Source: Neolecta irregularis DAH-3 (Eukaryota). Taken from it: a DNA stretch of 49,144 bases. Shown in pieces: positions 1-49,144 of the stretch. A program made the translations under genes and the position numbers. The DNA is taken from positions 1-49,144 of the forward strand of contig LXFE01000904.1 in assembly GCA_001929475.1 (NCBI GenBank). The letters run 5' to 3'. Numbering within the stretch: the first letter of the stretch is position 1; the number at the start of each line of letters is the position of its first letter. The notes beneath the pieces were generated by a model, which saw nothing but the letters and a program-made list of their open reading frames with translations, ran no database searches and was not told the DNA's origin.

Positions 1-73
1 GGAGGGGGAGGGGGGGGAGAGGGGGTCAATTGGTACGGCGCTGAGCTTATATTTTATCAAGTAGATAGGAGTT

Positions 74-148
74 CATACCTAGCCAAAGTCCAAATCCACT
101 AAAGCTAGGTATGTCCACAACATAAAAGTCCAAGTCCACTAAGGCTAG
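74..148. repeat. 24-bp imperfect direct repeat (85-108, 125-148) overlapped by a 10-bp perfect inverted repeat (74-83 / 104-113)
   Basis: AAAGTCCAAATCCACTAAAGCTAG vs AAAGTCCAAGTCCACTAAGGCTAG (2 mismatches); CATACCTAGC ... GCTAGGTATG. Confidence 0.8.
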
Positions 149-284
149 AAATAAACAAAGTCTTCTTCGTTACTTGAGCTATCACACCCAACAGCTACCA
201 CTGAATATTTGTCCTTGCATCAACAAGATATTTGCGACCCTACATCAACACTGTGGCTCATATATGCAAAAGATATAATCCTCT

Positions 285-968
285 ATGCTACTCCTTCAAT
301 CACGCACATTCGCTTTCCGGCAATTTCTCACGAAAACATCCCTTGCGTTCACTACCTCCACCTTTAGAGCCGCCAAGAAAGCTTCCGATCAACACCACGA
401 CTTGGAATCTTACCTCAAATACATCGAGTCGTCATGTTCATCGACGACATCTACCGTATATAACGGAACTGTGTTTGAATATACCGCAAAAGAAGCTCTG
501 GGACGTATAGACCTTAAGCTTCACCGTTCCGGAGGCAGGGGTGATAAGGGTGTTGATTTAAGAGGGCAGTGGCATCTAAAAATTAACGGTAGAACAACAA
601 TGGTACCAACAATTGTACAATGTAAAACCCGCACGAAAAGATCTGGACCTAGAGACATAAGGGAGTTGGAAGGAGCTTTGGCGAATGAAACTGAACATAC
701 GATTGGCATACTCGCGAGCACATCTACATTCACAGATGCTGCCAGACAGCAGTTACTATCTACTACACGTCCAATGTGTTATTGCCTGATTGGCAGATAT
801 TTAGAAGGTGGCGCATTATATCAATTGGCATGGAATGGTTCCGCAGATAGGTTTCTGGCCGAGTATGAAGTGAAAACAAAACATAAAAAAGAAGGACAAA
901 TTGATGGAGAGTACAAGATGTTGAGTGATGTATCTCTGGTGCGCAAATCCACTCGTAAGAAAGATTAG
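285..968 (+). CDS. RRG7: Rrg7-like (DUF2034) mitochondrial protein with Mrr-type PD-(D/E)xK nuclease-like fold
   Basis: Intronless 227 aa ORF; Arg/Ser/Thr-rich presequence-like N-terminus; motifs GTVFEY, GGRGDKGVDLRG, IVQCK, GPRDIRELEGA. Confidence 0.8.
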   Translation: MLLLQSRTFAFRQFLTKTSLAFTTSTFRAAKKASDQHHDLESYLKYIESSCSSTTSTVYNGTVFEYTAKEALGRIDLKLHRSGGRGDKGVDLRGQWHLKINGRTTMVPTIVQCKTRTKRSGPRDIRELEGALANETEHTIGILASTSTFTDAARQQLLSTTRPMCYCLIGRYLEGGALYQLAWNGSADRFLAEYEVKTKHKKEGQIDGEYKMLSDVSLVRKSTRKKD

Positions 969-1038
969 CAGAGATATCTGACACGTAATATAACCTAAAA
1001 AGATCATTACAACTTCCTATTAAAAGATCCTATGATAT

Positions 1039-4000
1039 TCAATGCAGAGAATAATTACTGTTATACAAACCGAATCTATCAAAAGAATATCCAAAGCACA
1101 CCATGTAAAGATGTCCCCACCAAAATCCCAAAACTGATCTAGCCCTGTTATCGTGAGCTCGATGAAGCATTTTTCGTCTGTGTTGATATAGGTGGAAGCC
1201 TGCGCTTCGATTCATGCCCAAAAGCTTGGAGTATAGTGTTGGGTAGACCACGACTTGAGTGTGTATTGATCAATTGAACGACGACAAGCCAGGTAGCAAA
1301 AATATTGACGAGGTAGTGAAGGAAATAAGTGTACATGACGCCATAAAGGGCGGCATAAATCGCAAGTAAGAGGAGAATTACACTTGTAATAATTCGAAAC
1401 CTGATGTTACTTCAATTTGGTGACACAAAAGATACCTATTATCCATTCGAGGTATTATATGGCCACTAACCATGGCTTCGATCATTAGAAGTATTGGTGC
1501 TACCGACAACACATTGTGATGAGATGAAAACGGCGTCAACCACTGGACAGCCAAATTTCGAACCCAGACTACGAGGATTGGAAGATTGATCGGAAGGAGA
1601 AATATCATCAAAATCAAAATGGATTGGGCGTAATTAAAGAAATCTACGCTTTTCTGAGGATAGCCCTATTATTATCAGCCATCCGAACGCGCGAGATACT
1701 TGTACCTGCTCTCTAACTTGTTGAAATGCTTTGACGCAAGTAATTAGTTGAACAAAAGAACCTATGATGTATGCGAACTGAAACGGCACGACGGTAGCAA
1801 CGAGGGCAAGTAATACTGTAGCCGTAATTATTCTTTTCCTAGCATTTTTACTTAGCGGAAACTGAGTCGGTGAGTTAGATCTTCGAAACCATTAGAACCA
1901 ATTAAGAGAGTTGAAACTTGCCTATCACTAATTTTCTGCCATTTTTTAGAATTATACAGTGTCACACTATATAGTAGACTGGCGAGGAAAATCGTCAGGG
2001 AAGTGCAGTAATAAATAATGGCCGAGACTCCAATTGACAGGAGTAAAAAGAGTGGAGCAAGGAACCAGAAAAATGGCTCACGCAGACCGAGCAGAATATC
2101 ATTGCTCATCCAGAGATGATAAAGAATATCGGCAAAACTTTCAGGGGCCGGGGTAATTTCAAATGCAGTTGGCGGAAACTGAGCACCGCTATCTCGGAAT
2201 AAAATCAAAAGGAGAGAACCAAGTGAAGTCCAGGTAAGTAGCTGACGTAGATCTTCGGCGATAACAAGAGCCAACCCTTCTTTAAAGTTCATGAATGGAT
2301 CTATAAATCAGCATATTGAGACAGTGGCGGCATACGGCCAATATCATACGCGTGAAATTGTTTGCGTAAAGTGAGCGATACAATGATAAATGGAAATGCG
2401 ACAAAGGCAACACGATATCGCATGACTAGTTTGCCTATACTTCCAAAAGGATCAAAACGAAGGGAAACAGTTATAGGCGAATGGCAAGTTGGATCGGACC
2501 AAACCTGCAACGAAAGAGCTTTCGTGATATCGTGTTCCTGAATAGGCTCTAGAAATGGAGATCCGCTGTGTATATTGATATCTGCCTCTCCGACGTTTAC
2601 GTGAAACTTGGTTTCATGAGGATCAGAAATGTACTGACGAACAAGAGGAGGGAGGAGCTCATGATTTCCTGTACTAGTGAATATAAAATTAAACGCTCAA
2701 AAAGGCATACCGCACCGACCACCTAAAACTTTCAATTTATATGCCAAAAGACTACTCTTCACTGCTGGAAGACGAATATCATGAGTGATTGCACGACCAT
2801 GTCCCAACGTCATCTCCGCTCCGTTGGAAAGCAAGGCTAGAATATTAGCATGAGCAGAAAGAAGAAACAACAAATCAAAGTCGAATTAATAAAAGTAACA
2901 GCTTTTGCTTTCTCAAAAAATTCCGCAAGGACAAATCGGGATTTCTGCTGCGTTGATCGGTCAATGATGGCGACATATTGGTAAGCGGTCACCATATCAA
3001 GCAGGAAACTGAGATAATTAAAAGGACTTTCAGAATATGGGCTCTTGTGGTCCGTTGTCGAAGCCGGTATGTAGATAACATCAGAAGAAGCATCCTTGCA
3101 TGCAAGTGGGGCAGTATCGTCCTTTGTAGAACCTTTTAATAAGATAGGCAATGGGGACCGAGAACCATCAAAAGGAAGAACAGTACAGAACATGACATGG
3201 ATCCCATTCATATTGCCGCTCTGCACAATGTGCTCATTCGTAAGAAGCTGAAATTCGCCAGTTCCGTGCAATGAGCCAATTGGTGGAACAGGCATCAAAT
3301 GAATCTTCCCGATTGATGAAGTAAAGGGATGTAGAACCAAACGCTGATTTAGGGTAAGAACTTCGTGAGAATATTCTTCGAGACTCAATTCGACTGGGCC
3401 TTTGACTTTTACAGTCAACTCCAAGAGCATCTCTCAAGGAAATACCTGAATGAAGGAATCTTCGTTCGCTGTTCTCTTCCAGACCAGTCAAATACCACCT
3501 TCTAAATATAGACATCCGATCTGCCCGAGGTTTTGTCTGACCCGCACGTCTGACGTCGACGATTTCCAGCAATGAGCTTGCTACTACTTTTCGGAATTGA
3601 TCACACCACATGATAGCTTGGTGGTCCATTCCGGTCCAAACTTTTGGAATGGAGGAAGTAAATACGGTGAATCCATGTGTAGCAGGCACTAGTCGGGATA
3701 CGCTTGCGTGATCGGAACTGACGACCGTATCCAATCCACCTCCGGCAATAGATATTAATGTCACATGCCACAAAGGATTATTATTAGCCCATTTGGCTGC
3801 ATGGGATTTTCTCCAGTATTCGTTTATATGCTGATATATGCGTTGGATTTCCCAGTCAAACGGAGCTGGAGGCAACGAATGGGGTGTCGACATAGTGATA
3901 ATTGTATTTATCGTATTTGCTTGATAGTTTGGCATCGTAAGCAACGCTCGTGCAACAAGTCCCCCCATGGAATGGCCAATAACAATGACTGAACTTGGGT

Positions 4001-4852
4001 CTGGAAGATTGACGTCCCATTCCGACCTCCGAGAATCGTGATACAACAAGAGAATATAAGTTATTGCATCGTTCAAGTACTCTGCTTGGTCAAGTAAGGT
4101 CCTTCCGTGAAAAGCTGAGAAATCTTCCTTAAAGTCGACTGTTTCCCATCAACAAATGTGAGCGAGAATCTCCATACCAGTAAAGAAATCAAGATTGCGG
4201 ACACCACTCTTCAACATGGCGGGTTGGCTTTTATTGAGCTTGGAAAATTGATGCGCTGCTTCAGCGGCAAGAGGCCGGACTTGTTTGTAGCTGCCTGCGT
4301 TCCCCGGAATGAAAAGAACTGGAATACCACGGGGCTAGAATTAAACAAGTACCACAGTAGGCATGTTACCTCTTCGGAAGTATCGATTGATTGTTCACGA
4401 TACAAGTAGAGGGCATATTTGCTAGCAAAACGCGTATGTTCGGTGTCAAAACCCTTGAGGTGGATGTAGGACGGCGACATGTATGACATCCGACAGCCTG
4501 CAGTATCACGTTGATGGCCGGTAAAGGAGTAATTAATGGTGTAGAAGAAGAGCAATGAGATTGCTGCAAATGCAACCACGAGAACAGAATATCGTGCTTG
4601 TTTTGGATTCTGAGCAGAAGTTGATGTATCCGCTTTCTCGTCGTTTGAAAAATCTGGCGTCTCCAGTCCGAACAGCGATATGGAGAATTTTGCCGGTATT
4701 GTTTCAGGCATTCCCTCCCAGACACTTATATCGTGCGAAGCGGAACGTGCTCTTCCGGGATTTTGCCCGATCGTTTTTGCGTGCAAGACCTTTGTGGAAG
4801 ACGAATTGTGTCTGGGGTCATTTCGGTCGAGCGAGATCCTCGGAACGAACAT
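1039..4852 (-). CDS. BST1: GPI inositol-deacylase (PGAP1 family), multi-exon
   Basis: GCRMSYMSPSY, RFASKYALYLYRE, PVLFIPGNAGSYKQVR after splicing, lipase motif IGHSMGG, DHQAIMWCDQ, multi-TM C-terminus. Confidence 0.95.
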
Positions 4853-5477
4853 AGAGTCTGGATGGTATGGGAGCAGGAAGGATATTTTTCAATTGGATTC
4901 TGGAGGAGGGCAAGGTACCATAGTATGCGGGTGGGGGCGGGCAGGGCGCGAGTCAAGTTGTGTGGCGGCCGGCGATTTTGACGCGCGAGGTTAGAAACGC
5001 ACCACCCGTTTTTTGTTTTACATTCTGGAATTACCTTCTTTCACTATGTATGCAGATGAATTTTATAGTATATCTTGCGACACTCTGCAGTTGCATCTTG
5101 TTTGAGTACGACATATAATGACATTGTGGTGCTACACACAAGATTCCAGAGATTACGAGACTTGTAGATTATTTTCAAGCTCGGCAGATTTGTAGCTTCA
5201 CTCTTCACATTCGATATAAACATTCCACTGCTTGCCTGTCGAGGATGGTTCGAGGCGAACAGACCGGACCTAGTGTCAGGTGCGATAACGATTGACTCCA
5301 TGTGATGCTTGGCACCATCACGCTACAACAGCGGGAGCACCAAAAAGGTAAAATGTGAATGGCGTGATTAGGGACACAGCTGATTGGTCTGACTCTGAGA
5401 TCTTAGTTTTTCATCCTGTTCCATCCGATAATCATAAATAATGTCTCTATTTTACATCAAGCACAAGAAAAAGATGC

Positions 5478-7708
5478 TTATATTGTCAGAGGCCCGACCT
5501 GAACATTATCCCGCTGCTCTTGCCGTTGCTGTTCATCGCGTAGTCTCTTCTGCATCTTTTCTATCTTGAGCTGCTCCTTCTCAGCCTGTTTCAATTCTCT
5601 CTCCTGTTGGCGGCTTTTCCGCTTCAATTCTCTCCTAGATTTGGCCATTACACTGTGAAAACCATGCTTCATCTTGGTGATCAAATCCATTGCTTGACCT
5701 TTTGTAAAATTTCTCCCGTTGAACGTTTCGTCTTTAAGTACTTTCCGAAGGAATTCGATCTGGCCTTGGGTCGGTGGTCCTTTGGATCTCCAGGCCGCCC
5801 GGCGTTCAAGCAAAATTCGAGGGCATTCTTTCCTAGCGAACGAATCTGCAGCATGAATTGCCTGCTCCAGAGTTTCTACGTCTTTAAACAGTTGTTTGGG
5901 CGTTCTTTTGATGTGCGGATTCATCCATGGAACCTTTAAAAATGATGGAAGGTCGGCTGTATATGTCCCATAGTAGGTTCCTTACATTAGCATCTAGCCG
6001 TCAAGTCTTGCACCTGTTTTATTGTCCAACTCGACTCGGATAAATCCATGTTTTATGATCTCTAGTATGTACTTAGTTTCGTCAATCACGGTCCATGCAA
6101 AACGACTCATTTGCTGGATATTCATATTTTTGGCGTCGTCGATCAATTCTCTCACTGAAGACCAATCTGTGTAAATAATTCTGACCTGTTCCTGAAGTTC
6201 AATGAGGGTCGAACGAAGGTTGTTTAGGTGGGTTGGTGTAGACCCTTGTTGCTCGTTTTCCTGAGCTCTCTCTTGAACCATTTTCTCCAAATCTTTGAGG
6301 GTTGCATTCTCGACAAGATCAAAAGGATCTAGTCCAAAGAGCGTTGGAACACATACTATTCCCTTGGTTATGCCATCCACCATGTCAATGACATGACAGT
6401 CTGCTTTACTATTGTGCAACCGCATCCCCCGTCCAATCATCTGGATGAGTAGATTTCGAGAATGTGTTGGTCGAGCTAGAATGATGGAATCGATATTGGG
6501 AATATCCGTTCCTTCTGTGAAGATGCCTTATGTCAGCGCTTAAGCATATGATGATGATGTACCGCAATTTACAAGGACTGGGTACTCATGCTTCTTGAAC
6601 GCTTGTACAAGGTCTTGGCGTTCTCGTGGGATTGTATTGTTTGTAATATATCGGGCATCAATCCCATACTGACGAAAAGTATTCGTGAGGTCTTGGACAT
6701 GTTGAATATCAACACAGAATACCAGAGTTGATTTTCTATGTGCTAGAGTTTAAGATTCGTCCCTGAAAGAAGGGTACAGGCTCGGTCCAACCACGCACGA
6801 ACAGTTATTTCGTTGGCTGCAGAGGTATTGACTACTTTTGATAATTCATCTAATTGAAAGTCTCCATGGTATGCTTTTTTAACACCGCTTAAATTCACAC
6901 CAGATTTGACTGACGTGAATTTCACATCTGAAAGCCAACCAGTAAGGATATGCAGTAGGGAGTCTGTACCACTTGTCACCGATCATGTCAAGGTAACTTT
7001 TATGATAAACAACATAATCCATCGCCCGGCCCAGTTTCAATCCATCTAGACGAGAAAGAGTAGCAGAAAAGCCAACGACATAGGTATTTGTATCGGAAGA
7101 TCCAGCTCCAAAATAATCGAGTATTTTCAAATAGGAAGGAGCAGCAGCATGATGAGCTTCATCAATTAAAATCAACTTGATCCTCTTTGGATCAAATTTT
7201 TCCATTCTATTTTTGGAAATAAGTGATTGTACAGACGCAATTGTGATATCCGCAAAACCTGAAGCGAGATGATTACCCATTTCAATTTCGACTGTGCTAT
7301 CAGGGTACATCGATTTACAATGACGAGCAGCTTGCTGAGCCAATTCACTCCGATGGACCAAGATTAATGTCCTAGTTGCGTCTTTTGAGGGTGAGGGAAC
7401 TCGTTGTATCAGACTTGTAAAGATGACCTTTATGTCAAACCCACCAAAACTAAAATCCATACAGTTTTGCCGCTTCCCGTAGCTAAAGAAATGGCTAGGC
7501 GTTTTTTCCCTTCTTCCATATGAGATAGACATGCTTCAATGCATTCTTCTTGATACGGTCTCAACTTGACAGCGGATGTATATTTTCTGACTATCCCTGC
7601 ATAATTTTGCGGCAACCAGGTTATTCGAATGGGGTTCGGATGTGCAAATATGGGGTTGTATACTGCCACTCGTAGGGTCCGCAAACATCTTTTAGAAGGT
7701 GAAAACAT
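5478..7708 (-). CDS. IRC3: Mitochondrial DEAH/DExH-box DNA helicase Irc3, multi-exon
   Basis: [44 protein letters not shown]-terminal [11 protein letters not shown]. Confidence 0.92.
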
Positions 7709-7816
7709 CTCACGATTATTCCAATGGAGTTGAAGTCCATCAAAGAGCTACATGAAATTTAATCTGAAGTTATCCACGTGCACCCCGGATTCAGTCTCTA
7801 CCAGGCCTACCTCATC

Positions 7817-9553
7817 ATGGTTTCAAAAACAGTCAAGGTAGGAAATTTAGTCGGCGCATTGGTCGTCGCTATGTCTTCTGGGGTGACATATGTCGTAGCG
7901 AGTATCGATCCGCCATATGAAACACGGCTAATTACAGCCTATCTAACACCCTTATCCACAAAATTACAGCTTTCAGCAACCCAAATGAATGCAGTAGCTG
8001 CTTGTAACCATATCGTCTTTTGAAAAATTCTCAGTAGATAGCGGGAAGTATTGGTTCAACTATTGCAGGCCCCTTGGTTGGAAAACTGGTCGATCGACGG
8101 GGTCATGTACCGTACATTGAAACCTATTCGCAGTTCTTACACATCTAGTCCCTTAATTCTGGCCAGTATTGCATATTTCGGCTTCTATGGACTACGGAGG
8201 TCCTATCTGGGCGAAGCTAGCGGTGATTATCGATTCTTGATGTTGAATCAATTCTTCATTGGGATCGGCACAAACGCCTCATTCTCTGCTGCTATCAACA
8301 TTTCCGCTGCCACAATCAAGAGTGCAGTATGGGTTCTTGTATATGATATGACACGATGCTGATATTTATAGGCTTCTACAGCTGTACCTCTAACTGGTAT
8401 TGCACAATATTAAATGTCGGATTGACCTTGATCTCCAGCTCTCGGATTATCAGCATTCATATATAGCAGTCTTGCACCTGCAGACCTCGATGATTATTTA
8501 TTGCTGCTTTTTGTTGGCACAGTTTCTTCCTGCCTTTTTGGCTTGGTTTTCTTTACACGAATAAAGAACAAACCCTTTGCAGATCAATATGACGATTATA
8601 TGGGTACTTTGCACCTCTTGCTTTTGTGTTTACACATTTGAAGAAGCCCGATCATCTTCATCGGCCCTTGGAAGAGTAGAATTTTGGGTACTCTTTGTTC
8701 TGATCGGATTTCTCAGTGGCTGTGGGTTAATGTATGTACGTTTCTTAATCTCTTAGAGTCCGAGCTAAATTTGAGATACACAACGTAGGCATTTCCGTAA
8801 TCCCCTCCTGCAAATGACAAAAAGTGACAATAGACCAAATCTCTGATCGAAGATGCGGCTTTGCTCACTCAACTCCAAAGGAGACAAGTCAAAATCATTT
8901 CATTGACAAACTCCTTGTCGAGACTAGTGACAAGTATTGAAAACCCTCTTTGCGATGGCTGACAAAGGCTCGCTTTCGGATTACTTCAAATCCAAATATA
9001 AACTACGTAGGTTGTGGTTCATCTTTTGCTCTGCAATATTATGTTTTATCTCCCAGCTACTCGCATTTAACGCAACTGATATTACGCATTTGTCGGTGAC
9101 AAGTGCGTTCACTGGTCTAGCGTACGGGGCAAGTATCGCTAACTGTCCCCAGCTGACTTTTCAGAGTTTATTCGGAATAAGTCCGATTGTAGTACTAGAA
9201 TCTTTTGGAATGTCTTCATTTTCGCACAATTGGGGTTGGTTGGTGACTCCTTTTCTTGTCGGCGCTGAAATAGCGTAGGATTGGTGCTGCTCCCGGAATA
9301 TTTGCTAATATCTTTAATCTCATATTTGGAAGGTATGAGATAACTTATCACGCCAACGATAACGCTATTCAGGGTTTATGATAGGAATACGGTCGAAGGA
9401 ATATGCAAAGGGAATGTGTGCTTCAAACATGCGTTTGTGGTGACCACGATGTGTAGCTTTTCATGTGCGTGTGTTGCATACATGCTTGCACGTCGAGGAG
9501 TGGAGGAATCGCCGCAAGAAGAGAATATAAAGATGAGGAGACGTCCATCATGA
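7817..9553 (+). CDS. Mch1/nodulin-like MFS transporter, about 11 short exons
   Basis: Hydrophobic exons joined by 36-48 nt introns; FLSGCGLMYIHNVG, SLSRLVT-GSLSD, FSHNWGW, YLIFGRVYDRN...CF. Confidence 0.75.
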
Positions 9554-9639
9554 TGGATCTTTATTACAATTCGTCATGGTGATCAATTACAAGGAGAAAG
9601 GATAGACTTACACCCTTTATAATACCTGTGGGCAAAGCA

Positions 9640-10791
9640 TTAGCCAGGAGGCTCCGCTATCCCGAGTTTTTCTATCATACTGCTTTCACCTGATTTCTCA
9701 GAGATCTTTCTCTTTTTATTATTCCGCGTTTTGTTAGCGTAAGGAGTTCCAACATCCTGATATCCTAGTTCTGCCAGCTTATCCTTTAGTGAATTTATAT
9801 GTACATCCTGGGTATTTTGTATAGACATTTGTTGGTCGAGTCGAGCTCGGAGGTGGGCATCGTTTTCTTGGAGCGTTTCGAGGCGGTCTTTAATCTGATC
9901 GAGTTTTGACTCGAGTTCGGAGACTTTCGACTTATATATATCACAGACGACATCTTTCTCGGCCATTTCTGTTCTCAGTTGTGCATTTTCGAGCTTCAGC
10001 CGCTCGACAAGTTCTTCTGGCGAGTGGAACTGCTGTTCTGCAGAAGAAACCGAATTTCCGGATGGATGAAATTGTTGGAGTGGGGGGGAGTGGGGAGGGG
10101 TGGACGTCGGAGTCTCTCGCGAGGAACTGGCGACCGATTCGTCCTCAAAAGTCTAGAATTGTCAGTAAGCAATACACAGTAGACAAAAGAATACCTTTCG
10201 TTTTGAGAGACCGCTGCTTTTGACACGATTCCGGCTTTTAATGACATCAGTTTTGAGACTATGAGGACGATTGCGACCGTGTAGCTTGAGAAACAACCCG
10301 CAGGCATTGCAGAGGGTTTTTCCGTTCTCGTCTCGTCTCCAGAGAGGAGTTGTCAGAGTATGGCAGTTCCAGCAGACGGGTGGATTTCCGGGACCAGATC
10401 CACTGGCGCCCGGGGTAGCTGTAGGAGGAGGATAGAGCATTCCGGGATGGGGCATTGGGCTGGAGGAATAAGCAGAAGGGAGGTGTATGGCAGGGTGGAT
10501 GTCGATTGGGGCTGAGTGCATGCTTGGAGCAGGATGCTGGTGCATTCCTGAGGAGACATGGTGCATATACTGGAGATGGTGGTGAGGTGGATAGCCATAG
10601 GGAAGGACTGCTACCTGCGGATGTTGCTGGAGATGTTGATGTTGCTGGAGATGTTGATGATGGCGTTGTTGTTGATGTTGTTGTTGTTGCTTATACTCAT
10701 GCTGCTGCTGGTGTTGTTGATGCTGCTGCTGCTGGTGTTGTTGCTGCTCATATTCATGTTGCTGTTGCAAACTGCCATGTGGTATCTGCAT
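9640..10791 (-). CDS. GATA zinc-finger transcription factor, AreB/Asd-4/Dal80 type, with N-terminal Q/H tract and C-terminal coiled coil; intron 10153-10194
   Basis: [50 protein letters not shown]; heptad region [22 protein letters not shown] in exon 2. Confidence 0.9.
10620..10775 (-). repeat. Imperfect CAG/CAA/CAT trinucleotide tract encoding poly-Q/H
   Basis: (GCT/GTT/GAT)n on + strand; translates [34 protein letters not shown]. Confidence 0.9.
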
Positions 10792-11131
10792 CTGCAGTTG
10801 GTGTTGAGTTTCCTGAGAAGCATCACTGTCGATTGGCTGAGCAGCAAAGCAGCCCGGACGACTGGCGGTGATAATTTGTGCCAGGGTTGCGAGGGTTGAT
10901 TTCTTGGCGGAGAGGCAAAGCTGGAATAGTCAAAAGAGAGGAGCAATGCGAAAATGCCACTCCACCGTGTTCAATCGTTTATCGATACTTAACGGCGGTG
11001 TCTTACCTGCCCTGCCCCTCTTTATATCAGCTTGGCATATACAAGTATATGCACTGACCACCGTGTACGAGTACTTTTCTCTACTCAAATGCCCATGCAG
11101 TGTATATTTGCTGCCAAGTCTGCTTCTAGCC

Positions 11132-13487
11132 ATGTCAGCCACCACACCATCACCGACCCCTGCGATGGCTCCGACAAATCCTCAGTTTGCCTATGAACGG
11201 CTGGTTCAGGCCGACGATATTGATACTGCCTTTGATAGACTCGATTCTGATAATAACACTGGGCAGCAGCAGGTCCCATCGAAACGCTCCTCCAGATTAC
11301 CATCCCGGGCACGAAGCAATTCGGGCATTGATATCAAAGGTGTGTCTTGTCCGAAAGCAATAGAAATCATTTGACCAGCCAGCCATAAATGCCCGTCTCG
11401 AACACTGGGCAGATGAAATCGCGAGCAAATTTCGTCTCGGTAAATCAAAGGGAAAGTCACAGGCACAGGCCCTATTGCTGGTACGCCATCGCTAATCTCC
11501 TCAGCCCAGTAAAGATGTCTATTACTCCGTTTTCACTGCACCAGAAGTGCTTTTCCCCCCCTCAGAAACAGTATCTATATTGCCATTTCATACACTCATG
11601 CCTCAGATACTCACCCTGGATCATGGTCCTCCAATGACTCCAGAGGAATTTGAAAAGATTGCGGATTCCGTGCGCTACGCCATTTCTCGTGGTGTACACC
11701 CCCAAATGATTCGTCAAGGCTCGTCTGGGAGTTACTTTGTCCGCGACATCAATGGAACCACAATCGGTATATTCAAACCTAAAAACGAAGAGCCGTACGG
11801 CAAGATGAATCCAAAGTGGACAAAATGGTTGCACCGGACGTTGTTTCCCTGTTTCTTTGGAAGGAGCTGGTACGCCTTTGACTTTAATATATTTTGAATC
11901 CCAGTCTTATCCCAAACTTGAGCTACATATCCGAAGCGGCGGCTTGCGTGATAGATCGACAATTGCAAACCTTCATGGTTCCATATACTGATATCGTCTG
12001 GCTGTCTAGCAAATCATTCCACTACGATTGGTTCGACAGACGCGCATATTATGTCAAAGGGAAGCCTTTATCCCAGAAACTTGGATCCTTTCAGGTCTTC
12101 TTGCAAGGCTTTCGCGACGCAAATTTATTTCTGCGCGACCATCCATGGCCAGATCAGAATACTTCGAATGTTACCGCTGCCGTGCACAAGAAAAAGTCTT
12201 GGGTCAGTACCTGTCGGGCTGGTGATGACGATAGTGACGATGATGACACGGGTTATTCTAGGAAACCCTCAGAATCGGTTCCGCGGTTTACTTGGACCGA
12301 TACTCTGCAGCAAAACTTTCGAGAGGAATTGGAGAAACTCGTCATTCTTGATTATATCATGAGGAATACAGGTATGCTTTGCGGTTTTCACCAGCCAACT
12401 GTTTAGATCGTGGACTCGATAACTGGATGATCAAGATCTGCACACAGACTCAGGATGTGAAGATCGTAACACCTAACCCTCCATCTTCAGCAACAGGCTT
12501 CTACAATGGCTTTCCTGCTGAACCACACGTATATTCATTATCAACAATCTCATTAAATTCTCCTGTATACGGCCAAGGACCATCTATGGCGGCAACTGAA
12601 GGTCCCTCATCTAGCGTGAATACACCTCAACAAGATCAAACACATATTCACATTGGAGCAATCGACAATTCTCTTGCATTTCCTTGGAAACACCCTGACG
12701 AATGGCGTTCATATCCTTATGGTTGGCTCTTCCTCCCTGTCTCTTTAATTGGTCAACCTTTCTCCCAAAAAACTCGATCTCACTTTCTACCTCTTTTAAC
12801 ATCTTCCACGTGGTGGCGACAAACAACAGATCTCCTTCACAGTCTCTTCAGCCAAGATTCAGACTTTCAAGAACGAATGTTTCAAAAACAACTCGCCGTA
12901 TTGAAAGGTCAAGCATGGAACGTTGTGGAAACTCTAAAACAACCTGATCAGGGACCCCTTGAACTCACACGACGAGTCAGAGTTCAAGTATGGGATGATG
13001 AAATGGAAGTTCCCATCACGGTGCCCTTGACGGCTCCAGCAAGCCGCAAACTTCCCATCCATGATGAAATGGACATTGCAACAGCCGCATCTGCCCCCCT
13101 TGTCCGTGAACTCCATCATCTAGGAGAATCCGCTCAAGGAGCACAGTCTCCAGGTTCGGATCTTGGTTCACACCGTGGAGATCCAATGAGTCTATCGGAT
13201 CAATGGGATGATCGACGGTGTGTTAAAACTCATCATGATCGAAAGAGTCTGGATGATAGAAAGTTTGATCCAGCTGTACATACCAGGAGATACTCATTAG
13301 GCACTAGTGGAAGAAAATATTCTTCTACAGAAGAAGACGGTGACCTGGGCTTTTCAGCCACCGAGGGTGTGGAGAGTTCATACAAGAAGGTTATCGTTGA
13401 GCGGTACGTTATCTTTTGGGGCCAGTCGTGACTGCTTCTAGCCTTGAAACTGTCAAAGGGAAGACTCCGGTATTTACCTGGTGTTGA
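11132..13487 (+). CDS. LSB6: Type II phosphatidylinositol 4-kinase, multi-exon
   Basis: IRQGSSGSYF, FKPKNEEPYG, PCFFGRSCLIPN, KLGSFQ, LDYIMRNTDRGLDNW, AIDNSLAFP, ends PVFTWC. Confidence 0.95.
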
Positions 13488-13719
13488 ACATTTTCGCATT
13501 TTTGGACGCTTTCGATTTTTCGGTTATATTTGGGTTAATAGAATGATGGCATTTTGGAAAATTGCATTCGTCTGGACTCTGGTGCGTTTGGATTGGATAT
13601 TCGCCTATGATACAGCGCTAGTCGTGACTACTTTAGCAATATTGGAAAGGTCTTTTTGGGGGCAGAAAGTCGACACTCGCAAAGGCTTCTAAGAGAATCC
13701 TGGGGAAACAAAATTGTAT

Positions 13720-16301
13720 TCATGTATATCCTTGATTATTTATTTCTTCCTCATCATCTGCATCAAGGTCAAAGATAACATGTGTCTGCCCATCTTGAGC
13801 CAACATACAGCCGATCCTTCTCCCAACATTTCCATTTACCGCCAATTTGCAGGGCTGAAATGACTTTACAAACTCGCGCTTTCGATTCCAAGATGGGGAT
13901 ACTATTGGTGCATTGTTCATGACCAATTCTCCAATACGGGTATTATCACGGAGAGGCCCGAGGGGAATAAAGTTGAAATCGTCGAGCGTTACACAACTGA
14001 GCATAGTATAAGGATCTAGGAGTCAACCATGTCCATATCCTTTAGTTATACCCGTGTCTTTACAATTAGACAAAAGAATGAGGAGTGTCTCAATATCTTC
14101 AAAACAGAAATCTTGTGTTTGTAGCCTTTCTTCATCTTTTCTCAAATCGATTGCAACGCCTGAAACAATCCCCTCTGGCTTTTCGAGTCCTTTCCGTGGA
14201 AACTCAATTTTTACGAGGTACACTAATCATAAGTAGAGTATGTCCGAGGGAAATACAGCAAGTTTTCTCTGTTCGAGATGAGAAAGCGACGATTATCTGG
14301 AGTTGATAGTTCTCTTCTTAGCTGTCACATTTAACAGGACATACATTCTCCCATACTCGAACATCGAAATGATAATCTCCTCCGCGAGACAATATATCAA
14401 TTGACTCGGTGGACGAAATTCTTTGACACACGTTTTTCGCTGGTACCTCATAAATAGCTTGGCATGAAGCAGATAACTTCGAGACAAGTTCTGATAAACT
14501 GCTTTCTGAGAGTTTAAGAGTTAAACAAACTGACAACATGGCATGCATACCAACGACCGCGTTTTCTGTCGTCTTTTGACAAAGAAACAGATCCAATGGA
14601 GAATCATTAAATCTATCCCTGAGATACGAAACGACTTCAGAAGGGTTGAATTCAGGAGCAATCTCGCTGTTTTCAATTTGTTGCACATCATCAAACACAA
14701 TCCTTAACCAAATCGTGAAATTTCGAAAAGCTTCTACTTCTTTATTGAGTTCGAGAAGGAATTTGTGACTCTCATGGTAAAGTTCCTTCAAGGCAGATAT
14801 TGGTCCATCAATTGTATCGATACCGAGAGTAAAGTCATTTTTATAGTTGGCCCTTTCCCTCAACAAACGAAATATTATATAGAATACCACTTGACTGCAC
14901 CTTTGAGCTCGCTCAATAATACTGACAGATGATCGCATGCGAGAAGGATGTTATCATGCGTGAGATTACGTAGATGATCATATGCTGTATTCAGTGTTTT
15001 CTCCCAAGCCTTAAGTCCCTTGTTATAAGCTTAAATAAGCAGCGATCCATACTCTCTCCGTCAAATCGGTAAGAAGCCAGTCCCTCGTAGGTGCACTGGG
15101 TATCCCAGTAAGTAAAAGTTGGAAGAGTTCAGGTGTAGGAGTCACTGAATCGCCAACTGAAAATCAATCTAGAGGAATCAAAATGAATCTCATACCTCGA
15201 TGAGCAATGAGAGAACTTTGAAACTGCTTGATATGCTTTTGTGTCAGATCAAAAGCCACTTTCCATTCGGCTTGCATATTTTTAACTGCCTCCCTAATAT
15301 ATGCAACAATTCCAGTAATTCGAGTAGAGATTTTGGTGATTCGAAGCAATTGCGAGGGTGTGTCGTCTAAGAATGCAATATGTTGGTAACTCAACCGGAG
15401 AGATGATGAATCGTCCACAGCGAGGATTGCTTGTAATGACTGATCTGGAGAGCATGCATGCTTTACAAAATATATGTTCTGAATGTTCGGCGAGAATAAA
15501 GGGAGATTTGAAATCACCTCGTGAGGCATTGGAAATATATACTTTTCGAGTATTCCTAGCATGTACGTGCCATCCAGGCTTAACATTAACAAAACTCGAA
15601 AGGGGCAGTACCAGATAACGAGATTTCCTCCAGCGTCTACAACCAATAAAACATTGAGTAACGAGTCTAGTTCGCCTGAATCCTCTTTGCTTTGATTCGT
15701 GTTGAAATGGTAGAATGTCCCACTGTTACAAAGTCAGGAAGAGCAGGAGTATAAAATTCTACGTAGTCCGTATATTAAGAAGCTTGGGCAACTCTGGGAG
15801 ATAGCCAATTACACTTTCTGGCGGATTCGACCCAGGCTGCAGTAAGAGAATGGTCAGTAAAGACTGGAATGCCTACCTTGATTGGAGGAATACGTTCGGT
15901 TTGAAACATCTGCTCGTTCCATGCAAGGCATCTTATTGGGGAGAATGGAGTATTCAGGGATAGACTATGCACAATCTTGCCTTCCTGAACATTGCAAAGA
16001 CTTATAGACCCCGTGGAAAATCCAATCGCTAATACTTGACCTCAGAAAGTCAATTTATTTTTTACGAATGAGCACTACCATCGGGTTTCCATGAAATAGT
16101 AGTAATTTGGCCAACATTTCCCTTTATTTCACGGGTTCGCAAAGCCCATACTCTTTGTCCGCGATATCTATACAATAACAAGTCATTTGTATTTGTGACA
16201 AGAGCAATTAAATCCATTGTAGGACACCATTCGATAAGAACGGCAGCTTCAGAGAATTTTTTCTCTTTCTCGATCAGGCTGAATTGCTGTAAAGAGTTCA
16301 T
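13720..16301 (-). CDS. APC4: Anaphase-promoting complex subunit 4 (Apc4/Lid1), multi-exon
   Basis: N-terminal WCPTMDLIAL...WKPDGQVLAIG WD40 start; LFQLLLTG in the helical domain; acidic C-terminus FDLDADDEE. Confidence 0.88.
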
Positions 16302-16523
16302 CTCTTCCGTTTAAGGTACACTTCAGAGGTTACCAACATCCTGTTGATTTAGTGTAGACATCATTCCATTCAACCCACTTCACCACCAAACACCTTATCC
16401 TGAGAGATCTTCGGATTGTGGTCGTAGGATCCTGCCGTCTGACTTGTTCATACTGTACATTTCTTAAACGTGGAAAAAATCAGGGACCAAAATAAATAAA
16501 CTGAAGGCCAAACCAAGATACTC

Positions 16524-18843
16524 ATGGCCGATATCGATTCGCCAAATAAAACACAGCAGATATTTCAAAGCCCTGATTCAAAGCAAAAAATCGCAAGGTT
16601 TCGAAGTCCGTCTTTTTAAGTGGCGAAATGTGCTAACATACCTAGCGGACCTTAACTCTAATGCATCTCAAACATTTTGTAGAAATATTACAATATTTGG
16701 AAACTGTAAATATGAGAAGGCAGGCTGTATGTTCAAACACGAGAGGGTAAGTGTCCCACTGTCTATCATTATTTATGCTATTAGGATCCCCCGCCGCAAC
16801 CAAAACTGGAAAGGTTCTATTCACTTTATTTGGATTGCTATTGACTGGCAGAAGTAGTACAAAGCTCAAGGCGGATTCGCCACATTTCAAACCAGTAACA
16901 ATGTCTAGCAAGCCAATTGCTGCAGATATGATCAAAGCCGCACCATTCGTGCCAAAAACTGGTATACATTCAACTTTGTTGCCCCATCTAACGACACAGC
17001 TACGGAGGCAAAGAAAGCTTCTTCGGTGGATGATACCCGGCTGCAAACACCAACAGATATGATGTACGGGTACATCTAATTTATGAGGCAAATTGTTGAT
17101 GTCAAGCACGGGATATACACCCAGTGTGACGAATACTCCTTACAATGAAACAAATTACACAGACTATGGATTTCAAGGAAACCAAATGACCTCGGATTTC
17201 GCTTCAATGACATTCTCTGTATATTTTGCATCTAATCTTGACTGATATCTTAGCCTTCGGCGAATGAACGACATACAGCATCTACTACGACAACCGAACA
17301 AACCAATCAATATGACTATGTCGCTCCAACAATGGATATGTATTATTCTCAACCCACAGTAATGCCTCCTCAATACCATTTATATGCATCGTTACCGCCA
17401 CATTCGATTAAACTAGCCTCCAATCAGACCTTTTCTAATGGATTCTTTCTTCCAGATGAGTTCCGAGTAGAGCTACAGCGCAAGTGCGAGGCAACCTTGC
17501 AGACTTTTGCGGATACTTCATTGCCAGAGAGCGTTGGAACTTACCATTCCCTTGTTCCTCTTGATTATCAACGGTCGAAATCAAGAGGTCCACTCGGTGC
17601 TACTATGCTTTACAAAGCTATGAGCCGATCAGATGGGAAAGCGTATGCATTGCGGACCTTTGACGCACAATTCCTCAAGAACGATCAAGGTCTCAAGGTG
17701 ATTGACTCATGGCGAAGGGTGGATAGTTCTTCATTGATATCCGTATATGAAGCTTTCACGACAAAGGCTTTTGGTAACAATGGTATGGTCATAGTATACA
17801 TATTTGTGGAATAATGATGTAGCTGTTGTTGTGGTCTATGATTACCATCCTCTTTTGCAGACTCTACTTGAGAGTCGTACAGGAAGAGTAGCGAGACTCG
17901 ATTCGACAGCCCAGGAACAACAACTATGGAGTTTTATGTGTCAAATAGCTCTTCTTTTGACCAAAGCGCATGCTGCAGGATTGGCAGTGAGAGCATGGGA
18001 TCCTTCAAAAGTCCTTGTTACATCCAAGTCAAGGTGAAGATTGACGTTCTATCTGTTTTAATTGTCGCAGAATTCGTTTTAGCGGGTGTGGATTACTTGA
18101 TATCATGGAACCTAGTCAAACCCCCATCGATGAGCTTCAGCGCGATGATCTTGTCCAGATGGGGCGGTTGATTGTTCATTTAGCCACCAACAGCTTTTCT
18201 CTCGCCGATTTCAGTAATGTAGATGCAGTTCTGTCTGGGTTTAGCCTTGAATTTCGAAGTATACTGCGGCAGCTGCTCGGTCAAATTACAGGCATTGATA
18301 CAGTATCCCACTTGATTACCGCGCTCGCACCTCATTTAGCGGACAGTCTGGATGCTTCATTCTAGTATTTAATTTCCTCAAGGCAATCTGACATCATAGC
18401 TCAACGGATTATATTACAACTCTGATGACTCGAGAGCTTGAAAATGGACGACTTGTTCGTTTACTGTGTAAATTGGGGTTCATTAACGAACGGGGTGAAT
18501 TTGAACTCGACAAGCAGTGGTCTGAAGGTGGTGACCGTTATGTGATTAAATTATTTCGAGATTATGTGTTTCATCAGGTAGACGAAAAGGGAGCTCCAGT
18601 TGTGGATCTCGCACACGTCCTGACGTGTTTGAATAAAGTTCGTTTCTTTAAATCTTGGTATGCTGATGATTAGCTGGATGCTGGAGTCGACGAGAAAATT
18701 GCTCTTGTAACAAGAGACGAGAACAATATCATTGTCATCTCTTACAAAGAGGTGTTGTATCCTGAAGAATATAGCTAACGAGGCAGCTCAAATCTGCTAT
18801 AGACACCGCATTCAGCATGCTTACTTATAGTCGACCACAGTGA
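16524..18843 (+). CDS. PAN3: PAN2-PAN3 deadenylase subunit Pan3, multi-exon
   Basis: CCCH finger [24 protein letters not shown]2-like [10 protein letters not shown], pseudokinase YHSLVPLD / [36 protein letters not shown]. Confidence 0.95.
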
Positions 18844-18948
18844 TTTCAGGAATGGTTCGGTCATCGGCGCTTCAAGATACATGGTTGTACTATATGTAAC
18901 AAGGCTTTTGATTACCTAAATACCTTTTCCTATAATCACTTTATTGCC

Positions 18949-19421
18949 TCATTCTTGATCCTGTAAGAATGGATTAGCAATTTCTTCGCTTCCATCAACA
19001 GGCGATATAAGCACAAGATTTGGGCCGCGTAATACAACGAGTCCAAGAGACCGAGTTTGGTCAGAGATGTTTCCTTCTGCATCTGAATGTCATGATCAAC
19101 ACTTTCTCTCTCAAAGACGAATACCGCGGAGAGATTCTTCTACATCATCCAATACCAGGTTCATGAGCTGATCGTATCCTTTCAATAGTCCAATCACTTG
19201 TATGTCAGCATGCGTGCAGTTGCTTCAAAGATAATGGTACCTTCCCGTCCCCCAGCAATTTTTACACGGATCTTTTGATCCTGGTACTTTACAAGGTCTA
19301 TAACTACCGTCTTTTGCTGGATTCGATCGCCCGGAGTACCGCCTCCTCGGTGGTTTCCACGGCCTCTGCCTCGGCCCTGGAAAATAAATGTTGTTTAGAC
19401 AAAAGAACGCACCCGTTCCAT
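18949..19421 (-). CDS. LSM7: Sm-like protein Lsm7, 4 exons (first coding exon only MER)
   Basis: Spliced translation MERGRGRG...IDLVKYQDQKIRVKIAGGREVIGLLKGYDQLMNLVLDDV...RSLGLVVLRG...DGSEEIANPF; missed by ORF track. Confidence 0.92.
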
Positions 19422-19821
19422 TGCAGCAGATAATAAATGTCTCTGAGGTTTCTAGACTATAGTCCAAGGCCCTGCTAATATCTACAGGCTGGTTGGAGCA
19501 ATGATCCGCGCAAAAGTGTAGATTGTCAGTGTGAGCAAGATCGTGCGACTCCCAGAACTCCACATCATTCGTCTTCTCGCCTCCATCGAGATCATTGTCA
19601 CTTTCAACCGCCAGTTTTTTCGCTCTATTTTCCTCAGTAAACATACTAAAAGCACTGTTTACCAACAAGGTGTGTGTGTGTGATTGTCCTTATTTAATTC
19701 TAATCGTGAAAACTATTGCTGACGTACCTAGTCCAGCCCTATCCTAAATTTCCAGTTCCATCCTTTGACACCAACTTTATACGCGTCAATTATACCAAGT
19801 AACGCTTAATCCTGGTCGGCA

Positions 19822-22800
19822 ATGAACGTCGGAGAGCTTCTTCAAAACACACTTTCTACCAGTACGTGCATTTTCATGCAGGAGATGGAATATTTCCACT
19901 CCTCTTGAATCCCCGGTAGGATTTTTTCGCTGATACTCTTGTAGATGCAAAACTTCGACAAGATGCCGTTGAAGCCCTGGAATTGGCTTACACAAATCAT
20001 TTTGTACGCCCTTTTTAAAGTCTCCTACTGGGGTTCTAATACTTTATATAGCCGGCTTATGTAGCTATGCTTTCTCAAGAACTAGCAAGCGAGAATTCCC
20101 CGTCTCATATTCGAAACGCTGCTGGATTGGCTCTAAAAAACACTCTAACCGCAAAGGTGAGTCAATCAAGCGCAAACCTCGCCTCATAATCCAGGAAGCT
20201 GTAAGAAGGGAAGAATATCACCACAAATGGATTATGTTAGAGGATAATACGAAGCAGCAAATCAAACAAAGCGTAGTTCCTCTATGAAAGTGTACGATTA
20301 ATCAGTAGGCACTACAAACGCTCAACTCGCACGATCAAAAGGCAGGTCAGTCTGCTGCTCAGTATATTGCAGCTATCTCTGCAATCGAAGTCCCTCGAAA
20401 TGAATGGCCAGAACTAATGCCTCAACTTGTTCAAAACGTTTCTGAGGGTCAGGAGTGGCACTTGAAACACGCTTCATTGCAAGCCATTGGTTATATATGC
20501 GAGAGTGTGGTATGTTTCCTTATTTAGGATATTTTATTGAGATAATAGGATCAAGAATATCTTGCGACTCAAGCCAACGCAATTCTTACCGCGGTCGTCT
20601 CTGGAGCTCGCAAGGAGGAATCAAACGCTAATGTTCGACATGCCGCTATTATGGCTCTGTTCGATTCGCTAGAGTTTGTCCGAGAGAACTTTGAACGCGA
20701 GGGGGAACGAAACTATATTATGCAAGTAGTCTGCGAGGCAACCCAAGCAGAGGATAATCGAATTCAAGTAGCTTCCTTTGGCTGTCTTGTCCGAATTATG
20801 CAACTTTACTACGATAAAATGCGTTTTTATATGGAAAAGGCCTTGTTTGGCCTGACGGTTTTGGGAATGAAACATGACGATGAGAATGTTGCGCTCCAAG
20901 CTGTTGAATTCTGGAGTACTGTCTGTGAAGAGGAAATTGAGATCTCATTGGTGATTCAAGAGGTTTGGCATAATCCTTTTTCGAGACTTATCAAACAGGC
21001 AGCCGAGGTAGAAGAGCAGACTGAGACGGAATGTTTCCATTTTGCCAAAGTAGCTCTTCCTGAAGTTCTTCCTGTTCTTTTGCAACTACTTTGCCGTCAA
21101 GAAGATGATGCCGAGGAAGATGAATGGAATGTATCAATGGCCGCTGGAACCTGTATTCAGCTTTTCGCCCAGTGCGTTGAAGGGGCGATTGTTCCTCCCG
21201 TACTTGGATTTATCGAAGGAAATATCCGGAGTGATGATTGGAAGAGGCGAGAGGCTGGAGTCATGGCCTTTGGATCTATTTTAGAAGGACCAGAGCCAAC
21301 ATTGTTGGAACCACTTGTTCAGCAAGCTCTTCCGGTTCTTATTGGTATGATGTCGGACCAGCATATTCAGGTTAAAGATACTACTGCTTGGACGCTGGGT
21401 CGTATTTCGGATCTTGTCATTTCAGCTATTTCGCCTGAAGCTCATCTGCCGAGTCTCATTCAGGCTCTGCTAGCGGGCCTTAATGATAATGCACGGATCA
21501 TCTCAAATTGCTGTTGGGTATGCCTTTTGTAAAGAATGACGGCCGATTTGGTAGGCTTTGATGAATCTGGCAGAGCAAATTGGAGGAGATGGACTCGAAA
21601 ACCAAACATCATTGATGTCCCCATACTATGAGTCTGTCATCTCTGCCTTGATGCGTATTACTGAAAGGAAAGTTACACAGCTTTGAAACATCTAACACAT
21701 TGCAGCGCCGCAAATGAGAACAATTCCCGGACATCTGCATATGAAGCCTTATCGACCCTGGTGTCGCAGGCTGCCATTGATGTCTTACCTATGATTGCCG
21801 AGTTGAATAAGCTAGTTCTTGATAGACTTGAGCGTACAATCGCCATTCAAAGTCAAATTGTAGGACAAGATGAACGAAACAATCATATCGAGCTTCAGTC
21901 CAACCTTTGCAGTCTCTTGACTGTATATTCTCTTTCACCGTAGAGTCTCACCTTTGCTAGAATATCATCAGAAGACTGGCGTCTGAGATCCGTCCTGTGT
22001 CTGACCGAATCATGTCTATCCTTCTCCAGCTACTGGGATCTGCGTCCAAGCAGTCTATTGTTTTTGAAGATGTCTTCCTCTGTGTTGGTGCTCTCACATC
22101 AGGCACAATCTTTCTTATTGTATATGCTGACTAGACAGCTTTGGAAGTCAACTTTGGAATCTATTTGGACCCATTTGCTCCCTACTTGTATAATGCACTT
22201 CAGAACCAGGAAGAACATCAACTATGCTCGATAGCTGTTGGGCTGATTGGCGATATATCTCGAGCTCTTGGAGAACGTTGCATGCCATATTGCGATAAAT
22301 TCATGCAACATCTCGTCGAGAATCTCCAGGCAGGTCATCTTGGCAAGTCCTACTCTGATTTGAGCAGAGCTCTGTCGTGCACCGAAACGTTAAACCGGCA
22401 ATCTTGTCATGTTTTGGCGATATTGCGCTTGCTATTGGACCAGGTTTTGAGAAATATCTTGATGGTGTGATGCAATTCCTCCAGCAAGCCTCTTCGGTTA
22501 CTGCTGCACCAGATAATGCTTATGATATGGTTGAATATCTCAATCAACTTCGGGAAGGCATCGTCGAAGCTTATGTCGGCATCGTCCAGGCTTTGAAAAC
22601 TGGTGGTAAATGTATAAAATTATTTATTTGTAATCTTCGCTAACCGATAGCCGAACTCCTGCTGCCTTATGTTCAGCATATTTTTGGCTTCCTCGCAATG
22701 ATCAACAGCGAACCAGAAAAGACCGAGACACTTATCCGCGGCGTAGTTGGTCTCTTAGGGTACCTTACATAATGTATGAAACGAAAACTAACTTTTTCCA

Positions 22801-22961
22801 GCGATCTTGCTGAAGCCTTCCCAGACAAAAAGCTTCGGCAGCTTTTCCTCTCTGACTGGATCAATGAGTGTCTAAGAGTCGGGCGCCAGAAGAATGGTTT
22901 ATCACAGCAGACAAAAGAAGTTGCACGATGGGCAAGAGAGCAGATTAAACGGGCCATCTAG
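19822..22961 (+). CDS. KAP95: Importin beta-1 (karyopherin beta), about 13 exons
   Basis: [88 protein letters not shown]. Confidence 0.97.
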
Positions 22962-23195
22962 AGGACTCGGGACATATTTTTGCTCTTTCTTTTGTTCGCT
23001 GCATATGATTTAATTTGGTTTTGTAGTCGGCAAGTCCCATCAATATTATATGATAGACTGAATCTGGGATGCGGCGCATCATTTGATGCACTTTTTTAGT
23101 GATCGTTTCCAAGCAAGACGGAGTTTCAATATCAGAGACATCCAAAACCTTGCGCTCAACACAACCCAGCCACCACCATTATCATCATCCTCCTC

Positions 23196-23691
23196 ATGCA
23201 TTTCTACTTGAAGTTATCTTGGTTGACCTTTTTCACAGTTGTCTTCTGTCTAAGTACGTGCCCTTTTTGTATTTATATTAAACAAAAGGCTTATACGGTA
23301 CCCCCTCTGCCCTTTTTTGATATTTAATAAAAAAAGTCTATAGAGAATACTGGCAACGCTATATACCGTCCCGGTTACGCGCATACACCCGTATCCCGAT
23401 ATCATCTTTTGAAGACGACATCGAAGGAGGCCTGACTTCAGCAAACTTTGATCTGCGATATAATATCCAGAATGGCGATGCTCGGGGCGGGTTAGATGAA
23501 GCTGGAAAGCGTGAGATCCACAAGATTATGACCACGCAACTTGTTTCATTTGACGAGGCGAGGAGAATATTGCTACAAGGTAGAATGAAGAAGAATGGTT
23601 TGTCTTGATGAAAACTGTCAAAGCTGAACAGCTAGGCATTGATCCGAAATCCGGGCGGCCCTTAGACCCGAAAGCTGTGTTCTTTTCTTGA
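23196..23691 (+). CDS. DUF2015/UPF0357 small fungal protein with N-terminal hydrophobic segment, 4 exons
   Basis: Spliced: SFEDDIEGGLTSANFDL...DARGGLD...FDEARR...NGIDPKSGRPLDPKAVFFS; not in ORF track. Confidence 0.85.
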
Positions 23692-23898
23692 GCATATTCT
23701 GTGTGGGGTTGTATTGGAGTCGAGGGTATTTTGGTTATATGGGGAACTTAGTGTCAAGTAAATAAGTCGAGACGAATCAGATTTATCAAATTTGCCTTTT
23801 ACCAAACTACTATTTGTTTGTTGGATCAACCAAAAAAATCTACTATTACACACATACACCGAATTTAAACTATCGAAGTCCCGAAATGAAAAAAAGTT

Positions 23899-26293
23899 CT
23901 AGTCCAAAGCAACTGGTTTCTGTCCCCATCTAGTTTTGAAAACTACGAGTGGTTTTCCTTGTTGTTCCTTTTCATGTTGTTCTCTCCATTCTCGGCCTTT
24001 TTGAGCGAGAGCTCTAAGTTCCTGGATAAAGCGATCTTGGATCTCGTTGGGAGTTTCATCTTTTTCGGAAATGGTGTAGGATTCTAGACGACGTTGGAGC
24101 ATGGCGATATATTCGTTCATGGGATGTTTCATTTCAGAGTATTGAACTTCGACTTGCCAGTCGTCTTTTGAAGTCGGCATTGGACTGCCCTCTACGAGGG
24201 TTTCGTTAACAAAGGAATCTGTTTCGACGACGAGACCAAATACTTTATCGCAAGTTGAAAGATGGTCCTTGTCGATTTCGGGGGAAACGTCGCGTATCGT
24301 GACATGCTTTGCACCATTTGATTTCTCAGGTTCTGTTGGTTTACTGGGTTCCTTAGACTTGGAATCTTCATCATCATGGCCAGTGAGTTCGAGTTCATGC
24401 AGTTTTTCTTCAATCTTTTCAACGGCTTCGGGTTTAACGATGCCCTGAGCCGATTCAAGGACTGCTCTTACTGCGCCGGCTTGATGCTCGTTGATTCGTG
24501 TTTCAGACATGGCTTCGACGATAACATACATCCGGTTCCTCAATCCGGGGTCTGTGTCAAACATCATTCTCATAGACTTGTAGCGTTAGCTTTGTGCGGG
24601 TCACCTGCAACATACTTGGTTTGGAAACCGTTTTGTTGCTTTTTGCAAAATGTCCTCTAGGATAGTGATACTGAGTTTGAATTCGCGGTTTCCGATTCCG
24701 TGTTCATGGCTTCCATGAATAGCACAATCCATTTCTTCCAAGCTGATATACTGGAATCCAAAGATACGATTGGTATTGTGAAAGGCAACAAAAATCCCGT
24801 CCATATTTCCTATTCGGACTTGGAGAGAATATTTCAAGAAAGCAGATCGAATAAGATCGTAGTATTCCCGTTCAAATGATTCGTATTCGCCGTAATTGCC
24901 ACGGATTTCGTAGCCGGACCCGTGTTCTTCAGCATTTGCAATATCCATTCGAACAGCGATAACCGCGCGTGTTTTTAAATCAAAGATACCGCTTCCAGGC
25001 AATCTGGGGTCATAGCAATCGAGTTGAGAACGCATGAGTATATCTCCGCATGTCGAAAAGTGGTAAACTTCCCTTTCGTTTCTCTCGGAAGGGGTGAGAG
25101 TATGGGAATTTGTTTTTCGGTATTTTTCAAGGACCGAGGGGGCTACGGTGAGCATTTTTTCCATTGAACGGCCCTAGGATATTATGACCAGACAAAAAGA
25201 CATAAATGTACGAGCCAAGAGAGGACGTTGTTATCGGTATCTAGACTTTTATCTGCATCTATCGAGTAGATGCCGTTGTTGCATCTCAGAAAGATGGAGG
25301 ACGGTGCTCGCTGCGCTCTTGTAAAAGTTTTCAGCATGCCGCCGTATTTACTAGACAACTTGGAGATCGACACGGACCTCCATGAGGAAAGGAGGAAATG
25401 AAAGTGCGAGAGAGTGGCAGTCATGCTCGATGTCGATCCGACAAATGTGCAATTGTGTTGGCGAGCTAACGAATCGAGATTCTATAAAGAAGGAGATTAA
25501 CTACGATAGCGGGGAAAATATACTGTATCACGAGACGAAGTGATATATTCGAACAAGGCGTCATAGTCAAACTCTTTTTTGGGCATGATCTTTTCGATAT
25601 AGGGATCAAAATTGTATACGTTGGAGCGCGGGTCTCGCATGTACGTGACGCCAGGACTGCGAAGTGAATACAGGATTGGAGCAGACATACTTGAACAGGA
25701 CACGGTCAAGACCATGAGCAAGACCTGCAACCTTTTTTTGTCCAGGCAATATGACTTCTGCACAAGATCAGCTCGAGATCAACAGCAATGCAACCTTTTA
25801 TATGGATATTCTCCGGTTTGAGCGAGAGCGTCTGTACTGTAACAGACCCGTCGATTGTGACATTGAGCGGTTCAGGTGCGGTGGTGTAGCCGGAGCGAGG
25901 AAGAAATTGTATCTTAAAGTTTCCATCTAAGGGCTTTCGTAGACGCCATTTCAGCACACGGGCAGAGAGCGTCTCGTCTGTAGACCGCAAAAATTCTTTG
26001 CTGGTAGTAGCCTTCATTTTGGAGGTTTGTTTTGCAGTGTCAAACACTGGAGCGGGGTTGCTATTATAGTTGCTACCGTCACCCTGGTCCATCTGCTTTT
26101 GGTGGTTTGCTTTCAGGATCGCCGTCGCTGCCTGGGTCGCCATACTTCCTATCTTCGATGTCGCAATACAGCCCTTTGCTTTTTCCTTCAGGCTCAGAAT
26201 CCTGTCCTTGCAGCCCACCATCTGGCTCTTTGCCCTGCAGTATTTCTGCTGGCGGATTGCCGCGACTGACTGGCGGCAGTGCATAAACTGCAT
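23899..26293 (-). CDS. PET127: Mitochondrial RNA 5'-3' exonuclease Pet127, multi-exon (start codon uncertain)
   Basis: LAHGLDRVLFNPGV, DPRSNVYNFDP, GSTSSMT, MRSQLDCYDPRLPGSGIFDLKTRAV, FLKYSLQVRIGNMDGIFVAFHN. Confidence 0.95.
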
Positions 26294-26600
26294 GAGAACA
26301 ACGAAAAAAAAAGCGAATAGAGGTGCGATTAGCGGCAGTCCTGAAATGGTCACGTGAGCGTCATGTGCAGGGATGCGTCAGTGGCGCACGCGCCGTCTCC
26401 CGCCTAACAAACAACGCTAGAACTGCGACCGCGGTTGTCCCCTGAACATGGGCCTCGTCAAAAGGCGGGCCCTGCCCTGGAAAGCGCATATACTCCACCG
26501 CATATACTCGACTGCATAAAACTCTCGCCTTTCCCAGTTTTCGTCTCACCACCATCCTCATCCTGCCATCCCGGTTCTACCGCCTTTAGTCTCCTCTGCT

Positions 26601-27974
26601 ATGGACGGCTGTCTGCTTTTTGCTCCGCCCGCAGACTCGGGCCTGCTCAAGCTGTCAAAGCTTACCGCCAAGTTCAAGCGCCGGTACATTGGTGGGCACA
26701 GGCAGAAAAAGCCGGCATGCTGATGCTGCAGTCATTGCATCCGCGGCAGACGGTTACGTGCTGTCCGTGTACAAAACCAGACCCAGGGGCGGTAAGCCAG
26801 ATCCCATCCATATATTCAGCATGCTTCGGTTTGCCGCTGCGTACATCACCGACGACAAGCCCCCGACGCTGATAGTTGCGGGCCGAGACTGTCCGCCTGC
26901 CGCGACGCCTACCGCCAGCTCCAACCCAACCAATGTCCTGCGCCTCGCCAGATCGTCGCGGCTGCCCTCCAGCAACAGCAGCGCCCCCGTGCTCATGTTT
27001 AGAAACGACCCCGATCTGCCCAACCAGCTCGACTCGTGGCAGCGCTTCATCACAAACGTCCTTCGGGTACGCCCATGCAAGTATCACGGCCTTACCGTGT
27101 CTAGTTTGAACTGACTCCTTCCCCGGCGGCCGCTGTGCCAATAGTAGCGCCTCCTGTGCAGCCCCAGGCCGGCGCCGTCGATGTCGCGCTCTCCCGCCTC
27201 GGGCCTTCCGTCGCGCATCTGTCAATGTCGTCGTCGTCGCCGTCCACCTACTCGTCGTTTGATGGCCACACCATCCGCCCGGTGCGCAGCAACCGCGGAT
27301 GGGACGCGCAGAGCGCATCGACCACGGCCAGCTCGCACCTGTGCGCGCTTTCAGCCGCAGAGGATGCCGGGCTCGACTCGCGGGCCGTGTCGCCGGTCGC
27401 CGCAGACAGAGCAGATCAAAGCCACCTGTCGATTCTCGACCGCGCCCTCCGCCAGCGCCACGGCCAGCTGCCAGGTGCATCGACCATCAGCGGCGTGCTG
27501 GACAGGCACGCATCGATGCCGCCAGACAGTTTTGCCGCCCAGCAGCGCTACCGCCCGTTCCCCCGCCGCAACACCTCCGCCTCAACTACAGTCTCCTCCA
27601 TCCACGGCAAACGCGAACCAGGCCTGCCAAAAGCAGCGGCAACCACCACCACCAGAGAGATCGCCGGCCACAAGAGTCCTGCTCCTCCGTCTCCGGCAGA
27701 AATTCGCGACATCCGGCGGAGCAGCATCATTAGTTTCATTAATCCCACAACCGTCGGAGGTACGGACAGTAACAGAAACAGCCTTAACGATTCAAGGCCA
27801 TCGACGTCGTCAAACGATACAGAAAATCTTTTGCTAGCTCTCAAAAACCGTTATTTATTCTCTGAGCGAGACCCAGAAGATTCCATCTCCATACGAAGAC
27901 GCAGCGTTCAATATGCCCCCGTCGGCAAACGGTTCAGTATCTCTAGCCTTGCAAGTATCGAAGGCAAATGCTGA
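26601..27974 (+). CDS. Uncharacterised protein with PH-like N-terminal domain and Ser/Pro-rich tail, 3 exons
   Basis: ATG 26601 plus two short GT-AG introns give MDGCLL...KFKRRYIVI...LSVYK...LMFR...LDSWQRFI, a PH-fold pattern; GC-rich. Confidence 0.6.
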
Positions 27975-28233
27975 GCAGTTGGAGCCTTTCTTTTTGTAAT
28001 GTCAAGTATTCTTTGCGCGCATTGTTAGTTATCTTCATCTTTTAGTAGGTTTCTTGGGAAGGTTATTCTGTCTTTTGTTCCTCTTTCTTTGGCTTTCAAG
28101 GAGTTGGGGCACATTTCTACTGTAATAAGTAGTCGAGATACTGAATCACCACATGTATTGCATTTATATTATTGCCCGATCGTGAATTCTTTCTCCATGT
28201 TGTATCTATTGCTCCTCCCTATGTATTGCACAT

Positions 28234-31200
28234 CTATTGCTCAACCCACTTCCCATGAACCCGCTTCTGCCGAATCTTGCAAGGTGCAAGCTCCCATCCC
28301 TTGCCTACACCATATCTCGGCACAACCATACACTCCCGTGACATCCCATCCGAGGAAACCACAGGTCGAGGATACTCTAGCGGTTTCGAGTATGTTATCA
28401 ACGGCGTGGACTTTGCAAGAATCGTGAGATGTTGCGCAGATATCGGCGTCAGTGGTTTAATGTAAACTCTATCTGATCCTCCCGACGACCTAACCAGTTC
28501 CTGGTAAATAATATAATCAGGAACCGCCTGGCGCGTTGTCTTGCAATTTATCACCGACGAAGAATGAACAATTGCGAGACAGTTCTCGAGACAAGTCTCA
28601 AGCTGACCAGACCGTGCAACAACAACGTAAATAATACCCTTTTTAAATCCTTTTGCGAATTCTTTAATCGACTCTGAGGGTACTAAATCTGCCCGGACCG
28701 CAGCTTGGTCACTAAATCCGGCTGCCACAATTTGTCTAATTGCTTTAATCTGGACCGATTTTGGTAAACTTGGTTTCTTCTCATAGGTTCCGTTTCGACC
28801 GAGGGCCACCGGTGAATTTGACAAGACAATTTCAGTCAATTGTTTACGTAGCTTATCAATTTCTTCCATCGCCTGACATATTACTTGAAGAATACCAGAG
28901 AAAATACGTACCTTAGGACGAAGAAAGAATTTCTCACAAAATTCTTGTTTATCCTGGCTATAAATAAACGCACAAATCACCGATAACAATTTCAAGACAT
29001 CAGACATGGGATCTAATTTCATAAACTGCTGCTGAGCCACGAAAAATTCCTTCCGTCGTCGCTTTCGTTGTTCCTTTTTACAAAGTTGTTCATTAGTAAG
29101 AACCTGCTTTTCGTCTTCCACATCTAAAGGTTCTGCGAGACTAAACTCTTCAAGAAATGGAGAGCCAACAGAAAGACCAGCAACGATTGAAATCACATAG
29201 GGCAGACATCCGTGTTGACCGCCAATTGTAAGCATCTTTGCAAACCGAGGAGAGAGCGGGAACGCAGCCATACTTTGACCCAGTTCAGTTATCCTCCCAT
29301 CAGAATCTAGAGCTCCAAGACATGATAAAAGCTAAACATTTAGCCAGGAATCAAGGGATTACAAAAAATACCTCTTCCGCTTCCCGAAGATGACGTGATT
29401 CGGGAGGTGTAGGAAAAGGAAATTTGACAACTTGGTCGATATTCATATTCTTCATCTGCAACACAGTGCCCTCAATTGGTGCACGATTAATTTCAGCCAT
29501 AGTGAATTCATTGAAATCTCTTTCGTATACCGCAGATGAATACAATCGATAGCAATGACCAGGACCGGTACGGCCCGCTCGACCAGATCTCTGTTCTGCG
29601 CTAGCTCTACTGATCCATTTAACATCATAGCTTTGAACTCCAGTATCTCGATTGTATGATTTCTCCTTGACTTTGCCCGAGTCTACAACGTATCGAATAC
29701 CTGGAATTGTGATACTTGTTTCGGCCACGTTGGTTGCTACTACGCATAATCGATGATCTGTTGGTGGTGCCTGAAAGACCTTAAGCTGCTCGGATGTTGG
29801 TAGAAGAGAGTACAGCGGAAGAAGGTGGAGCGGTTGCGATGTACAGCCCAACATCTCATCAGAGCTAGACTCTTCAAACTCTTCAGCCTCTGAATTTTCT
29901 TCATCTTGGATATCGTTACCGAAATCCACGTCTTCTGCTTCAAGCGTTACTTCACGGCCTGAAAGTCTAACTTTTGGAGTATACTCAGACGATGATGTTT
30001 TACAAAAGGATTTCTTCAGCTTGGAACAAAGTTGTCTAATCTCGCCTTGACCAGTAAGGAAAACAAGAATTCCTAAACATCAACCGCCAGAGTAAAGATT
30101 TTTGTATACCGCCTGGAGGTAACTTGTTGTGAATTTTGCATACTTTTTTATAGACATCATCAACATATTTAAGAGAAGTTCGCTTTGCAAAATGTGTCGT
30201 AACAGGAAATTGACGTGCATCGATTTTGATGACAGGAGGAGAAACACCAAACAATGTTTTATTTTCCACAAAATCAGACACTCGTAAAGTTGCAGACATA
30301 ATAATGAGTTTCAAAGGCTTGAAAAGGTTAATACGAGGTTTTATTTTTGAAAGAATACCCTTGTCGTAGATCCTTCCTCTTGACTCATTTCTGCTCGAAC
30401 TTTTAGTACTCTGCTCAAGATGCCAATCAAAATATCAGTATTAATGCTCCGCTCATGTGCCTCATCTACAATAACGACAGAATACCTTGTCAATAAAAAG
30501 TCGGTAGCCAATTCACGCAATAAAACACCGTCAGTCATAAATTTGATCGCAGTCTCGGGTTGACATGCTGAATCGAACCGAATTTGATATCCAACACGAT
30601 CAGCCGCATCCCCCATCTCGGTTTTTAAACGGGATGCCATACTGACAGCAGCCACTCTTCGAGGCTGGGTTATTCCAATCATACCAGGATTATCGGTACC
30701 CAAGGATCCGTAGCCGGCTTCGTAAAGGAATTGTGGTACTTGAGTAGTCTTCCCGCTGCCTGTCTGCCCACATAATACCACACAAGGATTATGATTAATA
30801 ACTTCCATTATTCTTTGTTCCTCAGATACAACAGGCAACAACATTCGTGATTCTTCTATTTCTTGCGTACGGGTAACGGTAACATGAGTAGTTTTAATTA
30901 CAGTCGACGGGTTTAGAGAAACGGAAATTTCTTCTGGGGTTTCTGAACGGTCTCTTGGTCTTGATGATGTAGCTTTCGATACAATTTCCAGCGGTAATTC
31001 CAATAATTGTACAGGCGCCGAGGTTTCCACCGTCCTTTCAATAGCCCAAGCTTTAAATCGATCTCCTCGGGCTCTCAAATCTTGCCGAGTATCTTCATCC
31101 ATAGTATTTTCACTCTCGGGCTCTGATGAATGTTTTGATTCTTGGTCTGATTCTTGGTCTGATGCTGGGTCAAAAGAAGAAATATTCGATTCTGGTGTTT

Positions 31201-31752
31201 GTACTCGAGCTTGTAATTTTTCACGCCAAGTTAAACCCATTTTCAACTTTTTCCTTTTCGGTTGTACGTTTGAAGAGATATGATAGCGTCGTTTCAATCC
31301 GGATCCAATATTCACGGGCTCCTCATCACATTTTGGCACAATTTTGCCGGGAACTTTGGCTTTATCATGTTCCTCTACAATATCTTGGTTTTGTAGAGGT
31401 TTTTCTTTTCTAGGTTTATCCTTTTTCCCCAATTCTTTTGTCTTTTGCATCATCGAGTGATCGATTTTAGACTTTCTTAAAGTATTAGTAATACCCGGTA
31501 GACGCAAGATACGATAGTTTCTGGATAAGCATAGCCTTTTCTTCCTTGCGCATCTTTGCTTCCTATCCGATTAACAATTGAATATGAATAATCTCTTACA
31601 ATATACTTGTCCAATCTCTTTTTCTTCTTGGCCGATATTTTCGACTCTGGTTTCCGAGCTTCTGCTTCCGCCCTCAAGATTTCTTTTCTTTTCTGTCTCT
31701 CTGCCTTTGATACAGGCATCATTAATATGGCATTAGGGTCGGGTGTATCCAT
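28234..31752 (-). CDS. DHR1: DEAH-box RNA helicase Dhr1/DHX37 (U3 release), multi-exon
   Basis: [70 protein letters not shown]. Confidence 0.95.
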
Positions 31753-31860
31753 AGCGAATCGGAAAGGTAAAAGTCGCGAAATATATTTTGTCTCGGTTAG
31801 GAACCTCGTGGCTATCTTGGTAGATAATCAAATGGTATTGCCTAACCGCCGTTTAACAAT

Positions 31861-32657
31861 ATGACTCTTACACAACCCAAATACCCTCCAATACAGCCCG
31901 GAGGTTCTTTGATTCTAGCATGGCGGATAAAGAACAAGCAACTTCCTTTTTCGACTTTGAATCTTACAAAACAGCAAAGTGCTTGTTGTAGGAGGTGGAA
32001 ATGTCGCTGCTGGTCGTATACTAAGCGCGTTGAATGCCGATGGAATCGTCACAGTGGTATCTCCATCCAAAGGACTTGTTCCGGAAGTGAGATACCGAAT
32101 AGTACATGGCCAAGTAGAATATTTTGACCGAGAATTTGAACTCCAAGATCTTGAGGGCGTCGACATGTGCATGACTGCAATTGACTGTCCAGAAACCTCG
32201 AGGACTATATATAAACTATGCAAAGAACGTAAAATACCTGTAAACGTTGCAGATGTGCCTTCTGAATGCGACTTTTATTTTGGGAGTCAATATAGGGATG
32301 GGCCACTGCAAGTTATGGTATATCTGGTGCACATCGTATAACTCATTGGAGGTAAGTACCAATGGAAATGGACCAAAACTCGCAAACATCATCCGGGAAC
32401 AAATTGCAGCAGGAATACCAGAGAATGCAGGAGATGCAATTACAAAGGTTGGCAAATTACGGCAGAAACTACGAGAAATGGCACCAGGAAATGAACAAGG
32501 ACCGAAACGAATGAAATGGATGATCCAAGTATGCGAAAAGTGGACACTTAACGATTTCATATCAATGAGTGAGCAAGACATGGATGAACTGTTGCAAAAT
32601 TATGAAAGCGGGATTGTTCCTCCAGCTAAAGATATCATCAGTGAAGAATTTAGTTAA
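31861..32657 (+). CDS. MET8: Precorrin-2 dehydrogenase / sirohydrochlorin ferrochelatase, 3 exons
   Basis: GGSLILAW, VLVVGGGNVAAGR, IPVNVADVPSECDFYFGS, VSTNGNGPKLA, KRMKWM. Confidence 0.92.
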
Positions 32658-32702
32658 AGACCAGGCGCCAAAAGATATCAGGTTGAAAACTGGAAAAAAG
32701 CC

Positions 32703-34366
32703 CTAGTACCGGTCCGGCATTACAACAGGGGCAAGCAGAGTCCAATCTAGATGTCAATTGAAATGAAAACCATAAACTCACAATAAAGACCATAGCAAAC
32801 CCAAGTACTGACAACCTTGACCCATACAACGGCATAACTTCTTCCAATTGCCACGAAATCATCCTCACCGTGGCCTTTCTCAATTTGAAAGGTTCCCCTT
32901 AGGAGATTAGCATAAAAGAACAGATGATACACATACCAGCTTGTTAGTAGACAAGCAGTGTAACAGGTTGCTAAAAAGAAGACGAGATGAAAGGTCGAAT
33001 AGTGATATTGAACACCACTTCTCTCGTCGTCCCGATCGTCTCCCGCGACTGATGCTTCATCATCTGAGCTATCAAGAGCAGAAGAAGGCAAAGCACTGTA
33101 TATCAAGAATGAAGAAACCTATTTCATCATACCCGCTTTCGACAGCAGCCAATAGAGCTTCACTTCTCATTCTGGCTCTGGTGGATGGTTCTGTCCTGAC
33201 AAGTCCATGTTCGGCATCATCAACACGCACATAACCGCCTGATTTGACAGACGCAGCACCGAGGGAACTTGTCTGGGTGGCAGCACGAGTTGTACTATAA
33301 GAAATTGCAAGAAAAGTAAAGATCGCTCCAACAATTACACTGGCGGTTTGAGTTCCCCGAGATCGAGCAAGAGGATTGCACTGATGGTCGTCTGGTTCAT
33401 TTGCGACTGCAGACATCGTTAAATAGGTTCCGTAAATACAAACCATAGCGGCTTGGGCTAGTCCTGACCGAGTATTGTATTCCTGAACCGTAGGATGGAT
33501 CGACATCGCCGTTGCGAGGATAGATAGAGCAAGATTGACGGAGATGAAGGCTTGATTCAAGGAACAACCAGAAGCCGCAAAGAAAATGAACATGACGATT
33601 GTCAGTGCTAATGACGCCGCAAACATCACAAAGGTGGATCCAATGAGAACAGTCTGCCATCCGGCTGATTCAGTCGCTTCGTACTTTTCAAGACAAGTTT
33701 CGGCCCAGGAATGCGCGAAATCTACGAGCAGCACAAGGCCGTATAGAATAAAAAGGACACTGCCAACGAGTGCAACATAATTGCCCCAAAATAAAAAGAA
33801 CTGTTCGGGCACGAAAAACGAAAGGACGACGAGAACAATCCACAGGACAAGTTTTGGACCCCAGAATCTTGTTGTGAGTGCTTTGAGAATGACGCACATA
33901 CCCATTTTGTATGGCCGAGCGCTTATTTCGAGTTGAATGGACGCCGAGGAGCATTAACGCGAGAAGCAGATGAAACATCCCCAGAGCAAAATTAACTCGA
34001 TGTACCTGAATATCGTAAGAATATTCCCAACAAGATGAGGACAGCCAAAACTCCATAACACGTTCCATCCGGGCAGTTTATCTGCATGTAATCCCCGGTC
34101 AAATGTTCCAACTTGCGAATAGCCCACGGCGTGAGCATGGTCCAGGACAACTGCATCATCAGCCAGATATCTTCGTGCTATCCAACCAACGAGTTGACGA
34201 GAAATAAAATCGCATACGCGATCCGTGTTGCGATACTGGATTCGCACGATCCACACGCCGAACACAATGCCGAACAAGCAGCGGCTCCACAGCAGCTCAT
34301 TGCAAAACCTCCGAGCGCAGTTAAAGACGGTAAAACGAGCAGCGGCAGACTTATTAATGCTCCCAT
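32703..34366 (-). CDS. TMS1: Serinc/TDE family membrane protein, multi-exon
   Basis: Cys-rich N-terminus SCCGAAACS, SSIATRIAYA, LLVDFAHSWAE, SGLAQAAMV, YHYSTFH, ends WTLLAPVVMPDRY. Confidence 0.94.
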
Positions 34367-34442
34367 GTTTATTTCGGATGGTGGGCTATTTCGGATTGGT
34401 CGGCTATTTAGTGGTGTCTCGCCACCACCAAAACTCTATTGC

Positions 34443-34968
34443 ATGGATCGTATAACTCAACTACAAGATGCTTTGGATCAAGTAGACACTCAACTGTACC
34501 GGAAATAAGTCTGAATGTGTGTTTAGCTCGCAATTCGATTCTATTCTACCCTGAACCATCTCAACACACAGCACGACTTTGTTCCGTTTCCCGGTCAAAC
34601 AAAAGCAACTGATCCGCACCGTGAGAATTCGCACCTGCAGTATTTGACTCGATAGTTCAAGTCAGTTCTGCGGAAGAGTTTGATGGTAAGTTGGGCTACA
34701 ATGGTCAAACTTATCTACAGCTTCGAAGCGGGAACTCGCAAAGGATATTGTGAGCAAAGCAAGGGAAATTGATTTATTGATTGAATCATTGCCAGGAATC
34801 ACAGCTACGGAAAATGAACAAATGGAAAGAATACGGAATCTGCAAGTGGAATTGGACAAAGTTCAACAAGAACAGAAACAGGTGTTTTCTGAACGGGATA
34901 TCCTTCGAACCCGTTTAGATGAACTGATTACATCTTTTGCAAGTCAAAAGGGTTCTGCACAGGATTGA
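34443..34968 (+). CDS. SRB7: Mediator subunit Med21, 4 exons
   Basis: MDRITQLQDALDQLA...ELAKDIVSKAREIDLLIESLPG. Confidence 0.92.
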
Positions 34969-35044
34969 ATGTGTATTGGGATACAAGAAAGAACATTGCT
35001 TGTATGCGCCTACATAAATTAAATACATATTTCAGTGTGACTGC

Positions 35045-35779
35045 ATGTCAAACACAATCACGCATACAGATCCCGACGCGGAAAAGTTTTTCGGTATTGT
35101 CTTCCAACCTCCAAATGTTGACTAAATCAAGGATCGAAGTCAAGAAGAGAAATCGGCAGACTGGCAACATGGAGCGCGTCTTCCGCCAAAACTGGTCATC
35201 CGGTAGATTGTCTGTATGATGATACTACAGACACCTTCTGGCAGTATGCATCTTGTTGAATGGACCTTGAATCAAGATCAGATGGGCCTCAGCCTCATAT
35301 TATTCAAATACTATTCCCGAAGAAAGTATCTATTAATGCAGGTTGCAAGCAATTCCCTGCTTATAGATAGATGATCAGCTTGTATATGGACTACACGCTC
35401 GACGAGTCCTACACGCCATCCAGGATCACAATCAAATCAGGAACCGGCGTGCATGATATACAACAAGTCGTTCAACTGGAATTCGAAGAACCTCAGGGCT
35501 GGACAAATGTCGCTTTAAACGAGTTTGGATCAGGGTATGTGTGTGTTTTTTGTCTTTTAAAGGTCAGGGATGCTCTTGAAACGTATTTGATCCAAGTATG
35601 TATCCTTGGATGCCACCAAAACGGTAAAGACACACATTTGCGGGCTGTTAAAGTATATGCACCATACCGGTATTGTTTATTCTCAAACATGGTTGACTTG
35701 AAGGACAAACATGGGAGAAGGCGAAGATGGAATCGCTTATACAAGTAAAACATTCTTGAGTCATGGCTCAATCCGTTGA
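35045..35779 (+). CDS. APC10: Anaphase-promoting complex subunit 10 (Doc1), 6 exons
   Basis: REIGRLATWSASSAK, TFWQSDGPQPH, DESYTPS, HQNGKDTHLR. Confidence 0.94.
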
Positions 35780-36054
35780 CTTCATTATAATCTGGATTTA
35801 TTAACATATCTGGATCTCATTTTCAATCTGGATCATCATTCATCGGGGTCTCATTTCTATCCTTTTAATTATCTTTAAATGTCTCTTGCGTTCGAGCTTC
35901 TGTGCCTTCACCAGCTGCTTGGTCAATACGAGACTAGAAGAATACTTGGCCGTTGAGTCCGTCATTGGCATCTTGTGCCTCTGCTGGAATTTAGTGCACA
36001 AAACATGCCCAGAATACATTATTTACAAATTATACAATGTATTGCTTGGAATCA

Positions 36055-37497
36055 TCAATCGTTTTCACGTTTTGCATCTCCCAACGATTGTCCAACCAAA
36101 ACTTTCTGCCCGATATGAATATTGAAAGAAAAATCCTGAGGAGCTTCAAAGACTAAAACAATAGTACTTCCAAGACTAAACCCGCCCATTTCCTGGCCTT
36201 TTTTAACGGGATGTCCTCTTAACAGAACACTTGATCCTTCATATGTTGCCTCTGCATAGGTAACGTTCTCTGGTTTCTGTTTAGCCATAGTATTTGTCTT
36301 CAACTCGTGATCAAAGTTGATGCGTATACTGCCTACATTGGTCGCTCCAACTGGCGTCATACTGAAGAATCCGTGTCTCCATCGTCCGAGCAGTACTACA
36401 CGTTCATTCAACACAAAGAGATTTCCAAGCCGTTTAGCCATCCACGGCGAGACACTAAATAATTCACCGGCAAAATGTCTGCGTTTTTCAACGACCCAGT
36501 TTACAGGTGAATGGAAACGATGGTAATCTCCCGGCGCAAGATACACGACGACAAAATACAAGTCGTTTCCTTGTCCTAATTGTGCGGCAGTTTGAAATCC
36601 GACTTCTTTTAGAAGATCAGCAGTCTTTTTCTCGGCGTTTTGTTCTATAAAAGCGTCTTTGTTGGTGACCACAGCATGGCTTTGTTGTTCTTTGTCTTGC
36701 CCGATAAGAGTATCGACAGAATAAGTGATGCCGTTGACTTTGGCGAAATCCTCGTCGTGGGTAAACGATTCTTCATCCAAGAATACAATCTTTTCAGCAG
36801 AGGAGGTTTGATTTGAGCCAAGCAGTGCATCCAAAGAATAACTCAGACCTTTAACTTGCTCCACTTGTCTCTGTTTGATTTTTCCAAAGTGAAGAATTGT
36901 CCCATCCGAAGGAGAGACTAGTAAAGCTCGTTGATCGATTTTGCGAGCATCTGGAGCAAGTGATCTGTAAAAGAAATCGGCGAGATTTTTGTATTTTCCG
37001 AGATTGGGTTCAGCGAGTTCTTGGAGATTGCAGCCGAATATCCAAGCGTAGAGTTTGAATCCAGGGACACGCATCCATACAGGCATATCAATTGCATTAA
37101 TATAACCCCATATTTTAGATATTGACCGTAGGGGAAGAGTGCTGATCACATAGACCTGCAAATGTGAGAATAAGAGTAAAAATATATAGAATGATGCCTG
37201 CCATGGACCATGGACTTTGATTTTCTCATCAATCTTGTTATTCTCCCGATCAAAGGTTTTCTTGAGTTGAATAATCCCGACAACAGCAATACCAAGACCT
37301 ACTGGAATCGAGTACCATTCTACTTTTGTGTCTCTCCACGATTTCCCAAGATTTGCAAAAAAGCTCTTGTTTTGGTGAGTATTTGAAGAGTTATTTTCAG
37401 ATGTCAAAAACCTCTTGCTTAAAGAGTATTTATGAGATGCAGTGCTAAATAGACGGTGGGATGGATTGAGGGGATGAAATTTGAATCTGGAGGACAT
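36055..37497 (-). CDS. PSD1: Mitochondrial phosphatidylserine decarboxylase proenzyme; one in-frame 42-nt GC-AG intron (37156-37197)
   Basis: Presequence-like MSSRFKF, WYSIPVGLGI, SPSDG, YLAPGDYHRFHSP, VGATNVGSI, LGST autocleavage motif. Confidence 0.95.
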   Translation of the reverse strand: MSSRFKFHPLNPSHRLFSTASHKYSLSKRFLTSENNSSNTHQNKSFFANLGKSWRDTKVEWYSIPVGLGIAVVGIIQLKKTFDRENNKIDEKIKVHGPWQASFYIFLLLFSHLQVYVISTLPLRSISKIWGYINAIDMPVWMRVPGFKLYAWIFGCNLQELAEPNLGKYKNLADFFYRSLAPDARKIDQRALLVSPSDGTILHFGKIKQRQVEQVKGLSYSLDALLGSNQTSSAEKIVFLDEESFTHDEDFAKVNGITYSVDTLIGQDKEQQSHAVVTNKDAFIEQNAEKKTADLLKEVGFQTAAQLGQGNDLYFVVVYLAPGDYHRFHSPVNWVVEKRRHFAGELFSVSPWMAKRLGNLFVLNERVVLLGRWRHGFFSMTPVGATNVGSIRINFDHELKTNTMAKQKPENVTYAEATYEGSSVLLRGHPVKKGQEMGGFSLGSTIVLVFEAPQDFSFNIHIGQKVLVGQSLGDAKREND

Positions 37498-37600
37498 GTA
37501 AAAGTGAGGAGGATCACGAATAATTTGAACTCTGATTAGACGCCTAAAACTATCGACAACGATGTCCTCCGCAAACGCCAAATGCAAAAATAAAACAAGA

Positions 37601-38395
37601 CTATCTAAACTCAAACGTATCAAATGTGCGTTTTGGAACATGTTTGAGGGATAATTTCTGGAAACTGGGACTGTGAGAGGAGAAAGAGCAAAGGGACAGT
37701 TACAGTTCGCTGTTTCTGTGATAGTAAATGCCTTCAATTTCAGAGGGTTTTGTATAGCAGATGTAGTAAAAGCCCTGGGGTCAAAACAGAAGACAGAAAG
37801 AGAAAAAGGACCTGGAAACTGGCACCGCTGAGTTGGCCATTGTGATCTGGAATCAGAAATTGTTCTTTCCACCGCTGGAAAATGACACTCGCAGATTGCA
37901 ATTCGTCAATCGTCGACCCGATTTTGGCATTCCGTGGCAGCTGCCGGAATGCTTCAAAGCGGCTCTGCAAGTCAACTCTGAGTAGAAAACACACCAAAAC
38001 AATACCCAGTGGTTAAAGTCTACTGCCTGGTCTGCATCATAGTCTTTAGTGACAAACGACATTGCGTCGCCAATGATATCGCCGGTAAAAAAGGTGGTAA
38101 GCGAAGCAGTTGTCAGGTTCTTTATTTCAAAGTACCCGCAGACAAACCGGCGAGAGAGATCAACATGTTTAATCGTCACCGTCACATCGTACGATACTTT
38201 TCCGCTGACTTGCGATCCGCGAAAGACACTTCCGGCATAAAGTGCGCCTGTTCCAGTCCGGTATTCGCGCAAAGACGAGTCTGCGGATTCAGCAGCAGGA
38301 TGCTTCTCGCAGTCTTGAACAGTACTGGAAAGTCCAAGCGCAGGCGAAAATGGGCGGGTGCGGGTGTGTAAATGTGGATTTTCACGAACTGGCAT
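37601..38395 (-). CDS. VID24: GID complex substrate receptor Gid4/Vid24, 4 exons
   Basis: GSVFRGSQVS, YDVTVTIKHVD, LTTFFTGDII, IFQRWKEQF, GASF-GFYYIC, IEGIYYH, FQKLSL, ends FEFR. Confidence 0.9.
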
Positions 38396-38467
38396 GGCTG
38401 TAATTGAGGGTGGTTTGACTTGATATGAGCCGTTTTCCTTTCTCTGATCGGTTTCCCTCATCGTCGT

Positions 38468-38552
38468 GAATCCTTTCCAATCTTTCCAATCTTTCGGATC
38501 TTTGGATATCTGAATCTAATTCGAATCTTTCGGATCTTTATCTTGAATCCAT
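38468..38552. repeat. Degenerate short tandem repeat (units like AATCTTTCC / GATCTTTCG) in the GID4-RSE1 divergent intergenic region
   Basis: gaatcctttccaatctttccaatctttcggatctttggatatctgaatctaattcgaatctttcggatctttatcttgaatcc. Confidence 0.7.
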
Positions 38553-38655
38553 CTCGCCCCTCTTGATTCTAAATCTAAATTCGTAACGGGCACAATTTCA
38601 CCTCCAACATCATTCAATATCATCCATACATCCACATCATCGATATCATTCATAA

Positions 38656-41600
38656 ATGGCCGCCCGTGGAATCGCACCGTCGCTGTTTTTGTATTCGCTC
38701 ACCCTTTTACCGCCTTCAGCAGCAGTTCAAGCAGTCGTTGGCCAATTTTCCGGGTTAAAACATCAGGAAATCATCGTTGCTCGAGGTTCTTGTCTCGTAA
38801 TTCTGCGTCCGGATACAGCACTCGGAAAAGTCGTTTCAGTTCTATCTCACAATACATTCGGCATTATCAGATCACTCGCGGCATTCAAACTCACCGGATC
38901 CTCAAAAGGCATTTTCCCTCTATTTTTCTGTTCTAACCCAAAGACTTTCTCATCGTCGGCTCAGACTCGGGAAAAATTGTCATTCTCGAATATAAACCAG
39001 ACACAAATATCCTCGTCAAAGTTCATGAGGAAACATTTGGCAAATCTGGCGTTAGACGAGTCGTACCCGGCCAGTACTTTGCTTGCGATCCCAAAGGCCG
39101 TTCAGTCATGATCACCTCGATAGAAAAGAACAAGCTTGTATATGTATTGAACCGAGATGCCGCCGCCAATCTTACTATCAGCTCTCCTCTCGAAGCGCAC
39201 AAATCACATTCAGTTGTTTTTCACATCATCGGATTAGACGTGGGCTACGAAAATCCTATATTTGCAGCTCTCGAGGTGGATTATAGCGAAGTTGACCAAG
39301 ATCCTACCGGAAAAGCCTATCGAGACTTGAAAAAGGTACAAAACCACACCTTCACTATTAACCTCCAGACCCTCACCTACTACGAACTCGATCTCGGTCT
39401 GAACCACGTTGTAAAAAAATGGTCAGATGTTGTTGATAGGAATGCAAACATGCTACTCCAGGTTCCTGGCGGATCAGACGGACCATCGGGCGTTCTGGTG
39501 TGTACTGAAGATTTTATCGTCTATCGACACCAGAACAAAGGCTCTTTTAGGATACCAATACCTCGCAGATTCGGTGTCTATGAAGATCTAGACAAAAAAC
39601 AAATCATCGTCTGCGCAGTCATGCACAAAATGAGAGTATGCATCACTGAAATAGAATAAAATAAACTCACTCAATAGGGTGCTTTCTTCCTCCTCGTCCA
39701 AAATGAATACGGGGATCTCTTCAAAATAACCATCGATTATGACGACAACGGCGTCGAAGCAGTCAAAATCAAGTATTTCGATACCGTACCCGTAGCTACC
39801 AGTCTGTGCATCTTGAAATCAGGATTTCTTTATGTTTCTGCAGAAACAGGAAACCATATGCTTTATCAATTTGAAAAACTCGGAGACGATGACGACGAAA
39901 TCGAGTTTTCTAGTGCAGATTTCGATGAAGAAACCAAACCATACTTTAAACCACGGCCATTAGAGAATCTTCTCGCTGTAGACGAAACAGAAAGCATGAA
40001 TCCCATCATCGATGCAAAGGCATACAAATAACCCTTGATCACAAACCTAATCTTTAGGTTCTTAATCTAACCAACGAAGATGCTCCACAAATCTATGCCC
40101 TTTGTGGTAAAGGACATCGCTCGACATTCAGAATTCTAAGACATGGTCTTGATGTAAACGAACTTGTCGCCTCAGAACTTCCAGGTGTACCTACAGCCGT
40201 CTGGACCACAAAAATCCGCAAATCAGATGAATTCGACTCATACATCATTCTCTCATTCACCAATGGAACATTGATTTTATCCATTGGAGAGACAGTGGAA
40301 GAAGTAACAGATACCGGGTTTCTCTCATCAACGCCTACAATTGCAGTCCAGCAACTCGGCCAAGATGCACTTATTCAGATCCATCCAGGCGGCATCCGGT
40401 ATATCCGCGCAGACGGAAAAATCGTCGACTGGAAAGCTCCAGCTCAAAAAACTATCCAACAAGCTACCACGAATCAAAGACAAGTCGCGATCGCATTGAG
40501 TAGTGGAGAATTAGTGTACTTTGAATTGGACAGCGGAGAATTACAAGAATATCGGGAACGGAAACAGATGACTGGTGCCATCACTGCATTGAGCATTGGC
40601 GAAGTCCCAGAAGGAAGAGCAAGGAATAACTTTATGGTTTGTTGATCCGAGAACGATGTTGATTTTCAGGCTGTTGCGTGTGATGATAGTACTGTTCGAA
40701 TCATTTCTCTAGATCCGTCGAGTACTCTTGATTCTCTTGGCGTACAAGCTCTCAGTGCACCTGCAAGCTCACTCGTAATCATGGCGATGGTCGACGGAAG
40801 TGCAGAACGTGCTGTTAACAATATATATCTTCATATCGGTCTACAAAACGGGGTTTATCTTCGAACACTAGTCGATAGTGTTACTGCTCAACTAACCGAT
40901 ACGCGTCTTCGCTTCCTTGGATCAAAACCTATTCAGCTGTTCAAAGTCAAGGCACAAGGACAAGCTGCCGTTCTGGCGTTATCGTCACGGCCATGGCTAG
41001 GCTACAATTTAAACTCCTCTCTGAAGTTGACGCCTTTATCGTATGACCCGCTTGAATATGGATGGAGTTTCTCAAGCGAACAATGCCCAGAAGGCATGGT
41101 TGGTATTCAAGGCCAGTCATTAAGGTAGTGATACTTTGGAATGGACACTGACTCTAGAATCTTCACGGTCGAAAAATTAAGCGATAATCTTAAACAAGAT
41201 ACAATTTCCCTTTCACATACGCCACGAAGAATGGTCCAGCATCCTCACCAACCTATTTTTTACATTGTCGAATCAGACAATAAGACAATTTCACAATCAG
41301 TGAAAACCCGTCTTCTCGCCTCTAAACAAAACGGAGAAGCATTTGATCTTGCGCCAAAGGACTTTGGTTGGCCACAAGGCGGACCTGGGAGATGGGCATC
41401 GTGTATTCGAATTTTGGATCCTTTACTAAAACAAACTGTCTTGCAAGTCAACTTGGAGGAAGACGAAGCTGCCTTTTCAATCACTGTAACAACATTTAAA
41501 ACTCACGGTGACGATCTTTTCCTTGTTTTTGGAACTGCAAGTAAAGCTATTCTTGCTCCAAAGAGTTTTGCAGCCGCCCATCTTCACGTTTACAGACTGG

Positions 41601-42553
41601 CCCCCGATGGACGACAAATTGAATTTCTGCACAAGGTATTTTTTCTCATTAGACAATTGAATTTCTGACAAGGAGACTGAAGTGGACGATTTACCGACAG
41701 CTCTACTTCCCTTCCAAGGCCGACTTCTCGTGGGAGTAGGTCCATCCCTTCGAATCTATGATATTGGGCAAAAACGACTTTTACGGAAATGTGAACTTCG
41801 AGGTCCATTAACTTCGGTAGTCTCACTTCATACCCAAGGAAATCGAATCGTTATTGGCGACGTTGCAGATTCTGTTCATTTTGCAGTATACAAATACGCT
41901 GAAAACCGACTCGTGATTGTCGCGGATGATGAGGTTAGTCGATATACTTCAGCAACAGCAATGGTTGACTACGAAACTATCGCTGGAGGCGACAAATTTG
42001 GTAATTTCTGGCTTGTAAGATGTCCAGAACAAGCAACTAAAGAAGCCGATGAAGATCCAACGGCATCCCACCTCGTCAATGAGAAGCCATTTTTACACGG
42101 TGCACCATATCGGTTGAAGTCGCTTGCATCCTATTTCATAGGCGATATACCTACTTCAATGACTAAGACCTCCCTTGTTCCTGGTGGTCGAGAAATATTG
42201 TTGTATACAGGATTATCCGGATCAATCGGTATTTTTGTGCCATTTGTCAGTAAAGAAGACGTTGACTTTTTTCAACAATTGGAGATTCACATGAAGAGTG
42301 AGGAGCCTCCTCTTGCTGGTCGAGATCATCTTGCTTATCGAGGGTATTACAATCCTGTAAAAGGTTGTATCGACGGAGACTTGTGCGAGGTATCTGTCTT
42401 GTTTCTTTTCTACTACAGTTTTTCTAATTTTACAAGCGATATGGATTGTTGCCTCATGATAAGCAGCGGTTGATTGCAGGTGAACTCGACCGTACAGTTC
42501 AAGAAGTACAAAAGAAAATTGAAGATATGAGAGTTCGTGGTGTTGCATTTTAA
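38656..42553 (+). CDS. RSE1: U2 snRNP SF3b subunit Rse1/SF3B3, multi-exon
   Basis: [87 protein letters not shown]. Confidence 0.97.
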
Positions 42554-42655
42554 ACACAGACAAACTAAAAGTAAAATCCCCAAACCTTCCAGCTATGTAA
42601 ACTTATAATACAAAAACCAAAAATTTGGATGGTTTTTTTAGAAAGACAATCAATA

Positions 42656-44674
42656 TTAAAGCAAAGTACCATAAGTCCCGTCTGGCTTCTTCTTTGGACT
42701 TGCAGTGTGACTTGGAATTTTGTCCGTCTTTTGGTGTCTAGAGGATATGTAAGTCTCGAAGGGATGTAGGGTGGATAGATACTTGTATGTGAAACCTAGA
42801 AACGCACTTTTATTCAGTCCGCCCTCGCGATCTGCAAGTCGTTCAAGCGCAGCTTGTTTATCATGGACTTCTTTATACTTTAGCATATCCTCCGGACTTT
42901 CGAAATCGTCAAAATAACCGGCATCGGCTTCGTGCACTAGATCAGGAATGAATGGAGGAATCTAAAGGTCAAACTTCGTGTGATTCGAGAAAATTACCTC
43001 TTTTGTTCGAAGATGTTCCCAATCCAGAGAGGAAAAATATGGATGGTGCCTCAGTTCTTTCATATTCTTTACTCGTTCCTTGGAACTAGCAATCAAACAA
43101 TCACAGTTAATATTGTGTTCAGAGATGCGGGAAAAGTACCATGAAATCATACTCCAAGCATTATCAGTCAACTCGACTTCTGCATTCTCCAAAGTCGGTC
43201 TTCGAAAAACTCTTCTCCAATTCTTCAAATTCGCCCAAGTTTCATCTACAGAAGCCCCCGCGAACGGCGGCCCACCCGCCAGGCTTTCAAACAATATACA
43301 TCCAATACTCCAATAATCGACAGAGTAGTCATATTCGCGTCCTCGGAGGACTTCCGGGGCCATATAATCGGGACTTCCAACAATAGAGTATGCATAATTG
43401 ACATCAGCAGCCCGAAGGGACCGATACAATGTTCTTCGTTCCGCAAATGTTCGTTCCGGAAAAGACATATCTTCGACCTGCTTCAATTTCATCTTCATGC
43501 TTTCTATTCTCTTTGGATTCAAGATTCCCGCACTCAGCCCAAAGTCTGCCAATTTAACATGACCCGTTGAATCGATGAGAAAATTTTCCGGTTTGAGGTC
43601 ACGGTGTATATAACCAAGACGATGAAGATCATCTACTGCTGCAAGCATTTCCGCAGCGTAGAAGCGAGCATAGCTATCAGCCATGTGTGCTGTACTATTC
43701 AACAATGATCGAAAATCTCCACCAGGGACATATTCCTGAATAATTAGTACCGGCGGACATTAACCTATTACCATAGCGAGGTAAATACTAGCTTCATTTT
43801 GAAACGCATATAATAATTTGACCAACCAAGGTGACTTTGCAGCAGTCAAGATATCTCTCTCAGTCAAAACATGTCTGATCTAAAGAAATAAGTATTCATA
43901 TGTCAGGCAAAGATACCTCGTCCATCTTGTAAAGAACCTTCTTACTCATGACCTTTAAGGCACAAATTTCCCTGGTGTCTTTCTTCCTCGCCAAGAAAAC
44001 AGCACCATATCCACCTTGGCCAATCTGCGTCAATGTACAGAAATCACTATGATTCAATTTAACGCGTCGTTTACGAAGAGCAGCGCGTTCTCGGCCGCGA
44101 TAGTCTTTCCAGGCAGCAATCGCGTCAGGCTGTTTCATTCGATCGATATCCTTCTTTGCACGTTTTAATCGTTGATTTCGTTCATTCAAGTACTTAAGCA
44201 AATCGAAATAATAGTCAATAAAGTCTAGACCAGTCAGTATCAGATGATATCGAGACAAGTACATAATTCAGCAACGGTAGCTCGTCTTTTAGCCTCGGGT
44301 TTCGAAATCTTACTCAGTTCATCGAGGCTTAAGCCCTTTGTAGCATGAACGTCTCTCAAAGACGAAGGAGCAGGTTGTTCTGGTGACCGTTTGCCCGTAG
44401 GAATAGCAAAATAGTCATGATCTATGGTCTTGTCCTGCTTCTTTGGTGAAGGGGATGTCCCCTTGAAACGAATTGCCGAAATCCCTGAACTCATACTTTC
44501 CAATGCACTTGCCGTGGATGAAAGAAAGCCGAATTTAGAGGGCGACCCAGGAGTAGACAGTCCACTCGTCTGTTTTGAAATGCGTTTTGTAGGTGAAGAC
44601 GGAGTACAGAAATTCATCGACTGCGAATCCGCATGAGAAAAGAAGGACTCTTCAAACTTTGTAGGACTCGACAT
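42656..44674 (-). CDS. SID2: NDR-family kinase Sid2/Dbf2 (SIN/MEN), multi-exon
   Basis: GRERAALRKRR, GQGGYGAV, ICALKVM, HRDLKPENFLID, SIVGSPDYMAPEV, DAGYFDDF, hydrophobic motif FLGFTY. Confidence 0.93.
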
Positions 44675-45325
44675 TTAACGCGTGGTATTTATTTTGGGGT
44701 GGTTAGTCCGGGGATTCCTGATTCAAGCCATATAAACGCCTCACATGCCATTGATCTACGCCAAATATGTACAGTCCGATAAGGATATCCTGGTTAGAAA
44801 TATCGGTAAATAATGAATTATGAACGACACAAATGGAACAATCGTAAAATAGTTTCGACTGTGCGATGTACAATCTACTGATTGTCGGATGCAGCAACTA
44901 ATAATTCCACAGGTGTTGAAGGGAGGAAACAAGTATCGAAAGAAATATTCAACGCTATATTTATTCTCATACTTCAGGCTGTTCTTGTACATGAAATAGA
45001 TCTGCGGTAGGCCAGTCAACCACTTATATCTCAAGCATCGGATCAGGATAAACCGCTGTAGATCTTTTCGCCCTTTGAACCAATTTCCAAACCTTTTAAA
45101 ACATTGTTTTGCATGTAGTTTGCCCATTTGTATCTCGATTCATAGAATTGAACTCGCCATGGAGTCACCTGCTGACTTGCTTGCAATAGCGTCGTCGCAT
45201 CATTCAAAATTTAAACATACATTAATACACAGATTAATTCACAATATGATTTCGGCATGTAACTCGAGCAAGTCCAAATGTATAAAAGATAGAATCTCTA
45301 TCGTGGGCTGTAGTGGCAATACACC

Positions 45326-45334
45326 ATGACTCAT
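45326..45334. promoter_or_regulatory. Perfect Gcn4/CpcA (AP-1 type) site ATGACTCAT; second core GAGTCA at 45162-45167
   Basis: Exact consensus 20 bp upstream of the ATG of an amino-acid biosynthesis gene. Confidence 0.55.
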
Positions 45335-45354
45335 TCTCCAAACCAACTAGTGCT

Positions 45355-48300
45355 ATGGCCTCATCTCAAACGAAGAACATCGTAGTTCTGCCTGGCGATG
45401 GGTATTCTTGTCGTTAAATAGAGAAATTAAACTCAATATGCTAGTGTCGGTCCTGAAGTCATTGCTGAAGCACTCAAAGTTCTCAAAACTATTGAGCGAG
45501 TTCGACCAAACGTTTCCTTTAATGTCAATACTTTTATGATCGGAGGCGAAGCGATTGTATATGTTGTTCATACCATTGGCTCACTGGCGATAGGATGCGA
45601 CTGGATCGCCGCTACCTGATGATACTTTGAAAGCTGCCAAAGCTGCAGATGCAATTCTTCTCGGTGCAGTTGGCGGTCCAAAATGGGGGACCGGACCAAT
45701 CAGACCCGAACAAGGCCTTCTCAGGATTCGCAAAGAATTGGATGTATTTTCAAACATCAGACCATGCAATTTTGCCAGTGAAAGTTTGTTGGACTTTAGC
45801 CCTCTAAGGGAAGAAGTCGCCAAGGGCACAGACTTTACTGTCGTTCGAGAACTCGTTGGCGGTATTTATTTTGGAGAAAAGATTGAAGATGATGGATCGG
45901 GACATGGTATTATCTTCTACATAACATTACACTGAAGTGGTAGCCCGTGATATGATGCCATATAGCAAAGCAGAGATTGAGCGAATCACCCGAGTCGCAG
46001 CATTCCTTGCGATGAAGCAAAATCCACCTGCACGAATCCATTCTCTTGATAAAGGTATGATATCAGCTAACCACATTAAAATAATCTTTGTACAGCAAAT
46101 GTACTTGCCACCTCTCGATTGTGGAGAAAGACGGTCACCCAAGTCTTGTCAAAAGAATTTCCTCAAGTTAAGTTTGATCACCTCTTGATCGATAGCGCAG
46201 CTATGTTGGTCATCAAGAATCCCCGTGCATTGAACGGAATCATTCTCACTGAGAACATGTTTGGGGATATCATCAGTGACGAGGCCAGCGTCATTCCAGG
46301 CTCATTGGGACTTTTACCATCAGCTTCCTTGTCTGGAATCCCAGACGGAAAGAGTCGAACTAACGGAATTTACGAGCCTATTCATGGAAGCGCGCCTGAT
46401 ATCGCAGGAAAAGGAATCGTTAATCCTGTGGCTGCTATTTTGTCAGTTGCCATGATGTTACGATATTCTCTTGGACTTGCAAATGAGGCTCAAGCTATCG
46501 AAGATGCTGTTCGTAAAACCATCGATTCTCAAGAACTCTGCGGAGAAGGCATTCGCACAAAAGATATTGGTGGACAGTCGTCGACAAGTGAAGTCGGAAA
46601 TACAATCTGTACTGTCCTCGAAACATATCTTGAAGGTCTCAACTCGGCTGAGCGAGTTGACATAAAAGTACCCAGGGAGTTGACATCATCTCGACCGGCT
46701 GGGCGAAGACCGATGACTATCACAGAAAAGATTATAGCCCATGCTGCGATCAATCTCCCGCCGCCAGGAAATGTCAAACCGGGTGATATGGTCTGTGTGC
46801 ATGTTGACTGGACGTTGGCCTCTGAACTCACTTGGAAGGGGATGGAAAAGACTTACGACCAAATGAAACGGCCAAAGATCCACAGAAATGACAGATTTTG
46901 GCTTGCAATCGATCATACTGTTGATCCACGAACCTATCATCTTCCGAAAACTAAGAGTCTTGTTGAAGCTTCACTGAGCTTTTCCAAAGAAGCGAAACTA
47001 GTAGACTATCTTAGGCCGAATACCTCTATCCTTCACACGGAATTTTACCGCCAAAGAGCGCAACCTGGCCAAGTTATCATTGGAGCCGATTCGCATTCTT
47101 GCTCTGCTGGAGGTCTCGGAGCCTTTGCTGTAGGTCTCGGAGCAGCTGATGTGGTTATGCCTCTCGTCACTGGAGAAACTTGGTTTAGCGTCCCAGAGAC
47201 TTGCGAAATCAAGTTTATTGGAGAACCTCCTTTTGGAATTGGTGGTAAAGATACCATTCTCTACGTCCTTGGAGAGCTAAAACGAAACACTGTTGCTTTT
47301 GAACGGTCGGTAGAGTTTACTGGACCCGGATTAAAACATTTATCTTGCGATGCTCGATTTGCCATTGCGAATATGTCGACTGAATTCGGAGGTATCGCTG
47401 GTGTCGTGGAAGCAGATGAAATTACCGCAGCTTACATTTCTAAACGAACGAATCTAGCACACAAAAACAACGCGATATATTTTAGAGCAGATCCTGATGC
47501 CGAATACGCTGTGTCTTACACTATCGATCTCTCGAATGTTGAGAGTTTGGTCGCAGTCTATCCTAGCCCCGACAATGTTGTTTCCGTCGATGAAGCAGCT
47601 GATACTCCTCTTGATGGCTGCTTTATCGGAGCTTGTACAACTGCCGAAGAAGATCTAATTCTTGGAGCATTAGTTCTTGAAGCTGGGCTAAAGAATGGAA
47701 TGGTACCCATCTCCACGGGCCAACGCAGAGTAACCCCGGGGTCTCTCCCTATCCTTGCGAAGCTTCGAAAACTAGGGCTTTTGGCGGTCTATGAACGGGC
47801 TGGATTTACAGTTGGTGCTCCTGGATGTAGTTACTGCCTTGGTATCGCGGCTGATATTGCCGGTGAAGGAGAGGTTTGGCTTTCCTCTCAAAATCGAAAT
47901 TTCAAGAATCGAATGGGTAAAGGAAGTATTGGAAATCTTGCTTCTGCCGCGACCGTTGCAGCTTCTTCGTTCAATATGAAAATTGCCAATCCGCGGGTCT
48001 TGTTGGACTCTATCGACCGGGCACGATACTCTAGAATTCGCGAGGCTTGGTCTGAGGGAAATTTGCCCAAGATCACTATTTCCGAACCGATGCCTACACC
48101 TGTCGAGAATGCAAAACTGGAGGACGTTGTCGACAGTATTCAAAAGGTTTCCGATGGAGAGACCAAGCAGAAGAGGGTTATCAGTGGAAAGGTGCAACGA
48201 TTTGAAGAAAATGTAGATACCGATGCTATTATTCCTGCGCCTTTTATGCCTGGCAAGGATGGTATGTCATTTGATGAATTTCAGGATTCAAGTTCTAGAT

Positions 48301-48905
48301 CAGGATCTGGGGACACATTGTTTTGAATATTACAGACCAGAGTTTCGCCAGCGGGTCAAGGATGGTGCAACTATTGTGTACGTCTTGTACAATGTTAGTA
48401 TTGACTAGAAAGCGTCGCTGGTAATGGATTTGGATCCGGATCCTCACGGGAAGAGGCTCCGCGAGCGCTCATGGGAATTGGAGTGCAGTGTGTCATCGCA
48501 CCAGGTTATGCATTCATTTACGGACGAAATCAACTCAATATGGGACTTCTTGGGATTATTATCAAGGACGAGGAGTTTTATGAACTTTCCAAGGAAGGCG
48601 CTGTTGTCAGCATCGATCAAGATAATCTTGTCGTTACCGTTCAAGGCTTCGACAAAAAGTTTACCTTCAAGTTAACGGACTTTGAGCAAAAGCTGATTTC
48701 TGTAAGCATTTGGTCATTCTCCCCATTTTTGATAATTTCTCAGGGCGGTGGAGTTACGGCACTCTATGACAAATTCGAGAACCAGTTGTTTAGAAGTCTC
48801 TTGAGACCTGATGATAGTCAAATACAAGGCGGCTGTGGAAATGAAGTTGAGACAAGCAAAAGTGGTGATGGGTGTGGAGATACAAAACAAACGCTCGCTT
48901 GGTAA
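45355..48905 (+). CDS. LEU2: Fusion of 3-isopropylmalate dehydrogenase (Leu2/LeuB) with aconitase-family Fe-S large domain and swivel domain (LeuC/LeuD-like), 8 exons
   Basis: IPMDH motifs [49 protein letters not shown]; then in the same exon [51 protein letters not shown]. Confidence 0.92.
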
Positions 48906-49022
48906 AGGTGAACCATCTGTATAGTTAAGGCTGCGTTTGGCGCGCGCTAAATTTCATAAAATGTGGCTTTTAACAAATTGTAATTTTAGGCTCGCGTTTG
49001 GTGCGCTCCACATTTATATGTC

Positions 49023-49032
49023 NNNNNNNNNN
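49023..49032. other. Assembly gap (10 N)
   Basis: Run of n. Confidence 1.
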
Positions 49033-49144
49033 AGTCACCCAAGTCTTGTCAAAAGAATTTCCTCAAGTTAAGTTTGACCACCTCTTGATCGATAGCGCAG
49101 CTATGTTGGTCATCAAGAATCCCCGTGCATTGAACGGAATCATT
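49033..49144 (+). repeat. Second copy of LEU2-domain coding sequence (matches 46133-46244), truncated by the gap and the window end
   Basis: 112 nt matching except two positions (first base A vs G; GAC vs GAT). Confidence 0.95.

Follow-up and report, generated by a model that had tools for sequence, protein, structure and literature searches.

GA-AG introns are known but rare, and the probable case described here, from Neolecta irregularis DAH-3, adds an ancient position in a conserved importin-beta gene. In humans, 14 of 222,263 introns are of this kind (cited in PMC5714493), and human GA sites are described as having a primary GT 4 nt downstream (PMC6280755). The GA-AG site of human FGFR1-3 reportedly requires a canonical site located 6 nt upstream and is linked with alternative splicing (PMC7072748). 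Among fungi, the census given for Ganoderma lingzhi lists 35 GA-AG introns (0.038%) versus 1706 GC-AG introns (1.85%) in a set of ~92,000 (PMC11590231), and the account of Fusarium graminearum places Sanger-confirmed GA-AG introns within the 0.31% of 'other' sites (PMC3577648). GA and GG donors make up ~10–12% of introns in the copepod Eurytemora affinis and in Oikopleura dioica, where they are described as mostly recent gains (PMC5714493; PMC7072748), and the GA donors of Eurytemora affinis have an obligate AG at the exon end and nearly always an A at +3 (PMC5714493). A literature search found no report on splice sites in Neolecta. At donor position +2, a C still wobble-pairs with U1 and is tolerated everywhere; an A cannot pair in this way. 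In model systems, A at +2 was reportedly called a 'dead-end' site in the title of a 2003 study by Brackenridge.

Neolecta irregularis is an early-diverging ascomycete. As described in the genome paper, the DAH-3 assembly was built with Velvet from Illumina TruSeq reads at 199-fold coverage, gene prediction relied on AUGUSTUS, SNAP, and GeneMark-ES, and fruiting bodies were the source of the sequenced RNA; the entry on introns in its supplement consists only of '4.3 introns per gene' (PMC5309816). The window analyzed here spans a whole contig of 49,144 nt, and all coordinates refer to it.

Importin-beta gene model

An importin-beta (Kap95) gene was identified on the forward strand at 19822..22960, with an ATG at 19822, a TAG at 22958-22960, and 863 codons in 14 exons separated by 13 introns. 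Family membership is indicated by precomputed Pfam matches to PF03810, PF02985, and PF13513 (IBN_N and HEAT repeats). When the longest exon was used as a protein query, the search recovered the deposited protein of this gene (P0001, 'Importin subunit beta-1 [Neolecta irregularis DAH-3]', 856 aa) and a second sequence, P0002, an uninterrupted 863-aa open reading frame that originates from JGI and lies on a 2872-nt contig. P0002 is identical to the spliced product of the window at 851 of 863 residues (98.6%), and its residues 4-862 align with solved importin-beta structures (4xrk_A, E 3.9e-278; human 1qgk; yeast 2bku/3nd2). Spliced mapping of P0002 to the window yields introns that sum to 548 nt and a gene of 3139 nt with introns included. 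Since its own contig is shorter than this, P0002 is the product of a spliced transcript (mRNA), and it must come from a closely related Neolecta, either another individual or another species than DAH-3. A single N. irregularis Kap95 occurs among the best 120 protein matches. A protein search with the region around the intron 8 junction found no further Neolecta fragment across that junction among its 18 matches, all of which have ≤59% identity.

Introns were placed with a spliced aligner that allowed GA and GC donors at an extra penalty, using guide proteins from 98.6% down to ~70% identity. Four guides produced the identical set of 13 introns: P0002 and the proteins of Pneumocystis murina (P0003), Savitreella (P0013), and Protomyces (P0017). 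The exact intron boundary is fixed by the near-identical P0002, the distant guides alone being insufficient for this.

A probable GA-AG intron in codon 510

Intron 8 occupies 21668-21705 on the forward strand, with the sequence GAAAGTTACACAGCTTTGAAACATCTAACACATTGCAG. It has 38 nt, begins with GAAAGT, ends with GCAG, and interrupts codon 510 in phase 2 (AG/C, Ser), as read from the sequence and placed by all four guides. Exon 8 ends with ATG CGT ATT ACT GAA AG at 21667 and the next exon opens with C GCC GCA AAT GAG; with the 38 nt retained, the frame runs into a TGA. The 5' splice site AAG/GAAAGT (21665..21673) matches CAG/GTAAGT at seven of nine positions, with the A at +2 (21669) among the mismatches, and shares the top consensus score of the 21 tabulated donors with two others. 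A CTAAC branch-site motif lies at 21692..21696, with a distance of 10 nt from its branch A (21695) to the final base of the intron, and the AG of the 3' splice site (TTGCAG/C, 21704..21705) is the first AG past the branch site. The other registers that yield the same mRNA are GG..CA and AG..GC only, so GA-AG is the sensible reading.

The relative's transcript product contains MRITESAANENN, at the protein level the exact product of the GA-AG junction. P0002 also aligns without a gap to solved importin-beta at this junction. All four guides chose 21668-21705 whenever GA was allowed, and alignments restricted to GT scored 64–123 lower. The first-pass annotation, made from the DNA letters, had listed the same exon end, GAAAGT start, CTAAC, GCAG end, and length of 38 nt, and these bases are as it gave them. 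The 28-residue spliced product that it predicted is present as an exact string in P0002, and its favorable view of the donor (AAGT at +3..+6) and of the branch point agrees with the consensus match and the branch-site distance given above. A U12-type intron was considered and rejected; the motifs of that class, RTATCCTT at the donor and TCCTTAAC at the branch site, are both absent from the 38 nt. A-to-I editing was also rejected, as it would yield G, not U, at +2.

The deposited importin-beta is wrong at three places, each arising from a non-GT donor. P0001 maps back to the window at 856 of 856 residues with 13 GT-AG introns and departs from the new model at exactly three introns. Its mis-annotation at intron 8 follows from the GA donor: a false GT-AG intron at 21632..21672 (forward strand) deletes 12 residues, and 21673-21705 is then read as 11 residues. 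The other two departures are at introns 10 and 11; at intron 11, P0001 reads through and then adds a false intron at 22444-22484. Comparative work that uses the N. irregularis proteome or its intron coordinates inherits these errors, an example being the intron gain/loss analysis in PMC7940399.

Conservation and ancestry of intron 8

A metagenome scan with P0002 recovered 78 fungal Kap95 loci with 38–62% identity, 67 of which have at least one intron; the contig of P0002 was not among them. An intron in codon 510, phase 2 (P0002 numbering) is present in 37 of these 78 loci, and two further loci have an intron in codon 511, phase 2. Donors of the 37 shared introns are GT in 36 cases and GC in one, with no GA; this is the comparison with orthologous introns that the first-pass annotation had proposed. 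Nine of the 13 Neolecta Kap95 intron positions are common to 27–45 loci. Because the position of intron 8 is so widely shared and its donor is GT in all but one of the 37 loci that share it, intron 8 is to all appearances an ancient intron with a GA donor derived from GT.

Protein conservation was assessed with 103 full-length orthologues, 16 of the 119 sequences fetched having been left out as lying outside 780–950 aa. The 32 residues around the junction align without a gap in 98 of the 103. A recurrent pattern, TE-xxx-NE-xN-xRT, is found near the junction, and its N-E is widely conserved.

Aligner controls

The same aligner settings were applied to 34 other fungal Kap95 loci and gave 382 introns, with no GA donors and seven GC donors (1.8%). 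The aligner does not invent GA donors. In a decoy control, in which one decoy donor dinucleotide was allowed at a time, decoys raised the score in the Kap95 gene almost only near 21668, 22103, and 22330, which are the sites without a good GT-AG intron. The exceptions were 20984-21019 (AG, with the Pneumocystis murina guide only) and 22112-22147 (TT). An ab initio gene finder given one decoy donor at a time had no discriminating power (GC 4, GA 4, others 1–6) and sidestepped the GA intron through a GT workaround.

Non-GT donors elsewhere in the window

Two other Kap95 introns on the forward strand are GC-AG, both placed by P0002 and the guides. Intron 10 (22103..22138; cag/GCACAA, branch CTGAC) has 36 nt and is in phase 1, and its position is common to 27 other loci, of which 26 have GT and one has GC. 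Intron 11 (22330..22367; cag/GCAGGT, branch CTGAT) has 38 nt and is in phase 0. A neighboring RSE1/SF3b3 gene, for a splicing factor, with eight introns was modeled at 38656-42553 (forward strand) with five guides at ~60% identity, all five of which support GC-AG introns at 38909..38943 (aag/GCATTT, branch CTAAC) and 40020..40057 (aag/GCATAC, branch CTAAT). For these introns, GC produced the largest score gain of 15 decoy dinucleotides. A homologue search found no close Neolecta relative of RSE1, and its junctions rest on the ~60% guides.

In a BST1/PGAP1 gene, seven introns were agreed between guides, all of them GT-AG. The part of this gene that encodes the membrane portion (1649-1957, reverse strand) has two introns on which the guides disagree, with GT, GC, or GA solutions, and the ab initio gene finder joined five of the decoy donors to the acceptor at 1851. 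One protein (P0259) was rejected as an independent guide for BST1/PGAP1; it is the best match but is the window's own GT-only model.

Across the three genes, the 28 resolved introns comprise 23 GT, four GC, and one GA donor. Non-GT donors thus number 5 of 28, versus 7 of 382 in other fungi with the same method, in a sample that is small and includes RSE1, a gene chosen on the strength of GC candidates noticed in it beforehand. Kap95 alone has 3 of 13 non-GT donors versus the same 7 of 382 (Fisher p = 0.003). All five non-GT donors are preceded by an exon-end AG, versus 6 of 16 GT donors (Fisher p = 0.035). The introns are very short and vary little in length, all but one of the 21 tabulated having 33–48 nt; branch motifs are of the CTRAY type and lie 6–12 nt from the 3' end, and donors are degenerate after GT (GTTTGG, GTAGTT, GTACCT). 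An Rfam search of the window gave no match, and so no snRNA gene.

We scanned the whole window for introns of 31–52 nt with an exon-end AG, a branch motif, and open, coding-like flanks. This yielded seven AG/GT, four AG/GC, and two AG/GA candidates, with zero to two for each of 13 other contexts. Three of the AG/GC candidates are verified and one has a GT three bases further in; the AG/GA candidates are intron 8 and one that is doubtful. Without the exon-AG condition, GT reached only about twice the background, and the scan had no discriminating power. At 30073-30112 (reverse strand), in a DEAH helicase (DHR1-like) gene, the scan flagged cag/GCGGTA as a GC donor. With the GT at 30109 as donor instead, the frame is unchanged and one codon is added, and this is probably an ordinary GT intron.

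Other features of the window

A 748-aa frame at 46080-48323 (forward strand) contains the C-terminal half of PF00180 (to profile position 348 of 348), followed by ~70 residues and then PF00330. This combination of an isopropylmalate/isocitrate dehydrogenase domain and an aconitase-family domain in one frame may represent a LEU2-LEU1-type fusion gene. A block at 26001-28000 has 58% G+C, versus 40–49% in the rest of the contig, and long open reading frames on both strands of this block had no Pfam match.

Discussion

These results are best explained by intron 8 being a true spliceosomal intron of the U2 type, with a GA donor, that is removed from the message in DAH-3, and we consider this likely. 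That it arose from an ancient GT intron by replacement of T with A at +2 is part of the same explanation and is held to be probable. Use of a GA donor by the spliceosome had been proposed in the first-pass annotation, and this interpretation is supported by indirect but converging evidence from the relative's spliced product, the conserved position, the protein spacing, the strong splice signals, and the same-method control. Counting against GA splicing in DAH-3 are that the donor of P0002 itself may be GT, or the intron absent from its gene; that the genome authors sequenced RNA, yet deposited another model; that an in-frame GT-AG alternative (21672-21718) is available; and that GA donors are so rare in other genomes.

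From general splicing knowledge, AAG/GAAAGU would pair with U1 snRNA at -2, -1, +1, and +3 to +6, which leaves +2 as the only unpaired donor position between -2 and +6. A consensus CUAAC branch site would act 10 nt from the end of the intron, with the first downstream AG as acceptor, and a length of 38 nt, which is standard in this genome, would allow the intron to be defined as a unit. Together, the U1 pairing, the branch site, and the short length could offset the A at +2, much as a strong context is described as making up for a non-U at this position in GA donors of other organisms. A message cut at 21667/21668 and joined to 21706 would then regain codon AG/C (Ser510) and a conserved stretch of 18 residues. 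An occasional cut at the GT register 4 nt downstream, giving a frameshifted message, is conceivable.

The GA donor would disappear if base 21669 were misassembled, or were a minor allele of pooled fruiting bodies, and the true donor were GT (or GC). Such an error would fit with the GT start of 36 of the 37 orthologous introns, and with the field-collected fruiting bodies and the Velvet assembly described for this genome (PMC5309816). Random base errors are nevertheless unlikely, given 199-fold Illumina coverage, at which substitution errors are assumed to be far rarer than the ~0.04% rate of GA-AG introns in one fungus, and given that four more non-GT donors occur in two genes of the same window. 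In all four the departure from GT is likewise at +2, which is not what errors would be expected to produce, and we regard a wrong base as improbable. A further rival is a decaying or non-functional Kap95 allele that has lost the ability to splice out intron 8, and a change at +2 is elsewhere a classic splice-killing mutation. Here, however, the frame is open in each of the 14 exons, the product matches an expressed orthologue at 98.6% identity and is of full length when aligned with solved structures, and no second N. irregularis Kap95 was seen among the best 120 matches. A null allele should also not persist in a haploid mycelium, and decay of this gene appears very improbable indeed.

It is also conceivable that the DAH-3 message is made with a canonical donor, either from GT 21672 to AG 21718 or as in the deposited 21632-21672 intron, both of which leave the frame open. 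The first-pass annotation had weighed the nearby GTs in combination with AG 21705, and both of its objections hold: GT 21672 leads to AAA/CGC CGC AAA TGA, a stop, and the nearest phase-matched GT upstream (21632) removes 12 codons, close to its figure of about 11 residues. It lacked the second AG at 21718, with which GT 21672 forms a 47-nt intron (GTTACA...ATGAG, 21672..21718, forward strand) that keeps the frame as ITERK/NNSRT with two residues fewer; aligner and gene finder chose this intron only under GT-only donors. With donors as degenerate after GT as GTTTGG and GTACCT in this window, GTTACA is possible. In human data, GA sites are placed 4 nt before a primary GT (PMC6280755); GAAAGT in Neolecta intron 8 has this same 4-nt arrangement of GA to GT, so both registers could be cut. 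The 21672-21718 intron would, however, pass over the first AG after the branch site, drop the conserved N-E, and shorten the stretch in which 98 of the 103 orthologues align without a gap, and its donor AAA/GTTACA matches the consensus at four of nine positions, versus seven of nine for AAG/GAAAGT. In the deposited model, 12 conserved residues are lost and intron sequence is read as coding. Neither canonical form is the one carried by the mRNA product of the relative, and alignments limited to GT score lower, so a canonical donor in DAH-3 has little probability.

Kap95 is regarded as essential from work on yeasts. With GA as the working donor, intron 8 would be a further exception of a documented type, in an essential and highly conserved gene. 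An excess of GC and GA donors in Neolecta, at which these genes hint, is a more interesting lead than the single GA intron. Neolecta could have relaxed the requirement for U at +2 genome-wide, with GC at ~5–20% of introns and GA at a few, always after an exon-end AG; we offer this tentatively, at somewhat less than an even chance. If true, hundreds of junctions would be mistaken in the published annotation of 5,546 genes, which is GT-AG only. Neolecta would then be the equivalent among fungi of Eurytemora and Oikopleura, and a natural system for how very short introns are defined. A non-GT excess that held genome-wide would also bear on the recognition of ultra-short introns under a weak donor signal.

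Several described systems come close to this intron. As in human FGFR1-3, a U2-type GA intron would be spliced, with a 5' splice site otherwise near consensus and a GT close by. Unlike in FGFR, the GT of Neolecta is 4 nt downstream, the GA junction must be constitutive and productive, and the intron is fungal and has 38 nt. The exon-end AG and the A at +3 are shared with Eurytemora and Oikopleura, as is the failure of GT-only automatic annotation at GA introns; in contrast to those animals, Neolecta has one GA among 28 resolved introns, at an ancient position, and its other non-GT donors are GC. Ganoderma lingzhi and Fusarium graminearum present the same rare exception in a fungus, with RNA evidence from the same strain, whereas the Neolecta case is argued from sequence comparison. 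GC-AG introns likewise differ from the consensus by a change at +2 only, offset by a strong context, but GA is ~50-fold rarer than GC in the Ganoderma lingzhi census.

Follow-up and report, generated by a model that had tools for sequence, protein, structure and literature searches.

A single gene near the end of the window (the whole stretch of 49,144 nucleotides from Neolecta irregularis DAH-3 that was analysed) encodes a complete 3-isopropylmalate dehydrogenase (IPMDH) that runs on, in frame, into a module of the aconitase superfamily. We are highly confident that the fusion is real and made as one translated chain. The reading that we consider most likely, and hold at about even confidence, is that of a genuine fungal nuclear gene for a cytosolic bifunctional alkylmalate isomerase/IPMDH in leucine synthesis.

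Gene Model and Junction

The gene occupies positions 45355..48905 of the forward strand, and is composed of eight exons (45355-45401, 45445-45556, 45594-45906, 45938-46054, 46096-48261, 48299-48377, 48413-48701 and 48744-48905) separated by seven GT-AG introns of 31-43 nt. In the spliced model the start ATG is at 45355 and the stop codon at 48903-48905, which gives a 3285-nt coding sequence for 1094 amino acids plus stop. The translation is identical throughout to the 1094-residue database protein P0001. This one chain has three parts: a complete IPMDH, then an Fe-S domain like that of LeuC, and finally a swivel domain like that of LeuD. Pfam Iso_dh matches residues 8-367 over its full profile (positions 1-348; 437.5 bits), and Aconitase (residues 462-822; 240.6 bits) and Aconitase_C (residues 898-997; 55.1 bits) both score above their gathering thresholds. 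A preliminary description had proposed a single polypeptide with a complete IPMDH and an aconitase-family module, and the spliced model and the Pfam domains confirm it. The forward-strand reading frame on which that proposal was based (46119-48326, 735 aa) is indeed open across the junction, and the linker and motifs quoted from it, including DTDAIIP, are present.

The junction between dehydrogenase and module falls within exon 5 (46096-48261), without a stop, intron or N. The 21 GT..AG pairs near the linker (for example, 46668-46708) are all attributable to chance and give no support for splicing there. The two halves of the gene are alike in composition (GC 0.460 vs 0.466; GC3 0.382 vs 0.395) and in codon frequencies (r = 0.82). 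The AlphaFold2 model of the whole protein has a mean pLDDT of 85 and a pTM of 0.84, with a disordered tail.

The linker itself consists of 28 residues (375-402; 46629..46712, forward strand) inside exon 5, again free of stops and introns. In an alignment of fused homologues it varies in length from ∼3 to ∼70 aa and is in frame in 31 of 31, bordered on one side by the conserved end of the IPMDH and on the other by a conserved RRPMTxxEKI. A LEGLNxxDR-like motif within it is common to the window protein and to Mucoromycota and zoopagomycete proteins. In the AlphaFold2 model, the helix that closes the IPMDH (H360-383) runs on into the start of the linker, and pLDDT is 65 for the block 381-390.

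Dehydrogenase Domain

The IPMDH domain (residues 8-367; 45376..46607, forward strand) is interrupted by introns 1-4 and was assigned from Pfam Iso_dh and TIGR00169. The latter (leuB) scores 485.9 bits, which passes its equivalog cut-off of 353.2, over positions 1-345 of 349, while the models for homoisocitrate, tartrate and isocitrate dehydrogenases score far lower and under their own cut-offs. The best PDB matches of this half are IPMDHs throughout (top match 3u1h, 364 bits). Eight residues of E. coli LeuB (R99, R109, R138, Y145, K195, D227, D251 and D255), its substrate, metal and catalytic positions, are all identical in the window protein. RPEQGLL and HGSAPDIAG are also kept, the second of these being an NAD loop identical to that of Aspergillus Leu2A. 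As just 7 residues come before the first strand of the dehydrogenase fold, a presequence would not fit.

Over its N-terminal 370 residues, the protein shares 64-69% identity with Ascomycota enzymes of the Leu2A type (yeast and Aspergillus LEU2, EC 1.1.1.85). The Dikarya LEU2 is a standalone protein of ∼365 aa, whereas in the window protein an Fe-S module of 690 aa follows in the same frame. The dehydrogenase half is nearer to these standalone proteins (up to 69% identity) than to the fused ones (51-65%). It very probably works as LEU2.

Isomerase-Like Module

The module begins with a large domain of the LeuC/HacA type, expected to carry the Fe-S cluster (residues 403-830; 46713..47996, forward strand; matched by PRK00402, TIGR01343, TIGR02086 and PDB entries), and continues into a LeuD-like swivel domain (residues 894-1049; 48186..48767, forward strand, interrupted by introns 5-7) that contains the substrate loop and the catalytic GSGSSRE. 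Three cysteines had been put forward as cluster ligands, and they align with C347, C407 and C410 of E. coli LeuC; in the window protein these are C710 (47634-47636), C774 (47826-47828) and C777 (47835-47837), all on the forward strand. E. coli LeuC and prokaryotic proteins of the LeuC/HacA type likewise match the window protein at DH, DSH, E, C, CxxC and NRNFxxR. Across 38 aligned fused proteins, C774, C777, D469-H470, D528-S529-H530, E626, R797, R802 and S955-S956-R957 are invariant or nearly so, and C710 is kept in at least 90%. In all likelihood the module is an active Fe-S hydro-lyase.

Fungal Leu1 and bacterial LeuC+LeuD (TIGR00170 type) have the superfamily and the three cysteine ligands in common with the window protein, and Leu1 also has a large and then a swivel domain in one chain with a C-terminal aromatic residue. 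The stretch typical of Leu1 is missing, as originally noted: E. coli LeuC has IDRHLVHEVTSPQAF, and the window protein has a different 11 aa at the aligned site. This replacement of the N-terminal motif marks a separate subfamily rather than a Leu1 orthologue, and the original view of the module as a non-Leu1 member of the aconitase family is borne out by the TIGR00170 score (140.1 bits vs a cut-off of 560.25). The closest models for the large domain are of the archaeal LeuC/HacA type, and all are under their cut-offs despite full-length alignment (PRK00402, 314.6 vs 385 bits; TIGR01343, 282.9 vs 385.7; TIGR02086, 278.2 vs 410.15). No curated large-subunit cut-off is reached by the module. The swivel domain, with GSGSSREEA present, passes that of TIGR02087 (LEUD_arch; 119.6 vs 108.95 bits). 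We rejected the Lys4 homoaconitase as an identity for the module (TIGR00139, 212.5 vs 529.9 bits; loop without Arg), and also aconitase proper, for which the mitochondrial and AcnA-type models are far under their cut-offs.

Among solved structures, those nearest to the two parts of the module come from Methanocaldococcus jannaschii and are the isopropylmalate (IPM)/citramalate isomerase (4kp1/4nqy + 3vba) and the homoaconitase (4kp2 + 2pkp), with scores of 196-200 bits for the large subunits 4nqy, 4kp1 and 4kp2, and of 97 and 84 bits for the small subunits 2pkp and 3vba, respectively. They share the fold and catalytic motifs of the module, but are made as two separate subunits without a W-ending tail, whereas the window protein is fused and ends in W. 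The small-subunit loop that follows DTDxIxP sets specificity in the M. jannaschii enzymes, with YLVY-like loops for alkylmalates and the Arg of YLRT for homoaconitate. At the aligned position the window protein has FMPG, as compared to YLRT in 2pkp and YLVY in 3vba; the lack of Arg argues against a carboxylate substituent, yet the loop equals neither of the two. The context of the first cluster cysteine also differs, being CTTAE in the window protein and CTNGR or CTNSR in E. coli LeuC and the prokaryotic sequences.

Prokaryotic LeuC/HacA-type representatives are 31-37% identical to the module. When the most divergent family-like representative (P0370, used as the query in place of the window's own module) was compared with 185,579 prokaryotic species genomes, the relatives recovered were only 27-34% identical, and none was close. 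A search of the ESM Atlas returned generic aconitase/LeuCD clusters only. Judged by these sequence comparisons, the module apparently represents a distinct, eukaryote-only aconitase subfamily.

C-Terminal Tail

The chain closes with a disordered, Cys-containing tail that ends KQTLAW (48816..48905, forward strand; pLDDT ∼30 for residues 1066-1094 in the AlphaFold2 model), a candidate targeting signal for cytosolic Fe-S assembly (CIA). The terminal W is found in 165 of 172 family members (90 of 93 of fused size and 75 of 79 of standalone size), the commonest C-terminal tripeptide in the family is LAW, and at least two Cys occur in the last 32 aa in 116 of 183 members. The CIA targeting motif described in bioRxiv 10.1101/2023.05.19.541488 is a C-terminal [LIM]-[DES]-[WF]. 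Against this motif, LAW fits at positions -3 and -1, while -2 is Ala rather than D, E or S. The Fe-S cluster would probably be delivered to the module by the CIA machinery through this tail.

Spread and History of the Fusion

Of the 120 best database relatives, 119 have the combination of Iso_dh and Aconitase (PF00180+PF00330), at 53-71% identity to the window protein. Besides Parvularia and Physarum, they represent eight or more fungal lineages, among them Glomeromycota, Mortierellaceae, Endogonales, zoopagomycetes, chytrids, Blastocladiomycota and some Ascomycota. Within the module, identity amounts to 61-72% across fungal phyla as well as in Parvularia and Physarum. Early-diverging fungal proteins with Iso_dh, Aconitase and Aconitase_C (for example, from Jimgerdemannia, Rhizophagus, Coemansia, Synchytrium and Allomyces) agree with the window protein in architecture, fusion point and C-terminal LAW, at whole-protein identities of 59-67%, and are mostly annotated as “3-isopropylmalate dehydrogenase” or “putative aconitate hydratase.” The novelty originally suggested for the fusion thus does not extend to the architecture, which is common, but does hold for its characterisation: a full-text literature search found no description of a LEU2-aconitase fusion.

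For Mortierella alpina, PMC8880518 reports a canonical LEU1 (homologous to the yeast gene at E = 0), repressed by leucine, in addition to a Leu2 homologue; leuB1 and leuA2 are listed there with primers and expression values, and overexpression of the M. alpina IPMDH is cited in it to Tang et al. 2021. The “LeuB1” of that report is probably the fused gene. With LEU1 reported in M. alpina and the fusion found in other Mortierellaceae, the module would not be needed as the sole isopropylmalate isomerase there, although the two observations come from different species.

In a maximum-likelihood tree of the dehydrogenase, the window protein falls within the Dikarya LEU2 clade, where it joins the Pezizomycotina LEU2 with support of 99/94. 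When the tree is rooted on E. coli LeuB, the clade of Dikarya plus the window protein (83/85) is nested among the fused proteins, in a sampling that leaves aside the standalone IPMDHs of Mucorales, plants, oomycetes and most bacteria. For groups that were named after the tree had been seen, the AU test gave p = 0.022 for all fused proteins forming one clade, and p = 0.076 (not rejected) for the window protein lying outside a monophyletic standalone LEU2 clade. The fusion is probably old, being found in both Amoebozoa and Holomycota, and the standalone LEU2 of Dikarya appears to be derived from it by loss of the module.

A tentative two-way proposal, which we think doubtful as a whole, covers this history. 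Either LEU2 is a fission product of a bifunctional amorphean ancestor, in which case the aconitase-like module would be the original eukaryotic isopropylmalate isomerase, which later gave way to the bacterial-type LEU1 in Dikarya and Mucorales, and the window lineage, with its dehydrogenase half inside Dikarya LEU2 and its core-type module, would be the only Dikarya-affiliated one, among those seen, to keep the ancestral fusion; or the module has a new cytosolic alkylmalate isomerase activity that would be conserved from slime moulds to fungi.

Proposed Function and Alternatives

Our scheme is inferred as regards what each half catalyses, which substrate the module takes, and whether the protein channels, dimerises and depends on CIA. 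In it, the N-terminal third would be the organism's LEU2 orthologue, an NAD-dependent IPMDH, and the remaining two thirds an aconitase-superfamily hydro-lyase with a [4Fe-4S] cluster, made up of a part like LeuC and a part like LeuD. The module would convert a 2-alkylmalate to the 3-alkylmalate, which the attached dehydrogenase would then decarboxylate oxidatively. For leucine, these would be consecutive steps on a single chain, from 2-isopropylmalate to 3-isopropylmalate to 2-oxoisocaproate. Since the catalytic residues are intact in both halves, a bifunctional isomerase-dehydrogenase is the natural reading of the sequence. IPMDHs are obligate homodimers, and for this reason the whole protein would be expected to dimerise via its IPMDH domain. 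That the substrate of the module is isopropylmalate has, in our judgement, roughly an even chance.

The surrounding genes encode PGAP1, a GATA factor, APC4, APC10, PAN3, importin-beta, Pet127, a DEAH helicase, Serinc, PS decarboxylase, a beta-propeller protein of the RSE1/DDB1/CPSF-A type and a protein kinase. These are housekeeping genes, and the idea of a secondary-metabolite cluster gene was rejected on that ground; no synthase or aminotransferase gene is found near the fusion gene in the window.

The strongest competitor, which we regard as possible but distinctly less probable, accepts the fusion and assigns isopropylmalate isomerisation to a canonical LEU1. The module would then handle a different 2-alkylmalate (citramalate, or a longer or aryl-substituted malate) and supply a dehydrogenase half of relaxed specificity, and a second course of 2-oxoacid elongation would run alongside, for example a threonine-independent route to 2-oxobutyrate. 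The LEU1 homologue reported from M. alpina (PMC8880518), beside the fusions of other Mortierellaceae, is consistent with this, as are the FMPG loop in place of the YLVY of 3vba, the DWTx... signature that the module family has of its own around the cluster, and the occurrence of related module clades, standalone or fused, in Ascomycota that are certain to have LEU1. Ascomycota also have triads of IPMS-, aconitase- and IPMDH-like proteins for homotyrosine and AM-toxin (PMC7778625 and PMC8102738), in which an IPMDH-like and an aconitase-like pair, HtyC/HtyD for echinocandin homotyrosine and AMT6/AMT8 for AM-toxin, act on a non-leucine alkylmalate. Those pairs, however, are separate genes in biosynthetic clusters, whereas the window gene has housekeeping neighbours with neither synthase nor aminotransferase. 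The dehydrogenase half, moreover, is a LEU2 orthologue with an unaltered motif for the hydrophobic substituent, and the high identity of the module from fungal phyla to Parvularia and Physarum fits a core function. Among the listed relatives, moreover, none of the named Dikarya proteins has the core-type module, which is the expectation if LEU1 had made the module redundant.

A second alternative, which we consider improbable, is that the module is a non-catalytic or regulatory add-on, which would serve as an Fe-S or iron/oxygen sensor in the manner of IRP1 and adjust the dehydrogenase. A reported link between leucine synthesis and iron regulation in Aspergillus (PMC6221358), the Cys-rich tail of many family members and the unusual charge change beside the cluster would suit such a role, but the catalytic motifs of the aconitase superfamily are all invariant or nearly so in the 38 aligned fused proteins, and the very high identity is module-wide rather than limited to the surroundings of the cluster.

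The contig ends (49023..49144, forward strand) with a 10-N scaffold gap and then 112 bases that repeat 46133-46244 with 2 mismatches (BLASTN, 111 bases at 99.1% identity), so that the assembly around the gene is not clean. The repeat lies clear of the junction, and suggests either another copy or allele, nearly identical in sequence, or an artefact of scaffolding. That the fusion itself is an artefact of assembly or annotation, with two adjacent genes or the sequences of two organisms joined, might be suspected from this near-copy and from the differing affinities of the two halves (the dehydrogenase with Dikarya, the module with those of early-diverging fungi), but is very improbable given an uninterrupted junction, a linker motif and fusion point that recur in independent genomes, and the same GC, GC3, codon use, intron size and intron consensus on either side.

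Significance

Leucine is made by a textbook pathway that has been proposed as an antifungal target, and few genetic markers are used as much as LEU2. In most of the non-Dikarya fungal lineages sampled, the LEU2 orthologue is joined to an Fe-S isomerase-like module of an uncharacterised subfamily, and the fusion in the window is a member of this large, database-catalogued and uncharacterised group rather than a unique invention. Pathway reconstructions that label the fused protein “3-isopropylmalate dehydrogenase” would overlook an entire enzyme. As a natural fusion of what would be two consecutive steps, the protein offers a test case for substrate channelling, and fungal LEU1 and LEU2 may have been shaped by both gene fission and non-orthologous displacement.

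Gene model and domain composition

The 735-aa ORF at 46119-48326, which the preliminary description had taken to run from a dehydrogenase into an aconitase-family isomerase, is open as claimed, and every motif quoted from it is found there. When this ORF is extended along P0001, the window's own database protein (1094 aa), with GT-AG introns, the result is a gene of eight exons on the + strand, reaching from the ATG at 45355 to the stop at 48903-48905; its 3285-nt CDS translates into P0001 letter for letter. The seven introns (31, 35, 37, 37, 41, 42 and 43 nt, within 45402-48743) all start with GTA. The junction between the dehydrogenase and the aconitase-like LeuC/LeuD part (hereafter the module) lies in exon 5 (46096-48261), and is free of stops, introns and Ns. 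GC content is similar on its two sides (0.460 vs 0.466), GC3 is 0.382 vs 0.395, and codon frequencies correlate with r = 0.82.

Three Pfam domains score above gathering: Iso_dh (residues 8-367, the full profile), Aconitase (462-822) and Aconitase_C (898-997). The dehydrogenase half exceeds the NCBIfam leuB equivalog cut-off (485.9 vs 353.2 bits), and its best solved-structure matches are 3-isopropylmalate dehydrogenases (IPMDHs; up to 364 bits). The NCBIfam models for homoisocitrate, tartrate and isocitrate dehydrogenases score far lower. The residues that serve E. coli LeuB in substrate binding, metal binding and catalysis, eight in all (R, R, R, Y, K, D, D and D in its sequence), are every one kept, and so are RPEQGLL and the loop [12 protein letters not shown].

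Against the archaeal-type LeuC/HacA models of NCBIfam, the Fe-S part gives a full-length alignment; it falls below all curated large-subunit cut-offs (314.6 vs 385; 282.9 vs 385.7; 278.2 vs 410.15), and is far off the bacterial/Leu1-type leuC model (140.1 vs 560.25). The swivel part scores above the cut-off for the LeuD/DmdB subfamily (119.6 vs 108.95). Its closest structural counterparts and those of the Fe-S part come from the same M. jannaschii enzymes, isopropylmalate/citramalate isomerase and homoaconitase, whose large subunits match at 196-200 bits and small subunits at 84-97 bits.

Distribution of the fusion

The 735-aa ORF was searched against 5.8 billion protein sequences, and 119 of the best 120 matches listed, the window's own protein included, combine Iso_dh and Aconitase in one chain; the sole exception is a 777-aa model. 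Fused proteins occur in Glomeromycota (Ambispora, Paraglomus, Geosiphon, Gigaspora, Rhizophagus, Diversispora and others), Endogonales (Jimgerdemannia), Calcarisporiella, Mortierellaceae (Linnemannia, Entomortierella, Mortierella spp., Dissophora, Actinomortierella), Kickxellomycotina and other zoopagomycetes (Coemansia, Smittium, Dimargaris, Syncephalis), Entomophthoromycotina, chytrids (Synchytrium, Entophlyctis, Polyrhizophydium), Neocallimastigomycota (Piromyces) and Blastocladiomycota (Allomyces, Blastocladiella), and outside the fungi in the nucleariid Parvularia and the slime mould Physarum. Their occurrence in Ascomycota is patchy, at 53-57% identity (Fusarium, Clonostachys, Pseudogymnoascus, Pestalotiopsis, some Aspergillus and Penicillium).

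Across an alignment of 31 fused proteins, the linker varies from ~3 to ~70 residues, is in frame in all, and is flanked by the conserved IPMDH C-terminus and a conserved RRPMTxxEKI; a merged-gene artefact is ruled out by this recurring in-frame linker between the same conserved flanks. An LEGLNxxDR-like motif is common to the window, Mucoromycota and many zoopagomycete proteins.

The novelty implied in the preliminary description is not borne out, since the protein search shows the Iso_dh + Aconitase fusion to be common. Fused proteins are public under names such as "3-isopropylmalate dehydrogenase" and "putative aconitate hydratase", and the window's gene is therefore one more member of a kind already in databases yet uncharacterised; no description of an IPMDH-aconitase fusion or of the module family was found in a full-text literature search whose scope excludes most subscription journals. 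The one special trait of the window's gene is its Dikarya-like dehydrogenase half.

Phylogeny of the dehydrogenase half

The dehydrogenase half was also used as query against proteins of up to 600 aa. The best 120 standalone matches listed are all IPMDHs (363-580 aa, 61-68% identity), and every named one belongs to Dikarya, namely Ascomycota, many labelled Leu2A, and the basidiomycete Tilletiaria. By BLASTP, the half is 62-69% identical to the standalone set, vs 51-65% to the corresponding domain of other fused proteins.

For the trees, fused and standalone rows were hand-picked from the best matches listed so as to span taxa. A quick tree had 49 rows (35 fused, 13 standalone and E. coli LeuB), and a careful tree of 31 rows was obtained by dropping 18 of these: six Ascomycota fused paralogues, eight fused proteins (mostly long-branch or redundant) and four standalone. 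Sampling is thin, and IPMDHs of Mucorales, Saccharomycotina, plants, oomycetes and further bacteria are absent from both trees. In the careful tree, the window stands next to Pezizomycotina LEU2 (99/94), followed by Saitoella (81/62) and Tilletiaria (83/85), and this group of window plus Dikarya is nested among the fused proteins, whose order approximates the fungal species tree, Physarum and Parvularia being basal. In AU tests of two groups defined post hoc from the tree itself, uniting all nine standalone LEU2 without the window is not rejected (p = 0.076), and uniting all 21 fused proteins is mildly rejected (p = 0.022). The simplest reading is an ancestral fusion and a later loss of the module from Dikarya LEU2, with the window's lineage placed at or inside the base of the Dikarya LEU2 group and retaining the module.

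Relatives of the module

The module also exists on its own, as proteins of 670-720 aa with 53-65% identity in a module-only search, in oomycetes (two paralogues each), Corallochytrium, a colponemid, Aspergillus (A. sydowii, A. versicolor and relatives; A. niger relatives), Umbelopsis, Backusella and two yeasts. When 1.84 billion representatives were searched exhaustively with HMMER, 6610 matched at E <= 1e-3, 502 of them at E <= 1e-30, with a sharp drop in score from family-type proteins (50-70% identity for those of full length) to prokaryotic LeuC/HacA of ~420 aa (31-37%).

The module tree, a quick LG+G4 analysis without a mixture model of 66 rows hand-picked from the best matches listed, contains four eukaryotic sub-clades. 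One of them, the "core" (97), unites the window with early-diverging fungal fused proteins, Parvularia, Physarum, Corallochytrium and oomycete paralogue A; the fusion is conserved between Amoebozoa and fungi, with 61-72% identity in the module. The two oomycete paralogues are deeply separated (P0131/P0134/P0146/P0149 vs P0174/P0196/P0206/P0199), one lying within the core beside fungal fused proteins and the other basal. Their database names are inconsistent (aconitate hydratase, 3-isopropylmalate dehydratase), and one protein is called "3-isopropylmalate dehydrogenase" though it has no such domain.

The Ascomycota fused proteins form a separate module sub-clade, apart from the core, and sit on a long branch (1.6). 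In P0084 (Fusarium oxysporum) and P0077 (Pseudogymnoascus), the NAD loop HGSAPDIAG is replaced, for example by NLKPRD, and GAVGGPKW is altered to a CACGDSKY-like sequence. Because of the different sub-clade and the degenerate NAD loop, these paralogues are not the same as the window's gene, and they are probably a neofunctionalised accessory enzyme.

Module active site and C-terminal tail

Residues C710, C774 and C777 align with C347, C407 and C410 of E. coli LeuC, and DH, DSH, E, NRNFxxR and GSSRE are all present in the window and invariant or nearly so across 38 aligned fused proteins. The module family reads DWT[LI]ASELTW at the HEVTSPQAF region of Leu1, shows [10 protein letters not shown] instead of SCTNGRxxDL, and is further distinguished by NRNFKNRMG. 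The small-subunit loop, presumably the specificity determinant in the M. jannaschii enzymes, is FMPG in the window vs YLRT in homoaconitase and YLVY in isopropylmalate/citramalate isomerase. As a loop without Arg, it argues against a carboxylate side chain on the putative substrate; it is also unlike the known alkylmalate form.

Only seven residues precede the first strand of the dehydrogenase fold, and the protein ends in ...KQTLAW. Of the family members, 90 of 93 that are of fused size and 75 of 79 that are of standalone size have a terminal W, LAW being the commonest ending. The tail (48816-48902; relatives among database proteins P0001-P0231) is Cys-rich, with at least two Cys in the last 32 residues in 116 of 183 W-ending members (mean Cys content, for comparison, 1.7%), and the last of these usually lies 8-11 residues before the W. 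In an AlphaFold2 model from a 38-sequence alignment (mean pLDDT 85, pTM 0.84), used solely for order and disorder, the tail is disordered (pLDDT about 30), and the LEGLN part of the linker extends the last IPMDH helix.

According to a preprint (bioRxiv 10.1101/2023.05.19.541488), cytosolic Fe-S clients, fungal Leu1 included, carry a C-terminal [LIM]-[DES]-[WF] that ends a variable extension; LAW fits at positions -3 and -1 and does not at -2. From these sequence features we infer a cytosolic enzyme matured by the cytosolic Fe-S assembly machinery (CIA).

Contig neighbourhood

The window is a complete contig of 49,144 bp. Its other ORFs are ordinary housekeeping genes, for example those for PGAP1, a GATA factor, APC4, APC10, PAN3, importin-beta, Pet127, a DEAH helicase, Serinc, phosphatidylserine decarboxylase, an RSE1/DDB1/CPSF-A-type beta-propeller protein and a protein kinase; no isopropylmalate synthase, aminotransferase or cluster-type gene is among them. 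The contig ends (49023-49144) with a 10-N gap and 112 bases that repeat 46133-46244, in the interior of exon 5, with two mismatches. The repeat may reflect a further copy or allele that is almost identical, or a scaffolding artefact; a second copy, if present, is possibly a tandem duplicate with its start hidden in the N gap. Positions 26001-28000 form a GC-rich island (0.584 vs 0.40-0.49 elsewhere) in which ORFs overlap on both strands, none has a Pfam match, and no long tandem repeat was found; the longest frame, 27105-27971 (+), encodes Ser/Thr/Pro/Ala-rich low-complexity sequence.

Functional interpretation

The best explanation for a LEU2 orthologue in permanent union with an intact aconitase-family isomerase is that one chain would carry out two successive reactions, alkylmalate isomerisation and then oxidative decarboxylation. 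In the leucine case, 2-isopropylmalate would be converted to 3-isopropylmalate and then to 2-oxoisocaproate.

The main obstacle to reading the module as the leucine-pathway isomerase is the LEU1 homologue of Mortierella alpina, which in PMC8880518 has E = 0 to yeast LEU1 (Table 1) and is repressed 3.5-fold by branched-chain amino acids; that paper also lists a Leu2 homologue, "LeuB1" (E = 1.4e-112), and makes no mention of a fusion. Mucorales, too, are described as having a functional Leu1-type gene (PMC2904702). Since Mortierellaceae carry the fused gene and LEU1 is reported from M. alpina, the module is probably not the sole isopropylmalate isomerase, at least in Mortierellaceae, the LEU1 evidence being from M. 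alpina and that for the fusion at family level.

Two readings remain. The module may be an older isomerase that is redundant with LEU1 and now being displaced; displacement by LEU1 fits the finding that none of the named Dikarya and Mucorales matches listed has the core module. Alternatively, the module may act on another alkylmalate; Ascomycota are known to make homotyrosine and AM-toxin precursors with triads of IPMS-like, aconitase-like and IPMDH-like enzymes (PMC7778625, PMC8102738).

In M. alpina, leuB1 lies in a partly duplicated ilvF2-ilvE2-leuB1 gene cluster, and the isopropylmalate synthase is distant from yeast Leu4 (E = 8e-23; PMC8880518); these data echo the two-origins result of PMC2904702. 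As described in these two papers, early-diverging fungi differ from Dikarya at more than one step of the leucine pathway.
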